Both the position numbers and the translations under genes were made by a program. The notes under the pieces were generated by a model. The model made no database searches. It had not been told where the DNA came from and was given only the letters and a program-made list of their open reading frames with translations. From positions 186,001-250,000 of the IMG/VR virus record IMGVR_UViG_3300023179_000009: 64,000 nt of DNA, one strand, 5' to 3'. This document shows positions 1 through 64,000 of this stretch, one piece after another. Each line of letters starts with the position of its first letter. The first letter of the stretch is position 1.

Positions 1-1
1 A

Positions 2-265
2 ATTATATTAAATGAGTTTAACAAAGATGACAAAAGATCTAAAATAATTTGCCCAAAAACCGAAAACAGCATTCGAGAAGTTGCACAAATAATATCTGAT
101 AACTTTAATTATAAAGATAAAATTGTTTTTGATTCAACAAAATCAGATGGGCAATTCAAAAAAACGGCCGCATGTGATATAAATTATAATTTTACAAAAA
201 TTGAAGATGGGATAAAAGAAACCGTAGATTGGTTTAATAAAAATTATTTACAAGCTCGAAAGTGA
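2..265 (+). CDS. fcl: GDP-L-fucose synthase, C-terminal fragment (runs off left edge)
   Basis: Frame 2 translated by hand: ...IVFDSTKSDGQFKKTA...IKETVDWFNKNYLQARK*, a typical Fcl/FX C-terminus; TGA overlaps the next start. Confidence 0.8.
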   Translation: MILNEFNKDDKRSKIICPKTENSIREVAQIISDNFNYKDKIVFDSTKSDGQFKKTAACDINYNFTKIEDGIKETVDWFNKNYLQARK

Positions 266-789
266 ACCGCATGAAAAAAACATTGATTAAAGAAATTAAA
301 GATGCTTTCATTTTAGAAATAGAAAAGCACGAAGATAATCGTGGGTATTTTCAAGAGACATTCTCTGTATACAAATACATCACGGAGTGTTGGCGTCCAG
401 CACAAGTAAACGTAAGTTCTTCTAAAAAAAATGTAGTAAGAGGTTTGCACATTGCTCCTTTTAGTAAATTATGCACGTGCATTCGTGGAAAATTATTTGA
501 TGTGGTTGCGGATTGTAGAAGAAATTCTTCAACATTTGGTAGTTGGTTTGGGATTTGGTTAGATGAAAATTGCAATAAACAAATATATGTGCCAGCGGGA
601 TGCGCTCACGGCTTTTACTCAGCAGAGGACGATACTATTTTGCTTTATCAGCAAGATTTTCCTTATACTCCAAGCATTGAAAAGCAAATACACTGGAAAG
701 ATCCTCTGTTTTCTATAGAATGGCCAAACGCAGACAATTATATATTATCTGATAAAGATGCCAACGCTGGAGTTTATGATGTTAATTAG
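262..789 (+). CDS. rmlC: dTDP-4-dehydrorhamnose 3,5-epimerase
   Basis: DNRGYFQE, SKKNVVRGLH, DVVADCR, VPAGCAHGF, LSDKD motifs. Confidence 0.92.
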   Translation: MNRMKKTLIKEIKDAFILEIEKHEDNRGYFQETFSVYKYITECWRPAQVNVSSSKKNVVRGLHIAPFSKLCTCIRGKLFDVVADCRRNSSTFGSWFGIWLDENCNKQIYVPAGCAHGFYSAEDDTILLYQQDFPYTPSIEKQIHWKDPLFSIEWPNADNYILSDKDANAGVYDVN

Positions 790-1240
790 AAAAATTGATC
801 ATATTGATTTAAAAGAAATTGAAGAATTGGCAAATAACACCTATCCGGATAATTTTTTTGAATCAGCCGAATCTTTTAGTTCTAAAATTCTAGGATTTCC
901 AGACGGTTGTTTTGTTTGTGAAGTTGACAAAAAATTAGTTGGATACGTTGTTAGTTTCCCGTCTCGAATAAATTTCGTTGAACCTTTGAACAAGATTTAC
1001 AAAAAGTGCGAAAACGCAAATTGCCACTATATTCACGACGTTTGTGTTAATTCAAATTTTAGAAAAATGGGCGTAGCGAATAACTTATTGAAAAAAATAT
1101 TTGATAAATTTTTTGTTGATTTTGCTCTTGTGGCCGTAATGGGATCAGCAAGTTTTTGGCAAAAATTTGGATTTGAAGTTGTCCAGCAGATCGATTATTA
1201 TAATTCACAGGCCCACTATATGGTTAAAAAACATGGCTAA
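776..1240 (+). CDS. GNAT family N-acetyltransferase
   Basis: HDVCVNSNFRKMGVA acetyl-CoA motif A; FWQKFGF motif B. Confidence 0.85.
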   Translation: MMLIRKIDHIDLKEIEELANNTYPDNFFESAESFSSKILGFPDGCFVCEVDKKLVGYVVSFPSRINFVEPLNKIYKKCENANCHYIHDVCVNSNFRKMGVANNLLKKIFDKFFVDFALVAVMGSASFWQKFGFEVVQQIDYYNSQAHYMVKKHG

Positions 1241-1604
1241 AAATAATTGTGTTTGCTCTATATGCGGACAGCAAATGGATTTAATTGTATTAAGCCACAA
1301 AAATAAGCCTTTTGTGGATGGAAATTGTTATCCAAAAATTTGCTTTGGTTGTTTTCAAGTTCCAAAACAATTTATAGATTCTTATGACCAAGAGGGATTT
1401 TTAACCTCCCAAGAAGGTCCATTTTATAGTTATAAAGTTTTACACTCTCCGCAAGAACTTGTTGATATCGGATCTGCCGACAATTTGAAACAAGCAAAAA
1501 TTTGTGTTCGTGCGGTAAAAGAAGCAATCAAAAAATCTGATTTGAGCAAACTCAAAAAAACACAATTAAAAAAACCACAACCCGATTTTGAATTAAATGA
1601 TTGA
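1233..1604 (+). CDS. hypothetical protein with two CxxC pairs
   Basis: ORF coupled to upstream gene; CSIC...CFGC. Confidence 0.6.
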   Translation: MAKNNCVCSICGQQMDLIVLSHKNKPFVDGNCYPKICFGCFQVPKQFIDSYDQEGFLTSQEGPFYSYKVLHSPQELVDIGSADNLKQAKICVRAVKEAIKKSDLSKLKKTQLKKPQPDFELND

Positions 1605-1741
1605 CTATAAATATTTTTGTTATTAAAATAGAATTATGCATAATTTTGTTTTTTTAATCTTCTTACTTTTACTTATTTTTGTTTTTCTTATTGCTGTTCT
1701 TTTTTGGGGGTTTTTATTTTTTGAATCGTTAAAGAATTTTT

Positions 1742-2008
1742 GTGAGCAAAATGAAAATAGAAAAAACAAAAAAAGTAAAAACAGTCGATGAAATAATTTG
1801 TGATATTTGCGGCTGTTCTTGCAAAGATATAAATTGCGGAAACGAATATGCTTTTTTAATGGCCGACTGGGGCTATGCATCTAAAAAAGATGGAGCAAAA
1901 TATGATATTCATTTTTGCGAAAATTGCTTTGATGAAACAATAAGATTTTTAAAAAATAAAAGAACAAGCCAACACAAACCCGATCCGCTAGAACCAAATT
2001 TTGAATAA
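1742..2008 (+). CDS. hypothetical phage zinc-ribbon protein
   Basis: CDIC...WGYASKKDG...FCENC. Confidence 0.65.
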   Translation: MSKMKIEKTKKVKTVDEIICDICGCSCKDINCGNEYAFLMADWGYASKKDGAKYDIHFCENCFDETIRFLKNKRTSQHKPDPLEPNFE

Positions 2009-2292
2009 TGTTAAACAAGAGTACATTTGAAACCGAAGATTCTTTTTTTGATCTTTTTTACAATGAAAATATTTCTAATCATTGCTTTTTGTTAAAAATA
2101 CAAACTGGCTGGAGTGAAACTTCTTATGTAAACATTAGTTTGAATAAAAAAGAAATGAAAGGATTGGCAGATTTTTTTAACAAATTTGTTGAAAATACAA
2201 AAAAAAAGAAAAAAATTAAAATCAAAAAAAGAGACCCAGCAAGAAACAACAAAAGAATATCTTTGAGGAGAAAAAATGAAAAAAACCCGTGA
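2008..2292 (+). CDS. hypothetical protein
   Basis: ORF track, translationally coupled. Confidence 0.55.
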   Translation: MLNKSTFETEDSFFDLFYNENISNHCFLLKIQTGWSETSYVNISLNKKEMKGLADFFNKFVENTKKKKKIKIKKRDPARNNKRISLRRKNEKNP

Positions 2293-2890
2293 GCAAATTA
2301 TTGAATCTATGTGCCTTACCTGGAGACACGATTTCAACTTAATGAGATCTCCGGAGAACAAGTTTTCTGGTATGACCATAGAAGAACGTGAGTTTTTGTA
2401 TAAACAAATGTCTCAGGTTTTTGATAATGTAATTTCTAAAATTTTAAAAGAATTACAACAAGAGAACAAAAATTTAGAAGATTATGTATTAAAATTATCT
2501 TTAAATAAAAATTATCTCGGAGAATGTAAAAGTTTTAGCTACAATAACCCGATCTCAGAAAAATTAAAAAATTTAAGTAGCAGTTGTTCCCAAATTAAAA
2601 ACTCAGTAAACTCTGTCTATGATGTATTGTCATGCAAAAACAAAAACAAAGATGAACACAAACAATGCTTTAAATCGAAAGCAGAAGTACCGAGCGACTT
2701 TAAACAACTACAGGTTGGCGTTAGATTTTTGCACAAGCCCAATACTTATCTTAAAGATTTGATAGAAAGTGTTATTGAAGAGTGGTCTCCATCTAAGAAT
2801 TACATAAAATTAAAAAACGTAGGCTGGATTGAATTTGATCAATTTTCAAAGTATAATATAGTTGAGATACTAAGTTGCCAGGAAAAATAA
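2276..2890 (+). CDS. hypothetical protein
   Basis: GAGGAG SD, 204 aa ORF. Confidence 0.65.
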   Translation: MKKTREQIIESMCLTWRHDFNLMRSPENKFSGMTIEEREFLYKQMSQVFDNVISKILKELQQENKNLEDYVLKLSLNKNYLGECKSFSYNNPISEKLKNLSSSCSQIKNSVNSVYDVLSCKNKNKDEHKQCFKSKAEVPSDFKQLQVGVRFLHKPNTYLKDLIESVIEEWSPSKNYIKLKNVGWIEFDQFSKYNIVEILSCQEK

Positions 2891-2891
2891 A

Positions 2892-3644
2892 ATGTTTTAC
2901 AGGAACCGACTTCACCATTGGACTTGTGGCAAATTTGCTGATTGGGTGCGAGGAGAAAAGAAGCCATATGCTTTGACTTTAGAAGAATGGGATGATTGGG
3001 AAGAAAAACAAAAAAAACAAAGACCAATAAGATTTTGGTTAGCGGATACTTTTTTAAGAAAATTACAAAATTTTTTTTGTTTTCCATTAGATGTTTATAA
3101 AAATATTCGTTGCTATTTTCGTAATAGGTTTATCGATAAAACTCATTACCTAAAAACTGGTCTTGAACCAGGAAATTATTATGATTTAGACCATAGAATC
3201 CTTCATGGTTTGTTCAATGAATTGGTCGAGTTTGTTGAATGCGACTGCGCTTTAATGCAGGACGATAGAAATAAAAATTACCAATTTGTTAAAGGCAGAT
3301 GCATCGAAGCTGGTTTAGATTATTTGGGTTGGGCTTCTAATTTGACTTATGAGGATTGTGGTTTTAATCAAGAGAAAGAATCACAAGTTGCCAAAGAACT
3401 TACACCTCAAGCAAAGTCCGCAATAGAAATATTAAAAATTTATCATTGGTGGAAAAACAGACCCAATCGAAAAGAACCAATGGAAGAAAGCGGTTGGTCA
3501 AAAATATGTGAAACCAAAAACCCAGATCCGCAAGAAAAAGATATTGCTTTTAATAAATTACAAGAACTTGAAAATCAAATGGATCAAGAAGATGAAGATA
3601 TGTTAATTAGTTTAATTAAGGTAAGAAAGAGTTTATGGACTTAA
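2892..3644 (+). CDS. hypothetical phage protein
   Basis: 250 aa ORF in operon. Confidence 0.7.
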   Translation: MFYRNRLHHWTCGKFADWVRGEKKPYALTLEEWDDWEEKQKKQRPIRFWLADTFLRKLQNFFCFPLDVYKNIRCYFRNRFIDKTHYLKTGLEPGNYYDLDHRILHGLFNELVEFVECDCALMQDDRNKNYQFVKGRCIEAGLDYLGWASNLTYEDCGFNQEKESQVAKELTPQAKSAIEILKIYHWWKNRPNRKEPMEESGWSKICETKNPDPQEKDIAFNKLQELENQMDQEDEDMLISLIKVRKSLWT

Positions 3645-3744
3645 ATTGGATCAAGGCTATAATATCAATAGCATTCGAATGCTCTGTGTTCTTGGCGATA
3701 GCTTTTTTGATTTTTTATTTTTTTAAAATTTGAATAAATTTATC

Positions 3745-5015
3745 GTCAATTACCCACCCCCTAAAGGGAGTGGGCTTGTAAATCACCGGAGCCTTCTCCA
3801 CAGTGTCTACTATAAGCCAATTGACACATGGCTCGTTCCTCAACAGCTTGCCGTTGAAGAAGCGACCGGAGTGCTACATTTTTAGCACCGACACGGTCTG
3901 CGTTGTCCGAGAACTTGCAGGCAACGCACCGAAAAACCAGTCCATTTCGGTTGGACTTATCAACACAACCACAACAAGGACAACCCCTGCTCGTATTTTT
4001 TGCAGGAACATTGTCAACGGTTATCCCAACAGAATTAGCCTTGTATGTGACAAAAAACTCAAGCATAAAGTAGGGCCACCTGTTATTCCTTGATCTCTGC
4101 TTGTGGTGTTGTTTTTTGTTTTCCTTGGTAAATTTCTGTTTGAAGCCGGTCAACTTTTCCAATGTTATGGTTCTTGCATCGTTCAAACTTGCAAAATTAA
4201 CCAATTGCTTACTTGCAATGTGTAATATATTCTGTGTTACGGCTTTTTCTCTTCCGCTTAACCGCTTTAGTAAACGGCGTGCTGAACGAGTGCCAACACT
4301 GGCTACTTTTGCTCTTGTTTGTCTGATGCAAAGTCTTTTGTGATTTAGTTCACCTCCCTTGATGTAAAGTGTCTTGTTTGAATTAGGGTCTATTGCAACG
4401 AGTATGTTTTTCTGTCCACGGTCAACCCCAATTATTCCGCCTTCAACTCTTGGTTCAACTTGGTCAATTTCAACTGTCAAGCACAACCACCATTGACCTT
4501 TACTGAATTTCAACTTTGAGTCACTCCATTTGCCTTTAGGAAGCGGTCGTGACTTGTAGGAAACCAGTTCGCCCCAGATGCTCATTCCCTTTTTTCTGAT
4601 GTTGAAATCCCGTTTCCAGCAAAGTGGCAAACTTGTCTTGTTGTATGTCGCAAGGCTCCAATTCTTGTTGCTTTTCATGCTTCTGTATGTTCCAACCACA
4701 TGGCGGAACAAGGAGCAAGTCAATTGGCTGGGAAGATTGAATTTTTCTCTCACCATGCCGTAGAACTCTTTGCTCAATTGACCCGGAGTGTTGACTTTCT
4801 TGCGAGAATAGATTATCTTAGACAGCCAGTTTGCGGCATCCTTGTAGGATTCGGCGTATTGGCTGAACTTGGAATGCTCGCTTGTTATTTTGAGTTTGTA
4901 TGTTCGCAAAACTTTCATACAAACTTATATAGTAAGTTTGTGACGAAAATTATTAGGGAGGTAACGGCAATTCCTCCCAGCCCCTAAAGGGACTGGGTTT
5001 CCTTGCCGGATTCAG
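3745..5015 (-). mobile_element. IS200/IS605-family tnpB-only element (IS1341-like)
   Basis: Subterminal hairpins at 3753-3776 and 4976-5000. On the minus strand the right end finishes in TGAC with guide CAAG, and the left end follows TCAT with guide GAAA, both fitting IS608-type guide/cleavage pairing. No tnpA. Confidence 0.85.
3761..4918 (-). CDS. tnpB: TnpB RNA-guided endonuclease
   Basis: RuvC D (GVDRG), E (LEKL), D (NADRVGA) intact; zinc finger CPCC...CVAC. Confidence 0.93.
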   Translation of the reverse strand: MKVLRTYKLKITSEHSKFSQYAESYKDAANWLSKIIYSRKKVNTPGQLSKEFYGMVREKFNLPSQLTCSLFRHVVGTYRSMKSNKNWSLATYNKTSLPLCWKRDFNIRKKGMSIWGELVSYKSRPLPKGKWSDSKLKFSKGQWWLCLTVEIDQVEPRVEGGIIGVDRGQKNILVAIDPNSNKTLYIKGGELNHKRLCIRQTRAKVASVGTRSARRLLKRLSGREKAVTQNILHIASKQLVNFASLNDARTITLEKLTGFKQKFTKENKKQHHKQRSRNNRWPYFMLEFFVTYKANSVGITVDNVPAKNTSRGCPCCGCVDKSNRNGLVFRCVACKFSDNADRVGAKNVALRSLLQRQAVEERAMCQLAYSRHCGEGSGDLQAHSL

Positions 5016-5285
5016 ATGAAAATTAAAAAAATTGAATCAGGGACGGTCGTGGTTTTTGATGAAAATTTAATTAATTCTTTTGTTTGGAATCGAATGTCAC
5101 AAGAAGAAAAAGTTAAAAATTATGGGTTCTTAGGATACAGATCTGACAAGATCAAAAGATTCGTTTTTTTGTGCGAAATCAAAAATGCCCCCGGTCATTG
5201 CGTTATAGTTGATCTTGAAACCCAAAAATTGTTAACCATGATACACACAAATATATTAAGGGAAGTGAAACCGGAAGAATTTTGA
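5016..5285 (+). CDS. hypothetical protein
   Basis: 89 aa ORF starting exactly at the IS boundary. Confidence 0.65.
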   Translation: MKIKKIESGTVVVFDENLINSFVWNRMSQEEKVKNYGFLGYRSDKIKRFVFLCEIKNAPGHCVIVDLETQKLLTMIHTNILREVKPEEF

Positions 5286-5896
5286 TAATGTTAAAGTTGA
5301 AAAAACAAAAACACAACGCAGTTCTAGTATCAGCCGATTCTCAAGAAGAATTGGCTGACTCTTTTATGAGATTTCAAGAGCATTATGAAAACCCATATTG
5401 GGCCGGAAAAATCTTCACTGTTGGACAAGTAAAAAAATGGTATTCTGAGCGGTATGGCGCAGACACTTATCGTTTTGATTGGCACGGGTTTAACTTTCCT
5501 AGTTTTGTCTTAGAATCTTTTAAAGAAGGTCTCTTCGACCCACTGACGGAAAATGAACAGCGAATTTTGAGTTTTTTTAAATATCGAAATGACGATTTTT
5601 ATATCATAGGCTCAAATACTGATGATGTTTTAAAACACGAATTGAACCATGCTCTTTTTTACACAAACAAAGATTACAAAAAACAAGTTGATGGTTTGAT
5701 AGATTCTAACAAGAAACACTTGAAAAAAGCATTTGATCATATCTTAAAACTGGGGTATCATAAAAAAGTGTTAAATGATGAACTACAGGCTTATTGCTTA
5801 GATGAGGGTTATTTCGAAAAACATAATATTGAAATACCTTTGAGTTTTATTTCGAAACTCAAAGGTATAAACAAAACATGCTCACGTTCAAAGTAA
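5282..5896 (+). CDS. hypothetical protein with HExxH (zincin-like) motif
   Basis: LKHELNHA...DELQAY. Confidence 0.55.
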   Translation: MIMLKLKKQKHNAVLVSADSQEELADSFMRFQEHYENPYWAGKIFTVGQVKKWYSERYGADTYRFDWHGFNFPSFVLESFKEGLFDPLTENEQRILSFFKYRNDDFYIIGSNTDDVLKHELNHALFYTNKDYKKQVDGLIDSNKKHLKKAFDHILKLGYHKKVLNDELQAYCLDEGYFEKHNIEIPLSFISKLKGINKTCSRSK

Positions 5897-5982
5897 TCAC
5901 GGCTTTCGCTTGTCTTTTTTTTGTTGTTGAGAATAGCCATAGAATATGTTGTGATCAATTACTTTACGGACCAATTTTAATA

Positions 5983-6642
5983 ATGAAAGACTTTTTTTAC
6001 AAGCCAATAAAAATACAAGACAAAGAAGACAATATCTTCTTTTGGTCCGATATGCACTTGGGTCATCGTTGCGTTCATTGGGATAATCCCTTATACAAAC
6101 AAAGAGGGTTTAACACGGTGGAGGAACACGACGCTACTCTTGTAAAAAGATGGAACGAAACAGTATCTTTCGATTCTATTGTTTTTAATCTTGGTGATAT
6201 GCTTTTTGGCAACAATGGATTTCAAAGATTGATTAATTATTTTGAAATGTTAAATTTTAAAACTATGTATTTGCTGTTTGGCAATCACACGGCTGGAACA
6301 AAGCAAGTTTTTGAAAGTATCGAAGGAAATGTTTTTGATGTGAACTCTGAGAAACAAGTTATATTTTGCCCAAATTATGTTGAGTTTTTTATCAATGGTT
6401 TTCCTTGTGCATTGAGTCATTATGCAATTGCTTCTTTTAACGGCCAAAGCAAAGGTGGCTTTATGATACATGGCCACTCTCATGGAAATTTGTACAAGTC
6501 TGAATTGGGAAAAACTCTTTATCAGGCTAGAATAATCGATGTTGGAGTAGAAAACTGTTCGCATCCTATTTCATTTCATCAAATAAAAAGTAAATTTAAA
6601 GACAAACCCGTAAGTTTCGATCATCACGGAGAAGGAACTTGA
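5983..6642 (+). CDS. calcineurin-like metallophosphoesterase
   Basis: SDMHLGH, LGD, GNH, HGHSH, DVGV motifs. Confidence 0.9.
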   Translation: MKDFFYKPIKIQDKEDNIFFWSDMHLGHRCVHWDNPLYKQRGFNTVEEHDATLVKRWNETVSFDSIVFNLGDMLFGNNGFQRLINYFEMLNFKTMYLLFGNHTAGTKQVFESIEGNVFDVNSEKQVIFCPNYVEFFINGFPCALSHYAIASFNGQSKGGFMIHGHSHGNLYKSELGKTLYQARIIDVGVENCSHPISFHQIKSKFKDKPVSFDHHGEGT

Positions 6643-6848
6643 AAAAAATAATCATAATTTTTGCACTATCTGGTTGTTCTCAACCAGATGCGATTCAATT
6701 AAAAAAATATGCCGTTGTCTCTGTATTCAACGAAACAGTTTTAGAAACGGAGAACAAATCTGAGGCTTACGAAACAGCCCACAATCTCACTTTAATGGGT
6801 CGGGTCTTCTCCTCAAAGCCTGTTTATTTTGTTAAAGAAAAAAAGTGA
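6639..6848 (+). CDS. small putative lipoprotein
   Basis: MKKIIIIFALSGC lipobox-like N-terminus. Confidence 0.5.
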   Translation: MKKIIIIFALSGCSQPDAIQLKKYAVVSVFNETVLETENKSEAYETAHNLTLMGRVFSSKPVYFVKEKK

Positions 6849-6858
6849 AATATTTTTC

Positions 6859-6886
6859 TTGATTGTTTTCCAACCGATTGTAAAAT
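6859..6886 (+). promoter_or_regulatory. sigma70-like promoter feeding a leaderless gene at 6893
   Basis: TTGATT-16 nt-TAAAAT, ATG 6 nt downstream. Confidence 0.5.
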
Positions 6887-6892
6887 GTTTGT

Positions 6893-7420
6893 ATGAGTAG
6901 AAGAACTAAAAAAATTGTCGGCATGGTCAACTTTCCTGTTGACTCAGAAGAATACAAATGTTCCAACGAAGGTGGAATGTTTGTTGAATTGTGGGTCGTT
7001 GAACAAGATTTTATGGAATGCGGTGCTTGTTGCGGCTACGGTAACATCACAAGCCACTATGCCGAATCTCTAGTAGGAACAGAGCAAAAGCCCAACCACG
7101 ATAATTATAGCCAAATGAATGAAGAGGAATTATCTAAAGTTTTCGAGAACAATGTTGGACAACGATTCTTTTTAGAAGAAGAACTGTTTCCGTTCATGCA
7201 CAACAGCAAAGAAGAAAATGTTGAAAGATATCAATCATTACCACTTCTTGCTTGCATCACAATGGGCAGCACCGGATGGAGTGGGTACGGAGGGAAACAC
7301 CAAGATTATTGGCGTTGTCAATATAAAGATCTAAACGAAAGTGGTAAACTTGTTTACGACACGCTCAAAAAACAATATCCTAAAGCCGAGTTGTTGTTGG
7401 TTACTTGGCTAGATACTTAG
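6893..7420 (+). CDS. hypothetical protein
   Basis: 175 aa ORF. Confidence 0.65.
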   Translation: MSRRTKKIVGMVNFPVDSEEYKCSNEGGMFVELWVVEQDFMECGACCGYGNITSHYAESLVGTEQKPNHDNYSQMNEEELSKVFENNVGQRFFLEEELFPFMHNSKEENVERYQSLPLLACITMGSTGWSGYGGKHQDYWRCQYKDLNESGKLVYDTLKKQYPKAELLLVTWLDT

Positions 7421-7430
7421 GAGAAACATT

Positions 7431-8117
7431 ATGGGAATGTTTGATTATATTAAAATAGATGAATCTATTCATTTACCTCTACCAGAGGAAATGAAGAAAT
7501 TTAATATTGAGTTTCAAACAAAGTCTCTCGACAATTCCATGTCCACTTATCTTATAGCAGATGATCGCAATTTGTATGAATTAGATGCACTTTGGGATTG
7601 TGAAAAGAAATCAAACGAACCAGTTAAAAAAATAAATCTTCAATATCATGGGAAAATAAGATTTTACGCATACGAACAAACAGACACTTTGGATTTTTGC
7701 GCAGATTTTGAAGCCAAGTTCACAGATGGGGTTTTATATGCGATAAATTTAATAGATTATAAAAAAATTGAACACGAATCTATTAAATTAAAGATGCAAA
7801 AATTCTTAGAAAAAGATAAAAAAGAACGCAATAAAATATCTTATAGATTTAAAAAATTCATTAAAAACAAAACTCTTTCTATATTTAAAATAAAATCTAA
7901 TCAACTAAGATTTACCTCACCAGAGGTTCTTTTATTTTTTTCAAAGCCAAGAGAAAAAGAAAATAATTATGGTTTGTATTTTAATAAAATCGACACAGGT
8001 TTTAAGTTTACAAAAACAGATTTCTATATGGAAGTAAAAATGCAAGTTTTAGGATTTGGTTTTATTTTTCAAAAATTTAATCTCGACCAACCCTCTTTAG
8101 ATGCGGGGTCGAAATGA
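7431..8117 (+). CDS. hypothetical phage protein (MGMFDYI...FQTKSLD type)
   Basis: AGGAG SD; N-terminus of a type common in phage hypotheticals. Confidence 0.7.
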   Translation: MGMFDYIKIDESIHLPLPEEMKKFNIEFQTKSLDNSMSTYLIADDRNLYELDALWDCEKKSNEPVKKINLQYHGKIRFYAYEQTDTLDFCADFEAKFTDGVLYAINLIDYKKIEHESIKLKMQKFLEKDKKERNKISYRFKKFIKNKTLSIFKIKSNQLRFTSPEVLLFFSKPREKENNYGLYFNKIDTGFKFTKTDFYMEVKMQVLGFGFIFQKFNLDQPSLDAGSK

Positions 8118-9007
8118 TTAAATTTTTAGTATCCTCAGTGGCAGCAACCACATGTTCAATTGTTATTGCTATGTGTGTGTTGTTTATTTTGGGTCTTATT
8201 GTAAATTTATTTAAATTAAATTATGGTCGAGATGCCTATTGGGTTTTTTCCGCTTCTTTTATCGCAATGATAATAGTCTGGGTGGTTTGTTTTGGTTTTT
8301 TTATGAGTGAAGAAAAAATAAGACCAATGCCACAAGACTCGCCGCCAGTGTTAATTCCAAAAACTAGAAAAAAATTACCTGAACCTATTAGTTATCTTTC
8401 TTCAAAAGTCAACGGAACCGTTCAAAGCATTCATATTGGAGGAAGAAGAGAAATTGTTCCTGTAGTTCAAGTTGAGTTAACAAGATATTTTCATGAAGAA
8501 AATTTATGGGTGTTGGGTGGAGGTACTCCAAACGGAGGAATAATTCAACCAATAGGTAGAAAAAATTACTTTATGCCTGTATTGAGTGGAAATTTAGACT
8601 TTAATTGGAAGGTCTCCAAACCACCTGTTACGCAGTTGTTTGAAGCATCGCATTTGGAAAATGATGAAGATGGTGAGACTAAGGCTTGGAGTGAATTTAG
8701 AGTTGCAAATATAATTTTCAAAGACGAGGAGCCTGTTTCTTTACTATTTAAACATTATGCATATGAAGATGGCAAGTGGAGTGAAATTGCCGGTTACGAA
8801 GCATTTTTTGACGGAAAAGGAATGAGGACTCCGGACGATCCTGTTGTTAAAAGAGAGAATAAAGTTTTTGAACACCCGTTATTCACAGAGCATGCTAAAA
8901 AATGTAAACAATGCTCGGTTAAAGCAATCTCTGGGGAAGATGGCCCAGTGCATCTATGTGAAAAGGGTTTTAAATTACTTCAACAAGATGCAATAAACGA
9001 TCAATGA
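8114..9007 (+). CDS. hypothetical membrane protein (2 N-terminal TM helices)
   Basis: Hydrophobic N-terminal segments. Confidence 0.65.
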   Translation: MIKFLVSSVAATTCSIVIAMCVLFILGLIVNLFKLNYGRDAYWVFSASFIAMIIVWVVCFGFFMSEEKIRPMPQDSPPVLIPKTRKKLPEPISYLSSKVNGTVQSIHIGGRREIVPVVQVELTRYFHEENLWVLGGGTPNGGIIQPIGRKNYFMPVLSGNLDFNWKVSKPPVTQLFEASHLENDEDGETKAWSEFRVANIIFKDEEPVSLLFKHYAYEDGKWSEIAGYEAFFDGKGMRTPDDPVVKRENKVFEHPLFTEHAKKCKQCSVKAISGEDGPVHLCEKGFKLLQQDAINDQ

Positions 9008-9150
9008 AAACATTATTCATTTACTTGGCTGTTGCTCCTTGGTTTTTAGGATCTGTTGTTTCTTTTTTGTTGTTTGTTTATAATTTGTATGAGTTAATTT
9101 ACTATCTTCTCCATCCAGAAATTAAAACTATTGATGTTGGACCAAAATGA
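9004..9150 (+). CDS. small membrane protein (48 aa, not in ORF track)
   Basis: MKTLFIYLAVAPWFLGSVV...GPK*, ATGA overlaps at both ends. Confidence 0.55.
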   Translation: MKTLFIYLAVAPWFLGSVVSFLLFVYNLYELIYYLLHPEIKTIDVGPK

Positions 9151-9332
9151 TTGTAGAATTTTTTGGAGGTATTAAAGATGGGGAATTTCTTTATTTGCCT
9201 AATTTAGAAAAGATTTTGAGTTTTTCAAGTTTTGATTCTATATCGATGAAAGAGAGAAAACATGAGTACGGGCTTGTAGAAGATTGTGATTTAATTTACT
9301 ATCGTTTTTTGGACACGAAAGAAAAAAATTAA
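9147..9332 (+). CDS. hypothetical protein
   Basis: FFGGIKDG motif, coupled ORF. Confidence 0.55.
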   Translation: MIVEFFGGIKDGEFLYLPNLEKILSFSSFDSISMKERKHEYGLVEDCDLIYYRFLDTKEKN

Positions 9333-9449
9333 TGAGCGAAGACCACTTGCTTTGGTTGTGTATTCTTGTTTGGTATTTGTATGTTGATTCTTGGGACACT
9401 GCTTTCCGATTAAGGGGCATTTATAGGAGACTTGAGAAATTAGAAAATC

Positions 9450-9830
9450 ATGAAGAATAAAAAACAAAAATTCAATTGCGATGTTAATGGCGGCATTATG
9501 GTTGTTGGTGCTCTAAGGTACGCTTTAGGTCGCCACACTTATGTTCCAAAGGCAACCCAAGATTGGGTCACCGAGAACTGGGAAAGTTTAGACACTAAAA
9601 CAAAATGTGTTATTGTTCGTGATGTCCTAGAACATCTTTACGACGAAAATAAAAAATCTCAATCCCCAATAACCGATATTGATGTAAAAGATTGGCAAAA
9701 ATTTGCTATCGAAAGATACTCCGCACTAAATTACGAAGAACGCAAATACGTTGATCAAAGCACGAAACAGCGAGAGGATATGTTTCTTTGGTTTGAAAAA
9801 TTTTTTTACGGTTCAAAAATTAAAGTTTAA
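9450..9830 (+). CDS. hypothetical phage protein
   Basis: ALRYALGRHTY motif. Confidence 0.65.
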   Translation: MKNKKQKFNCDVNGGIMVVGALRYALGRHTYVPKATQDWVTENWESLDTKTKCVIVRDVLEHLYDENKKSQSPITDIDVKDWQKFAIERYSALNYEERKYVDQSTKQREDMFLWFEKFFYGSKIKV

Positions 9831-9835
9831 TTTTT

Positions 9836-10054
9836 ATGGTACTTTTTATAGATTATTTATTTTTTGTTTTGGGTTTATTTTTTGTTTTTAAAATATTTCC
9901 AATTTTTATTCCTGGATTGGTGGGTGAAAAGTATTGTTGGTTAGTTTATGGTGATCCGAGGGGCATGGTGTTTGCTTATTTTGTACAATGGTTGTTTTTG
10001 GAATTACTAATTGGTTTAATTTTTGTTGTAATTTCAAAATGGGTAATTGCGTAA
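9836..10054 (+). CDS. small membrane protein
   Basis: Two hydrophobic segments. Confidence 0.5.
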   Translation: MVLFIDYLFFVLGLFFVFKIFPIFIPGLVGEKYCWLVYGDPRGMVFAYFVQWLFLELLIGLIFVVISKWVIA

Positions 10055-10409
10055 CCACCAGACCCTTCACAAGAATGAATTGAAATTGAATTATTTTTGC
10101 TACGATCCTAAATGGCCTCACGGAATTCCTAGAAGTGAGCCACCATACACTTACGACTACGTTAAAGATTTAAGGTATGTTTTTTTAAACCAAAATTTTT
10201 TTAAAAACAAATTTCCAGAAGGTAAAAATCGATTAAAAAATGCTTTTACGTCTGATGGAAAAGTTATTTACCAAGTTCAGTTTAACGATAAATTGACAAC
10301 AGTTTATCAGATTAGTTTTCATAAAACTGAAGAAAAAATTGATGATTTCTTGGATTGGCTCAATCAACAAATAAAATTTTCAAACAAAATAAGCGAAAAC
10401 ACAAAATGA
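10047..10409 (+). CDS. hypothetical protein
   Basis: ORF track. Confidence 0.55.
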   Translation: MRNHQTLHKNELKLNYFCYDPKWPHGIPRSEPPYTYDYVKDLRYVFLNQNFFKNKFPEGKNRLKNAFTSDGKVIYQVQFNDKLTTVYQISFHKTEEKIDDFLDWLNQQIKFSNKISENTK

Positions 10410-10642
10410 CTAAAGAAGAGCAAATCGAATATGTAAAGTCTGGAAAGCCATATCGAACAACCGATGGAAAAGTTTTTCAAAATGGAATTCGGTTATCTTT
10501 GCATAAAGGTTTTTGGTGGCTTGATGTTGGTTGTGCAGTTGCCCCAGAAGGTCAAGAAAAAAATCTTCCTTTGATTGATTTAGATGTTTTTCCTAAAATT
10601 ACTCCTAATTGGATTTTTGTGGGTGGAAAGAAGAAGTCTTGA
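10406..10642 (+). CDS. hypothetical protein
   Basis: ATGA overlap with previous gene. Confidence 0.55.
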   Translation: MTKEEQIEYVKSGKPYRTTDGKVFQNGIRLSLHKGFWWLDVGCAVAPEGQEKNLPLIDLDVFPKITPNWIFVGGKKKS

Positions 10643-10667
10643 TTTTTTTAGTTAAAAATTATATGAT
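10639..10667 (+). promoter_or_regulatory. sigma70-like promoter upstream of candidate sRNA
   Basis: TTGATT-17 nt-TATGAT. Confidence 0.55.
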
Positions 10668-10673
10668 AAAATC

Positions 10674-10765
10674 CGACAGGCAGAGATTTGCCGTATCTCG
10701 TGGCTAGGTGTGGGCAAACCTGAACATTTTTGGTGTCACAGAAACCACGGGCGACCTGTTTTTTT
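10674..10765 (+). ncRNA. candidate structured RNA (multi-stem, loop-loop pseudoknot), family not recognised
   Basis: GC-rich intergenic island. Stems ACAGG/CCTGT, GAGAT/ATCTC, CGTGG/CCACG, AGGT/ACCT; loops TTGCC and GGCAA are complementary; ends in T7. Confidence 0.5.
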
Positions 10766-10777
10766 AGAAAGTAAATT

Positions 10778-11068
10778 GTGATTGAAAAACAAGTACCTCT
10801 ATACGAACTTCTGGCATCTGTGCCGGAAGACCACCGGTTGGTCATCCATGGGGAAGGAAATTTTCCGTCCAGCACCAGCATTCCAGTGGGGCGACTGTGC
10901 CATGAGGCATCAAAGGAGTTAGAAAAACAATTTGAACTCCGCTGTGTCGTCAGACGACTCTTGGACGATGTGAATGCCCGACACCCGGACAAGAACCCTA
11001 AAAAGTGGAACTGTCCTCACATGCAGGCTTTGGATGACATGACAAGGATAAAAAATGAAAATGATTGA
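10778..11068 (+). CDS. hypothetical protein (GC-richer than flanks)
   Basis: ORF track. Confidence 0.6.
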   Translation: MIEKQVPLYELLASVPEDHRLVIHGEGNFPSSTSIPVGRLCHEASKELEKQFELRCVVRRLLDDVNARHPDKNPKKWNCPHMQALDDMTRIKNEND

Positions 11069-11318
11069 AGTCTATCTGTGTGATAGATGCGAAAAGATGA
11101 TAATGCCTACGCCAAACGACAAATCTCCCCCTAATGGATTTGTCGTCGAGGGCAACATATACGTTGCAGAAAAAAGATTGGGCGGTCTTATTGGTTGCAA
11201 TTTTCAAAAAGCTGACAAGGATGGCGTAATTAACATCAAAGAAATTGGGAAAAATTGCTTTTGTAGAGATTGTTTTTTGAAAGTTTTGCACATCGAAACT
11301 ATAGGAATTAGATCATGA
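11055..11318 (+). CDS. hypothetical zinc-ribbon protein
   Basis: CDRC...CRDC. Confidence 0.6.
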   Translation: MKMIEVYLCDRCEKMIMPTPNDKSPPNGFVVEGNIYVAEKRLGGLIGCNFQKADKDGVINIKEIGKNCFCRDCFLKVLHIETIGIRS

Positions 11319-11518
11319 ACAAAACAAAAGATTTAGTGACTTATTATGTTTGTTACGACAAAAACGCTCCAAAGCCTATGAGTAAATGGATCTGTGTCAG
11401 AACCAGCAAAGATGGAGAAATTGTCGGTTATTTCAATCCAGACTTCAGCACCGCTGGGTTAAGTGCATTAGATTATATCACAAACAACACAAAGCAAATT
11501 GAGCAGACCGATGACTGA
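11315..11518 (+). CDS. hypothetical protein
   Basis: Coupled ORF. Confidence 0.5.
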   Translation: MNKTKDLVTYYVCYDKNAPKPMSKWICVRTSKDGEIVGYFNPDFSTAGLSALDYITNNTKQIEQTDD

Positions 11519-12278
11519 TTTAAATCAATACACCGTCGAAGTTGAAAAAGTGCCAACTAAACCGGGTTGTTGGGATTATTTAAATGTTAAAATACTTTAC
11601 GAAGGAAAACAAATAGGTTCTTATCAAAGAAACTATTCTAGTTTTTTTGATACATTTTGTCCTTTTGAACAAAATGGCAAGATTTATGCCCTGTATTCTA
11701 AAGATTATACCGGAACAAGAGTCATGAGTCTGCCTGATTGTGTAGATATTTGTGGCGAAGAAAGAGATGGGTGTGGATTTTGTCCAATAGAGTTTTACGT
11801 TCCAAAAGAAGGTAAGGGACAGTATGGATTTGTTTCTGGGTGTGTTTGGGGCGATGACCACAGCGACAAATTGCAATTTTTAGATTTGGGTCAAATTGAA
11901 CAAGGCATATTTAAAAGAGAAGATAGATTTGGATACATCGAACTGCCATCAAGTTTACAATTAAAAGACTGTGTTAGGATTGGTGGTTGCGATGAAAAAG
12001 ACCCAATAGATGTTTGGGTTAATATAATAGAAGAAAAGCACTATAGACTTAATGATACTAGAGAAAATATAGCCTGGATTAAATTAGTTGACGAATTGGT
12101 CATAGGCAACCAAATGGTTAAACTAATTGATTATTTGAATAAAAAATATTGCAAAAAGTGTGGGTATTATCTTGAATCAAGAACGTATTTTAAGGACGTT
12201 GTAAAAGAAGATGGATCCAAAGAGAGGATAAAGTGTAATTTTGAAAATGATGAATTGGCGTGTAAGTGTAGTGAATAA
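11511..12278 (+). CDS. hypothetical protein
   Basis: 255 aa ORF, GCVWGDD motif. Confidence 0.7.
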   Translation: MTDLNQYTVEVEKVPTKPGCWDYLNVKILYEGKQIGSYQRNYSSFFDTFCPFEQNGKIYALYSKDYTGTRVMSLPDCVDICGEERDGCGFCPIEFYVPKEGKGQYGFVSGCVWGDDHSDKLQFLDLGQIEQGIFKREDRFGYIELPSSLQLKDCVRIGGCDEKDPIDVWVNIIEEKHYRLNDTRENIAWIKLVDELVIGNQMVKLIDYLNKKYCKKCGYYLESRTYFKDVVKEDGSKERIKCNFENDELACKCSE

Positions 12279-12372
12279 AATCAACTACCAACAACAAAAC
12301 AAAAAGTCTTAAGTGTTCTTTAGAAAACAAACCATTCTTAAGACTCAATCATCAAACACATGGGCGAAATCA

Positions 12373-12564
12373 ATGGCAAGGATCTATGCCACAACCGAAG
12401 ACGGACGGTGTGTACTGCATGAGATTCAATGCGATTCCTGCGGAGTAAAAATTAAGCCCGGAAGCGATGTCTATGGTTGGCTTGTTGTAGGCTCAGACAA
12501 CGGGCCGGGAACCGATAAAACAAGGCTGTACTACTGCCATGAATGCCGCAACAAGATCGTATAA
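12373..12564 (+). CDS. small zinc-ribbon protein
   Basis: CDSC...CHEC. Confidence 0.55.
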   Translation: MARIYATTEDGRCVLHEIQCDSCGVKIKPGSDVYGWLVVGSDNGPGTDKTRLYYCHECRNKIV

Positions 12565-12590
12565 TGCCGAACAAATGAAAAGGAAAAGAA

Positions 12591-12866
12591 ATGAAATTAA
12601 AAAAAGACGAAATGATTCAGAGTGTGGTCATTACGTTTAACGATGGATCTACGGCTACTTTTAGTGGCCCAGCGGTTTGTTTTAAGGGTGAGAAAAAGAA
12701 AATATTAGACATAAGTTTCACTGAACCCAAGGCTCTTCCTAAAGATTGCAGTTGGAACATTACCGAAGGCGACTCGCTTTCAAATGTAAAAAAACAAAAT
12801 GGAAGACCTATGCCTAAAGGGCCACCACCACCGTTGAAAGTAAAAAATGAAACCCGAAGCAATTAA
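12591..12866 (+). CDS. hypothetical protein
   Basis: AAGGA SD. Confidence 0.6.
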   Translation: MKLKKDEMIQSVVITFNDGSTATFSGPAVCFKGEKKKILDISFTEPKALPKDCSWNITEGDSLSNVKKQNGRPMPKGPPPPLKVKNETRSN

Positions 12867-13041
12867 AAAATTAGTTTTAATTTATTCGTTCGCTTTATTT
12901 TTCATAATATCCTGCTATTTCCAGCAAACATCACTCTGTTTACTTTTTGCAGGGTTTATATTAGGATTTTTAGCTAACGAGTCTTTTTTTGTAAATGATC
13001 ACAATCATCGAAATGATGTCTTTCCCCTTGAGGATAACTAA
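12847..13041 (+). CDS. small membrane protein
   Basis: Two hydrophobic segments. Confidence 0.5.
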   Translation: MKPEAIKKLVLIYSFALFFIISCYFQQTSLCLLFAGFILGFLANESFFVNDHNHRNDVFPLEDN

Positions 13042-13042
13042 A

Positions 13043-13297
13043 ATGAATGTCGGCAAAGAACTAGTTCATAGACTAAAGCATGTTAATGAAATGATTGAAG
13101 CAGGTAATCCAAAAACGTGGGTTGAATATTTTAAGCCCAAAACAATTTTTAGTGGCAAAATTTACGGCAAAGAGAACAGTCAGTGTTTGCACGATAATTG
13201 TTCTATGTGCGATGGAACTGGAATAAGAAAAGATGGCTTGGGTGCGTGTATCCACATGATGAGTTGCTCTTGCCGAAAATGCAAATTAAATGATTAA
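13043..13297 (+). CDS. Cys-rich hypothetical protein
   Basis: CLHDNCSMCDGTG...CIHMMSCSCRKC. Confidence 0.6.
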   Translation: MNVGKELVHRLKHVNEMIEAGNPKTWVEYFKPKTIFSGKIYGKENSQCLHDNCSMCDGTGIRKDGLGACIHMMSCSCRKCKLND

Positions 13298-13559
13298 AAA
13301 ATACAGAGTGATCAAAAAAGACAACCAATACGGTTTTCATGTTGTGTTTTTTGACGAAAAAGACAGTATTCTTAGAATAGAAGAGGATCCTCTTTTTTCT
13401 GGCGAAGGACTTTTGGGTCTTTTGCGAGAATGGGAGAAAGTGCAAGAAGCGTGGGGTGAATCGGTGGTGAACTTTCACACCTACGAAGAAGATCATTCAC
13501 ATAACTCTTTAAATAAAACTAATTGGGAGAAAGCGGTCACTAGGATTTCCGAAACATGA
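13290..13559 (+). CDS. hypothetical protein
   Basis: Coupled ORF. Confidence 0.6.
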   Translation: MIKKYRVIKKDNQYGFHVVFFDEKDSILRIEEDPLFSGEGLLGLLREWEKVQEAWGESVVNFHTYEEDHSHNSLNKTNWEKAVTRISET

Positions 13560-13822
13560 TCCAACCGCAAGAAAAACACACAACTGAATCGAATCAAACA
13601 ATGAGATTAAAAATGTTTGTAACCGAGAGAGATTGGCCTTTTTTTGTTTTTTGTTCTTTTCTTTTTATGGTCGGCATGATTTTAGGAGTCCAAGCAGAAA
13701 AATTCGCAACACACGAATTCAAAAAAGAAGCAGTTAAAAATAATGCTGCACGCTGGGTCGTTGACGAAGAAGGCAATACAAAGTTTGAATGGAACTCACC
13801 AATAGAAAAGGAAACAAAATGA
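13556..13822 (+). CDS. hypothetical membrane protein
   Basis: One TM; KEAVKNNAARW...FEW motif. Confidence 0.6.
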   Translation: MIQPQEKHTTESNQTMRLKMFVTERDWPFFVFCSFLFMVGMILGVQAEKFATHEFKKEAVKNNAARWVVDEEGNTKFEWNSPIEKETK

Positions 13823-14025
13823 GTGACGACAAGCTATACAAATTAATTATTTTAAAAATTATGATCATCATTATGATCGCATTATTCATAATGACCTTTA
13901 ATTCATATAAGATAAGTGAAGATGTAAAAAACATCAGATATGATGTTTATGAATTACGAGCCAGACACCAATGGCCTAATTTGTTTCCGCCATATCGACC
14001 AGAAAATGAAAGAACCCCAAAATGA
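13819..14025 (+). CDS. small membrane protein
   Basis: One TM helix, ATGA overlaps. Confidence 0.55.
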   Translation: MSDDKLYKLIILKIMIIIMIALFIMTFNSYKISEDVKNIRYDVYELRARHQWPNLFPPYRPENERTPK

Positions 14026-14489
14026 ACGAATACGAAACAATATTGCCTTCTCCGACAAATATTCGCAGAAAAGCTATCCAAGAGTCTGTGCAATTGTTTT
14101 TAACGTTGCTTGCACTTTTAGTAATGATTTTTTTTCTTGCTTATTGTGATTATGCGTGGCGAAACACAATGAATTCTGCTATATTTTGTCCCAATGATAT
14201 TAATCCGAACAATGTCGTGGAAAAATATCATGAATATCACTTAATTAAAGTTTTGGATAAAAACACAGATGAAATTAAGAGATCTTATGGTGAAAATTAC
14301 GATGTAAGACTAAGACTTTTAGGCAAAGACTCATTCGTGACTGAAGTATCTGTTTTGGAGGATTCTAAAAAATTACCCAAAACTGTTCTGGTGATGAATA
14401 AAATAGACTCTGATGAGTATTTGTATTTTGAAACAAGATATAAAAATTTTAATAAAAAAGACTGGGGATTAAAAAATGGAAACCCTTAA
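14022..14489 (+). CDS. hypothetical membrane-anchored protein
   Basis: One TM helix. Confidence 0.6.
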   Translation: MNEYETILPSPTNIRRKAIQESVQLFLTLLALLVMIFFLAYCDYAWRNTMNSAIFCPNDINPNNVVEKYHEYHLIKVLDKNTDEIKRSYGENYDVRLRLLGKDSFVTEVSVLEDSKKLPKTVLVMNKIDSDEYLYFETRYKNFNKKDWGLKNGNP

Positions 14490-15201
14490 CCTCGTTGACA
14501 AGTCAATACTCTGGATCCCGGTGACTGAACGTCTTCCAGAAGACGAATCCGATGTGCTTGTTGTGGTGCATCCGTGTTGGTCTACACAACCGTACCACGA
14601 GATCGGTCAGTGGAGAAAGGGCCGGTACTGGTGCGTGCCCGATGATGCCTCGCCGGTCACTCACTGGGCTCCTTTGCCTACAATTCCCGAACCACAAACG
14701 AATAAATATATAGAAAATATTATTTTGTATCTTAACCATATAGAAGGAGATAATTTAGAAAAATGTCTAAGCTTATTAAGGTTTTTTACGACCAACCATA
14801 GAGATGCACCAGGATCTTCAAATAATCATCAAGCATACAAATCAGGATATTACAAACATATTAATGATGTGCTTGATTATGCGTTGTTTTTATATAGTGA
14901 ATTATCATCAAGAGAACCACTGGATTTTAGTCTAGCCGATGCTATTTTAGTTTTATTTTTACACGATATAGAAAAGCCCATTAAATATTCTAAAGATTAT
15001 AATGGAATTAAAGATTCAGAAACTATTCGAAATAATCTTATCAAGCAATTCGATATACAATTGACCGAAGAACAAAACTTAGCAATAAAATATATTCATG
15101 GAGAAAATTTAGACTATAAAAAAAATGAAAGGGTCATGTCTCCCCTATGTGCTTTTTGCCACTGTTGCGATATAATCAGTGCGAGAATATTTTGTAATTA
15201 A
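14476..15201 (+). CDS. DUF551-like N-terminus fused to HD-domain phosphohydrolase
   Basis: WIPVTERLP...VTHWAPLP; then HQAY..GY..H, LHDIEK, HG, CD. Confidence 0.75.
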   Translation: METLNLVDKSILWIPVTERLPEDESDVLVVVHPCWSTQPYHEIGQWRKGRYWCVPDDASPVTHWAPLPTIPEPQTNKYIENIILYLNHIEGDNLEKCLSLLRFFTTNHRDAPGSSNNHQAYKSGYYKHINDVLDYALFLYSELSSREPLDFSLADAILVLFLHDIEKPIKYSKDYNGIKDSETIRNNLIKQFDIQLTEEQNLAIKYIHGENLDYKKNERVMSPLCAFCHCCDIISARIFCN

Positions 15202-15214
15202 AAAGGACTAGTCA

Positions 15215-15511
15215 ATGGGATATTTTGTAACTAAACATGGCGAATCTTGGCAAAATTGCTTAGATGCAGTTGTTGGAAACATACATTTGATTAAAACGGC
15301 TGGCGATATAGATTATGACTATTTATTTGATTTTGCAGAAGGGTATCTTAAAGAAGCAAAGCAAAAATATATTGAAAATAGAAAAAACTACGAGCGTTGT
15401 TTAAATTGTCAAAAATTTGTATTAAAAACAAACGCAATCAAGATAAATGACAGATATTTCTGTGACGACTACTGTTGTCTAAAATATAAACAGGAAGAGT
15501 TTGGAGAGTGA
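15215..15511 (+). CDS. hypothetical protein
   Basis: AAGGA SD; CLNC...FCDDYC. Confidence 0.6.
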   Translation: MGYFVTKHGESWQNCLDAVVGNIHLIKTAGDIDYDYLFDFAEGYLKEAKQKYIENRKNYERCLNCQKFVLKTNAIKINDRYFCDDYCCLKYKQEEFGE

Positions 15512-15517
15512 ATAACA

Positions 15518-15904
15518 TTGAAGAAAACACCTGATAAGAAAGATTTTTTCTTGGTTAATTTAATCAACAACAAAACCGATTGGTTTACGGTGACTATTTG
15601 TGCATTTTTTTTAACAATTTTTGTTGTATTTGTGGCTTCAATAGAATCACGCCAATCAATACTTAAAAAAATAGACCCTGAAAAAACATATACTATTGTT
15701 GATGTAACCGACAGTAGCGGGAAAAATTATCGAAATTTAATAGAATTGACCAAATACACCTTTAGAGATTATCATGGTAATGTTTACAATTTTAATGGAA
15801 ATTTCACAGCAATAACAAGACAAGTCACTGGAGAGCAACTTTTAAAGGAAGTTCAACAACTAGAAAAAAGTCATGGTCGTTTTCCAATTGAGTCAATATA
15901 TTAA
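15518..15904 (+). CDS. hypothetical membrane-anchored protein
   Basis: One TM helix. Confidence 0.55.
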   Translation: MKKTPDKKDFFLVNLINNKTDWFTVTICAFFLTIFVVFVASIESRQSILKKIDPEKTYTIVDVTDSSGKNYRNLIELTKYTFRDYHGNVYNFNGNFTAITRQVTGEQLLKEVQQLEKSHGRFPIESIY

Positions 15905-15905
15905 T

Positions 15906-16151
15906 ATGAAATTTTTTCTATTAACTATGGGCAGTTACTACTATCCCCAATCCGGTGATGGAGATTGGATAGGAACATTTTGCTCAAGAGAGGAAGCGAT
16001 AGATTCTTTCACGGTTATTGCTAAAGAATCCGGAACTTTTGATCTGAATGGGCTTCAATACAAAAAAGAACCAGAGATACAATATTTGCATATCGATACT
16101 AATAAAATATACGATTGGTATAATATCATTGATCTAAGAGAATGGATTTAA
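15906..16151 (+). CDS. hypothetical phage protein
   Basis: YYPQSGDGDWIG...DWYNIIDL. Confidence 0.6.
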   Translation: MKFFLLTMGSYYYPQSGDGDWIGTFCSREEAIDSFTVIAKESGTFDLNGLQYKKEPEIQYLHIDTNKIYDWYNIIDLREWI

Positions 16152-16152
16152 A

Positions 16153-16824
16153 ATGACATTTAAAAAATTTATTGATAGCGTTGATTATGAACATCAAGAG
16201 GAAAGTCTTCTTAAAAATAAACCTCGAAGATACGGCCAGATACTCATGCAAAAACTTCAGGAAATATGGCCTGATAAATATAACAGAACAATAGGAACAG
16301 AGAAGGATCCTTCTTTGGCTTTTGGCAAAGAGGATAATAAAATTATAAGAGACTTTTTGTACAATTTAGAAGCAGCATGGCCTGCCTGTCCCGTTAATTT
16401 GAATAAAGACCAAGTTCGTGTTCAACGACTAGAAAAGAAAATTAAGAAATTACAAAAAAGAAGTAAAAGTCAAAAAGAAAAATTAGATTTTTATCAAAAT
16501 CTTTTAGTTACATTTCCTTCTTTACAAGGATATAATGAATTAAGCAAAAGAAATTTTGAATATGCTAAAAAACTTAGCGAACTACAAGAACAAATAAAAG
16601 AAAAAAATTGGGCAATTAGAGGATTACGAGAGACATTAAATGTTGCTCTTATGATCAGCGACAAAGATTTTGAAATATTTGAAGATTTGCCCAGGCTAAT
16701 TGGCGATTCATTTGTTGCTGCACGGGATTCTGACGGCAAAGCAATCGAGGGCAAGCCTATAATTGAAAAGGCAGTTTGTATATTAAGATCCTTTAGGAAC
16801 AGGATCAAAGATGAAACAAAATAA
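16153..16824 (+). CDS. hypothetical protein, RYGQ domain + coiled coil
   Basis: N-terminal domain shared with 18809..19336. Confidence 0.65.
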   Translation: MTFKKFIDSVDYEHQEESLLKNKPRRYGQILMQKLQEIWPDKYNRTIGTEKDPSLAFGKEDNKIIRDFLYNLEAAWPACPVNLNKDQVRVQRLEKKIKKLQKRSKSQKEKLDFYQNLLVTFPSLQGYNELSKRNFEYAKKLSELQEQIKEKNWAIRGLRETLNVALMISDKDFEIFEDLPRLIGDSFVAARDSDGKAIEGKPIIEKAVCILRSFRNRIKDETK

Positions 16825-16996
16825 AAAATTAAGTTACAATGATTTCAAAGCCAAATACTTGGCAAAAATCCCACATGAAACAATCGCCCAACTAGAAAAA
16901 CTACACAGGATGAGCAATTTAGAAGAAATTATTGAACAAGATTCTTTAAATCAATACAATGATTATTTGAAAAGATTATCTACAAATGATAAATGA
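16811..16996 (+). CDS. hypothetical protein
   Basis: AGGA SD, coupled. Confidence 0.55.
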   Translation: MKQNKKLSYNDFKAKYLAKIPHETIAQLEKLHRMSNLEEIIEQDSLNQYNDYLKRLSTNDK

Positions 16997-17243
16997 ATTT
17001 GGGTACGACGAGGCAGATAGTATCGAAGACTTTTTTCAAAAAGTGGTTGTTTGGAAAAATGATATTAAACCATCAAAAATTGCGGTAGAAACGGCCAGAA
17101 AATTTGTAGAAACGATTCAAGAAAAGCCAAAATCTTTAAGTGTTTTTGAAGATACGATTATAATTGATTACAACCATAGTTTAATAGAAGTAAAAGATAA
17201 TGTTGGTGAGTTTTTGTACACAAAAATAAGCGGCGAAAATTAA
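16986..17243 (+). CDS. hypothetical protein
   Basis: ORF track. Confidence 0.55.
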   Translation: MINEFGYDEADSIEDFFQKVVVWKNDIKPSKIAVETARKFVETIQEKPKSLSVFEDTIIIDYNHSLIEVKDNVGEFLYTKISGEN

Positions 17244-17843
17244 ATGAATTACGAAGAAGCAAAACAAAAAGTTTTAAATTCTATTTGGAAAATTGATGTT
17301 TGCCATGTTGGTGAAGAATGTTGGTGTAGATCTATACGCCCAGCAGAAGACATAAAATACACCAGAAAATCTAACGGCGAATTAGATAATGTAGAATTTG
17401 TAATTCACGAAGCATCGATAGATGAAAAAACAGCAAAGTATATTGTTGAACTCCACAACAACTTTATTGAAAAAAAGCCATCAATATCTTTTGAAAATTT
17501 TAAAAAAATAAATCATGCTCATAATAATTATGATGAAGCGCAACAATATAGTTTGAATATTCTTTGGAAATTAGAATTTTGCAATGTTGGGGAAAAATGT
17601 TGGTGCAGACTAATACTTCCAACACAAAAAATAGAATATGTTCACAAATATAGTAGTGGCAACGAAACAGTTTGTGAACTTGATTGTATAGTCCCAGACG
17701 GGGCAATAGATAAAGATCTAGCAGAATATATTGTTAATCTTCACAATGAACGATTAAATAAATTATGTACCTGTCCGGTATTAGATGATCACAAGGTAAC
17801 TGGATCATCTTGTAAGATACACGGACTTCCTTTTTGTGAGTAA
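17244..17843 (+). CDS. hypothetical protein with internal tandem domain duplication
   Basis: Two copies of NY.EA....WK...C.VGE.CWCR.I.P...ID...A.YIV.LHN. Confidence 0.7.
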   Translation: MNYEEAKQKVLNSIWKIDVCHVGEECWCRSIRPAEDIKYTRKSNGELDNVEFVIHEASIDEKTAKYIVELHNNFIEKKPSISFENFKKINHAHNNYDEAQQYSLNILWKLEFCNVGEKCWCRLILPTQKIEYVHKYSSGNETVCELDCIVPDGAIDKDLAEYIVNLHNERLNKLCTCPVLDDHKVTGSSCKIHGLPFCE

Positions 17844-17848
17844 AAATA

Positions 17849-18199
17849 ATGGTAAAGAATCAACCTAGAACTTGGTTTATAGATTTCGATGGAACTCTTG
17901 TAACCCAACAAAGTCATATGCGTTCCGAAGATACTATTCTTTCGGGAACAAAACCTTTTTTCTCGGAGATTGTCAAAGAAGAAGATGTTGTGATAATCAC
18001 GACAGCAAGAACTTGCGATGACAAGGAAAGAATAGAAAACTTTTTAAAATCACACAACATTAGATTTGATTTGGTAATATGCGGTTTACCCACGGGAACC
18101 AGAATGTTAATCAACGACACCAAGACTGATGGTACTTTGACCGCATATGCTTATAATTTAGAAAGGGACAAGGGAATAGACGTTTCCTTATTTGCATGA
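17849..18199 (+). CDS. HAD-family phosphatase (PNKP 3'-phosphatase-like)
   Basis: IDFDGT, ITTAR, IND motifs. Confidence 0.8.
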   Translation: MVKNQPRTWFIDFDGTLVTQQSHMRSEDTILSGTKPFFSEIVKEEDVVIITTARTCDDKERIENFLKSHNIRFDLVICGLPTGTRMLINDTKTDGTLTAYAYNLERDKGIDVSLFA

Positions 18200-18792
18200 A
18201 AAACTTTAATGAATGGCTCAATGAAAGCAAAAATAATCAAATGATTACACAAGAAATGAAAGATCATTTTAAAAAAAGAACTAAATATCACATAAATTTA
18301 GTAGGTAAATTTTGCGACAAAATTGCCGAATATGATCCCGAAAGATTTGGTGAATTGAGAGAGCGAAAAAAAGTTCATGACGATAGCAAATTTGAAGAAC
18401 CAGAGTATACTCCTTACCTTTTTATTTCTTGGCAATACAAATGTAAAGATGAAAACCAAGAATTTAAAGTTCCTCAAGACATTTTAAACAAAATGTCAGA
18501 AGCCACCTTACATCATGTAACAAGCAACTCTCATCACCCTGAATATCATAGCCCAACAAAAACAGGGCTGATTAATAGAGAAAATCGTGACAAACCACCC
18601 AAAGAGATTGTAGACGCAACAAAAATGCCAGACATTGATATTGCAGAAATGTGTGCTGATTGGATGGGCATGTCAAAAGAGAAAGGCAGCAATCCAAAAG
18701 ATTGGGCAGATAAAAATGTCAATATAAGATGGAAGTTTACCGATAAACAAAAAGAATTAATTTATGAAATCATTAAAAATATTTGGGATTAA
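18196..18792 (+). CDS. HD-type DUF5662-like protein with capsid-targeting-like N-terminus
   Basis: HDDSKF, HHVTSNSHHPEYH, EMCADW; starts MKNFNEWLNE. Confidence 0.75.
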   Translation: MKNFNEWLNESKNNQMITQEMKDHFKKRTKYHINLVGKFCDKIAEYDPERFGELRERKKVHDDSKFEEPEYTPYLFISWQYKCKDENQEFKVPQDILNKMSEATLHHVTSNSHHPEYHSPTKTGLINRENRDKPPKEIVDATKMPDIDIAEMCADWMGMSKEKGSNPKDWADKNVNIRWKFTDKQKELIYEIIKNIWD

Positions 18793-18808
18793 AAAAGGAG
18801 ATTTAACA

Positions 18809-19336
18809 ATGATATCTTTCCCTGAATTTGTTGAAAAAGTAGATCAGATATACTATGGTCAAAAAATAAGTATTTCTAATAAAAAAAGTAATTTACGATA
18901 CGGTCAGGTTATTATGAATGTTTTATTTGATGCTTGGTTTGAAAAATACATAGAAATTAATGGGAGTAAATTAGATTGTTTTTACAATGAAGATATAGTA
19001 GATTTAGTTTTATCTAAGCTTGAATTAGATTGGCCAAATTCTTCAAGTAATATCCAGGATGTTTTAGAAGCAGAAAAAAGTTTTCACATGACAATTGATG
19101 AATTTTTAGAAAAAAATCCTCCGCTTCCATATAGACCCGGTACTTTTCACAATGAAGACATGGATGCTATAGAGGTTCATTTTAAAAATGAAAGTTTTTA
19201 CGTTCAGCCCTTGAACGAAGCCATAGAACTATACCTCTCTCATGAAACAGATGAGGTGGTGGGCTTGAATGTTTTAAAAATTAAAAAATTGCTTAGAGAA
19301 AAAATTTTGCCCTCTTTAGAAAATGAGAAAAAATGA
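18809..19336 (+). CDS. hypothetical protein, RYGQ domain
   Basis: AAGGAG SD; N-domain paralogous to 16153. Confidence 0.65.
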   Translation: MISFPEFVEKVDQIYYGQKISISNKKSNLRYGQVIMNVLFDAWFEKYIEINGSKLDCFYNEDIVDLVLSKLELDWPNSSSNIQDVLEAEKSFHMTIDEFLEKNPPLPYRPGTFHNEDMDAIEVHFKNESFYVQPLNEAIELYLSHETDEVVGLNVLKIKKLLREKILPSLENEKK

Positions 19337-19575
19337 AATCATATAGTTTGATAATTTTAGTTTTTTTGTCTATTTTTTTTGGATGTTCTAAATCAGATGT
19401 TGACTTTCAAGATGTAACATCCAACTATAAACTTCCCCCAGAGTTGAAAGGTGCTAAAATTTTTGTTCTAGGTGGCGGCTGGTCTGCGACAAAGCCTGTG
19501 TGGATTGTTGTTACTCCCAAAAACTCTGATTTTGAAGCAATAACAGAAGATAATACGGCGGAGATCGTTCCTTGA
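19333..19575 (+). CDS. putative lipoprotein
   Basis: Signal-like N-terminus ending FFGC. Confidence 0.55.
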   Translation: MKSYSLIILVFLSIFFGCSKSDVDFQDVTSNYKLPPELKGAKIFVLGGGWSATKPVWIVVTPKNSDFEAITEDNTAEIVP

Positions 19576-20336
19576 AAATCATAGCCGAAATTATAGGTGG
19601 TAGTCACCTTTATGGTCTCGACACTCCTTCTTCGGATGTGGATAAACGTGGTGTTTTTTTAAATACGGAATTTGACAAAATTTTGGGGTTGAATCGATTT
19701 GATGTTTTGAAGCAATCCTCCGAAGATTCACTTTATTTTGAACTTGTTCATTATCTGAGAGGCTTAAAAAAAACAAACACGCAAATGCTTGAAATTTTGT
19801 TTGCTGATGAAGATGATTTTATTCTCATCACAGATGAGTTCAAAGAAATTCGCAGTCACAAGTACAATTTAATAAATAGCGAAAGTTTCTATAAAAGTTT
19901 ATTGGGATATATTGAAAACGAAAAAAGATTAGCAAACGGAGAAAGAACAGGCAGCTTGGGAAGCAAAAGAAAAAACACAATAGAATCTTTTGGTTTTAGC
20001 CCTAAAAACTTTTCTCATTTATTTAGACTTTCTTTTTGTGGTCAAACTTTTTTTGAAACAGGTGTTTATCCGGTTAATATAAGTAAAATCGACAAACAAT
20101 TTCGTGATCTTATTTTTTCCATCAAAACAGAACCCGAGAAATATAATAAAGATTATTTGAACATGATGTGCGACAAATCACTTCAAAAATTGTCTATTTC
20201 TTTTAAAAATAGGAAAGAAAATTTTGAATTCGATGTTGATTTAGCTAATGAATTTTGTAGAAAATTTTATCTTCCTTTTTTGGGAAAAAACACCAATCTG
20301 GCTATTGACAAAAAAAATAAAATAATTAATATATAG
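19572..20336 (+). CDS. Pol-beta-superfamily nucleotidyltransferase (RlaP-like)
   Basis: GGSHLYGLDTPSSDVDKRGVF (hG[GS]x9-13DxD); K..SHL.RL. Confidence 0.85.
   Translation: MKIIAEIIGGSHLYGLDTPSSDVDKRGVFLNTEFDKILGLNRFDVLKQSSEDSLYFELVHYLRGLKKTNTQMLEILFADEDDFILITDEFKEIRSHKYNLINSESFYKSLLGYIENEKRLANGERTGSLGSKRKNTIESFGFSPKNFSHLFRLSFCGQTFFETGVYPVNISKIDKQFRDLIFSIKTEPEKYNKDYLNMMCDKSLQKLSISFKNRKENFEFDVDLANEFCRKFYLPFLGKNTNLAIDKKNKIINI
20305..20332 (+). promoter_or_regulatory. sigma70-like promoter for candidate sRNA
   Basis: TTGACA-16 nt-TAATAT. Confidence 0.55.
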
Positions 20337-20339
20337 ATT

Positions 20340-20492
20340 TATTGCCAGTAAGGGTTAGTTGTTGTGTCGCCCCTTGCTGGTTGTTAGATGTTGTCAACTT
20401 ACCGGCAAAGTTGACCGCTGTTTAGCCGGTTAACAGCGTTACGTCCCCCACCGGGTGGAGAACCTCGTCCCTTCTCCCCGGTGGGGTTTTTT
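20340..20492 (+). ncRNA. candidate four-hairpin small RNA ending in an intrinsic terminator
   Basis: Hairpins 20344-20381, 20393-20415, 20416-20438, 20446-20486 followed by T6; GC-rich island in AT-rich DNA. Confidence 0.6.
20446..20492 (+). terminator. Rho-independent terminator
   Basis: CCCCACCGG...CCGGTGGGG + TTTTTT. Confidence 0.75.
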
Positions 20493-20506
20493 GTTATAAT
20501 ATTTCT

Positions 20507-21448
20507 ATGAGTTGGCAAAAAAAAATAAAATTATTGCGATCTGGCGATTATGAAAGTGGTTGGCCAGAACATAATGATATTGTAGTAGGAACTGGGAATA
20601 ATATTTTTTCTTTGAGTCCGAATTACAACAAACCTGTTTGGAATGGGCAAAAAGAAAATATTACATTATTGATTGATGCTCTTTTTGGCGATGGCGACAC
20701 CATACAGTTTCTTAGATTTGTTGAAAATGCTAAAAAATTAGTTAAAAAAGTAATTTTGCGTTGTAATGAAGAATTTAAAATTTTGTTTCAAGATTTAGAG
20801 GTAGTTGATAAGCAAAAGCAACCTCCTGATTTCGATAAAGTTATTCACATGATGGCTTTACCTAAAGTTTTAAATATTAAAAAAAATGAAATAAAAGGTA
20901 TGCCATATTTGCTTCCAAACTCTTCCGTTACTTTAAACCCGGCAATTCAAGTTTTACCTTTGTTAAAATTTCCAAAAGTAGGAGTCTGCTGGTCCGGTAA
21001 TCCATTTAATGCTCTTGATTATAAAAGATCAATACCAGTTAACTTGCTAGACATTTTGAATATTCATGAAAATTTTAAATTTTTTAGTTTATGTAGAATT
21101 TTTGATCCTCCAAAAAATTGTTTCGATTATCGAAATGCAATGACAGACTGGAACCAAACAGCACACCTAGTTAAAAGTATGGATTTGGTAATCACTGTGG
21201 ACACATCGATAGCTCATCTAGCGGGGTCTATGGGTGTGAAGACTTGGCTTTTGTCGGACCCTGAAGTTGGCGAATGGAGGTGGGGAGATGATCAAAAAAC
21301 AATTTGGTACGATAGTTTACAAATACTTAGAAAGAAAGACGACTGGCAAACTTTACTCTTGGAGGTGAGCGAAGATATAAAAATATTTTTAGAAGATTAT
21401 CAAAAAAATAAAAAAAGAATGCGTTTGCAAACCATCAGCCGTTCTTGA
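20507..21448 (+). CDS. GT9-like (GT-B) glycosyltransferase, TPR-less form
   Basis: GDGDTIQFLRF, VGVCWSGNP, DLVITVDTSIAHLAGSMG, WRW, WYDS. Confidence 0.85.
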   Translation: MSWQKKIKLLRSGDYESGWPEHNDIVVGTGNNIFSLSPNYNKPVWNGQKENITLLIDALFGDGDTIQFLRFVENAKKLVKKVILRCNEEFKILFQDLEVVDKQKQPPDFDKVIHMMALPKVLNIKKNEIKGMPYLLPNSSVTLNPAIQVLPLLKFPKVGVCWSGNPFNALDYKRSIPVNLLDILNIHENFKFFSLCRIFDPPKNCFDYRNAMTDWNQTAHLVKSMDLVITVDTSIAHLAGSMGVKTWLLSDPEVGEWRWGDDQKTIWYDSLQILRKKDDWQTLLLEVSEDIKIFLEDYQKNKKRMRLQTISRS

Positions 21449-21457
21449 GTCTTTTAT

Positions 21458-21805
21458 TTAGTTTTTTTTCAAAACTTTGTTTTTGATTTCTGCTTCTTCA
21501 ACTCTTGAACTCTTTAGTAGCCATTCTAGAAGATTGTTTTTTTCTCTTCTTGTAAAGAGCGTTATTTCATATTGATTATTTGTTTTATCAACCTGACGTA
21601 TTTCTTTGAGTCGGCAATCTACAGGTACGATCTGCTTTAAAGCAAAAAAGGGATCCTCATTATCTTTTAGACTCACCACAACTTTGATTTCTTGTTGAGC
21701 AAATTCGTTATATCCTATTGTTCCCAGCGTAACTAATAAAGCGAGACACGCAATTCCCGCCAGTATTTTGTCCAACACAATATTTAACTTTATTTTATTT
21801 ATCAT
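21458..21805 (-). CDS. hypothetical membrane-anchored protein
   Basis: N-terminal TM; AAGGT SD. Confidence 0.65.
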   Translation of the reverse strand: MINKIKLNIVLDKILAGIACLALLVTLGTIGYNEFAQQEIKVVVSLKDNEDPFFALKQIVPVDCRLKEIRQVDKTNNQYEITLFTRREKNNLLEWLLKSSRVEEAEIKNKVLKKN

Positions 21806-21848
21806 AATCTACCTTTTAATTATTTATCACTAATTTCATAAATATTGT

Positions 21849-22307
21849 ATGTCTTCCTTCAAAGAATTTAATAATTTTATTGACCTCATAATAAATGAGT
21901 TTGATAACAATCAAACTCAGTCAAATCAATTATCACCGCAGCAGCAAAATATTGAAGTTGAAGAAAAACCCTGGTCTGCTAAAAAAGCAGAGATTCTTAG
22001 GTTTTGGAAAGCACTCAAACCTGATATGCCCATAGTTATCCACCCCATGACAGAAAAACCCGAAGGTGTCGAACGATCAAGTTATGGAGAAGACGGAATA
22101 AGAATCTCAGGATCCTATGAGTTTATAATTTCTGTACTTGGGAAATTAAAACAAATTTTGACTTATGAAAATCCAAACACAAGACTAAGACTCATCTTTA
22201 GATCTGTTGACCGCAGCAAATTATTGGTGCCCAATAAAAGGTCATATGTATTTTATATTAATTTAGAAAATAGATCCAAGAAAAGAAAAAGAAAAAATAT
22301 AATCTAA
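21849..22307 (+). CDS. hypothetical protein, probable virion/internal protein
   Basis: MSSFKEF...INE N-terminus; CATAAATA just upstream. Confidence 0.65.
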   Translation: MSSFKEFNNFIDLIINEFDNNQTQSNQLSPQQQNIEVEEKPWSAKKAEILRFWKALKPDMPIVIHPMTEKPEGVERSSYGEDGIRISGSYEFIISVLGKLKQILTYENPNTRLRLIFRSVDRSKLLVPNKRSYVFYINLENRSKKRKRKNII

Positions 22308-22322
22308 AAACTAATATATTCT

Positions 22323-22526
22323 ATGCTTATACAAGATATTAAAAAATTAAGTGATGATTTGGTTGATTTTGAAAAAGATATCAACAACATCTCTGTGAAT
22401 GTTGTTGTTAAAGATGGACAAAAGCCCTCAGATCTTTTGCAGAAAATAAAAAAAATGGGCTACGCAGCTTTCCTTAGAGCAGATGCTTTTGGTATCGAAG
22501 TCGTTATTACTGATTCTTTGAATTAA
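22323..22526 (+). CDS. hypothetical protein
   Basis: Leaderless ORF after ACTAATATA. Confidence 0.55.
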   Translation: MLIQDIKKLSDDLVDFEKDINNISVNVVVKDGQKPSDLLQKIKKMGYAAFLRADAFGIEVVITDSLN

Positions 22527-22609
22527 TTTTTAAATCGATACACGATTGAATAATCTCTGCGATTATTTATCATAAATATATCGTATAAAAAGAGAATCAT
22601 ATACAAGAT

Positions 22610-23359
22610 TTATCTTTGCGTAAAATTTTCATAATCTCCCCAGGATGGGGATTTCATGGATGGTTTTGCATGATGCAAAAGAGGCAAGGATGCCTCAATT
22701 TTTTTTGCAATAACTAAAATATAACTTCTATTTGCTTTTAATTGATAATTTTTATTTTCTTTTTTTATATTAATTTTTTCGAGATAATCTTCAATGTATT
22801 TTGTGTTAGAAAATTTTTGTTTATAATTTTCTTCCTTTATTTCTACCTCAAATTTTGAAAAATATTTAAATATTTCTTGTTTAGAAAAAAATATTTTTTC
22901 TCTAGTTTTTAAATTTAATAAATTATTTAAATCATTTTTTTCTTGAATTCTTAATATTGCTGATCCGTTTGGGCTTAGTCTATTGGTGAAAATATCAGCC
23001 ATACAATTTAAATCAACATAATCTTTCCTGATAGCGCAATCGCTCACTATCACATCAAATGATTTATTTATCTCGCCCCACAGATTTGGATCACCAAAAT
23101 CCCCACACACAAAATCAATCGAAGCATTCGACTCAGAAGCTTTTTCAATTAAACTCTTACATAAATCTATTCCATAAACTTTTTTAAATAACGGTTCAAT
23201 GTATTTTGTTAACCTACCACCAGCACAACCTAAATCAATCGCAATTGATTTTTTGTTTTGGTGTTTTTTGATTGCTTCTTGAAGAATTTTTGGAACTTTA
23301 GTTTTTTTTAACCAATATTGCTCGTCAAGATTTAAGCCATTGGTGGTCGATTTTTCCAT
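22610..23359 (-). CDS. class I SAM-dependent methyltransferase
   Basis: IDLGCAGG, YGIDL, FDVIV. Confidence 0.85.
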   Translation of the reverse strand: MEKSTTNGLNLDEQYWLKKTKVPKILQEAIKKHQNKKSIAIDLGCAGGRLTKYIEPLFKKVYGIDLCKSLIEKASESNASIDFVCGDFGDPNLWGEINKSFDVIVSDCAIRKDYVDLNCMADIFTNRLSPNGSAILRIQEKNDLNNLLNLKTREKIFFSKQEIFKYFSKFEVEIKEENYKQKFSNTKYIEDYLEKINIKKENKNYQLKANRSYILVIAKKIEASLPLLHHAKPSMKSPSWGDYENFTQR

Positions 23360-25494
23360 TTGAAAAAACTATCCGAGTAATGATCGGCTATACGTTTGGC
23401 AATTTCTTTGCCAACCTCCGGTCCCGGTTTTGATAATCCTAATTCTTTTTGTATTTCTTCGCCATTATATTTTGGCATTTCATATTGTCCCAAATGATGC
23501 AGGTGGTCCTTATCGACATCATCGTGTGTTATATGACGAGAACGTGACAATAAATCAATTCTATTTGGCTTTTTAGATATTTCTTGGGCAACCCTACTCA
23601 TCGATTCAGGCGAGGGTTTTTTTGCTGCTTCCCAAGATTTTAAAATAAACGCCACGCCGTCACTCACCTCGTTTGGCCATTCTAGTTTATTTAATTCTGA
23701 GCGAATTTTATCTGGAGATCCGTTTTTTCTCAACAACAAAGCAAGAACTAGAACGGCATGATTGAATCCATTCGTTTTCGTTTGGTGAATTTCTTCGTGA
23801 TTCAAACGATCAACCGATTCCATGTCTAGTTCCATTCCTGGGAACACAGTTGACAGCAGACCCAAAGATTCATAATTTTTTAAATATGAAACCGTATCAG
23901 CAGATTTTTTGAGTCCACTCCAAAATTCTGCTTGTATACGTGGGCCTGTAACGCCATGATTTCTCATGTCTTTATATTGATCTATAGCATCCAGTGTTGA
24001 TTGATCTAAAACGCCCCTTATGTCATCATTGTTATAATAAGAGTGGAAACGAGGAATTCTGGCAATTCTAAGTTTGTCTTCTCCTATCCTTTCAAAAGGA
24101 TCGCCAATCATTCTAACTCGCCAATTTTTGATATCTTCAAATCCTTGACCGCCGCTTGGATCAACAAAAACACCTTCTTCATTGGGCGATGCTGGAATTT
24201 GATAATAAATAGCATTCATGGTTAGATCACGACGCTTGTAATCTGTGTGCATATCTGCCCACCGAACTTTATCAGGGCGACGACCATCGCTATACCCCAA
24301 GTCTTCACGAAAAGTTGCTATCTCGTAATCTTCCCCATTTATGTTTGCAACCATCACTCCAAAAGATTTACCTTTATCAAAATTTTTAATTCCGGCTCGG
24401 TTTAACATATCCTCTACTTGATCCGGAGTCGCATCTGTTGTTAGATCTATGTCTTTTGTTTTGTTTGTATCAAAAGGTTCATCGGGTTTTGTAAAATAGT
24501 GTCTTAAAAAGTCTCTTGGGGCTCCGCCGATTACGTATATCTGGTGTCCGTTTTCTTTAAAAACTTTTGCCAAAGTAAAAACATCTTTTTCCAAAGGTAG
24601 TCTTGCCCTTATTTCGTGTTCTGTTGCTTCTATGAATGTTTTAAATCTTATTCTCGATTCTCCCAGTAGATTTTTAATATCTTCATCATTTAAATTTGGA
24701 AATCTGCCTTTTAAAGCTGATTTGATTATTTCATTAGATTTGCCTTTTTCACGCATGTTTGCAACAAAGCCAACAGGGTCATTAGACATAGGCTTGCTTG
24801 CACGAGCAGATATTTTATCAAGATCTTTTTTATACAAGTGTGCGGTGGTGTCTATACCGCCTAGTCCTTTCTCCGCTGCTGGTGTGTTGCTTTGGGCAAA
24901 TTGTTTTGCTTTTTGCCAAGGTATTCTGCTTTCCCCACCACGGCCCATTCGATCCATCAATAAAAACACCAATAACAATTTAATTTTACGATCTGATTTG
25001 TATTTCCCTTGATCATCTAATAATTCTTTTTTAAGCGATTTGTTTTGAAAACCTTGTTCATCCTTGAGGCTCATGTGGTATTTTATAACCCACCATAAAT
25101 CTTCTTTATCAATCGAGTTGGCTTTGCTGTACATGTTATGCCACGCTGGTCCTAGTCTTTGCATGGCTTTTTCAAAGTTCGCTGGATCTTCATGACCGTG
25201 GGCACTTAACGTTTTCGGATCTAGTGTGTCGCCCTTACCTATATCGTGCAGCAAACCAGCAAGACGCAATATATTCACATCTTCTGAGGTAAAACTTAAA
25301 TCGAGATTAGACAATGGACCATTTGGGTCGTCTTTTTGTTTTTCTTGTAAAATTTTTATAGCTGGCTCCAATGCCGAACGCACCATCATTGTGTGGCGAT
25401 CCACAGACCCTTCGGGGTGGTGCTTAGGATTTTGTGGTACTTTTAATTGTTGTCTCAGCGAGGATTCAACAAGCCATTCATTAAAACTTTTCAT
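23332..25494 (-). CDS. cca: N-terminal HD domain fused to class II tRNA nucleotidyltransferase (CCA-adding/poly(A) polymerase family)
   Basis: HD: HHPEGSVDRHT, LLHDIGK, HM, D. NTase: IGGAPRD, DIDL, EIATFRED, DGRRP, RRDLTMNA, EDKLRIAR. Confidence 0.88.
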   Translation of the reverse strand: MKSFNEWLVESSLRQQLKVPQNPKHHPEGSVDRHTMMVRSALEPAIKILQEKQKDDPNGPLSNLDLSFTSEDVNILRLAGLLHDIGKGDTLDPKTLSAHGHEDPANFEKAMQRLGPAWHNMYSKANSIDKEDLWWVIKYHMSLKDEQGFQNKSLKKELLDDQGKYKSDRKIKLLLVFLLMDRMGRGGESRIPWQKAKQFAQSNTPAAEKGLGGIDTTAHLYKKDLDKISARASKPMSNDPVGFVANMREKGKSNEIIKSALKGRFPNLNDEDIKNLLGESRIRFKTFIEATEHEIRARLPLEKDVFTLAKVFKENGHQIYVIGGAPRDFLRHYFTKPDEPFDTNKTKDIDLTTDATPDQVEDMLNRAGIKNFDKGKSFGVMVANINGEDYEIATFREDLGYSDGRRPDKVRWADMHTDYKRRDLTMNAIYYQIPASPNEEGVFVDPSGGQGFEDIKNWRVRMIGDPFERIGEDKLRIARIPRFHSYYNNDDIRGVLDQSTLDAIDQYKDMRNHGVTGPRIQAEFWSGLKKSADTVSYLKNYESLGLLSTVFPGMELDMESVDRLNHEEIHQTKTNGFNHAVLVLALLLRKNGSPDKIRSELNKLEWPNEVSDGVAFILKSWEAAKKPSPESMSRVAQEISKKPNRIDLLSRSRHITHDDVDKDHLHHLGQYEMPKYNGEEIQKELGLSKPGPEVGKEIAKRIADHYSDSFFKWKNRPPMA

Positions 25495-25571
25495 ATTAAT
25501 ATTTAGTTTTTAGTTTTAAAATTAACCCTACTAATATTCATACATATTTTTGATTTTAAATTGGAGAACTT

Positions 25572-25856
25572 ATGGCTATAAAAGTAAAAAATGATAATTT
25601 GGTCTCTACTTATGACCTTAGATTACCCCATCCTGATATTGTTGACATGATGAATGATCCTCATGTTTTGATCGAAGGCGGCAATGTCGCTAATAACCAA
25701 GTTTTTGAAATAATTGTTCGAAAGTCCAACGGCACAGAGGTTTCTTTTAATAAAACCGTAGACCCGACAGACACTTTGATAATAAGGTATAAAAAGGTTA
25801 TAATTACTGAGGTTGCCAACAATTTGGGCGATGTTGATGTTTTGCCTGTTACTTGA
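25572..25856 (+). CDS. hypothetical protein
   Basis: GGAG SD. Confidence 0.65.
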   Translation: MAIKVKNDNLVSTYDLRLPHPDIVDMMNDPHVLIEGGNVANNQVFEIIVRKSNGTEVSFNKTVDPTDTLIIRYKKVIITEVANNLGDVDVLPVT

Positions 25857-25859
25857 GAT

Positions 25860-26042
25860 ATGTTATTTTTAGTATTTTCGGTAGTTTTATTTTTGTATTT
25901 TGTTGAGTGTTATACTTTTTTAACACAACAACATAATTCTCACAATGTTTTAAATAATATTAATCATTATATTTCAAGTGATTATTTAGTAAAAATTAAA
26001 GGATCAAATAAAAACATAAATTGGGGAAAAGAAGGCTTTTAA
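25860..26042 (+). CDS. small membrane protein ending W-x-x-EGF
   Basis: N-terminal TM; C-terminus NWGKEGF. Confidence 0.55.
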   Translation: MLFLVFSVVLFLYFVECYTFLTQQHNSHNVLNNINHYISSDYLVKIKGSNKNINWGKEGF

Positions 26043-26668
26043 TGACTTTAACATTACAACAAAGAAAATGTCTAGTGCTGAATAAAAATTGGAGACCTGT
26101 TTCCGCAATCGGATTAGACGATGCTATTTGCAAAGTCTTTAGCACATATGCTGACGGCACCCCCAAAGCCACAATAATAGAACCTGAAACTTATCAAACT
26201 TTCACCTGGGCAGATTGGAGTCGATTAGAGCCCAATGAAAATGAAGACAGAATTTACGCTAGTTCATATAGTTTCAAAATTCCTGAAATTATATTGTTAA
26301 GCCGATATGAAAAATTACCCAAGCCAAAACTTAATTTTTCTAGAAGAAATTTATACAAAAGAGATTCAAGCCAATGCCAATACTGCGGTTGTAAACCGGG
26401 AACAGAGGAGTTAACTATAGAACACGTTGTTCCTAGATCTCATGGTGGCGAAACAACTTGGGAAAATTGTGTTTTAGCCTGTGTTTCTTGTAATAGAAAA
26501 AAAGCCGATAGAACACCGGATCAAGCCGGTATGAAACTTTTAAAGCAACCAAAAAAGCCAGAAGGACACTCATTTAGATTTAGTGACTGCAAGCCTGTAA
26601 AATCTTGGCAAGCCTTCCTAGGTCAGGCTTATTGGCTTGTTGAATTAGAAAACAAAAACATTGATTAG
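26042..26668 (+). CDS. HNH endonuclease (McrA-like)
   Basis: LVLNKNWRP, RD..CQYC, TIEHVVPRSHGG, WENCVLACVSCN. Confidence 0.9.
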   Translation: MTLTLQQRKCLVLNKNWRPVSAIGLDDAICKVFSTYADGTPKATIIEPETYQTFTWADWSRLEPNENEDRIYASSYSFKIPEIILLSRYEKLPKPKLNFSRRNLYKRDSSQCQYCGCKPGTEELTIEHVVPRSHGGETTWENCVLACVSCNRKKADRTPDQAGMKLLKQPKKPEGHSFRFSDCKPVKSWQAFLGQAYWLVELENKNID

Positions 26669-26677
26669 GAGAAAAGT

Positions 26678-26824
26678 ATGAGTGCTTGGCTTATTCTTGT
26701 AACTGGTTTGATATATGCGTATGTTGCTTTAGAGCAGTTATACAAAGGGAATACAGGTATGTTTATAGCATATAGTGGGTACAGTTTTTCAAATATCGGT
26801 TTGTATATGCTAGCTTCTAAGTGA
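26678..26824 (+). CDS. small membrane protein (48 aa, not in ORF track)
   Basis: AGGAG SD; MSAWLILVTGLIYAYVALEQ...SNIGLYMLASK*. Confidence 0.7.
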   Translation: MSAWLILVTGLIYAYVALEQLYKGNTGMFIAYSGYSFSNIGLYMLASK

Positions 26825-26825
26825 A

Positions 26826-28661
26826 TTATTTGTTGTCCCAGTAGTCCAACAATCCCAAAACATCTTCCCAATCAACTGACTCTTTTGGGTAATCTCCGGG
26901 ATTGCCGAACAAAGGACGATCTTCTTCTCGTCTTTTTTGTGCTGCTTTGAGTCTGGCCATTTGGGTACTCAACTTGCTTCCGTACATGCTTCCAGTGGGC
27001 GTTCCATCATCGCTTCTGTCTACCTCAGCTAACTCATCTTTGGTCTTAACGTAGATTTTTGTTTTTGGATCTGTGATGTCTGCACCTTTTTCAACTTTAA
27101 AAAAGTTGAATGGTCTTTGATAGGCTTGAACCATCTCTGGTCCATCTTCTTTGCCAATGCCAGAAGACCTGCTTCTGTTGGGGTCTCCCAACTCAAAACT
27201 GCTTCTTTTTCTTGTTGGGTTTCTCATTGGTTGCCTTCCGAAAGGTCTGGCACCCATTGGTTGTTCATCTGCTTTTTTGCGTGTTCTTGAAACTTTGATC
27301 ATGTACGAAACCGCCGCCAAATCAACTTCATCTACTAGTTTTCCTTCAAGGCCACCCTTTAGTCCACCGTCCACTAAACTTGTTAGTTTCTCTGCTAGTG
27401 CTTCGATTGTTCCTTTAAATCCTTGGACTCTTTCTAATTGTTTTTCAAACTTCAAGGCACGAACAATCACAGGAATCATGTCAGGGTTAGATTCTGAAGG
27501 AGCAGCAAGAGCCTGTCTGTAAGTAATGTTATATTCTGGCTCTTCGCCGTCTCTTGATATTCTCAATAAGTTAAGAACATATCTGAAAACTTTTTGAAAG
27601 TCCACAGCAGCCATAACAAGCTCTTGAACTTTGCTTGTTCTTTCTTTTGCCGCTTCGCCTCTTGATCCTTCTAAAGATACTTCAAACTCTCCAGTTTTGA
27701 TTGCTTCTTTCGGACCTTCCGCACTATTATATGTTTGCAAATCTACTTCTTTGTTGTTGACAAAGTATAATGTTTTAACTGGCGGCATGACATAAGGCAT
27801 ATCTAACTCTTCTATGGCAAGACGAGTATAAAAACTGTATGCCGTACCTCTTAAAGCGCCATTATAAAATTCTAAATTCTCCGCTATTCTGCGGAATTCA
27901 TTTTGAGAAAGTGGTTTGCTTCTAGATTTGGCAATTGCCACGTTAGGATCTGGGCCTTTTGGCGTGTTTTGTGCGATTGCGTCTTTATCTAATTCGATTG
28001 GATTGGCACTATCATTTCCTTGTTCTTCTTCGCTTTCGGCTGGAAGTGCATCCTTTATTGCTTCTTCTACGCTTGAATAAACACTTCTTGGATCGGTTTT
28101 TCTTGCTTTGTCATTTAAGTAAGAGAACAGGTCTGTTTCCACACCTTTGTCTTTGTCGTTTGTTTCCTCTCCTGTATTCGGATCCACCAACACTTTCTCT
28201 GCTTGCAAGATGATGGCGATCTTTTTCACACTTTTTGTTTTTTTTCTTGCATTTAAAACTAAATTTGTAAAGCGTTCCCAGGCTTGCTGATATTTCTTTA
28301 AGTTCTCTGTGCGTTGAAGTTCCGCTATAGCTGCTGCTTTTTTCTCTTGTTGCTTTGCTAGTTCTTTTTCGCTGCGTTGATCAACTTGTGATTGAACCAA
28401 AGGATCCACCTCTCTTGAGGGCTTCGATGGTTCTTTCATTTTTTCTAGTTCTTCTGGTGTATAGTCCATCCATTTGCCGTTTACAACCCTGCCTGAATTA
28501 TGACTTCGAATTGTGCCAGCTTCAGGATGAGGATTTTCTTTTGAATATTGGGGCTTTGGCTCGATGGCAGGTTCAACTGTAGCGTTTGGTTCTACTGCTG
28601 GTTCTTTAACAGTTGATTTTTTGGCTTCCAACAATCCCAACATTTCAAAAAAAGATAACAT
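26826..28661 (-). CDS. large hypothetical protein, probable internal virion protein
   Basis: GAGGAG SD; MLSFFEMLGLLEA N-terminus; charged and Cys-free. Confidence 0.7.
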   Translation of the reverse strand: MLSFFEMLGLLEAKKSTVKEPAVEPNATVEPAIEPKPQYSKENPHPEAGTIRSHNSGRVVNGKWMDYTPEELEKMKEPSKPSREVDPLVQSQVDQRSEKELAKQQEKKAAAIAELQRTENLKKYQQAWERFTNLVLNARKKTKSVKKIAIILQAEKVLVDPNTGEETNDKDKGVETDLFSYLNDKARKTDPRSVYSSVEEAIKDALPAESEEEQGNDSANPIELDKDAIAQNTPKGPDPNVAIAKSRSKPLSQNEFRRIAENLEFYNGALRGTAYSFYTRLAIEELDMPYVMPPVKTLYFVNNKEVDLQTYNSAEGPKEAIKTGEFEVSLEGSRGEAAKERTSKVQELVMAAVDFQKVFRYVLNLLRISRDGEEPEYNITYRQALAAPSESNPDMIPVIVRALKFEKQLERVQGFKGTIEALAEKLTSLVDGGLKGGLEGKLVDEVDLAAVSYMIKVSRTRKKADEQPMGARPFGRQPMRNPTRKRSSFELGDPNRSRSSGIGKEDGPEMVQAYQRPFNFFKVEKGADITDPKTKIYVKTKDELAEVDRSDDGTPTGSMYGSKLSTQMARLKAAQKRREEDRPLFGNPGDYPKESVDWEDVLGLLDYWDNK

Positions 28662-28709
28662 TTCTCATCTCCTCAAATATTTTAATATTTCACATTATAT
28701 ATAATCCAA

Positions 28710-29093
28710 ATGAAAAGTTTTAATGAATATAAATCGGGAAATAGCATTGGTTCTTTTTTTGGAAAATCATTCGCTGTAAGGCAAAATGCTCATATTTTGC
28801 ATTTATCTTCCAAAAGTTATGCAGAACACAAGGCTTTAGGTTCATTTTACGAGCAACTAACAGACCTTACAGACCAGTTGATTGAAACCTATCAAGGTCA
28901 ATATGGCTTGGTTGAAGTTGATGTAGCTGTTTCAAAAGAAAAAAATGCAGTTTCTCTTTTGAACGATTTTGCCGAGGATACCATGAATTCTCGTGATTTG
29001 TTTGATAAAAAAGATACTCATTTACACAACATTTTAGATGAAATATTGAGTTTAACTTATCAAACTCTTTATAAATTAAAATTTCTCAAATAA
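28710..29093 (+). CDS. ferritin/Dps-like four-helix protein (DUF5856-like)
   Basis: H..HL...SYAEHKALG.FY...D..IETYQG; YKLKFLK; MKSFNEY start. Confidence 0.75.
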   Translation: MKSFNEYKSGNSIGSFFGKSFAVRQNAHILHLSSKSYAEHKALGSFYEQLTDLTDQLIETYQGQYGLVEVDVAVSKEKNAVSLLNDFAEDTMNSRDLFDKKDTHLHNILDEILSLTYQTLYKLKFLK

Positions 29094-30027
29094 CGTGTAG
29101 GCCATTTGTGAATTTCATTAATTCATAATGACCTTTTTCATTTTTTATCCATTCAAGATAATCAACATTATCTAATAAACTAAATCTTTTGTTTTCAAAA
29201 TAATCGAGATTTTTTTCACCAAAAATAGCAACAAGATCCTGTTTGCTTAATATTTTTGTAATGTTTTCATAGAATTCTTGAACCATTAGACACAACAATC
29301 CTCTTGAGTGAGTTTCGTCGCAAGTTGGACTAGGAACGTAAGATCCGTTTCCGTGAAAAACCTTTAAGTTATTAACTTTGCATTGGCTCAAATTCCTACT
29401 CGTTGAGTGTTCGTCCACCGAAATTAGGTTGAAAAACTCAGGATGTTTATTCTTCATGTATCCTAAAACCATTTCATCCCAAACTTCATACCAATCATCA
29501 TATCCAATATATTTTTTCATGGACTGTCTGGTTTCTTTTGATTGTATGGCATCAATTGTATATTTTTTAAATAAATCAAAGAATTGTTGGTATTTTTTTT
29601 CATTTGGATTGAAATAAAAATAGCCTGTGTTCCATCCATCGTAACAAAAGCGATCCCTAGTTTTTTCTAATGGCAGTGGGTTTTTTAAAAAGAATACATC
29701 CGAATCAACATAAATCACATCACCTACATAATTTTGGTTTTCGCACCAATTGTGGATATCAAAAATTCTTGAAAGGTGTTTGTAGCCCTTCACAAAATTT
29801 GAATATTGTTCCAGATAAAAATTAGTTTTAACTACTTGAAAATTTAATTTTTCTTGCAAATAACCCCATCTATGAGGCCGTTCGGGGCTGCAATCTAAAA
29901 CTACAATATCTACATCAGAAACGCTTCGTAGTGTGGCTATCGAAGGAACCACACTGGTTCTTAAATTTTTATAAGGATCGGGTTCGTGATCTAGTGACCA
30001 ACAATGGTAAATTGCTGTTGTTTTCAC
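29086..30027 (-). CDS. GT-A fold nucleotide-sugar transferase
   Basis: YVDSDVFF, NTGYFY, DE, H. Confidence 0.7.
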   Translation of the reverse strand: MKTTAIYHCWSLDHEPDPYKNLRTSVVPSIATLRSVSDVDIVVLDCSPERPHRWGYLQEKLNFQVVKTNFYLEQYSNFVKGYKHLSRIFDIHNWCENQNYVGDVIYVDSDVFFLKNPLPLEKTRDRFCYDGWNTGYFYFNPNEKKYQQFFDLFKKYTIDAIQSKETRQSMKKYIGYDDWYEVWDEMVLGYMKNKHPEFFNLISVDEHSTSRNLSQCKVNNLKVFHGNGSYVPSPTCDETHSRGLLCLMVQEFYENITKILSKQDLVAIFGEKNLDYFENKRFSLLDNVDYLEWIKNEKGHYELMKFTNGLHVI

Positions 30028-30806
30028 ATTAACTTTCTATGATTTTCTATTTCTTCCTTAAACCAATCGGGATATTCAATATTCCATTTCCTACAGTACC
30101 TGATTCCATTATTTATAAATAAGCGTTTTTGATTTGTTTTGCCGTATGTTTGAGATGGGTGCCATAAGTGCAATTCGATTTCATCTCTAAAAATTGACTT
30201 TACTCCAATTTCTTTCATTTTGTTGGTCATGTCGCTATCTGCCCAACCATATCCAACATACCCTTCATCCATCATGTCAGCTTCAAAAAAATCATCACGC
30301 CAAAAGGCCGTGTTGCCAGACCACATGTTTCTTACGCCAATGTGGTTTTCTTCACTTCTAAATTCATCGTTGTATTCAAAAGACTCATTTGTTATTTCTT
30401 CGTCGTTTGCAGTTTTGGTTAGTTTTTTCATACACTTACAAGTGATACAAATTTTTGGTTTTATTTCATTTTCTACATTTTTAAAATAATCTTTTGGAAG
30501 AATTCTATCACTTTCTAGAACTATAACTTTGTTTAAAGAACAATTTCTTACCCCTACATTTATCATTTTGGCAAGAATCATTTCATTTTCTTCCATATTA
30601 AAGTGTTTGTTGACTTTAAATTCACCCGACAGATCGGATAGTTCTTTTGTTTGATTGTTTACTAAAAACTCTATTGAGTCTTGACACACAGTCACCAACT
30701 CAGAACCTTTGATGATTTCGTTATGATTTTTTGTTAAAAATCTCAGTGTTTGCAAAAGATTATCAAATCTTGCTGTGTGGAATGGGATTATAAAAGAAAT
30801 GTTCAT
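30024..30806 (-). CDS. GT2/GT7-like glycosyltransferase
   Basis: ISFIIPF, LESDRIL, DEGYVGYGWADSD, HLWH. Confidence 0.8.
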   Translation of the reverse strand: MNISFIIPFHTARFDNLLQTLRFLTKNHNEIIKGSELVTVCQDSIEFLVNNQTKELSDLSGEFKVNKHFNMEENEMILAKMINVGVRNCSLNKVIVLESDRILPKDYFKNVENEIKPKICITCKCMKKLTKTANDEEITNESFEYNDEFRSEENHIGVRNMWSGNTAFWRDDFFEADMMDEGYVGYGWADSDMTNKMKEIGVKSIFRDEIELHLWHPSQTYGKTNQKRLFINNGIRYCRKWNIEYPDWFKEEIENHRKLM

Positions 30807-30851
30807 TTGAATTCGGTAGCGTGTGTTTAATTGACTACAAATATATATTTT

Positions 30852-31608
30852 TTAAAAGAATAATTTAACGTTTATATTTGGAAATAATAATTTATTTAAT
30901 TCTATTGTTTCTTTGTCAAAAAAAGGAAAAGATGATATGTTCTTGTATCTATTTAACACATCCATTTTTTGAGCATTTTGATTATATTTCACACGATCAA
31001 AACTGCTACCTCCTCCAAAAAGAGTAACGTCATTGATCCCATTGTCATTAAAATCAATATCTATTTTTTTACATAATTCTTTTCTATATTCGAAATTACT
31101 AAACCATTCGTTGTAGTTTATGCCAATTGGATTTTTTAGTATTTTTGTTATTCTTAGAAATTCTTTTGCATGATTTTTCCATATTTTTAAAAAGTTATTT
31201 ATAGAGTCTTTAGAATTAACTCTCATTTTTTTTCTTCATTCCGATCTCTGCTAACAAACAAATTAAATGCGTCACGTAAAACTATAATTTCTATTGCATT
31301 TTCCATATCAAAAGGGCATATGTTTTTTAAAAAATTTAATTTTGATATCGAATCTTCGATAGTCTCATCTTCAATATTGTAGACCCAAATACAGGCACTT
31401 ACTTCACTATGTTCCTTTGGGTTTTTAAGATAATTTTTTACTTTTTTAGGTTTTAATATATCATTTGAAAAAAGGATAATTTTTTTTTATTCCATTTTTC
31501 GCAAGAATTTTTTTGAATGTCAAAACAAGCATCAATCTGCCTACAAATCCAATTAATTATGGCATGATGCCCAGACCTTTTCATTGCATAAATTCTAATT
31601 TGTTTCAT
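30852..31608 (-). pseudogene. sulfotransferase-like gene with two homopolymer frameshifts
   Basis: MKQIRIYAMKRSGHHAIINW (start 31608), IIVLRDAFNLFVSR and the 30852..31226 ORF lie in three frames; adding one A to the A9 run (~31480-31488) and the A8 run (~31226-31233) restores one ORF. Confidence 0.7.
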
Positions 31609-31906
31609 TTATTATAAATCTTAAATAGTTAATTTTATTAACAATAATATTTGTTTTTTAAAAAGATGAAGTATCTCAAATTATAAAAAAATTTCACAAG
31701 AGATATTTTACTTTTACAAATTTAGAAGAAAGTAAATAATCTATAAAAAATAAATGTAAAAATATCAAGTATTGGGGTCAAAAAAATTTAAATGATGTAA
31801 AACTTTTATCTTTTTCCAAGATAGATAATTATAAGATATTCCTAAGATGTCAATCTATGATATATTTAAGGACTCAAGTTCTATAACTAATTTATTTTTT
31901 TAAATT

Positions 31907-32260
31907 ATGTTAAATTTACAAGATATAATAAGAAAACAAAAAACTATACTTGATTTTGAAATTATTTATTTAATAGAAAGCAGGATGCGTGATTGGCAGA
32001 AAACTTGGAATAAAAAATTTATTTCAATTAATAAAAATCAATTATCGAGTATAGTATCAAAAAATAAAGTTTTTAGTTTCTATTGTACAGACACGGACCC
32101 TGTTTTGTTATGGATCGGTTTGAATTCCGCAGAAGATTTTTTGATTTCTCAAAATAAATGTTTTTTTATTAAAAAAAGTAATTTTTTAGATTTTTTAGAT
32201 TTTTTAGATGAACTTAAATTTGGCAAAAAAAAATTGATTTGGCCACAGGAAGGATTCTAA
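31907..32260 (+). CDS. hypothetical protein ending W-x-x-EGF
   Basis: C-terminus IWPQEGF. Confidence 0.55.
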   Translation: MLNLQDIIRKQKTILDFEIIYLIESRMRDWQKTWNKKFISINKNQLSSIVSKNKVFSFYCTDTDPVLLWIGLNSAEDFLISQNKCFFIKKSNFLDFLDFLDELKFGKKKLIWPQEGF

Positions 32261-32264
32261 TAAA

Positions 32265-32903
32265 ATGAAAATTGCAATAATGCAACCTTATTTTTTCCCC
32301 TATATAGGTTATTTTGAATTAATCAAGAGTGTTGATATTTTTGTTTTTTTGAATGATGTTCAATTTACAAAAAGAGGATGGATCAACAGAAATAGAATAA
32401 GGTCTTTGCATAAAGAAAACGAAAATATAGTTATACCAGTGAAGAGCCACAAACAAAAAACCAATATTAGCGAAATAACGCCTGCTTGCTCAAATTGGAA
32501 TGCTCATATATACAAGAAGATAATTTGCACTTATGGAAATAAGAATAAAATATTTTTAAATTATTTTTTGTCTCTTTCGGGCCACGCAAAACTAAAAGAT
32601 ATTCTTTGTGATTCAATAACTTGGACATCTCGCTATTTGGGATTAAACACTATCTTTGAAAACTCAGAAAACATATCAAAAGATTCGGGTTTTAAAAAAT
32701 TAATTGAGATTTGCAAGCATTTTAATTGTAATCATTACATCAATGCCTGTGGCGGAATCAATCTTTACAATAGAGAAGATTTTGAAAAAGAAGGCGTGTT
32801 TTTAGAATTTTTAGAGCCTACTAAATTTAGCAATAAACTTTCTATAATAGATTTGATATTAACACAAGAAGAAGAAACCAAATTATGGCTCAAGAAGTCC
32901 TAA
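32265..32903 (+). CDS. WbqC-family protein
   Basis: IMQPYFFPYIGYF, DDVQ-like NDVQF, GWINRNRI, YINACGG..LY, LSIID. Confidence 0.9.
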   Translation: MKIAIMQPYFFPYIGYFELIKSVDIFVFLNDVQFTKRGWINRNRIRSLHKENENIVIPVKSHKQKTNISEITPACSNWNAHIYKKIICTYGNKNKIFLNYFLSLSGHAKLKDILCDSITWTSRYLGLNTIFENSENISKDSGFKKLIEICKHFNCNHYINACGGINLYNREDFEKEGVFLEFLEPTKFSNKLSIIDLILTQEEETKLWLKKS

Positions 32904-33523
32904 TATTCGGCACAGAAGACACATCGTCATTGGCCAGTTTTTATTTAAAAAATGATTCTCAGTACAAGCCTGTGGCTTTTTGTGTTGACGGTGATTTTTT
33001 AAAAGAAACTAACTTTGAAGGTCTTCCGGTTGTTTCTTTTGAGGAAGTAGATAAACAATTTCCAAATAGTGAATTTAAATTTTTTGCTTCAATATATGAC
33101 AATCAACTTAGGTCAAAAAAAAGCAATGAAATTAAACAAAAGGGATATGAATTGATCTCATATGTTAGCAGCAAATCCTCTGTATTTTCTCCCGTAGGCG
33201 AAAATTGTTTCATTATGGAAGACAATACAATTCAGCCTTTTGTTAAGGTTGGCAACAACATTATTATGTGGTCTGGAAATCACATAGGACACCATTCTGT
33301 AATTGAGGATAATAATTTTTTATCCTCGCACGTTGTTGTGTGCGGCCATTGCCATATTAAATCTTTTTGTTGGATAGGCGTCAATTCTTCAATCAAAGAT
33401 CACATTGTTTTAGAAGAAGGAACATTTGTTGCTATGTCTTCTATGGTTACAAAAAACACAAAACCCTACAAAAAGTATACGGGAGTTCCAGCCAAAGAGT
33501 ATGGCGATAATTATAACCAGTAG
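32885..33523 (+). CDS. NeuD/PglD-type sugar O/N-acyltransferase (hexapeptide repeat)
   Basis: IGHHSVIED, hexapeptide repeats, GVPAK. Confidence 0.88.
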   Translation: MAQEVLIFGTEDTSSLASFYLKNDSQYKPVAFCVDGDFLKETNFEGLPVVSFEEVDKQFPNSEFKFFASIYDNQLRSKKSNEIKQKGYELISYVSSKSSVFSPVGENCFIMEDNTIQPFVKVGNNIIMWSGNHIGHHSVIEDNNFLSSHVVVCGHCHIKSFCWIGVNSSIKDHIVLEEGTFVAMSSMVTKNTKPYKKYTGVPAKEYGDNYNQ

Positions 33524-33905
33524 GGGGTTGAATTCTTTATTTGTTGCAAAAATAATTTCAACAAATTTAAATATTCCCATTAAATTTATCGAAGATGATC
33601 CAAAAATAGATCAATATGATGAATTTTTTTTTGTTGTTTCCAATAGAGGCGATGAAGAGTTACCGGAGTGCTTTGAGAATTTTTTAAATAATTTGATTAC
33701 TTTAAATAAAAAGTATTACATTTGCGAAATAGGAAATTATTTTGGTTTTGAATATGAATTTTTTGGTAGTAGAAAAATAGTTGATTTTATTTTAAAAAGA
33801 TTAGGCTGGCAAGAAGTCTCCTCTCTGTCAGTCGATTCCATGCCAGCAATCGATGAAGAAAGATTGATTGATTGGATCGATCAAATTAAAAAGGATTTTC
33901 TATGA
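33501..33905 (+). CDS. flavodoxin-like protein
   Basis: SRGLNS..VA, VSNRGDEELP, IGNYFG pattern. Confidence 0.65.
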   Translation: MAIIITSRGLNSLFVAKIISTNLNIPIKFIEDDPKIDQYDEFFFVVSNRGDEELPECFENFLNNLITLNKKYYICEIGNYFGFEYEFFGSRKIVDFILKRLGWQEVSSLSVDSMPAIDEERLIDWIDQIKKDFL

Positions 33906-34603
33906 AATTAATTATCGAAGTGAATTGCAATAATAAAATAGGCAAAAAAATAAAAAAATTTTTGCATGATTATAAAGTTGTCATTATTCGAAATTCGCCA
34001 ACCCACGACAGTTTTTGGGCCGAACAAGCCTCCGAAATTGGGAAATTAGTTCCTATGAAGGAGGATATAAAAACAGGAAACAAAACGGGAGAATTTTGGA
34101 CCGATATTAAATATGATGCCAAGCTATCGCATACTTTTTCTCACTCTAACACACGCCAACCTTTACACACAGATGGTTCTTATGAATCACTTGCTCCTAA
34201 TGTTACTTTTTTCTTTTGTCTAAAGCCCGCTAAAGTGGGAGGATCTACTACTTGTTTGGATTTAGATCTTTTAAAAAAATGTTTAAAAATAGAAAAGCCG
34301 GACCTGCTTGAAAAATTAAAAGCAACTGAGATACTTTTTTCAAAAGGAAATGATTTTAAAACAAGTAAAATTATAAATGGAAAGAAATGTAATTGGAATT
34401 ATTTTAGAGCAGCCAAAAGCGATTTAACGGAAGAGTTTCACATTTATCTAGAGCAAAGAATAGTACAAATGGGTGTTTTAACTAATATCAATCTTAAAAA
34501 AGGCGATGCTGTCTTTTTTAATGATGAGTTAATTCTTCATGGAAGAAATGCTTTTATAGGTGATCGTTGGTTGAAAAAAGGAGGGTTGACATGGAGTGGT
34601 TAA
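33902..34603 (+). CDS. TauD/TfdA-family 2OG-Fe(II) dioxygenase
   Basis: PLHTDGSY, GGST, GDAVFFND..LHGR.AF...R. Confidence 0.85.
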   Translation: MKLIIEVNCNNKIGKKIKKFLHDYKVVIIRNSPTHDSFWAEQASEIGKLVPMKEDIKTGNKTGEFWTDIKYDAKLSHTFSHSNTRQPLHTDGSYESLAPNVTFFFCLKPAKVGGSTTCLDLDLLKKCLKIEKPDLLEKLKATEILFSKGNDFKTSKIINGKKCNWNYFRAAKSDLTEEFHIYLEQRIVQMGVLTNINLKKGDAVFFNDELILHGRNAFIGDRWLKKGGLTWSG

Positions 34604-35391
34604 AGAACTCAGATCTAAGTTTCTTTAATACGGATAATCCTTTTGAAAACGACATACGCCACCTCCCAAATAAACACGAAATAGTTACAAAATTTGCTGA
34701 TCTAGATTATTTAAAAACAATTAACTTAAGAAAATGTAGATTAAGTCACCTCCCTGTTTTTAAAAGTAAACAAATTGAGTTTCTAGATTTAAGCTGCAAT
34801 AATTTAAGTGTTTTCCCAGAGTGGGTGTTGGGTTTAAAAAATTTAAAGTATTTAAACTTGGGTTCAAATTTTTTTGAACATTTGCCAAATTTAGAACATT
34901 TACCTTTAGAGACTTTGAAATTACATAAAAACAAGTTTTCTTATTTACAAATTCCTAAAACTATAAAGTTTTTAAATCTTTACCTAAACAATTTTTTAGA
35001 TATACCAGATATAACCCATTTAAAAAATTTGGAATTTTTTTCATTTGGTGTAACTAAAATCACAAGACTACCAGACTGGGTTTGTGATTTTAAAAACTTA
35101 AAGTGGTTGTCTTTGGTTGTAAATGATATAGAATACCTACCTGAAAATTTTTGTAATTTGCAAAATTTGGTCGGTTTGCGGCTCGCAAAAAACAAGTTAA
35201 GAGAATTACCAAATAATATTGGTTTTTGTAAAAGTTTAAAAGAAATTACCCTTTACTCTAATTGTATTAGTTGTTTACCAGATTCTTTTTATCAACTAAA
35301 TTTAGAAAAACTTAATTTATCTAAAAATTATTTAATTGATAAAAATAAAATAATAAATAAATTTTCGAATATAAATTTTTTTTCCTGTTAG
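34591..35391 (+). CDS. leucine-rich repeat protein
   Basis: About 9 LxxLxLxxNxLxxLP repeats. Confidence 0.9.
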   Translation: MEWLKNSDLSFFNTDNPFENDIRHLPNKHEIVTKFADLDYLKTINLRKCRLSHLPVFKSKQIEFLDLSCNNLSVFPEWVLGLKNLKYLNLGSNFFEHLPNLEHLPLETLKLHKNKFSYLQIPKTIKFLNLYLNNFLDIPDITHLKNLEFFSFGVTKITRLPDWVCDFKNLKWLSLVVNDIEYLPENFCNLQNLVGLRLAKNKLRELPNNIGFCKSLKEITLYSNCISCLPDSFYQLNLEKLNLSKNYLIDKNKIINKFSNINFFSC

Positions 35392-35399
35392 GGATCCTT

Positions 35400-35990
35400 A
35401 TGTCGATAGCTTATAAAGTGGTTCGTGATTTTGAAGAAGCCATGGCAGAATACGTCGGCAGCAAATATGCTGTTGCGGTGGATAGCTGCACCAATGCTTT
35501 GTTTTTATGTTGTTATTACTTAAAAGTTCAACAAGTTACCATTCCATCTAGAACGTATATCTCGGTCCCCTGTTCTATTATTCATGCAGGAGGCTCAGTT
35601 TTTTTTGAAGACATTAAATGGATTGGAAGTTATCAATTAAAGCCATACCCGATTTATGATAGTGCTTGTAAATTATCAAGAGGCATGTACGAATCGGGAA
35701 CTTTTCAATGTGTGTCTTTTAGTCCAAATAAAATTTTGAATATAGGCAAAGGCGGTATGATATTCACCGATGATGAAATTGCAAGAGATTGGTTTAAACT
35801 TGCTAGGTATGAAGGTAGAGAAGAATTATCTTTGATGGAACAAAATACTTTTGAGGTTATTGGCTGGAATATGTATATGACACCAGAGCAAGGCGCAAGA
35901 GGTTTAATTTTGTCAACATTTTTAAAAGATGAAAACATAAAGAAGCCCGATTACCCAGACCTGTCTTTGAGATTTAGACCTAAGAAATAA
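35400..35990 (+). CDS. DegT/DnrJ/EryC1/StrS aminotransferase (short form)
   Basis: AVAVDSCTNAL, DSA, SFSPNKILNIGKGGMI. Confidence 0.85.
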   Translation: MSIAYKVVRDFEEAMAEYVGSKYAVAVDSCTNALFLCCYYLKVQQVTIPSRTYISVPCSIIHAGGSVFFEDIKWIGSYQLKPYPIYDSACKLSRGMYESGTFQCVSFSPNKILNIGKGGMIFTDDEIARDWFKLARYEGREELSLMEQNTFEVIGWNMYMTPEQGARGLILSTFLKDENIKKPDYPDLSLRFRPKK

Positions 35991-36863
35991 TCAACCCTCA
36001 GCCTCGGCTAAACCTATGCCCGTTTTCCCAAATCCGTTTCCATTATAAAATAAATATTTCCCACACATAGCAGTGTAGCAGACCATCTTCGAGTCCCAAC
36101 CATTTTGCGATTTTTCTAAACCTTTTAAAGATTCGTTCATAATATTCCATTTTTTACCGCAGGTAGACTCAGCATATCCTAAACGATAACTTTTGTTTGG
36201 GTTTTTTTTATAATCTTTGGAGTTTCTATAAGAAAAAATCATTTTATATTTGTTTTTTTGTTGCCAAACCATAGGCCAGCCGATGGCACCCATTTCTTTT
36301 GAGTAGTTTATACAAGGATCTGAAAATCTTTTCCAATAAAATCCATCTTGAGATTCAGCATATCTGATTAGGTATATCGGATCATTTTTAATCCATCCGG
36401 TGCAAGAACAATACCACATTTTGTATATGTGTTTTTTAAAATCATAAATAACACAAGGGCTAGTACAAAAATAAGGTTCATCAATGTTCCTGTCCATAAC
36501 GGGTGCTTCTTTTTTAATCCACTTTTTATTTTGATACTCAGCAACGCCTATTGATAAATGATAGGGTGGAGAAATTTTTTTATTCCAACCTATTAGATAC
36601 ATTAGTTTTTTATCGCTGGATTCAACGATGCATCTTGCGGCGTGACCGTCATGATCAAAACCATTACTTCCCAATTCAAATAACGGCCCAGAGATGTTTT
36701 TTTTAATAATTTTTGGATTTTTTTTACACAACTCAATCTTGTATATTCTCGATTTATTATTCTTTATTTTAGAGAAATAAAGAATAATTTCTTTTTTATT
36801 TATATCAATAGTTGGGTAGCGTGCTTGCCCTCTATAAACTAAACCTATTTTTTTATAATTCAT
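35991..36863 (-). CDS. five-bladed beta-propeller glycoside hydrolase-like protein
   Basis: YKMWYCS, IRYAESQDG..W, YRLGYAES, FYNGNGFGKTGIGLA. Confidence 0.75.
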   Translation of the reverse strand: MNYKKIGLVYRGQARYPTIDINKKEIILYFSKIKNNKSRIYKIELCKKNPKIIKKNISGPLFELGSNGFDHDGHAARCIVESSDKKLMYLIGWNKKISPPYHLSIGVAEYQNKKWIKKEAPVMDRNIDEPYFCTSPCVIYDFKKHIYKMWYCSCTGWIKNDPIYLIRYAESQDGFYWKRFSDPCINYSKEMGAIGWPMVWQQKNKYKMIFSYRNSKDYKKNPNKSYRLGYAESTCGKKWNIMNESLKGLEKSQNGWDSKMVCYTAMCGKYLFYNGNGFGKTGIGLAEAEG

Positions 36864-36895
36864 AAAATTATAATAGAAATTTAAAATATAAATTT

Positions 36896-37507
36896 ATGCT
36901 TTTTTTAGATGAAAAACATTGTTTCGGTGATTTTATTTTTTTACACATACCAAAAACCGGCGGCACTAGTATAGAAAGATCTCTGGATATTCATGGATGT
37001 AATTGTCATTGGCACACGAAATCGGGAAATTTTTTATTTGGCGAAAAGGTTGACATAATAAAAACAAAAATAAAAAATTGGGAAAAAAAAATTAAATTTT
37101 GTTTTGTTAGAAATCCTTGGGATAGACTTGTTTCTACTTTTTTTTATTTAAAAAACTTAAAAACTTTAAAACACCAGCCATTGGGTAGTTACGAAACAGT
37201 TTATTTGTCAAAGGTTACTACTTTTGAAGATTGGATTATTAAACACGAAAATAAAGAACAAGGATTAGAAAATTTAAACGGTTTCTGGTTATCGCCTCAA
37301 ACAAACTGGGTAGGTGAAAATTTTTTTGATTTTATAGGTAGGTTTGAAAATTTAGAAATAGATTTTAAAAAATTATTTGATAAAAATTTACCACATTTAA
37401 ATAAAACTTTTCACAAAAATTACAAAAAATATTACACAACTAGAACTCAAGAAATTGTAGAAAAATGGTATTTTGAGGATATCAAAAAATTTGATTATAA
37501 ATTTTAA
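36896..37507 (+). CDS. sulfotransferase family 2
   Basis: HIPKTGGTS (5'-PSB), VRNPWDRLVS (3'-PB), IGRFENL. Confidence 0.9.
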   Translation: MLFLDEKHCFGDFIFLHIPKTGGTSIERSLDIHGCNCHWHTKSGNFLFGEKVDIIKTKIKNWEKKIKFCFVRNPWDRLVSTFFYLKNLKTLKHQPLGSYETVYLSKVTTFEDWIIKHENKEQGLENLNGFWLSPQTNWVGENFFDFIGRFENLEIDFKKLFDKNLPHLNKTFHKNYKKYYTTRTQEIVEKWYFEDIKKFDYKF

Positions 37508-38454
37508 AGAAACAAAATTTTTTGATAATAAAAATTTTTTGATATTTCTTTAAAATTTGCATCAACAAAATCTTCTACTAATAATATTTTTTTTCCTATT
37601 TTTTTATTTAACGAATCTCCTGTTGGTTGATCGCCCCATAGTTGAAAAGCTAATCTAGAAAAACCTCCAACAGAGGGAATTATATCTAATCCTCTTGCCA
37701 AAACAAATAAATCAATCACCGCATTTTCTAAAATTTTAGGATTTTTATCTCCCTCGGAGTGAAGATTTTTCTTGTTTAATTGAAAAATTATTTCTTCATT
37801 GAACAAGAAATCTTTATTTGTTTTTTTTATTAGTAACTCTAAAATATAAGCATCATCCGTAGAAACATACACTGGAATTTTTGATTGATTTATTTGTATT
37901 GAAACTTTTTCAATGTATTCGTTTATATTACTAAATCCGTATTTTCTATAGTCATTAGATCTGTCGGTTCCTCTTATGTGTACGGACATGTAATCTTGAT
38001 CGAGTTTATTTTTTTTTATGTAATTTTTTAATTTAATTTTAAATTTTTCTTTTAATTCTAAATTTTTTAATGCAAGAAAAGACCCAAAGTTTGTTTCATA
38101 ACAACAATTAAAAACATCTTCGGGAATTATTTTTTTGTTTAAGTATTGTTTTATACAAACACGCCTGTTACTCCTACACCTATCACAAAAAAAACAATAA
38201 TTATTTCCATTTATTTTTTTTATATATTGATTTTGAAAATATTGTAAGTTCTCAACATTTAATTTTTTTTCACCATAAGCGAATGGAATATCAAAATTAA
38301 ATTTAAAAATATCAAAAAAATTAGAAGATTTATAGTATTCGGTTTCAAAATGTATTAAATTAAAATTATTTTTTTTGCAGTAACGGTAGGTTCTATAAAG
38401 CTCCCTGAGTATATCCGCAAGTCCCCCGGTTGCATATAAATAGGCTTTTCTCAT
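37504..38454 (-). CDS. fucosyltransferase-like (NodZ/O-FucT, GT-B)
   Basis: GGLAD, SVHIRGTD, VYVSTDD, AVIDLFVLA, GGFS. Confidence 0.75.
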   Translation of the reverse strand: MRKAYLYATGGLADILRELYRTYRYCKKNNFNLIHFETEYYKSSNFFDIFKFNFDIPFAYGEKKLNVENLQYFQNQYIKKINGNNYCFFCDRCRSNRRVCIKQYLNKKIIPEDVFNCCYETNFGSFLALKNLELKEKFKIKLKNYIKKNKLDQDYMSVHIRGTDRSNDYRKYGFSNINEYIEKVSIQINQSKIPVYVSTDDAYILELLIKKTNKDFLFNEEIIFQLNKKNLHSEGDKNPKILENAVIDLFVLARGLDIIPSVGGFSRLAFQLWGDQPTGDSLNKKIGKKILLVEDFVDANFKEISKNFYYQKILFL

Positions 38455-38463
38455 ATATAATAT

Positions 38464-39168
38464 ATGCAAAATTTATCTCAAATTTCAAGCAAATATCTCA
38501 CCAGTGGGTCCAAAGGTGGCGATAAATGCATGAGGCACAATTATTGTGAAAAATATGATTTGCACTTTTTAAAATATCGAGATAAAAAATTGAATCTACT
38601 TGAAATAGGTGTAATGCAAGGGCGGTCGCTAGTTGCATGGCGAGACTATTTCCCAAACGCAAATATATTGGGGATAGACATTAAAGATTATTGCAAACGA
38701 TATGAAGATGATAGGATAAAAATAGAAATTGGAGATCAAAAAGACAAATCTTTTCTCACTGATTTAGAAAAAAAATACGGTCCATTTGAGGTTATAATAG
38801 ATGATGGTAGTCATTTTTGGGAAGATGTTGTAATCTCTTTTAAAATCTTATTTCCCTTGTTGAAACAAGGTGGAATTTATGTTATAGAAGATTTACATAC
38901 ATCTTATTGTAAAAGTTGTTCTCAAAACCACACAATATCTCCAATGGAGTACTTAAAAAATAGTATTGATAAAATTAATATGTTTGGGAAGTACACAGAA
39001 GATAATTTTGGAATCAACGCAAGGGCAGTTGACAAACAAAAATCAGTGCTAGAAAACAAATTATCAAAAATAGATTGTGACTACGATATCTACGCCCTGC
39101 ATTTTTACCCGAGCATTTGTTTTATAGAAAAAGAAAATTATGAAAAATTTAAAAGAAAAATATATTGA
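38464..39168 (+). CDS. sugar O-methyltransferase (class I SAM)
   Basis: LLEIGV..G.S, GIDI, IIDDGSH, YVIEDLHTSY. Confidence 0.85.
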   Translation: MQNLSQISSKYLTSGSKGGDKCMRHNYCEKYDLHFLKYRDKKLNLLEIGVMQGRSLVAWRDYFPNANILGIDIKDYCKRYEDDRIKIEIGDQKDKSFLTDLEKKYGPFEVIIDDGSHFWEDVVISFKILFPLLKQGGIYVIEDLHTSYCKSCSQNHTISPMEYLKNSIDKINMFGKYTEDNFGINARAVDKQKSVLENKLSKIDCDYDIYALHFYPSICFIEKENYEKFKRKIY

Positions 39169-39934
39169 AGAAGGTTTTATTTTAGTTAAAAATTTTTTTA
39201 ATGAAAAAGAAATAAAAATTGTAAAAAAAGATATAGAAAAAATTTTTAAAAATTATTGCGGTAAAAGCAGTGATGATGCCATAATAAAATTATTTCAAGC
39301 AGATTTTGAAGGATTTCATGGGTGTGCAAAAGCATGTCAAAATTTGATATCTTTATACCGAATGTCAACAAGTAAAAAAGTTACAAATTTTCTCAAACAT
39401 TTGGGTCTTAAATTTCCTTCTATAAACACCAAGCCTTTGCTGTCTTTTAGTTCACACAAAACAGCAAAAACAGAAATAAATTGGAAAGTTCCGGCACACC
39501 AAGACTGGCCATCTGTTCAAGGTAGTCTAAATGGCCTTACGTGCTGGATTCCTCTTGTGGATTTAAATGAAGATTTAGGATATTTGGAAATTGCTAAAAA
39601 AAGTCATAGGAGAGGTTGTTTAAATCACGAAATGCAAACCGTACCTGTTTTGGGTGAAGATAAACTATTAAATGAAAAATTTACGCCCATTAAAATGAAA
39701 CTAGGAGATTTGTTGGCATTTAACTTTTTTACAATACACAGATCTGGTTTAAATAAAACAAAAAACGAAATAAGAATTACAACTCATTTCAGATATAATG
39801 ATTTAGAAGAGGAAACATTTATACAAAGAAAGTTGCCGCATCATAGGGTTGACACTTTCAAAGCAGAAATATTATTTCCTGATTTTCCCAATCAAAAACA
39901 AATGAAATCTTTTTTAAGAAAACAGATTTTATAA
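39140..39934 (+). CDS. PhyH-family 2OG-Fe(II) dioxygenase
   Basis: PAHQDW, WIPLVD, GD.L.F....HRSG.N....R. Confidence 0.85.
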   Translation: MKNLKEKYIEEGFILVKNFFNEKEIKIVKKDIEKIFKNYCGKSSDDAIIKLFQADFEGFHGCAKACQNLISLYRMSTSKKVTNFLKHLGLKFPSINTKPLLSFSSHKTAKTEINWKVPAHQDWPSVQGSLNGLTCWIPLVDLNEDLGYLEIAKKSHRRGCLNHEMQTVPVLGEDKLLNEKFTPIKMKLGDLLAFNFFTIHRSGLNKTKNEIRITTHFRYNDLEEETFIQRKLPHHRVDTFKAEILFPDFPNQKQMKSFLRKQIL

Positions 39935-39952
39935 ACAATAAATTATAAACAT

Positions 39953-40867
39953 ATGAATTTTTATTGTTACAACGCAGATGAATTGATTAAAAAAATAGAT
40001 TTTTCAACAAAAAATGTTACTTTGCATAAACACTATAGTCATTATTGTAATAAATTTTTAACACAAGTAAAAAATTTTTCAAATAATGATAAACAAAAAA
40101 AATTATATTTTTTTGTACCAATAGTAATAAAAGCAAAAAAAGAATCTTCTATTGAGCAAATAAATGAATGCTTTATATATTTGTCAAAAAAATTAGATTA
40201 TTTTGAAGAATATGGGAACAATCATATTTTTTTTTGGGTAGGAGATAGTTTCTTGACACCTGATTTTGGTAATCAAGAGAATTTTTTTATGCAATCTTGT
40301 CATAAAAATAACCCTTGTAAGTCTTTGCATTATATTTCTTCAATTTGTGAAAAGCTTATATTTTCAAAAAATATAAATGAAGCCAAAATAGACGTATCTT
40401 TTCAGGGCAACTTTAAAACACACCAATGCAGAGAACGACTTAAAAATCTAAGATTAAACTTTAATACCAAAATTGTTTCAAGCCCATCTATACAACCTCA
40501 AAATCATACGGAAGAATGGATTGACTCTTATATCGATTTAATAGAAAATAGTAAATTTGTACTATGCCCAAGAGGTCAGGGCCTAAACTCCATCAGGTTT
40601 TTTGAAGCTATTTCCGCAGGAAGAATTCCCATATTAATTTCAAATGATACAAAATTACCACTAAGTAATATTATAGATTGGTCCGATATTATAATTCAAT
40701 TAAACGAAAATTTTAATGAGGATAATTTAAATTTAAAAATTAAAAATTTTTTAGATAAAAAAAATTTACCAGATGTTTCAAATAATTTAAAAAAAATTTG
40801 GAATGATTATTTTTTAAATATTAAAAATTTTTTTGAATATAATTATAAAAATTTTATGATTATTTAA
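39953..40867 (+). CDS. exostosin-family (GT47) glycosyltransferase
   Basis: SFQG, SKFVLCPRGQG.NS.RFFEA...G.IPILIS. Confidence 0.85.
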   Translation: MNFYCYNADELIKKIDFSTKNVTLHKHYSHYCNKFLTQVKNFSNNDKQKKLYFFVPIVIKAKKESSIEQINECFIYLSKKLDYFEEYGNNHIFFWVGDSFLTPDFGNQENFFMQSCHKNNPCKSLHYISSICEKLIFSKNINEAKIDVSFQGNFKTHQCRERLKNLRLNFNTKIVSSPSIQPQNHTEEWIDSYIDLIENSKFVLCPRGQGLNSIRFFEAISAGRIPILISNDTKLPLSNIIDWSDIIIQLNENFNEDNLNLKIKNFLDKKNLPDVSNNLKKIWNDYFLNIKNFFEYNYKNFMII

Positions 40868-40909
40868 AAAATAAAGATGATGCAAAAACTAGTATCGATT
40901 GATTATATA

Positions 40910-41647
40910 TTAGATTAAAAATTTGCTTGTATAATTGTTTAATATATTGATGTAAGTTTTACACCACTTAGCATAAATGGGCGGATCTCTAAATATAAAA
41001 TCATTTTCCTCTAAATAATTTGAATTGTGAAGCACACTGAATTGCCCGTTGTGCATTATTCTTGAGGAGATAATTTTATCTATATATTTGTAATTCATAT
41101 TGTTTATTTTTATTTCATAGCGAACTGTGTAGTGTCTTTTTATTATATTATTTAAAGAATCATTATTCATTTTTTTAATTTTTTCAATCTTTAAAGCATA
41201 TTGGCAACTTTGTAATATTTTACACTTCTCTTCTTTTCCTTCATTTAATTCAAATTTTCCTTCATGTATAAAATATCTTACAACATCCCCACACAAGAAA
41301 TCGATTTTTTCTTCCTCTTCCTCTATGTTTTTTTTAAATGATTTGCAAAACCAATCATCGTCATCAAAAGGAATGACCCAATCTTTTTTGTTTAGTTTTA
41401 ATATGTCTTTAGTCGAAATTTCTTCAATTTGAGCATCATGAAATGTTCTTTTGGAAATTATTTTTAATATATTTCTAAATTCATAATAATCAATTTTGTT
41501 CACCATGTTCCATTTGTTTATGATTTCTTTATATTTTTTAATTTGTTCAATAGGAGTCTTTTTTATTTGTTTTCTGTCGGCAAAAAAATCTATATTCAAT
41601 TCTTTTTTTTTCCAATCTATTGTATCTCTGTAGCAAAAGTATATCAT
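40910..41647 (-). CDS. putative GT-A glycosyltransferase
   Basis: IPFDDDDWF motif; context. Confidence 0.55.
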   Translation of the reverse strand: MIYFCYRDTIDWKKKELNIDFFADRKQIKKTPIEQIKKYKEIINKWNMVNKIDYYEFRNILKIISKRTFHDAQIEEISTKDILKLNKKDWVIPFDDDDWFCKSFKKNIEEEEEKIDFLCGDVVRYFIHEGKFELNEGKEEKCKILQSCQYALKIEKIKKMNNDSLNNIIKRHYTVRYEIKINNMNYKYIDKIISSRIMHNGQFSVLHNSNYLEENDFIFRDPPIYAKWCKTYINILNNYTSKFLI

Positions 41648-41650
41648 GGT

Positions 41651-43195
41651 TTATATCTTAATATTTGTTTTAATTATCTCATTTCCGAAAACAATTGCGT
41701 CTACTCCGTTTATCTCCAGGCACTGTTTTTTTAAAGAAACTATTGGTTTGCCCATGACATTAAACGAAGTATTTAACAAAACAGGAACCCCACTCAAATT
41801 TTTGTATTCTTTAATTAATTGATAAAAGCAAGGGTTGTCTGGTTCTTCTACTGTTTGAATCCTACAGGTTCTGTCTACGTGTGTTATGGCTGGTATTTTT
41901 TTTTCATCTAAAACTTTACAAGCATATAGCATATATTTGCTTTGATTCATATCAAAGTAAGAACTTGAGTTCTCTTGCAACACAGATCCCGCAAATGGTC
42001 TCCACGGCTCTCTCATTTTAACTTTTTTATTTATTTCATCTTTGTTTGATTTGTTTATTGGAGACATAAGGATAGATCTGTTCCCAAGTGCTCTTGGTCC
42101 TAATTCTCCAGACCCTTGAATCCAACCTATAATTTTATTTTCATTCAACATTTTTGCCATTAATTTTATGGTCTTATCTGTTGGCCTTTGTATAATATTA
42201 TCATCTTGCCAATAAGGAAAACCAATGCAATCAAACTGGTTTTCTCCAAAGTATAACCTTAAAAACTCTAAGCAACCCAGAGGTATTCCTCCATCATAAC
42301 AATGTGGTATAGGAAATAAATTGGGAAATTCTTTTTTAATTCTGTAATTAAATACAGTATTTTGAACACAGCCACCGGAATAACTTATAATAGACTTTTT
42401 ATCCAAAGAAGCAAATGTATTTTTTAAAATATAATTTAGCCAAAAATTATGCCACTCCGAATAAGTTTTATAAAATCCTTTTTTGATCATTTCTCGACAC
42501 CTGAACATCTCTGGTGACATGTATTTATAATTTTTTACATATTCATTTATACGATTTGAATTTACGTCTAGTTCAAGAAGTTTAGGTAAACCAAATTCTT
42601 TTATTTGATCCTCCGAGTACGCTTGCAACCCCATTATTTTACCTGCAAAATCAATTCCCACGGCACCTGTTTCTCTTGTTTCTTTTGCCGAAGCGCTAAA
42701 TCCCATAAGACCAGCAATCGCCCTGAATTCCAAACCCACAGAGGAACCAAATTCTTCATAAACAACTTCGGGATTTGTTGTTAAATTTTTTATGACTGTT
42801 GTTGATTTTTCATTATCGCCTTTTCCATCTATGCACACCCCATAATCTGTATTTACTGTTGGTATCACTGGCCAAGAACTCAAAATGTGAGCAAAGTGAT
42901 GGTCAATATTAAAACTTTTTATATCTAAGCCTAATTTTTTAAGTTGTCCTTTGCAAAATAATTCTTTTTTTGAACACTTACCAAGTCCTGATCTATCTCC
43001 GTCTGAGTATGCTATGCATTTAATGTCTTTTAATTTTATTTTCCAGTCATCTAATGCTTTAGAAACAAAATTAAAATTTCCTTTTTGATGTTTAATCCCA
43101 TGAATTCTCTCGAATTTTCTATATTTTATGTTGCCGTCCATTGAAACTGCAACACTGGCATCATGTCCTAGATAAAAAGATAAAAATATTGACAT
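41651..43195 (-). CDS. carbamoyltransferase (NodU/CmcH family)
   Basis: GHDASV, HHFAH, DGKGD, GKIMGL, SGGCVQN, ELGPRALGNRS, LLNTSFN. Confidence 0.92.
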   Translation of the reverse strand: MSIFLSFYLGHDASVAVSMDGNIKYRKFERIHGIKHQKGNFNFVSKALDDWKIKLKDIKCIAYSDGDRSGLGKCSKKELFCKGQLKKLGLDIKSFNIDHHFAHILSSWPVIPTVNTDYGVCIDGKGDNEKSTTVIKNLTTNPEVVYEEFGSSVGLEFRAIAGLMGFSASAKETRETGAVGIDFAGKIMGLQAYSEDQIKEFGLPKLLELDVNSNRINEYVKNYKYMSPEMFRCREMIKKGFYKTYSEWHNFWLNYILKNTFASLDKKSIISYSGGCVQNTVFNYRIKKEFPNLFPIPHCYDGGIPLGCLEFLRLYFGENQFDCIGFPYWQDDNIIQRPTDKTIKLMAKMLNENKIIGWIQGSGELGPRALGNRSILMSPINKSNKDEINKKVKMREPWRPFAGSVLQENSSSYFDMNQSKYMLYACKVLDEKKIPAITHVDRTCRIQTVEEPDNPCFYQLIKEYKNLSGVPVLLNTSFNVMGKPIVSLKKQCLEINGVDAIVFGNEIIKTNIKI

Positions 43196-43201
43196 ACTAA
43201 T

Positions 43202-43861
43202 TTATAAAAAAATTTTTTCACTATGTAAAGGTAAGTTTTTAATTTTTGAATTAGAATAAGAATAAGAGTGATCTTTTTTCTTCTGTTCCTGATTTCTCCA
43301 ATCAACATGTATAACATTAATATAATTGGTTAGATTTTTAACATTGATATTACTCTCTATAGCCGCAGTTCTGAATCTACTTTCGCAATGCCAGTATCCT
43401 AATTTAAAATCACAATAAAATTCACGAAGATTATCTTTATAAGCCCAAGCGTCCTGCGAGCATTTGGGGTTAATTTTTTTTCCAGAGTTGTGGAACACTT
43501 CACTCTCAATTATTTCGCCTTTTTTTGTTAAATCTTTTCTTGATAAAATTACCAAAGTGTTTTTCCATTCAATTTTGAGCAAACAACCAACAGTCTCATC
43601 AAGATAAACATCTGAGTTAGCTAAAATTTTTACACCTTTGTTTTTTTTTGAAAAATCAATCCAATCTTTATAAGAAATTCTTTTGTTAACTTCTACAAAT
43701 TCAATTTTTTCCTTATCAAACAAAGGAATATCACATTTTTTTTCAAAAAATAACACTATTTTGTTTATAAATTTATTTTTTAAATTCTTGTTTAAACAAT
43801 ACAGGTTGTAGCTCTCCACCTCTGGCGTGCATTTAAATATTTGTTGGTAAAGAGTTATCAT
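43202..43861 (-). CDS. putative GT-A glycosyltransferase
   Basis: LANSDVY, SQDAW, G..CE. Confidence 0.6.
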   Translation of the reverse strand: MITLYQQIFKCTPEVESYNLYCLNKNLKNKFINKIVLFFEKKCDIPLFDKEKIEFVEVNKRISYKDWIDFSKKNKGVKILANSDVYLDETVGCLLKIEWKNTLVILSRKDLTKKGEIIESEVFHNSGKKINPKCSQDAWAYKDNLREFYCDFKLGYWHCESRFRTAAIESNINVKNLTNYINVIHVDWRNQEQKKKDHSYSYSNSKIKNLPLHSEKIFL

Positions 43862-43864
43862 CTA

Positions 43865-44722
43865 TTATAAGAAGTATTTTATTTTATTATAATTATATAT
43901 TTTGTCTAAACAATACTTAATATTGTAATTTTCACAATTATAGTATTTTTTGTATAAATTTTTAATATTTTTTTCATTATAATAATGAAAAATTTTTATT
44001 TTTTTTGTATCTATGTTATTTTTTTTTATAAAGTTATCTACCATACTACTTGAAAAATTATATTCATAATTTAAATTTTTAAATGGCAGACCCGCCTCCA
44101 ATACAGATAAGCAAAAACATATCTGAGCTTTGAATTTATTTTTTAAATTATTTAAAGAATAAACATATTTTTTTATATAAGGTGCCAATTTATGCATTAA
44201 TTTTTTGTTTAATACTATAAAGCCATTATTAAAATAGCACGGCGGGCAATAATCGTTGTTCTTTATTTGTTTTTTGAATGATTTTAATTCAAGTTTTAAA
44301 TTAAATTGTTTTAAAACAATATCCCAACTCATTTTCTCTTCTTTAAAAGGACTTTCGTGTGCTAAAACTCCGTAAACCCCAACCTCAGATCTAACTTGTG
44401 TAATTATTTCTTTTAATGAATTTAGCACCAAAACATCTGCATCTAACATCACACAGACGGATGATTTAGACTCTAGAAAATATCTTATTGCTCCACTCCA
44501 TTTTGGCCTTAAATTGTCCTTGTTTTCATAGTATACAATGTCTGAGTTTTTTATAATGTACTTGTTTTTTATTTTTTGATTTTTTGGTAACATTATTGTA
44601 AAATAATAATTATCAAGGTCGCTAAAAAATTCTATTGATTTCATCAATGCAAAAACATTTTCTTCCATGTGTTCTTCTATTTTTAAGAAAAAATGAGCAT
44701 CATTTTTTGGAATTTTTATCAT
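43865..44722 (-). CDS. GT8-like glycosyltransferase
   Basis: LDADVL, YFNNGF, AQ, YNF, IFHY. Confidence 0.7.
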   Translation of the reverse strand: MIKIPKNDAHFFLKIEEHMEENVFALMKSIEFFSDLDNYYFTIMLPKNQKIKNKYIIKNSDIVYYENKDNLRPKWSGAIRYFLESKSSVCVMLDADVLVLNSLKEIITQVRSEVGVYGVLAHESPFKEEKMSWDIVLKQFNLKLELKSFKKQIKNNDYCPPCYFNNGFIVLNKKLMHKLAPYIKKYVYSLNNLKNKFKAQICFCLSVLEAGLPFKNLNYEYNFSSSMVDNFIKKNNIDTKKIKIFHYYNEKNIKNLYKKYYNCENYNIKYCLDKIYNYNKIKYFL

Positions 44723-44853
44723 TTTTGTAAAATTATTTATAATTAAAAAATAAAAAATAAGAGTCAAGTCTCTTTAATTTTATAGAATAAATTAAAAAAG
44801 ATGCATTATATTAACGATATGTGGAAAATATCCCGAGAAGCCATGGTGTAACA

Positions 44854-45582
44854 TTGAATTTAAGATATATTGTTACAGGCACTGGTCGCTGCGGAACTGT
44901 TTTTTTGGCTCGTTTTTTAACGAGTGTGGGGACGCCCTGTGGTCATGAATCAATTTTTGGGCCAGAAGGTTTGGATTTGGCAAAGTACAGATTATCTGGT
45001 TTATCCACACCTTGCCTGAGTTACTGTTCAAAAAATATTTTAAAAAGTGGTAAGTGGGAGCCTCTTCCGGATTGGATCACAGAAATAGAAAAAATACAGG
45101 CTGATTCTAGTTATTTGGCTGCTCCTTTTCTTCAGGAAAGTTGTTTGGAAAATTGTAAAAAAATTCATTTAGTTAGAGATCCGATTAAGGTGATTCATTC
45201 TTTTTGCAATCATATTGAATATTTCAAATCTGATGAGCCTAAAGATAAATTTGAAAAATTTATCTATGAAAAAGCACCAGAGTTGCAAACAAAAATGCCT
45301 CAATATGATCGTGCTTGTTTGTTTTATGTTCTTTGGAACAATATGATAGAAAAAAATAATATCGATTTATTTTATAAAGTAGAAGATTCAATTGAAGTTT
45401 TGTTTAATTTTTTGAACTTAGAAAAAAAAGAACACTTCTCCGATAACACTATAAACACTCATAAAAAATGGTCAAAAGAAAGTTTTGATGTTCATTTAAT
45501 ACAAAGCAAAGAAATAAAAAATGAATTTATAAAAATGGGCCGACGATACGGCTATAAAATGGTTTCTCCATTCATGGTTTAA
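44854..45582 (+). CDS. sulfotransferase-like protein
   Basis: VTGTGRCGT P-loop, GHE, HLVRDP..VIHS. Confidence 0.8.
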   Translation: MNLRYIVTGTGRCGTVFLARFLTSVGTPCGHESIFGPEGLDLAKYRLSGLSTPCLSYCSKNILKSGKWEPLPDWITEIEKIQADSSYLAAPFLQESCLENCKKIHLVRDPIKVIHSFCNHIEYFKSDEPKDKFEKFIYEKAPELQTKMPQYDRACLFYVLWNNMIEKNNIDLFYKVEDSIEVLFNFLNLEKKEHFSDNTINTHKKWSKESFDVHLIQSKEIKNEFIKMGRRYGYKMVSPFMV

Positions 45583-46595
45583 TATATTTGTTTATTAGCA
45601 TTGTCTGATGGCACTTCCAGAACATAGTCTACAAAATCAATTTCCATATAACTTTGTAGCACATCTACATTTTGCCAAACACGACACAATCTATCTAAAA
45701 TAGATTGATAATTCACAAAGAAATCTTCTACGCTGGTTTTGCTAACAAATTCATTTTTTACAAAAAGACCAGATTCTTTAAACCAATGTCTGTATGTTTC
45801 AAGTGGATTCACAACCTTTATATTGGGTTCACTTTGTAGCCCCAAACACCGCATCAATTCAATATCATCTAAAATTAAATGTATAAATGCCTTGTTCTTG
45901 CTGGTGTATAGATGTGATCCATGCCTGCTCGACCAAGGATGATTCCTGATATAAATTCGGCCCTCACCAGAAAGCAGCCCAGAGGTTTGTCTTAGAGCCT
46001 CTATTGGGTCAACTAAAGAAATATGATCCAACACATCGTGCATCAAAATAATATCAAATGGAGCATTGCATTTTACCAAATCAAAATTATCTGCGAAGTG
46101 ATTGCGGTCAAATTGATATTTGCTTGCATCAACATCATATCCTATGGCCAAAGAACATTCACGAGTTAAAGCTGCCGGAATTGTGTGGCCCTCCCCACAT
46201 CCAAAATCCAAAAATCTTTTATTTTTCATTCTTTCGCCAACTAGCAAATCCATTATGCTATCGGCTCTTTTTTGTTTATCTTCATTTGTTACACAAAGAA
46301 GATGCGGCTCCACAGCATGTGGCCACTCCTCTGATTCTAAAAGTTTTCTTATTTCTTCAAGTGATTTTTCATATTCACTTGCTTGTGGCAATCCATATTT
46401 TTTAAGATTGTTTGCAAGTTCTGCCATATCTCTTCGAATTTTGGCATTTTCAAATAAAAGTTGTTTTTCTTGACTTTCTCGAAGTGCATTTATTGATTCT
46501 TTTACTTCTTTGAGGACTCCCATAAAACTTTCTAATTTTCTCAAATGAGCATCTATTTCATAGGCAATTCCGTCGATTCTTTTCATATCTAACAT
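45579..46595 (-). CDS. class I SAM methyltransferase with N-terminal coiled coil (paralog 1 of 3)
   Basis: FLDFGCGEG, DVLDH, HPWSSRHGSHLY. Confidence 0.85.
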   Translation of the reverse strand: MLDMKRIDGIAYEIDAHLRKLESFMGVLKEVKESINALRESQEKQLLFENAKIRRDMAELANNLKKYGLPQASEYEKSLEEIRKLLESEEWPHAVEPHLLCVTNEDKQKRADSIMDLLVGERMKNKRFLDFGCGEGHTIPAALTRECSLAIGYDVDASKYQFDRNHFADNFDLVKCNAPFDIILMHDVLDHISLVDPIEALRQTSGLLSGEGRIYIRNHPWSSRHGSHLYTSKNKAFIHLILDDIELMRCLGLQSEPNIKVVNPLETYRHWFKESGLFVKNEFVSKTSVEDFFVNYQSILDRLCRVWQNVDVLQSYMEIDFVDYVLEVPSDNANKQIY

Positions 46596-46639
46596 AACAA
46601 TTATTCCAGAGAAAAACTATAATACATTAAAGGAATGAA

Positions 46640-47881
46640 CTACCCACCCGCTAAAGACGGGTGGGTTTCCGCTCCAACCAACAGCCCACCATAAGCGGGT
46701 CTTACATCAGGACAAGCGGCTAACTCGGTAGTTCCTACCGTTCTGTATTTTACTCCTTCGTCAAGTATATTCAAGGCTGCGTTTTGGTCACGGTCAATAT
46801 TTTCAAAACAGTTGAAACAAAACCATTCCCTATCGGTTGGTTTTAGTTCTTTGTTTTGAAAACCACAATTATTGCAAAGTTGACTTGATGGAAAGTATCT
46901 GTCAACCTTGATTAATTCACGACCATACCACTTCGCCTTGTAGGTCAATTTGTCAACAAAAGAGCGAAACCCACAATCGGCAATGTCTTTATGTCTGTTG
47001 CGTTCTTGATATCGTTTTTCTTCTCTTTTGTCGGGACTAACCTTTTTAAGCATGGATTCTACGCTCAAGTCTTCAACAATTATCACTTGGTTTTCGTTGA
47101 TGATGCGTCGTGTTAACTTGTGTAGAAAATCTTCACGCTTGTTGGTTATCTTCAAATGTAGTTTAGCCAACCTTCGGTTGGCTTTCTTCCTGCCATTACT
47201 TCCTTTTTCGCTTCGGCTCACACTTTTACTCAAAAGTTTAAGTCTTTGTTCGTACTGTTTCATGGGTCTTGGATTTTGTATCTTGTTGCCATTACTGTCC
47301 ACTATATTTTTTACATTAAGGTCAAATGCAATTACTTCCGACGAAGTCGGCAAACTAGAAATTTCTTTTTGAACAGTGACTGAAACGAAGCATTGTCCAA
47401 CTTTGTTTTTGCTTATTGTTGCAAACTTGATTTCGCCACTAAATTCACGGTCTTGAACAAAGTTGATTCCCGACAAGAACTTGGGGAAACAGAGTTTCTT
47501 GTCTTTGATTTTGATGTTCTGCTTTACTCGGAATGATTGTTTGTCATTTCTACGCTTGAATTTTGGGAAACCTTTTTTGCCCTTATTCTTTTGTTTGATC
47601 TTACGAAAAAAGTTGTCATACGCTGTTTGCAAACATTCAACTGCATATTGCAAACTTTGACTTCCTACTTCTTTCAACCAAGGATGGTCTTTCTTTAGAT
47701 TCGGAAGTTCTTTTTCGTTGTCTTTTCTACTTATTGACTTTTTACTGTTTTTGTATTCTTGTATTCGCTTATACAAAAAATGGTTGTACACGAACCTCCC
47801 GCAACCGAAGTGCTTATTCAGCAACGATTCTTGTTGTTTGGTTGGATACAACCTAAATTTGTAGGAATACAGATGGTTCAA
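46640..47881 (-). CDS. tnpB: TnpB RNA-guided endonuclease
   Basis: YKFRLYPT HTH, IAFDLN, VEDL, DRDQNAA, zinc finger CNNC...CFNC. Confidence 0.94.
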   Translation of the reverse strand: MNHLYSYKFRLYPTKQQESLLNKHFGCGRFVYNHFLYKRIQEYKNSKKSISRKDNEKELPNLKKDHPWLKEVGSQSLQYAVECLQTAYDNFFRKIKQKNKGKKGFPKFKRRNDKQSFRVKQNIKIKDKKLCFPKFLSGINFVQDREFSGEIKFATISKNKVGQCFVSVTVQKEISSLPTSSEVIAFDLNVKNIVDSNGNKIQNPRPMKQYEQRLKLLSKSVSRSEKGSNGRKKANRRLAKLHLKITNKREDFLHKLTRRIINENQVIIVEDLSVESMLKKVSPDKREEKRYQERNRHKDIADCGFRSFVDKLTYKAKWYGRELIKVDRYFPSSQLCNNCGFQNKELKPTDREWFCFNCFENIDRDQNAALNILDEGVKYRTVGTTELAACPDVRPAYGGLLVGAETHPSLAGG

Positions 47882-48027
47882 TTGTCCTCTTTGGTGTAGT
47901 TGACCATGAAATCACGGACTACTTCGCTTATTGTTTTGTAGTTTTCTTCACACTTTTTTTTGAATTGCTCAAACAATGATGGTTGAACACGAATCAGCAT
48001 ATCTTTTTCTTTGTTCTCTTTGCTCAT
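47878..48027 (-). CDS. ribbon-helix-helix (CopG-like) protein, 49 aa, not in ORF track
   Basis: MSKENKEKDMLIRVQPSLFEQFKKKCEENYKTISEVVRDFMVNYTKEDN*; stop overlaps the TTG of tnpB. Confidence 0.75.
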   Translation of the reverse strand: MSKENKEKDMLIRVQPSLFEQFKKKCEENYKTISEVVRDFMVNYTKEDN

Positions 48028-48147
48028 ACATTGTATATAGTGTGCCAGAACTGATTTTTGAACCGAATTTTAGGGGAATCGTTGAAAAAGACATGGGTTC
48101 TTACTAAATTATGACTATACGGCGATTCATCCCGCTACCCTAAAGAG

Positions 48148-48198
48148 GTTTGCCTATTTTGCTCGTTCGCTATCGCTCACGATCTGCAATAGGCAAAC
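48148..48198. repeat. palindromic insert within the IS left-end hairpin
   Basis: Perfect 11-bp inverted repeat GTTTGCCTATT/AATAGGCAAAC around TTGCTCGTTCGCTATCGCTCACGATCTGC. Confidence 0.7.
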
Positions 48199-48243
48199 TT
48201 TCTACGAAAGTAGGGGCGTTCTCGCCACAGGAAAGGTAAAAAG

Positions 48244-49044
48244 ATGACCAAACCGTTATTCCGCTGGACTTGCGGCAGTTGTTTGCAGCAAGGCTTGGAT
48301 ATTCTTGCTGAATCTATTAATCGAACAACAAAAAGTTTAGGTATACACAATTTTGATTGGGTGATATGTTATAATAATCTTTATAGAGATGATCTTGCTT
48401 TTTTACAAAAAGCAATAGGCGATAAACCTATTCAACTAATAGCTCAAAATTGGTCAACTTGTCCGGTTGACGACAACTGCCAGAATCCTCGTCGCAAAGA
48501 CGGTAGTTTTGAGTGGAATGGCAATCGCTGTGGAGGAACCATGTGGAAGGTTTGCCCTCCAAGATTGCGAATGGAAACACATGAAATTGTTATGGACAAC
48601 GATATAATTTTACTTAAAAAATTTCATCAAATCGATGATTTTTTAAATCAAACAAAAAAATGTTTAGTTTTAGAAGAGCCCATTCGTTTTTATGGAAGGT
48701 ACGACTGTTTGTTTGGAGACGCCACAACTTTTTTAAATTCTGGTTTTATGGGATTTCCTCCTGGTTACGATTATGGTGCTGAATTATTTAAAGTTTGGAC
48801 AAAATATTCAAAATACATGAATTTAACACAGGCTGACGAACAAGGATTGCTAATGTTTACATTGGACCAGCAGCCAAATATTCGTATTAAAAAAGAACAA
48901 ATGGTCGAAGTTTTAAATCGTGATTTCAAGGCCATCATCACAGGTCACGAAGAAGGAATACATTTTACTCAAGCAAATCGAATACCTAACCATTTTGCTT
49001 GGAAAATGTATCAAGAAGTTATTGGAAATCACACTATAATCTAG
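48244..49044 (+). CDS. putative GT-A glycosyltransferase
   Basis: MWK, MDNDII, LNSGF, DEQG, HF. Confidence 0.65.
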   Translation: MTKPLFRWTCGSCLQQGLDILAESINRTTKSLGIHNFDWVICYNNLYRDDLAFLQKAIGDKPIQLIAQNWSTCPVDDNCQNPRRKDGSFEWNGNRCGGTMWKVCPPRLRMETHEIVMDNDIILLKKFHQIDDFLNQTKKCLVLEEPIRFYGRYDCLFGDATTFLNSGFMGFPPGYDYGAELFKVWTKYSKYMNLTQADEQGLLMFTLDQQPNIRIKKEQMVEVLNRDFKAIITGHEEGIHFTQANRIPNHFAWKMYQEVIGNHTII

Positions 49045-49057
49045 TAGGATCAAAAAA

Positions 49058-50098
49058 ATGAATGAAGTAGAAGTTCGCAGATATTTGAATGTGATTAAGC
49101 GTGCCGTTTCTTTGATAGAGGGCATGTTGGATAATGATGACGGCGGGCTGCTTGAATCGCTAATGCCCCAAAATATACAAGAGGTAGTAGCCACAGCAGC
49201 AGCACAGGCTGTTGCCCAGGTTGTAGCCAACAAGCCCATTTCCCAACAACCAACAAATCAAGTTGAGCAACCAGTTCAAGTTCAACAAGAGCCAAAACCA
49301 GTTAACGAAGCGGCAAAGTTGGCACGAAAGAAACATATTGGCGATTTGATGGCGATTGATTGTTGGCCCGAGTCTGTCCCTCAATTCTTGGTTGCCAAAG
49401 ATGCTTCTTTTGAAGATCAAGTTAATCGGGCAAATGCCGTTTTAGACATGCTCCTAGACAGGCATGTCACTGGGTTGAATTTTCTAGATTTTGGTTGTGG
49501 AGAAGGATGGATAGCACAGCAAATATTGAAACGTGGTGCGATTGAGTCGATTGGCTATGATATCAAACAATATGATTCTTGGTCTAATTTAAAAGATGTT
49601 AAGTTTACGACAAACTTTAACGACTTAAAGCCTAATTATTTTGATGTGATATTCTTATACGACGTTCTCGATCACTGCGAAGATCCCGTTTTTTTAATGA
49701 GTCAGGTTCAAAATTTAATTAAACCCGGTGGGGTTGTTTATGTGAGGTGCCATCCTTGGACCAGCAAACACGCAACTCATTTGTATAAACAAGGTTTAAA
49801 TAAGGCATATGTTCATCTTTTTATGTCATATGACGAACTAAAAGAATTAATTCAGCAAGATCCAAATTTTACACGTATGGAAAAAAATCCAGTCGAGGCA
49901 TACCACTGGTGGTTTAACAATTTTGACATCAAGAAAGAAAGAGAAGTAAAAGAACCAGTGAATGGCTTTTTCCACGTTCCGGCTTTTAAAGAATTATTGG
50001 CAAATGAACAACAAATTCCAATGAAAGATATCGATAATTTTTTAAGACTGATGGAGATACAATTTGTTGATTTTTGTTTAGTTCCCAAAAAATCATGA
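49058..50098 (+). CDS. class I SAM methyltransferase (paralog 2 of 3)
   Basis: FLDFGCGEG, DVLDH, HPWTSKHATHLY. Confidence 0.85.
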   Translation: MNEVEVRRYLNVIKRAVSLIEGMLDNDDGGLLESLMPQNIQEVVATAAAQAVAQVVANKPISQQPTNQVEQPVQVQQEPKPVNEAAKLARKKHIGDLMAIDCWPESVPQFLVAKDASFEDQVNRANAVLDMLLDRHVTGLNFLDFGCGEGWIAQQILKRGAIESIGYDIKQYDSWSNLKDVKFTTNFNDLKPNYFDVIFLYDVLDHCEDPVFLMSQVQNLIKPGGVVYVRCHPWTSKHATHLYKQGLNKAYVHLFMSYDELKELIQQDPNFTRMEKNPVEAYHWWFNNFDIKKEREVKEPVNGFFHVPAFKELLANEQQIPMKDIDNFLRLMEIQFVDFCLVPKKS

Positions 50099-50907
50099 AA
50101 AAAAAATTAACTTTTGTTTTGATGACCTGCGGTGAACTTGCGGAGAAAAAATGTGTAGAGGCTATCAAGCCCCATCTTCATGAGGTCGAATTTTTTGAAG
50201 TTAGAAATGTTTTTCCGCAAATAAAAGCTTTGAATCAAATGATAAAGAAAGTCAAGACAGACTTTTTTATTCCTTTAGATGCCGATATTGTACTTGATAA
50301 AGATGCTTATCCCAGAATCAAAAATGCGATAAATAAAAACGAACACGATCCAAGTTGGCATTCGATTCTTTTTCCTTTGTATGACACACTTACAGAGAAA
50401 AGGATACTGGCATTAAAGATTTTGAGAACTAAAGTGATGAAAAAAAATGTTTTCAAACAAAGCACAACGCCCGATGTTGAACATTATCAAAGATTGACCA
50501 GTCTGGGGTATACTTGTATACATGATTATCTAAATCAAAGAACAATTGGAAAACACATAGTAGCAGGAAAACATTTTTGTTATCATAAATTTAGAGATGT
50601 TTATCAAACTTATAGAAATTATAATTTTGAGTGGGATAGTGGGGTTTTTATGGGCGGAAGCGACTTAAGAAGTCACGCAAAAGCACATTATGATTTTTTT
50701 ATGAAAAAATGGTCAAAAACTGGCAATAAAGACTATCTTCATTGTATTGCTGGTATGATGGACGGAATATTATCGCCCGTTGAAAATAAATCTAAAACTT
50801 TAAAATCAAAAAAATATAATATAAAAACAAAATGGGCAATTCATGCCTTTTTAGACTGGTATATGGCACCTTTATCGACTTCCAAATCAGCCAGTATGTT
50901 GTTCTAG
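50095..50907 (+). CDS. GT2-like glycosyltransferase
   Basis: ALNQM, FIPLDADIVL. Confidence 0.65.
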   Translation: MKKKLTFVLMTCGELAEKKCVEAIKPHLHEVEFFEVRNVFPQIKALNQMIKKVKTDFFIPLDADIVLDKDAYPRIKNAINKNEHDPSWHSILFPLYDTLTEKRILALKILRTKVMKKNVFKQSTTPDVEHYQRLTSLGYTCIHDYLNQRTIGKHIVAGKHFCYHKFRDVYQTYRNYNFEWDSGVFMGGSDLRSHAKAHYDFFMKKWSKTGNKDYLHCIAGMMDGILSPVENKSKTLKSKKYNIKTKWAIHAFLDWYMAPLSTSKSASMLF

Positions 50908-51560
50908 GATTGATAGGGCATTGATCCAAAATTAGGAACATTAGAACTGGAAAGTGCGGTATTGACAACATTCTTGACAGTGTTTTCTACACCACCGGTC
51001 AGTTGATTTTGTTTTTCAAATTTTCTTTCTAAATCTATTGATTTTCTTTTTGTTTCTTCCATCATTTGTTTTAATTTTTTGGTATCCAAACTATAAAAAG
51101 TTAACATCCCTCCTCCTTTTGGGTTTGGGGATTGATATCTTTTCATTATATTCATATTAATGGCTATTCCAAGTTGATTTGACTTTATCGAAGGATATCT
51201 GCCGATTACATCTTTTTCCGGCATTTGGTATAAAATTCCTGTTTTGGGATCAAAATCTATGTCTCTCATATAATTTTCTGCATTTTCTTCTCGTCCATCA
51301 CTTTTGGTTTTTTGTCTTATTTCCCAAGTTGCGTAAGCATTCTCAGCCAGTGATGCTAATTTATCTAGAAGATCTTTATTTTGCTCTAGTTGTTTTTTTT
51401 CAGGGTTTGTTTCTCTTTGAAATTGTTGTAATTGACCTAGCGATTTAAAGCCACCCACTGGAGCTTTTGTCGGATCATATTTGTCGCCCATGTCGGGAAA
51501 CTGAAAGTGACCGCTGTAGTACACTTCATTCAAATAAAAAAATTCACGAAATTTTCTCAT
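50904..51560 (-). CDS. hypothetical protein with capsid-targeting-like N-terminus
   Basis: MRKFREFFYLNE; CTATATA just upstream. Confidence 0.65.
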   Translation of the reverse strand: MRKFREFFYLNEVYYSGHFQFPDMGDKYDPTKAPVGGFKSLGQLQQFQRETNPEKKQLEQNKDLLDKLASLAENAYATWEIRQKTKSDGREENAENYMRDIDFDPKTGILYQMPEKDVIGRYPSIKSNQLGIAINMNIMKRYQSPNPKGGGMLTFYSLDTKKLKQMMEETKRKSIDLERKFEKQNQLTGGVENTVKNVVNTALSSSNVPNFGSMPYQS

Positions 51561-51599
51561 GTAATATATAGACAAACTTCGTTGAATTAGAGGCAAAAA

Positions 51600-52472
51600 T
51601 TGATAAGCATTTTTATAATGTATTCGACCGACAGATCACAAGCATTGGAATATACTATTTCTTGTTTAGAGCAAATGCCTTTATACTCAAAGTGCCAAAA
51701 AACATTAATTGTTGATGGAAAAATTGATCAAATTCCGAATGATTGGGAATGCATACAGGTTCCTAGGATAAATGATGATTTTTGTTGGGGCAGAATGTGG
51801 GACGCCGGTGTGTGCTCTGCTAAATATGAAAAAATATTCTATCTAGACTCTGACCGTCTTCTTTCGAGGTCTTTTTTAAAATTGATTGAAGAATATGTAG
51901 TTGATAATGTTTTTGCTTTCACCTCTAAACATTTTCTTATGAAAAATAAAATTTCTTTGGGCGATTGTAAAAAATCTCTTTTAGAAGACGACCTACAACA
52001 AATGTTTGTAAAAAATCCCGATATTTCTTCTTTTTTACAATATGAAACACGCCACGAACAACCTTTCCACGGTCCTGGGAAAAACGTTATGTCCGGAAGT
52101 ACGGCGTTTACTAGAGATACCTATTTAAAACTTGGTGGTGTTGACCAGTGGTATTGTGGACACGGAGCATTTGCTGATAGTGACTTTCACATGCAGGCCG
52201 CTTGTGCCGGTTGTAGTTTTTTGGATTTTGGAACACCAGAACTTCATTTTCCTCATGAAAAAATAGATAATCAAAGCAATAGTCTAACCGACAAGCAGAT
52301 TTGGAAATTAAGTTTAGATAATTTTATTTATTATTGCATTAAATGGAAGTTGCCCATAACTTTGGCTGAGAGTTTCGCCGTCAGATGCGAAATCAAAAAG
52401 CCGTCCTCTTACGTCAATAAGAAAGTTAAAGAAATCAAGGCAAACGCCAAGGTATTTTTTGAAAAAGTTTAG
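51600..52472 (+). CDS. GT2/GT7-like glycosyltransferase (paralog of 30024..30806)
   Basis: LDSDRLL, MSGSTAF, GG.D..Y.G.G..DSD, ELHFPH. Confidence 0.75.
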   Translation: MISIFIMYSTDRSQALEYTISCLEQMPLYSKCQKTLIVDGKIDQIPNDWECIQVPRINDDFCWGRMWDAGVCSAKYEKIFYLDSDRLLSRSFLKLIEEYVVDNVFAFTSKHFLMKNKISLGDCKKSLLEDDLQQMFVKNPDISSFLQYETRHEQPFHGPGKNVMSGSTAFTRDTYLKLGGVDQWYCGHGAFADSDFHMQAACAGCSFLDFGTPELHFPHEKIDNQSNSLTDKQIWKLSLDNFIYYCIKWKLPITLAESFAVRCEIKKPSSYVNKKVKEIKANAKVFFEKV

Positions 52473-53136
52473 CTTTATCTTCTAAAAGATTCGTATCAGG
52501 AAAATCTTCTTGTCTTGCTTCTAGGTGACTACCATGCCAGTGATGATAAACGACCGGAATTCCTTCAATATTCCATTCTTCTCCATTAAGTGTTCCGTAT
52601 CGATTCTCCGATGATTGTAAAAATCCAATATTAAAACCATCAGCCATTATTTTATAATACGCTTTTATTCCAACGTCATAACCGCCTGGAGTCACCCTAT
52701 TTCCCTTGAAGCCCTCGGAAGGCTCCCAATCATATTTTGACAGTTCTCTTTTCATAAACATACATGCGGGCCTTATCGGCTTTGATGGAACTCCTTTTCC
52801 TCCAAAAAGATCAAACTTTTTCATTTGTTCAATAAAGAGTTTTTCCCAGCCATAATTTAAAATGTGGCAATCTACATCTAAAAACATCATGTAGGGATAC
52901 CTTTTGCAAATCTCATCAGCTTTTGCCACCCCAAGATTAAGCCCCTTACCGTGTCCCACATTCTCTGGTAAAACAAATTGATAAGTATTTGGATAATCGA
53001 ATTTTAAACGACTTTGAGGATCGCTGTTGTCTATAACAATTAATTTGTACTCTAATGTAGAGTAGCGATCTAGCGACTCCATCAATAGCCACAAAAAATC
53101 GTAAGAATTATAATTAACTGTAACAATTCCTATCAT
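52435..53136 (-). CDS. GT2 glycosyltransferase
   Basis: IVTVNYNS, IDNS, NVGHGKGLN, FLDVD. Confidence 0.8.
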   Translation of the reverse strand: MIGIVTVNYNSYDFLWLLMESLDRYSTLEYKLIVIDNSDPQSRLKFDYPNTYQFVLPENVGHGKGLNLGVAKADEICKRYPYMMFLDVDCHILNYGWEKLFIEQMKKFDLFGGKGVPSKPIRPACMFMKRELSKYDWEPSEGFKGNRVTPGGYDVGIKAYYKIMADGFNIGFLQSSENRYGTLNGEEWNIEGIPVVYHHWHGSHLEARQEDFPDTNLLEDKAKLFQKIPWRLP

Positions 53137-53157
53137 GTTTTAAAGGAGTAAATTACT

Positions 53158-53628
53158 TTGCACTTTGAACCTTCGGATAACCGAATAGTAATTTGGGGTA
53201 TGAGTTGTGTTGGCAAAACGACTTTTGCCAACACAATGAAAAGCCACACCTACTATTGTTTTGACGCCTTGTTCCAGTGGCATTTAATTGAAACATTTGG
53301 TCTCTCCGCCACAGAAAACTTTAAATATATTCAAAGAACTTGTGATGCAAATAAATTTGTTATAGACGGTTGGAACTTAGCCGATAAAAAAGGAGAATTT
53401 TTTCCAAATGATTGCACCGTGTACATACTTTGGGCACCTTATGAAAAAATTATTTCGCAATACAGAGTGCCAGTTTTAGATCAATTAGAACACAAAAACA
53501 TGTACAAAAAGTGGTATCATGAAATTGATATTTCTTTTTTCCCAAAAGTTAAATTTTTTTTGAGTGATGATACATTCCAAGAAATATCCAAAAAAGATTA
53601 TCTTACTTTTTTAGAACATAATCAATAA
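53158..53628 (+). CDS. P-loop nucleotide-kinase-like protein
   Basis: GMSCVGKTT Walker A; VIDG. Confidence 0.7.
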   Translation: MHFEPSDNRIVIWGMSCVGKTTFANTMKSHTYYCFDALFQWHLIETFGLSATENFKYIQRTCDANKFVIDGWNLADKKGEFFPNDCTVYILWAPYEKIISQYRVPVLDQLEHKNMYKKWYHEIDISFFPKVKFFLSDDTFQEISKKDYLTFLEHNQ

Positions 53629-54568
53629 AATCCATTCCAAGTTGAAATTCCGGAAACTGCTTGGTTTTAACAGTTGTCATTATTCGTTCTGCTATTTTTG
53701 GTATTTTAAAGAAAGGATCAACTTTTGATGTTATTTCTCGCCTGTGAACTTTTGTCAAACCTGCATTTTCAATAAATTTATCATAGGTTGCCAAAGGTGT
53801 GGTAACTCCTATGTTGTCTTCTTCATATTTTCTTTCTGGAACTAATTTATTAAGTTCATCTGGAGTAAACACAAGGTGAATATAAGATTTATTTAAATGA
53901 TGATACAAGTGAGTTGCATGTTTTGATGTAAAAGGATGACATCTCATATAAATTTGTCCATCAGGGGCCAATGCATCTTTTACCTTTTTGAGAAAGTCAA
54001 CAGGGTTTTCATTTTTTAAATGATCTAGAACATCAAATATAACAATTACATTAAACGGTCCTTGCGACAGAACCTCATTAAAGTTAGTAGTCAAGAGCAG
54101 GCCGTCACGTTTCAAAGATTCCCACTTGCTATTTTCTTCAATATCGTAACCAACCGAAATCAAAGGTTCATACTCGGCTGCAACATGAGCAACATGACCT
54201 TCTCCGCAACCCATATCCAAAACTTTTAAACCCTTCAAATCTGGTTCGATCATAAGTTCTACTATTCCACGGCCACGTTCCAATTTATCATTCTCATTAT
54301 CTGGGTCGCAAATTAGATTAGGGTTGACAGCTTCGGGCCACTTTTCACTGTCTAGTGCTTTTTTAAGTGCTTCAAAACTTTCTAAATCTTCGCCAGCATA
54401 CTCGGGAGGAACCTCTGTGTTTTTTTGAGATGAAACATTATTTTTTTGATAAGATTGATTTGTTGTTGTGATTGGCGAATCGCCATCTTCTAAAATGGCT
54501 TGTTTTAGATCTAACAATCCTTTCATTATCAAATCTATGGTCGCATTAACTTTTTGCATATTTGGCAT
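53603..54568 (-). CDS. class I SAM methyltransferase (paralog 3 of 3)
   Basis: VLDMGCGEG, DVLDH, HPFTSKHATHLY. Confidence 0.85.
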   Translation of the reverse strand: MPNMQKVNATIDLIMKGLLDLKQAILEDGDSPITTTNQSYQKNNVSSQKNTEVPPEYAGEDLESFEALKKALDSEKWPEAVNPNLICDPDNENDKLERGRGIVELMIEPDLKGLKVLDMGCGEGHVAHVAAEYEPLISVGYDIEENSKWESLKRDGLLLTTNFNEVLSQGPFNVIVIFDVLDHLKNENPVDFLKKVKDALAPDGQIYMRCHPFTSKHATHLYHHLNKSYIHLVFTPDELNKLVPERKYEEDNIGVTTPLATYDKFIENAGLTKVHRREITSKVDPFFKIPKIAERIMTTVKTKQFPEFQLGMDFIDYVLKK

Positions 54569-54623
54569 GTTTACCTCAAATTTTTTAATTTGTTTCTATT
54601 ATTATAGTGATTATTTTTAAAAA

Positions 54624-55442
54624 TTGGATTATTTAGTGACAAAATTAGCAGTTGTTTTAAATGTTCACGATAAACCGGATGTGGTGAGGGACACAATAGA
54701 ATCCATACAAACCTTTGCAACTAAAAATATAGTTGTCTTAGTCGATGGTGCTTGTTGGTCTAAAATGAAAAAAGAACCAATGGATGCAGCTAAAGTCGAG
54801 GGGTTTTATCACAATACTCATAAAGCACCATATAGAAACGTCGCACTGTCTTTGCAAACGATTGCAGATGTTTACCCAGAGTCAGATTGGTATTGTTACA
54901 CAGAGTACGATGTACTTTTTGCTTCTGAGAGATTCAGATATAATTTAAAAATGGCTGAGGAAAAAGGAATATGGATGTTAGGAAATGATGGTCGTGTGGA
55001 TTATGAAAAAATGCCTTTAATACAAGCCATGTTTGATAAACCTTTTAAAAGTATTTATTATTTGCTTGGATGTTGTTTGTTTTTTCATAAAAACTTTATA
55101 AACAAATTAAAAGAAATCGATTTCTTTAATCGTTTTTTAAATTTGACCAACGGTTTTACAGGAGGATTTTTTCCTTTTTATCGAGGGTATGATCTAAGTG
55201 AACATTTATACCCAACAATTTGCAGACACCTCGGCGGCAACATAGGTGTTTTTGCACACTATGAACAAACAGGTAATTGGCATGGCTCTCATAAGTTTTT
55301 TCCTGTTCGTTGGATGCCGGAAATCGACCCCGTAAAAGAAAACTTTCCCGAAGCTAGCATAATACACCCATTAAAATCTTTCGATCATCCGATTCGTGTT
55401 TATCACCGTGAAAAGAGGAAAAATGCAAAACTCTCAATTTGA
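54624..55442 (+). CDS. putative GT-A glycosyltransferase
   Basis: VLVDG, TEYDVL, IHPLK. Confidence 0.55.
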   Translation: MDYLVTKLAVVLNVHDKPDVVRDTIESIQTFATKNIVVLVDGACWSKMKKEPMDAAKVEGFYHNTHKAPYRNVALSLQTIADVYPESDWYCYTEYDVLFASERFRYNLKMAEEKGIWMLGNDGRVDYEKMPLIQAMFDKPFKSIYYLLGCCLFFHKNFINKLKEIDFFNRFLNLTNGFTGGFFPFYRGYDLSEHLYPTICRHLGGNIGVFAHYEQTGNWHGSHKFFPVRWMPEIDPVKENFPEASIIHPLKSFDHPIRVYHREKRKNAKLSI

Positions 55443-56022
55443 AGCAAAAAGTTTAGGAATTGTTTTTGATTTATCGGCAAGGCTTGAAAAAGAAGGAAGA
55501 CGAATTGTTGATATCGTCAAAAAAAACATGATCGATATTGTTCGCAAATGTTTAATTGATGGCGAGGATAGCATGTACCTTTACAACCCTGATTTAATAG
55601 ATGCTTATTTTAAACATGGGGAGCAAGTTTGTGCATTAGGAAATTACAATACAGACGGATATTCGTTTGATCTTTCGATGGCTCTTCGTCAAACTTTGTA
55701 TGTCCTAATGTCTGAAGACGAGGATTTTCAAAAGTACCTACTGTTCGTCACCGACAGGCTAGCGAACAAGTCTGCTTTAGAAAAAGCTTTTCATATCAAT
55801 AAAAAAGAAAAAATAGGATGCAAGTTCATATTAGTTGGAGTAGGCGATTACTATAATAAAAATATATTAGAAAATTATGCTAAAAAAGAAAATGTTTTTT
55901 ATATTCATTTAAACAATCCAGCAGAATTAAAATTTCCCCAAATTAAGGAGTATTTGGATGGCAAAATCCAATCATGTGGCACGACCGATGAACGATGTGA
56001 GCTTATTCAACTCTCAAGTTGA
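55423..56022 (+). CDS. von Willebrand A-like domain protein
   Basis: IVFDLS, LFVTD, ILVGVG. Confidence 0.6.
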   Translation: MQNSQFEAKSLGIVFDLSARLEKEGRRIVDIVKKNMIDIVRKCLIDGEDSMYLYNPDLIDAYFKHGEQVCALGNYNTDGYSFDLSMALRQTLYVLMSEDEDFQKYLLFVTDRLANKSALEKAFHINKKEKIGCKFILVGVGDYYNKNILENYAKKENVFYIHLNNPAELKFPQIKEYLDGKIQSCGTTDERCELIQLSS

Positions 56023-56767
56023 TATCATAGTGCCGTTTTACGGTCAATATGACAAAGTAATGAAACTGATCGATAGCCTTTTTAGGTTGACTAGAAGTAA
56101 TTATTATCAACTTATTCTAGTAGACGATTGTTCACCCAACCCAGATTTTATAAGAAATATAGATTTAAATGCTCAAAAAAATTCACAAAGGTTGCGACAA
56201 AGAAATGTTGTAAGGGCAATAAGAACCGAGGAGCAAAAAGGCTTTGCTGGTGCTTGCAAGGTCGGTTTTGAAGCTGGTGAAAGTCCATATGTTTGTTTTT
56301 TAAATTCCGACTGCATTATAGAAGACGCTGGTTGGTTAAAAAACATGGGTGAAAGTTTGCTAAAATTAAAGTCGGAAGGAGTTCGTGTCGTTTCGGCTGT
56401 GACCAACAATCCTGTTGGCGGTGATATATCCCAAAAAGGCGAAAGATTCGTTCGAGAGGAAAACGATGTGATTCTTAAAGACGATAGTTTTTTAAGTTTA
56501 TTTTGCTTTATGTGCCATAGAGAGTTGTTTTCTAAAATTGATGGTTTTATTAAGGAATATCCTTTTGGTTATTATGAAGACGAAGAATTCGCAGCACGAT
56601 TAAAAAAATATAGTTTTAAACAAGCGGTTTGTAGAAGTGCTTATGTTTATCATGAAGGACAAGCAACAGTTCATCAGATATGGAAGTCGCATCCAACAGC
56701 AAGAAAAATTATGGAAGAAGACAACCGAAAAAGGTGCATAGAAGACATGAAATTACTCAAATCTTAG
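55958..56767 (+). CDS. GT2 glycosyltransferase
   Basis: DIIVP, LVDDCS, GFAGAC, FLNSD, YYEDEE. Confidence 0.88.
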   Translation: MAKSNHVARPMNDVSLFNSQVDIIVPFYGQYDKVMKLIDSLFRLTRSNYYQLILVDDCSPNPDFIRNIDLNAQKNSQRLRQRNVVRAIRTEEQKGFAGACKVGFEAGESPYVCFLNSDCIIEDAGWLKNMGESLLKLKSEGVRVVSAVTNNPVGGDISQKGERFVREENDVILKDDSFLSLFCFMCHRELFSKIDGFIKEYPFGYYEDEEFAARLKKYSFKQAVCRSAYVYHEGQATVHQIWKSHPTARKIMEEDNRKRCIEDMKLLKS

Positions 56768-56843
56768 ATTTTTTTTGATTTTGAAATGCAAATAATTAAT
56801 CATAGATATTTGCGAAACCGGTATTCTAAACAGGAGGTATAAA

Positions 56844-57083
56844 ATGGCTGCTATTTTAGTTCCAGCTATTACTGGAAACAAATGTGTTGGATCTTACACC
56901 GATGGCAGTGTTCTTCGCAAACACTTTTGCAAAAAAGGCACTGATGCTAATGGTGACGCAATTTACACCTGTGCCACATGGCGCAGATTTAGAGTAAACT
57001 GCCCAAAAATTAATTTTCAATGCAGTTCTTTGTCAGAAGCTTGGGTGGCTGCTGCTGTAGTTTGTCGCCAAAGACTCTTCTAA
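56844..57083 (+). CDS. small Cys-rich hypothetical protein
   Basis: Strong AGGAGG SD; own terminator. Confidence 0.7.
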   Translation: MAAILVPAITGNKCVGSYTDGSVLRKHFCKKGTDANGDAIYTCATWRRFRVNCPKINFQCSSLSEAWVAAAVVCRQRLF

Positions 57084-57109
57084 ATCATCAAAATTTTGTT
57101 AAGATGGTT

Positions 57110-57143
57110 AAGAGACGCACTTTTTGTGCGTCTCTTTTTTTTT
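57110..57143 (+). terminator. Rho-independent terminator
   Basis: AAGAGACGCAC/GTGCGTCTCTT + T run. Confidence 0.85.
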
Positions 57144-57146
57144 AGG

Positions 57147-57318
57147 TTGACAACTCGTATCTTACACGTAGAATGTTCGCCAGTTCGGATTTTTTGGTCC
57201 GAAAAAGCCAACTGGATGGCTTGAATATTCTCAGCCATACGCTGGTTTTTCGATTTGGATCCCAAGAAATTTTACCAACAGGAGTTGGTGTTTCTGGGTT
57301 TTTTGAAAGGATGCTGCC
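57147..57318 (+). promoter_or_regulatory. sigma70 promoter and structured 5' leader of parB with GGA motifs
   Basis: TTGACA-16-TAGAAT; hairpin ACCAAC-AGGA-GTTGGT; SD AAAGGATG. Confidence 0.6.
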
Positions 57319-58788
57319 ATGCAATCGAAAATTAATCGCAACGATTCGGCCTCAAACAAGTTCAGCCTTATTCCGCTATCGGAAATAGTTATCGTGGAAA
57401 GACCAGCGGAAGGCGAAGAAAATGAAAAACTGTTCTTCAATCCACGTGGTCCGAGTTCTTTTACTCCGGATCGAATGATGCAACTTCAGTATTCAATCCG
57501 CACAGACGGCATTCAACAACCTCCGATTGTAAGATTAAATGAAGATTCTTATGAATTGATCGCTGGCGAAAGAAGGATTCGTTCATGCCAGAGCATCGTA
57601 GAGAGTGATTTGCCATGTTTTGATGAAGATAATCCTCGTCGTGATTCTTACGATAAAGGAGATATTGTTCTTTATAAAGGTCGCTTCGGCACTGTTGTTA
57701 AAGAATTGAGTGATGAAATCATCGTGGATTTCGATGATGATTGCATTGGATCTCAAGAAAGAAAAAATTGTCCGATTGAAGATGTTTTTGCCACGGTTTC
57801 TGGCAGCGAACTGTATGAGAACGTTCCCTGCAAAATTGTAACCGACTGTTCTGATCAAAGAGCGTTGAGACTCGCTTTTACAGAAAATGACCAGTCGGAG
57901 CCTTTGACTATTGCCGAAGAAGTTGCTTTAGTTGAGCGGCTTTCAAGGTCCGGGTTAAAGCAAGAAGAAATTGCCGAACTGCTTGGCTCAAACATAACTT
58001 GGGTGTGCCAAACAGGCAATTTTAGATCTCAATTGCCAAATAAAGCATTTGATAAACTTCTTAAAGGCGAAATGACTCGTCATGTTGCCGTGAATTTTTT
58101 GAGTTACTCTCCTGACGATAGAGAAGAATTATTTGAAGCAACACTTGAGGCAGAAACCCAAGAGACTCAAGAAAAAATTGCTGAACTGACAGAGGAGAAG
58201 GAACGCCTGGAGGACGAAGAAGAAATAGCAATATCGGATGCAATCAAGGCCGATGATGATGGCGACGAAAAAACCGCCAGGAAACTTCGTAAGAAAGCCG
58301 CTGGTCTTGCTTCGAAAGCAACAAAGGCCGCAGGCCGTCTTGAACGTGTGAAGCGTGAAAAGGGCAACATCAAGCAAGGTCACGTTAAGTCTGGGGCCAA
58401 AGCGAAAGGGTTGCAGCCCAAGAAGATCAAGTCGTTAGACAAAAACGATATTGAGGCCATCTTTGTTGATGGAATTCAAGAGTTCCTTGAGGGAGAAGGC
58501 GTTTGTGGAATAACCGGAGAAACAGTTCCAGCAGAATATGCTGCTATTGTTTTATCAACAGCAAAAGCGATTATTGCTGGCATCTCCGATCCTGTTCACC
58601 CAATTCGTGAATATATGTGCGAAATTGGTGTTTGGGAATTGCCCAAGCGTAAAAAGAAAAAGAAGGAAGAAATATCTTTTGATGAAGATGATATCGAAGA
58701 AGATGAAACCATTAGCGAAGATGATGATTTTGAAAATCACTTGAAGAGTTACGATGATGATGAAGACGAGCAAATTGATGATGAGTGA
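57319..58788 (+). CDS. ParB/RepB/Spo0J-family protein with insertion and acidic tail
   Basis: NPR, SIRTDGIQQPPIV, LIAGERRIR, LAFTEN, HTH (GLKQEEIAELLG). Confidence 0.88.
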   Translation: MQSKINRNDSASNKFSLIPLSEIVIVERPAEGEENEKLFFNPRGPSSFTPDRMMQLQYSIRTDGIQQPPIVRLNEDSYELIAGERRIRSCQSIVESDLPCFDEDNPRRDSYDKGDIVLYKGRFGTVVKELSDEIIVDFDDDCIGSQERKNCPIEDVFATVSGSELYENVPCKIVTDCSDQRALRLAFTENDQSEPLTIAEEVALVERLSRSGLKQEEIAELLGSNITWVCQTGNFRSQLPNKAFDKLLKGEMTRHVAVNFLSYSPDDREELFEATLEAETQETQEKIAELTEEKERLEDEEEIAISDAIKADDDGDEKTARKLRKKAAGLASKATKAAGRLERVKREKGNIKQGHVKSGAKAKGLQPKKIKSLDKNDIEAIFVDGIQEFLEGEGVCGITGETVPAEYAAIVLSTAKAIIAGISDPVHPIREYMCEIGVWELPKRKKKKKEEISFDEDDIEEDETISEDDDFENHLKSYDDDEDEQIDDE

Positions 58789-58811
58789 TTCTCTCTCAAA
58801 TTAATAACATG

Positions 58812-58848
58812 AACGGCTCCGATGAAAACATCGGAGCCGTTTTTTTTT
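58812..58848 (+). terminator. Rho-independent terminator
   Basis: AACGGCTCCGATG/CATCGGAGCCGTT + T run. Confidence 0.9.
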
Positions 58849-58865
58849 AAATTTTAATATATATT

Positions 58866-59153
58866 ATGATGCTAATTATGTGTCCTTATTGCGGCTATCA
58901 CTTATCTAAACCATTAACAAATGGAATATGTTCTTGTGTCAATTGTAAAAGAGTGTTTGATAGTTCCAGACTCAACTCCCTCCTCTCTGCTAGTTGGGTT
59001 GTGAAAAGAAAAAATATCACCAACCCAATAGATCTTGCAAATCGATGCAAAATTTCAGAGGATGATGCCAATCTTGTGATCGATTTAGTAAATGATCAAT
59101 GTTACGACTTTCAAGAATTTTTAAAAATTCTTGAAAACATGGTTGAGCAATAA
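58866..59153 (+). CDS. zinc-ribbon hypothetical protein
   Basis: CPYC...CVNC. Confidence 0.65.
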   Translation: MMLIMCPYCGYHLSKPLTNGICSCVNCKRVFDSSRLNSLLSASWVVKRKNITNPIDLANRCKISEDDANLVIDLVNDQCYDFQEFLKILENMVEQ

Positions 59154-59198
59154 TTATTTTTGTGTTATGATTTTGTCTCTTTATTTTCGTTAGATAAA

Positions 59199-60263
59199 AT
59201 GACCGAGCAACAAGAAAATTCTCCAAGATATGTTCGACCAATAAAAATATTTGGTTTAAATGCAACAAAGAATTATGCAAAAAAAGTTGCAAATCATTTG
59301 CACCTAGATCTGACCCCCATCACAGAAAAATATTATGATGACGGTGAGCCTTACGTAAAAAGTGGAATTGAATATAGCGACAGTCCGGTGGGGAATGTTC
59401 GTGGACACGATGTTTTTGTTATTCAATCTCTTTATAGCGACAACTCTGAATCGATTAGCGACAAGATGATGAAATTGTGTATATTTTGCGGAAGTTTAAA
59501 AGATGCTTCTTCCCATGAAGTTATTCCAATAATTCCTCATCTTGGTTGGGCAAGACAAGATAGAAAAACAGAGAGCAGAGCGCCAATTGCCACAAAATAC
59601 ATTGCTAGAATTTTGGAATCAGTTGGCATAAGTCGAGTTTTACTCTTTGAGTGCCACAATATAGCAGCCGAGCAAAATGCGTTTAATGTTCCAATAGATA
59701 ATCTAGAAGCAAAAAATTTAATTGCCGATTGGTGTGCCTCAGAATTAATAAAAGAAAATAAAACAAAAAATATCAAAGTCCTCAGTCCCGACAGCGGGGC
59801 TTTAGGCAGATGTGAACGATTTAGAAATTCGCTTCTCAAAAAATTACGTGATAGAAATGTTATGTTGGATGATATTGAAATTGTTATTTTTGATAAATTG
59901 AGAATAAAGGGCCAAGTTAAAGGTGGAAGAATAGTTGGAGATGTTAAGGGAGCAGATGTTATAGCCTTTGATGACATGATATCTACTGGATCAACTATGG
60001 GCAAAGCCTCAAAAGCAGTTCAAGAGAATGGTGGTAAAATTTGGTCTATTTGTGCTACACATGGATTATTTTGCGGCAAAGCTAATGATGTATTGAGAGA
60101 AATAGATGCAAAAGTAGTTGTTACCGATACTGTTGAGCCTTTTAGGCTGACAGATGAGAATAAAAGCAAACTTTATATTGTAGATACTTCAAAAATGGTA
60201 GCCGATGCCGTCAAAAGAATTCATAACGGCACCGGCTCCATAAGCGAACTTCTTCGCACTTAA
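59199..60263 (+). CDS. prs: ribose-phosphate pyrophosphokinase family protein
   Basis: DGE, VRGHDVFVIQS, ARQDRK, SPDSG, DDMISTGST, ATHGLF, VTDT. Confidence 0.92.
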   Translation: MTEQQENSPRYVRPIKIFGLNATKNYAKKVANHLHLDLTPITEKYYDDGEPYVKSGIEYSDSPVGNVRGHDVFVIQSLYSDNSESISDKMMKLCIFCGSLKDASSHEVIPIIPHLGWARQDRKTESRAPIATKYIARILESVGISRVLLFECHNIAAEQNAFNVPIDNLEAKNLIADWCASELIKENKTKNIKVLSPDSGALGRCERFRNSLLKKLRDRNVMLDDIEIVIFDKLRIKGQVKGGRIVGDVKGADVIAFDDMISTGSTMGKASKAVQENGGKIWSICATHGLFCGKANDVLREIDAKVVVTDTVEPFRLTDENKSKLYIVDTSKMVADAVKRIHNGTGSISELLRT

Positions 60264-60466
60264 TTCGTTGTCAAATCACTCAGAGTGTTAAGATTTGAAG
60301 TGTTTTTGTCAACTAATTCACTTCTTAGAATGGTAACAGAGTCTGAGGCTTGAATGCCTAACCTGACTTTGTTTGAATCAATTCTAACCACGGTCAGTTC
60401 GACTTGTTCTTTTTCGTTCAATTTCAAAAGGATTTTTTCATCCCTCTTTCTGGATAGGACTAGCAA
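60260..60466 (-). CDS. csrA: carbon storage regulator CsrA/RsmA
   Basis: MLVLSRK..EKI...VVRI..NKVRLGIQA...ILRSEL; GGGAGG SD, TTG start. Confidence 0.92.
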   Translation of the reverse strand: MLVLSRKRDEKILLKLNEKEQVELTVVRIDSNKVRLGIQASDSVTILRSELVDKNTSNLNTLSDLTTN

Positions 60467-60541
60467 TTTGGGCCTCCCTTCTCTAGTGTCCTAATAATAG
60501 AGTAGTTATCCAATAAAATTTAATTTTTTTTTGCAAAGGTC

Positions 60542-60569
60542 TTGTCGTTGTGTTTTTCAAACGTATACT
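60542..60569 (+). promoter_or_regulatory. sigma70-like promoter
   Basis: TTGTCG-16-TATACT upstream of a hairpin leader. Confidence 0.5.
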
Positions 60570-60656
60570 GTTAGTGTGATGCCGGAAAAAACAAATGTGG
60601 CCAGTTTTTTCAGGCATTTAAAAAAAAATTTGGCTACTTTGTTTAAGGGTTGATCA

Positions 60657-61253
60657 ATGAAGACGATGACTAAGGGTGGTTTTGGTGTTCGGTTTCAGCA
60701 AATTGAGCAGATTCAGCAAGAGGCTCGTGAAAAGTTTCAAGAGTATCAGCGTTCTCTCAAGGAAGCCCAGGTTGCCTTGAGGAAGTTGGCCGAGGTTGCA
60801 TCGGAAACTTGCGACAATGTTGGAGAAGGTGTTGATTTTGCCACCATGGCTCCTGCAAAGCGGCGAAAAGGTCGCCCTGCAAAGGCCAAGGCTACTGTGG
60901 TCAAGAATGGTCGCAGAAAGTCTCGCAAGATTGGTGCCAAGACCAAAACCCGTGTGCGTGCTGCTTCCAACGGCGAAAGCAAGATTGGCTTGAAACGGTA
61001 TACTTTTGAATTGCTTGGCCGTCCCGCTGCCAGCATCAAGAAGGTGATTTCGGGCTATCCCGAGAACGGCAAGGGTCTAAAGGTTAGCGAGATCAAGGAG
61101 ATCATCGAGAACGAAGGCAAGTGGAGTACTGAGAGTGAAATCGGGCCTCAAATCCATAACGCTCTGTTCGCCTTGCGCAACGCCAAGAAGGTTGAGCGTA
61201 ACGAAGAAGATCGTCGCTATCACCTTGTTGAAGGTGCCGAATACGACGCTTGA
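60657..61253 (+). CDS. putative nucleoid-associated/histone-like DNA-binding protein
   Basis: N-terminal coiled coil, K/R/A-rich linker with AT-hook-like RRKGRPAK, C-terminal winged-helix-like region. Confidence 0.6.
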   Translation: MKTMTKGGFGVRFQQIEQIQQEAREKFQEYQRSLKEAQVALRKLAEVASETCDNVGEGVDFATMAPAKRRKGRPAKAKATVVKNGRRKSRKIGAKTKTRVRAASNGESKIGLKRYTFELLGRPAASIKKVISGYPENGKGLKVSEIKEIIENEGKWSTESEIGPQIHNALFALRNAKKVERNEEDRRYHLVEGAEYDA

Positions 61254-61283
61254 TAATTGTTTAAAAACACAATTATTTAAGGG

Positions 61284-61312
61284 AAAAGCCCAACCTTGTG
61301 TTGGGCTTTTTT
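61284..61312 (+). terminator. Rho-independent terminator
   Basis: AAAAGCCCAAC/GTTGGGCTTTT + T run. Confidence 0.85.
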
Positions 61313-61342
61313 CTTTTTGTACCTTAGTTACTAAGATAGTTT

Positions 61343-62167
61343 ATGATTAATGCTCAAGAATCACTTCCAAAAATTAGTTGCTTGATGGTCACAGCCAATA
61401 ATCGTTTTGATTATTTTAAAAAAAGTGTGCAATGTTATGTTGATCAAACTTACCCAAACCGTGAATTAGTTATAGTAACCGAAGCACCAAGAGATTATCA
61501 AAAAAAAATTAAAGATTATCTCTCAGGGAGGGATGATGTTCATTTTGTTTTTTTAAATGGATGGTATTCCTTGGGTGCCTTAAGAAACATTTCTATGTCT
61601 CTTTGTTATGGAGATGTTTTTGTTCAATGGGACGATGATGATTTTAATGCCCCAGAAAGATTAGCCGTTCAATATAGTTACTTGTCTAGACATCCAAAGG
61701 CACGTGTGTGTTTCCTGTCGGATCAACTTCATTATTACTTCAATTCCGGTTATTTATTTTGGGAAGATTGGGCACAATATTGTTCTAATGGTATTAAAAA
61801 ATGCAGTTTGATACCAGGAACTATTATGGCTTATAGGAGACATTTTCATAATAAATATCCATCTGCCGGGAGTTACTGCTCCGCTGGCGAAGATTCTGTT
61901 TTAACTACAACTCTTTGCGAGAATGATATTGATAATGATCAAGTTGTTTTAATGTCCAACTATGGATATATGCAAATGTACACATTTCATGGGAATAATG
62001 TTTGGGATGAAGAACACCATTTAAAAATATCAAAAAACAGATCGTTGCCTGTGAGTTATATCAATAGAAACAGACAAAGAATCTGCGATACAATAAATTA
62101 TTTGGAACTTGAAGGAACAATAAAAGTTATGGGCCGAGAGGGCTTGGCATTCACTCATGAGGTTTAA
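61343..62167 (+). CDS. GT2 glycosyltransferase
   Basis: ISCLMVT, QTYPN.EL, LGALRN, QWDDDD, GED. Confidence 0.88.
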   Translation: MINAQESLPKISCLMVTANNRFDYFKKSVQCYVDQTYPNRELVIVTEAPRDYQKKIKDYLSGRDDVHFVFLNGWYSLGALRNISMSLCYGDVFVQWDDDDFNAPERLAVQYSYLSRHPKARVCFLSDQLHYYFNSGYLFWEDWAQYCSNGIKKCSLIPGTIMAYRRHFHNKYPSAGSYCSAGEDSVLTTTLCENDIDNDQVVLMSNYGYMQMYTFHGNNVWDEEHHLKISKNRSLPVSYINRNRQRICDTINYLELEGTIKVMGREGLAFTHEV

Positions 62168-62169
62168 AA

Positions 62170-62988
62170 ATGATTTCAGGAAAACTGCCATTAATTTCTT
62201 GTGTTTGTGTTACCAAAGATCGTTTTGAATTATTAAAAAAATCAATTTTTTGTTATTTAAATCAAAATTACCAAAATAAAAATTTAATCATATTGAGTCA
62301 AAGCAATGATGACACTAATAAAAAAATAGAAAAATACATAAAAGATTTATCAAGAGAAGATATTCTTTTTCTTGCTGCTCCAACTATGTTGACGTTAGGG
62401 GCCATGAGAAACACATCTATTGAATTGGCCACCGGCGAAATAATTTGTCAATGGGACGATGACGATTTGTATCACCCCAACAGACTGACTAATCAATATA
62501 AGTGTTTAAAAAGCGATAATAGAAATGTTGCTTCTTTGTATTCAAATTTTTTAAAGTATTTTGCCAATTCAAAAGAAGTATATTGGTGTGATTGGTTAAA
62601 CGAATCAGAGTACTCCCACAGATTTTTGTGTGGTTCGGTGATGTTTTACAAATCTCTTTTTCATATGTGGGAAAATTTTTATCCTGAGCGTGGTGCTCAG
62701 AGTTGTTGTGAGGAAGATTTAAATGTTCTTGAGAAGTTGATGTTAAAAGGGTCCATAGCCCCAGTCTTGGATGGCAATGAATATGTTTATGTTTATCACG
62801 GCGTTAACACCTATGATTTAGATCACCACAAATTAACCTTGGACATTAGATGGGGTAAAAAAGTTTATACAAAAGAAGATTTATTAAAAAAGCAAGATTT
62901 GATTGAGGAAACTTTTGATTTGATACAAATGGACGATATTGTTAAAATTAAGAGTTTAGGAGAAGTTGCTTTTACTTACACAATATGA
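62170..62988 (+). CDS. GT2 glycosyltransferase (tandem paralog)
   Basis: ISCVCVT, LGAMRN, QWDDDD, EED, YHG.NT. Confidence 0.88.
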   Translation: MISGKLPLISCVCVTKDRFELLKKSIFCYLNQNYQNKNLIILSQSNDDTNKKIEKYIKDLSREDILFLAAPTMLTLGAMRNTSIELATGEIICQWDDDDLYHPNRLTNQYKCLKSDNRNVASLYSNFLKYFANSKEVYWCDWLNESEYSHRFLCGSVMFYKSLFHMWENFYPERGAQSCCEEDLNVLEKLMLKGSIAPVLDGNEYVYVYHGVNTYDLDHHKLTLDIRWGKKVYTKEDLLKKQDLIEETFDLIQMDDIVKIKSLGEVAFTYTI

Positions 62989-64000
62989 AATTCGAACAAA
63001 AGTACCCCACGGCTTTATCAAACGAGAGATTTGAATTTGAATACTCTTATGTGACCAAAAGCCCAAAACTAGGACAGTGTCGTTGGTGTTCTTCTTTTAC
63101 CAAATGGATAGATGTTCTTTTTCAAGTTAACGTTTGTAGCGAAGAGTGCAACGCTGAGATGTGGCACCGCTATAGGAATGATCAAAAATTAAATGGTACT
63201 TATAAAAATTTTGAGGATCATTTTGAACAAGTAAAAAAAGAATTAAAATTGGGAGAAAAGGCCACGGATGATTGGAAAGACATATTAATTGTTGTTCATG
63301 ATCAACTTGACTATATCAAAGATTGCGTTGATTCGGTACAAAAATATACAAAAAATTACCATTTGTTTATTTGGGACAATGCATCCGGCAAAGAGACTCA
63401 AGAATATATACAAAATTTATTGTTAAAATATGATCCAAACAAAGATAAGCATTATAAATTAACAACTATAAGAAGAGAGAAAAATGTTGGATTTGTGGTT
63501 CCAAATAATGAAATGATTGCTCTCGGGGAAAGTCCCTATATCATCCTACTAAATTCTGATACCAAAGTTTTTGAAAATTGGGACAATACCATGATAGCAT
63601 TTTTAAAAAACAACCCGGAATATGCCCAGGTTGGCTATTGGGGAGGACACCTTAATGCTGATGGGCGTGGATTTGGCGGGGCGAATGGAGAACGTGTTGA
63701 CTATATCCCAGGTTGGTGCTTTTGCATACCACGTGAGACCTACGATCAATTTGGTTTGTTCGATGAACATCTCAAATTCGCTTATTGCGAAGACTCTGAT
63801 TTTTCTTTGAGACTGAAAGAAGGTGGAAAAAAGATTTATTCACTTTACGCTCCACTTGTTCACCACTATCAAAACAAAACTGTAAAACAAGTCGAAAAAG
63901 AAGGTGAATTGGATCTTCAAGCAACTTTTGATCACAATCATTCCTACTTTAAAAATCGTTGGAAAGAATATTTGTCTAAAAATCGAGTTCTTTTGGATCA
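62985..64000 (+). CDS. GT2 glycosyltransferase with N-terminal Cys4 domain (runs off right edge; not in ORF track)
   Basis: Hand translation: CRWC...CSEEC, DILIVVHDQL, IWDNAS, NVGF..PNN, LLNSD, YCEDSDFSLR. Confidence 0.85.
   Translation, partial: MKFEQKYPTALSNERFEFEYSYVTKSPKLGQCRWCSSFTKWIDVLFQVNVCSEECNAEMWHRYRNDQKLNGTYKNFEDHFEQVKKELKLGEKATDDWKDILIVVHDQLDYIKDCVDSVQKYTKNYHLFIWDNASGKETQEYIQNLLLKYDPNKDKHYKLTTIRREKNVGFVVPNNEMIALGESPYIILLNSDTKVFENWDNTMIAFLKNNPEYAQVGYWGGHLNADGRGFGGANGERVDYIPGWCFCIPRETYDQFGLFDEHLKFAYCEDSDFSLRLKEGGKKIYSLYAPLVHHYQNKTVKQVEKEGELDLQATFDHNHSYFKNRWKEYLSKNRVLLD

What the first reader, a model, noticed from the sequence alone, without database searches (positions are those of the whole stretch)
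57147..60466. Phage CsrA with a candidate cognate target: the parB leader
Seen: an intact csrA (60260-60466). About 3 kb away, the roughly 140-nt structured parB leader has CAGGAG at the apex of a long hairpin (57261-57298) and AAGGATG overlapping the SD (57307-57313), plus further GGA triplets. Established: CsrA dimers bridge a hairpin-loop GGA and an SD GGA to block translation. Inference: phage-encoded post-transcriptional control of ParB, and possible hijack of the host Csr regulon. The loop is a 4-nt AGGA rather than the ideal ARGGAU hexaloop.
Basis: partly seen in the sequence, partly recalled or inferred. Interest (0 to 1): 0.6.

Follow-up and report, generated by a model that had tools for sequence, protein, structure and literature searches.

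The report
Huge-phage CsrA; parB-leader link unproven
A 459-kb freshwater phage carries a real, highly conserved CsrA RNA-binding regulator and a real structured leader in front of a ParB-like gene, but the loop motif proposed to link the two is not conserved, so the link stays an untested idea.

Summary
csrA (60260-60466, minus) is intact. The ParB-like gene has a strong sigma-70-type promoter, a leader of about 138 nt, an AGGA tetraloop on a -15 kcal/mol hairpin, and AAGGAUG at the Shine-Dalgarno (SD) site.

The window lies in a 458,813-bp freshwater huge phage. csrA is a core gene of its clade: all 17 relatives that reach far enough carry it, at 58-98% identity, while ParB is only 38-65% identical in all but the nearest relative.

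The proposed CsrA-to-parB link is weak.
- The SD GGA is generic; 53% of this phage's genes have one there.
- Five GGAs in a leader is ordinary (3 of 128 long upstream regions).
- In the closest relative, which has a near-identical CsrA, the loop reads AUGC. The stem is kept by compensatory changes, and the first 81 nt of the leader are invariant.

Two results keep a weaker version alive. The leader ranks first of 128 for a stable hairpin-loop GGA, and 9 of 23 orthologous leaders have one. A second GGA hexaloop hairpin (57205-57222) sits in the invariant part.

csrA's own leader, with two conserved GGAs, is the better candidate target. Phage-borne csrA genes are already described.

The parts
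57110..57136 (+). Intrinsic terminator of the upstream 79-aa gene (56844-57083)
   Evidence: 11-bp stem followed by a T run
57147..57174 (+). Sigma-70-type promoter of the ParB-like gene (TTGACA-16-TAGAAT)
   Evidence: 11 of 12 match. A TTGAC(A/T)-N16-18-TAnAnn match lies at the same place in 23 of 28 orthologous loci. The spacer evolves freely: 5 of 16 bases differ from L003.
57181..57318 (+). Predicted 5' leader of the ParB-like mRNA, about 138 nt; the start site is inferred, not mapped
   Evidence: Position follows from the promoter. Fold z = -2.5. Orthologous leaders are 97-255 nt, most 124-198. The first 81 nt are identical in L003, although 27-44% of four-fold sites differ in the flanking genes.
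57185..57202 (+). Hairpin H1; the GGA at 57187-57189 lies in its stem
   Evidence: -8.0 kcal/mol; invariant in L003
57205..57222 (+). Hairpin H2: 6-bp stem AAGCCA/UGGCUU with hexaloop ACUGGA (GGA at 57214-57216). It competes with an alternative pairing to 57232-57237.
   Evidence: -7.3 kcal/mol when folded alone, but the loop forms in only 3% of full-leader ensemble samples. The AGCCA...UGGCU stem with a GGA just inside it recurs in L003, L099, L089, L090, L091 and L092.
57231..57250 (+). Small hairpin (57231-57245) followed by UUUUU; weakly terminator-like
   Evidence: -4.8 kcal/mol; invariant in L003
57261..57304 (+). Long hairpin (57261-57298) with AGGA tetraloop (57280-57283), followed by UUUUUU (57299-57304)
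   Evidence: -15.0 kcal/mol; loop present in 100% of ensemble samples. In L003 the loop is AUGC and the stem is kept by compensatory changes. Near-identical lake strains keep AGGA and vary only at 57299 T>C.
57307..57313 (+). Shine-Dalgarno region AAGGAUG, 7 nt before the ATG
   Evidence: GAAAGGA(A/U)GC is conserved before most orthologous starts. Other genes also keep their own start-region sequence across the clade. AAGGA is this phage's commonest SD 5-mer.
57319..58788 (+). ParB-like protein, 489 aa: ParB N-terminal domain with the GERR motif and an acidic tail; no ParA partner found
   Evidence: Pfam ParB_N 1.4e-10. PHROGs 'ParB-like partition protein'. 64 full-length relatives, all metagenomic. 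No AAA_31-type ParA and no second ParB_N in the genome.
58811..58842 (.). Bidirectional terminator after the ParB-like gene
   Evidence: 14-bp stem with T runs on both strands
58866..59153 (+). Conserved 95-aa cysteine-rich protein (CxxC...CxxC) of unknown function
   Evidence: ORF; no Pfam or PHROG match; syntenic in all relatives
59199..60263 (+). Ribose-phosphate pyrophosphokinase (PRPP synthetase, prs)
   Evidence: Pfam Pribosyltran_N 1.2e-29 and Pribosyl_synth 4.6e-16; phrog_619
60260..60466 (-). csrA (CsrA1 subtype), 68 aa, TTG start; its stop overlaps the prs stop by 4 nt
   Evidence: Pfam CsrA 1.9e-16. Aligned to E. coli CsrA, it keeps L2, L4, R6, K7 and the arginine matching R44, and has a 4-residue insertion. 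58-98% identical in 17 syntenic loci. More than 120 metagenomic relatives at 70% identity or above. RNA-library contig on 60318-60465.
60467..60510 (-). csrA 5' region: conserved AACTACTCTATTAT block (60494-60507), upstream GGA (60489-60491), SD GGGAGG (60473-60478, GGA at 60475-60477)
   Evidence: Alignment of 17 loci. The TACCTACTCTTATA block, a variable 2-17-nt spacer, (A/G)GGAC and AGAAnGGAGGC are kept in about 14 of 17. The block is unique in the genome.

Best explanation
The window belongs to a freshwater huge phage whose clade keeps a phage-specific CsrA (CsrA1) as a core gene.

By homology, I expect CsrA1 to act in trans as a GGA-binding translational regulator of phage and/or host mRNAs. 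Its best-supported cis target is its own short leader. That leader carries two conserved GGAs 14 nt apart, one of them in the SD, which is the same logic as the known self-repression of E. coli csrA.

The ParB-like gene is an orphan ParB-N-domain gene. It is transcribed from a conserved host-type promoter through a selectively constrained, structured 5' leader. Its AGGA loop is a lineage-specific, unconstrained sequence rather than a conserved CsrA site. The SD GGA is simply the phage's normal SD.

Shown here: gene identities, synteny, the conserved promoter, the pattern of constraint, and loss of the loop GGA. Inferred: RNA binding by CsrA1, self-regulation, and an attenuator or stability role for the hairpin.
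For: CsrA identity and residues.

Core-gene status and fixed position convergent with prs, in 17 of 17 loci that reach that far, plus two gene tables.

CsrA is 58-98% identical where ParB is 38-65% in all but the nearest relative.

csrA leader with two conserved GGAs.

Comparison of the window with L003:
- 8 differences in the leader, all within 57262-57318.
- 0 differences in the first 81 nt, against 27-44% divergence at four-fold sites of the flanking genes.
- 2 of 4 loop bases changed (AGGA to AUGC).
- All three stem changes preserve pairing; hairpin energy is -15.0 versus -13.1 kcal/mol.

Genericity and counts:
- SD GGA is generic, and each gene keeps its own start-region sequence across the clade.
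- The GGA count is ordinary within the genome.
- Across 23 leaders there are 74 non-SD GGAs against 60.4 expected from shuffles.

A stem plus U run recurs in WIN, L003, L099, L100, L101 and L116.

An RNA library holds contigs on csrA but none on parB.
Against: - The parB leader ranks first of 128 upstream regions in this phage for a stable hairpin-loop GGA.
- 9 of 23 orthologous leaders have such a loop. Each beats at least 97% of its own shuffles, and the loops often read GGAU, e.g. CGGAU on a covarying stem in L089, L090 and L091.
- GGA is the joint commonest triplet in stable loops, in 8 of 43.
- The invariant 5' part holds three more GGAs, one in a potential hexaloop. CsrA control of parB through other sites is therefore not excluded.
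- Terminator-like hairpins occur in only 6-8 of 23 leaders, so the attenuator reading is also only partly conserved.
- Nothing here measures binding, termination or translation.
Confidence: 0.5

Rival explanations
1. A CsrA1 dimer bridges the AGGA loop (57280-57283) and the SD GGA (57309-57311), 28 nt apart, and blocks translation of the ParB-like mRNA.
For: The geometry fits the known CsrA bridging range of about 10-63 nt (established knowledge from E. coli CsrA). The loop is present in 100% of ensemble samples, and this leader ranks first of 128. Near-identical lake strains keep AGGA. Similar GGA-loop hairpins lie 47-48 nt before the start in L089, L090 and L091.
Against: In L003 the loop is AUGC, despite a 98%-identical CsrA and a preserved stem. 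13 of 23 orthologous leaders show little or no loop-held GGA. L089 and L091 have GAGG-type SDs without GGA. The SD GGA occurs at 53% of genes.
Confidence: 0.12
2. CsrA1 does regulate the ParB-like leader, but through the constrained 5' part rather than the apex loop. The sites would be the H2 hexaloop GGA (57214-57216), UUUGGAUC (57257-57259) and the SD. It could work by shifting the competing pairings AGCCA/UGGCU/AGCCA/GCUGG and so changing termination or SD access.
For: The first 81 nt are invariant against L003. The AGCCA...UGGCU stem with an enclosed GGA recurs in seven leaders. In L099 the same GGA can sit either in a hairpin loop or in the 5' arm of a terminator-like stem. The minimum-energy folds of WIN and L003 choose different alternatives for identical sequence here.
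Against: H2 forms in only 3% of ensemble samples of the full leader. In L089-L092 the homologous GGA is predicted to be base-paired. Invariance could equally reflect a DNA operator, a riboswitch-like element or another protein's site. GGA is not enriched overall (74 versus 60.4).
Confidence: 0.2
3. The 'leader' is mainly a small RNA of about 120 nt that ends at the hairpin plus U run (57181 to about 57304). It would carry four GGAs and act as an RsmY/RsmZ-like decoy for CsrA, with read-through giving parB mRNA.
For: A strong promoter, a terminator-like 3' end and GGAs in two potential loops. The 5' part is strongly constrained.
Against: Only 4 GGAs in about 120 nt against about 2.4 expected, far below known decoy RNAs. 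L003 has 3. No Rfam match. No RNA-library contig covers it. A genome-wide search for GGA-dense non-coding windows found none; the top hit proved to be coding.
Confidence: 0.05
4. The inverted repeats act at the DNA level, as operator or centromere-like sites for the ParB-like protein or another DNA-binding protein.
For: ParB-family proteins often regulate their own genes through nearby palindromes (established knowledge). The 5' leader DNA is invariant.
Against: None of the three palindromes recurs anywhere else in the 459-kb genome. The arm spacing of the AGCCA/TGGCT repeat varies from 3 to about 40 bp among relatives, which fits an RNA stem and not a protein operator. The stem changes are compensatory in the RNA sense.
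Confidence: 0.05

Closest known systems
CsrA/RsmA repression of mRNA leaders (E. coli glgC, cstA, pgaA; Pseudomonas RsmE-hcnA)
   Same: A CsrA-family protein with the RNA-binding residues kept. A leader with one GGA in a hairpin loop and one in the SD, 28 nt apart. In the relative L089 one site reads UUCACGGAUGA, close to the hcnA-type consensus as I recall it.
   Different: No binding or regulation data exist. The loop is a 4-nt AGGA that is lost in the closest relative. GGA is not enriched overall. CsrA1 has a 4-residue insertion between the first two strands and reaches only E of about 0.006 against solved CsrA structures.
Self-repression of csrA translation in E. coli (CsrA binding its own leader; established knowledge)
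   Same: csrA's own short leader carries two GGAs about 14 nt apart, the second inside the SD, and both are conserved in about 14 of 17 loci.
   Different: The transcription start is unmapped. In the window the upstream GGA lies only 1-2 nt after a possible -10 box, so it may sit at the very 5' end of the RNA. There are two sites rather than the four I recall for E. coli.
csrA genes on phages and other mobile elements (30 of 2517 phage genomes, including Pseudomonas phage rsmM alleles and Bcep22-like phages: PMC7366521; PHROG 'CsrA-like regulator' families 9500 and 8397)
   Same: A phage-borne CsrA homologue with no FliW partner.
   Different: Here it is a core, near-invariant gene of a clade of 100-690-kb phages, with a fixed position convergent with prs. 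The genome also holds a second, 30%-identical paralogue. I found no paper describing this clade's csrA.
Intrinsic-terminator attenuators in 5' leaders
   Same: A stable stem with G:C pairs at its base, followed by 5-6 U, between promoter and SD. Competing upstream pairings are present.
   Different: It is conserved in only 6-8 of 23 orthologous leaders. No leader peptide, Rfam riboswitch or known antiterminator was identified.

Membership tests
CsrA/RsmA protein family | Sequence match to the CsrA domain above the curated threshold | tested here: met
   Pfam PF02599 at 60.2 bits against a cut-off of 27, residues 1-54; phrog_9500 'CsrA-like regulator'
CsrA/RsmA protein family | RNA-binding residues of the first strand (L2, L4, R6, R7) and the last strand (V40, V42, R44, I47 in E. 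coli numbering) | tested here: met
   Alignment to 1Y00: L2, L4 and R6 kept; R7 becomes K; V40 kept; V42 becomes I; R44 kept; I47 becomes L. L2, L4, R6, K7 and R48 are invariant in 15 clade sequences.
CsrA/RsmA protein family | Interleaved homodimer fold | not tested
   No structure or complex prediction was run. The sequence match to solved CsrA chains is only marginal (E 0.006-0.02).
CsrA/RsmA protein family | Binds GGA-containing RNA | not testable with these tools
   Requires gel shift, footprinting or CLIP
CsrA-repressed mRNA leader | At least two GGA sites, one overlapping the SD or start codon, spaced about 10-63 nt apart | tested here: met
   GGAs at 57281 and 57309 are 28 nt apart. 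The test has little power, because 53% of genes have an SD GGA.
CsrA-repressed mRNA leader | An upstream GGA presented in a hairpin loop | tested here: met
   AGGA tetraloop in 100% of ensemble samples; rank 1 of 128 upstream regions
CsrA-repressed mRNA leader | The GGA sites are conserved in orthologous leaders of genomes that carry the regulator | tested here: not met
   The loop is AUGC in L003. 13 of 23 leaders show little or no loop-held GGA and one is intermediate. The loop changed at 2 of 4 positions while the first 81 nt of the leader are invariant.
CsrA-repressed mRNA leader | GGA over-represented relative to composition | tested here: inconclusive
   5 GGAs is reached by 3 of 128 upstream regions. 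Across 23 leaders, 74 observed against 60.4 expected. GGA occurs in 8 of 43 stable loops, the joint top triplet.
CsrA-repressed mRNA leader | CsrA-dependent change in translation or mRNA fate | not testable with these tools
   Requires reporter fusions with and without CsrA1
ParABS partition system | A ParB with a ParA ATPase partner and repeated parS sites | tested here: not met
   No AAA_31-type ParA match in the 459-kb genome. Only one ParB_N gene. The leader palindromes are not repeated anywhere. The gene is therefore best called 'ParB-like'.
Csr decoy small RNA (CsrB/RsmZ type) | Many GGA motifs in loops of a short non-coding RNA | tested here: not met
   No Rfam match. The densest non-coding GGA window proved to be coding. 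The leader has only 4 GGAs in about 120 nt.

The most novel reading that the evidence does not exclude
A clade of freshwater huge phages carries its own self-contained Csr circuit. A phage-specific CsrA1 would repress its own mRNA through a conserved pair of GGAs. It would also tune an early, host-promoter-driven ParB-like gene by binding GGA hairpins in a long leader whose alternative folds include a terminator, that is, CsrA-controlled attenuation. A second paralogue (CsrA2) would be free to act on host mRNAs.
Probability: 0.15. Interest if true: 0.65.

Novelty: new member of a known kind. Interest (0 to 1): 0.35.

Why it matters
Genome surveys have listed csrA genes in phages, but I found no paper that assigns one a target. 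If CsrA1 proved to be a core regulator of a widespread clade of lake huge phages, it would give a defined protein and two defined RNAs to test: its own leader and the parB leader. That would show how very large phages use post-transcriptional control. The practical value of this work is the negative result, plus better-chosen candidate sites: the csrA leader at 60473-60491 and hairpin H2 at 57205-57222.

Tried and rejected
- **csrA-negative relatives for the proposed contrast.** None found. All 17 syntenic loci that reach far enough, plus two gene tables, carry csrA. L097 shows no csrA in the 3.5 kb after parB and has the fewest leader GGAs. It is a rearranged 13.6-kb contig, so this says little.
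- **Relatives at intermediate distance, to polarise the loop change.** ParB identity jumps from 96% to 65%. Exact-pattern scans of IMG/VR found only L003's contig and an unrelated repeat-rich phage, L181.
- **Known RNA families.** No match at the gathering threshold in the window. No relevant match at E <= 1 in five relatives; the hits near 7500 fall in the acidic-tail coding repeats.
- **Decoy RNA.** A genome-wide scan for GGA density put one 'non-coding' window on top (G000 327755). It turned out to be a 122-aa gene that my gene caller had missed.
- **Repeated parS-like palindromes.** None.
- **The TACCTACTCT block upstream of csrA as a general phage promoter.** It is unique in the genome.
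- **A CUCU/AGAG hairpin around the csrA upstream GGA.** Rejected, because several relatives break it without compensation.
- **Host from CsrA.** No cellular relative above 47% identity in 185,579 species genomes. The Atlas gives only a weak Planctomycetota lead.
- **Solved structures.** No hit at the default threshold; marginal hits at E 0.006-0.02.
- **Expression.** One lake RNA library has contigs on csrA, on the 79-aa gene and on the start of the 198-aa gene, but none on parB. These are contigs, which cannot show RNA ends, and DNA carry-over is possible.
- **Not run.** The large representative-protein search and the structure and complex predictions, because the family scans had settled the proteins' identity.
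- **Operators' limits.** The one read-laying run used 3,901 letters, within the stated limit.


Full report
**What the window is.** The 64-kb window is bases 186001-250000 of a single 458,813-bp virus record with 35% G+C and a CheckV completeness of 91%. The same contig appears in a JGI metagenome. Near-identical DNA occurs in freshwater and lake metagenomes from several studies. It is therefore a freshwater huge phage.

**Checking the observation.**
- The csrA ORF (60260-60466, minus strand, TTG start, 68 aa) matches Pfam CsrA at 60.2 bits against a cut-off of 27.
- It also matches the PHROG family 'CsrA-like regulator'.
- Aligned to E. coli CsrA (1Y00), it keeps L2, L4, R6, K for R7, V40, I for V42, R44 and L for I47. 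It carries a 4-residue insertion after the first strand.
- Upstream of the ParB-like gene (ATG at 57319) lies the best promoter-like site of the region, TTGACA-16-TAGAAT at 57147-57174. It comes right after the terminator of the previous gene. This predicts a leader of about 138 nt.
- The leader folds better than shuffles (z = -2.5).
- The hairpin at 57261-57298 is stable (-15.0 kcal/mol, none of 200 shuffles as good) and has an AGGA loop.
- AAGGAUG sits at 57307-57313. The leader holds five GGAs in all.

**Is this more than chance within the genome?** I called genes crudely and compared all 128 upstream regions of at least 120 nt.
- Five GGAs is reached by 3 of 128 regions. A Poisson estimate of my own from the measured density would expect about 7. 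The count is ordinary.
- GGA lies in the SD zone of 53% of 586 genes. AAGGA is the commonest 5-mer there, at 17%. The SD GGA is just this phage's SD.
- A non-SD GGA held in a stable hairpin loop is rare. Only 3 of 128 regions score P >= 0.9. The parB leader ranks first, and one of the other two lies in a region my caller mis-annotated. The loop is the only unusual element.

**Relatives.**
- The ParB-like protein has 64 full-length relatives at 36-96% identity. All are metagenomic, and several sit on contigs of 437-664 kb.
- I fetched 27 orthologous loci.
- The gene order is conserved: 79-aa gene, ParB-like, 95-aa cysteine-rich protein, (optional inserts), prs, csrA convergent, then a 198-aa protein divergent.
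- Every locus that extends far enough has csrA, at 58-98% identity over the domain. ParB is only 38-65% identical in all but the nearest relative.
- The word search found 489 relatives of this CsrA. The top 120 are at least 70% identical, none carries an organism name, and many lie on contigs of 100-690 kb.
- csrA is therefore a strongly constrained core gene of the clade.

**The decisive comparison.** L003 has a ParB 96% identical and a CsrA 98% identical to the window's.
- Its flanking genes differ from the window's at 27% (79-aa gene) and 44% (parB) of four-fold degenerate sites.
- The promoter spacer differs at 5 of 16 bases.
- Against that background the leader is strongly constrained. 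There are 8 differences in 138 nt, all within 57262-57318. The first 81 nt are identical.
- Within the flagged hairpin, two of the four loop bases changed (AGGA to AUGC), removing the GGA.
- The three stem changes all preserve pairing: G57266:C57294 becomes A:U with loss of the bulged A, and C57262 becomes U, pairing with G. The L003 hairpin is still -13.1 kcal/mol.
- The stem is therefore selected and the loop sequence is not.
- Near-identical lake strains keep AGGA and vary only at 57158 and 57299.

**The wider clade.**
- A TTGAC(A/T)-N16-18-TAnAnn match lies at the same place in 23 of 28 loci. Leaders are 97-255 nt, most 124-198.
- Outside the promoter and the SD region the leaders are barely alignable.
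- Nine of 23 leaders have a non-SD GGA in a stable hairpin loop. Each beats at least 97% of its own dinucleotide shuffles.
- These loops often read GGAU. L089, L090 and L091 share a CGGAU loop on a stem with a compensatory A:U to G:C change.
- Thirteen leaders, including L003, show little or no loop-held GGA, and one is intermediate.
- Total non-SD GGAs are 74 against 60.4 expected.
- Among 43 stable loops, GGA occurs in 8. That makes it the joint top triplet, but three of the eight are one homologous hairpin and one is the SD itself.
- The SD-region motif GAAAGGA(A/U)GC is widely conserved. Other genes also keep their own start-region sequence across the clade, for example AGGAGGU for the 79-aa gene and GGAGGCCC for csrA. 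This is not specific evidence for CsrA.
- Taken together, GGA-loop hairpins recur in this leader more often than a naive expectation but are not conserved. A weaker form of the idea survives.

**Other features of the leader.**
- The invariant 5' part contains hairpin H2 (57205-57222). It has a 6-bp stem and an ACUGGA hexaloop, -7.3 kcal/mol when folded alone.
- Its AGCCA...UGGCU stem, with a GGA just inside, recurs in L003, L099 and L089-L092.
- In the full leader H2 competes with pairing of UGGCU to a downstream AGCCA. That downstream AGCCA can instead join a small hairpin followed by UUUUU (57231-57250).
- The long hairpin is followed by UUUUUU. Clean stem-plus-U-run elements also occur in L099, L100, L101 and L116.
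- This looks like an attenuator, but it is present in only 6-8 of 23 leaders.
- No Rfam family matches, and the palindromes are not repeated elsewhere in the genome.

**A better candidate target.**
- Upstream of csrA, 17 loci share a block TACCTACTCTTATA, a spacer of 2-17 nt, then (A/G)GGAC. After 6-9 more nt comes AGAAnGGAGGC just before the start codon.
- In the window the two GGAs are at 60489-60491 and 60475-60477 on the minus strand, 14 nt apart.
- Two conserved GGAs with one in the SD is the arrangement expected for CsrA self-repression, which is known in E. coli.
- This is inference. The start site is unmapped, and the sequence shows no significant fold.

**What 'parB' is.** It has only the ParB N-terminal domain. 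The genome has no AAA_31-type ParA and no second ParB_N gene. 'ParB-like' is the safe name. The phage has no FliW. It does have a second csrA paralogue outside the window, at G000 272241-272450, 30% identical to CsrA1.

**Host.** No cellular genome among 185,579 species has a CsrA above 47% identity to this one. The nearest Atlas clusters are viral. The nearest partly bacterial one is mostly Planctomycetota at 0.89, which the tool itself rates as a lead only. Frequent SD use suggests a host that relies on SD-led initiation.

**Expression.** One lake RNA library contains contigs at 95-99% identity on the 79-aa gene, on csrA (60318-60465, the deepest) and on the start of the 198-aa gene. None lies on parB or its leader. 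These are contigs, so they show neither RNA ends nor absence, and DNA carry-over cannot be excluded.

**Comparison with what is known.** A 2020 survey found csrA alleles in 30 of 2517 phage genomes (PMC7366521), and PHROGs holds CsrA-like families. My literature searches found no paper on csrA in huge phages; the 2020 huge-phage survey does not mention it. The protein is a new member of a known kind. The regulatory link is a hypothesis that fails its own conservation test in the form proposed.

**Verdict.**
- Observation: confirmed.
- Interpretation: partly supported. csrA is real; the apex-loop-plus-SD model for parB is not supported; a looser CsrA-leader link remains possible.
- My odds: about 0.5 that the two features are functionally independent in the way described under the best explanation. 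About 0.3 in total that CsrA1 acts on this leader by some route. The remainder goes to the minor rivals.

Noticed in passing
G000:C1:272241-272450 (locus L001:1501-1710), outside the window: A second csrA paralogue (CsrA2, 69 aa) that is only 30% identical to the window's CsrA1 and more canonical, with no insertion. Its leader has ACGGAAUCAAGGAAC just before the ATG. The relative L006 also has two csrA genes.
   Followed up: partly
window 60467-60510 (minus strand): The csrA 5' region is conserved across the clade: a TACCTACTCTTATA block that is unique in the genome, a variable spacer, (A/G)GGAC, then AGAAnGGAGGC. The two GGAs are 14 nt apart, which makes this a candidate self-regulatory site.
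   Followed up: partly
window 60260-60263; loci L003 9889-10134, L090 9975-10046, L092 9563-9637: prs and csrA converge, and their stop codons overlap by 4 nt. In relatives where prs is replaced by a divergent allele (about 50% identical), a 25-82-codon remnant of the window-type prs 3' end is still kept next to csrA. That stretch may serve csrA, for example as its 3' end.
   Followed up: no
window 58840-58865 and 61320-61342; orthologous sites in 12-22 loci: The 95-aa protein and the first glycosyltransferase lack an SD. Across the clade they keep (C)ATA(A/C)ATA and ACTCTAATA respectively, 5-6 nt before the ATG. This looks like -10 boxes for leaderless mRNAs. In the window the second motif is degenerate (ACTAAGATA).
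   Followed up: partly
loci L100, L102, L103, L116 (parB leaders of distant relatives): About 30-50 nt into the leader there is a strong SD-like AAGGAG. It is followed by a tiny ORF: Met-Val-stop in L102, Met-Ala-Ser-stop in L103, a start-stop in L116, and a 27-codon TTG ORF in L100. Group-A relatives have GGAGG paired to a downstream CUUCU/CCUCU instead.
   Followed up: no
window 60657-61253: The 198-aa protein divergent from csrA has a lysine- and arginine-rich stretch with a GRP core (RKGRPAKAK), resembling an AT-hook. It matches no Pfam or PHROG family. An RNA-library contig covers its 5' end.
   Followed up: no
window 53603-56767 and 61343-63998: The csrA/parB block is embedded in a cluster of family-2 glycosyltransferases and a SAM-dependent methyltransferase. 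The cluster is syntenic in all relatives and is followed there by a ClpX-like AAA+ gene.
   Followed up: no
G000:C1:327648-328016 (locus L095:349-717): A GGA-rich stretch of higher G+C that first looked like a non-coding decoy RNA. It is a 122-aa ORF masked by a longer antisense ORF in my gene calls.
   Followed up: yes
locus L181:2650-2850 (IMGVR_UViG_2700989028_000001): An unrelated phage contig with tandem copies of TTGGT(A/G)TTTTACCAAC-like units. By chance it matched the hairpin pattern.
   Followed up: no
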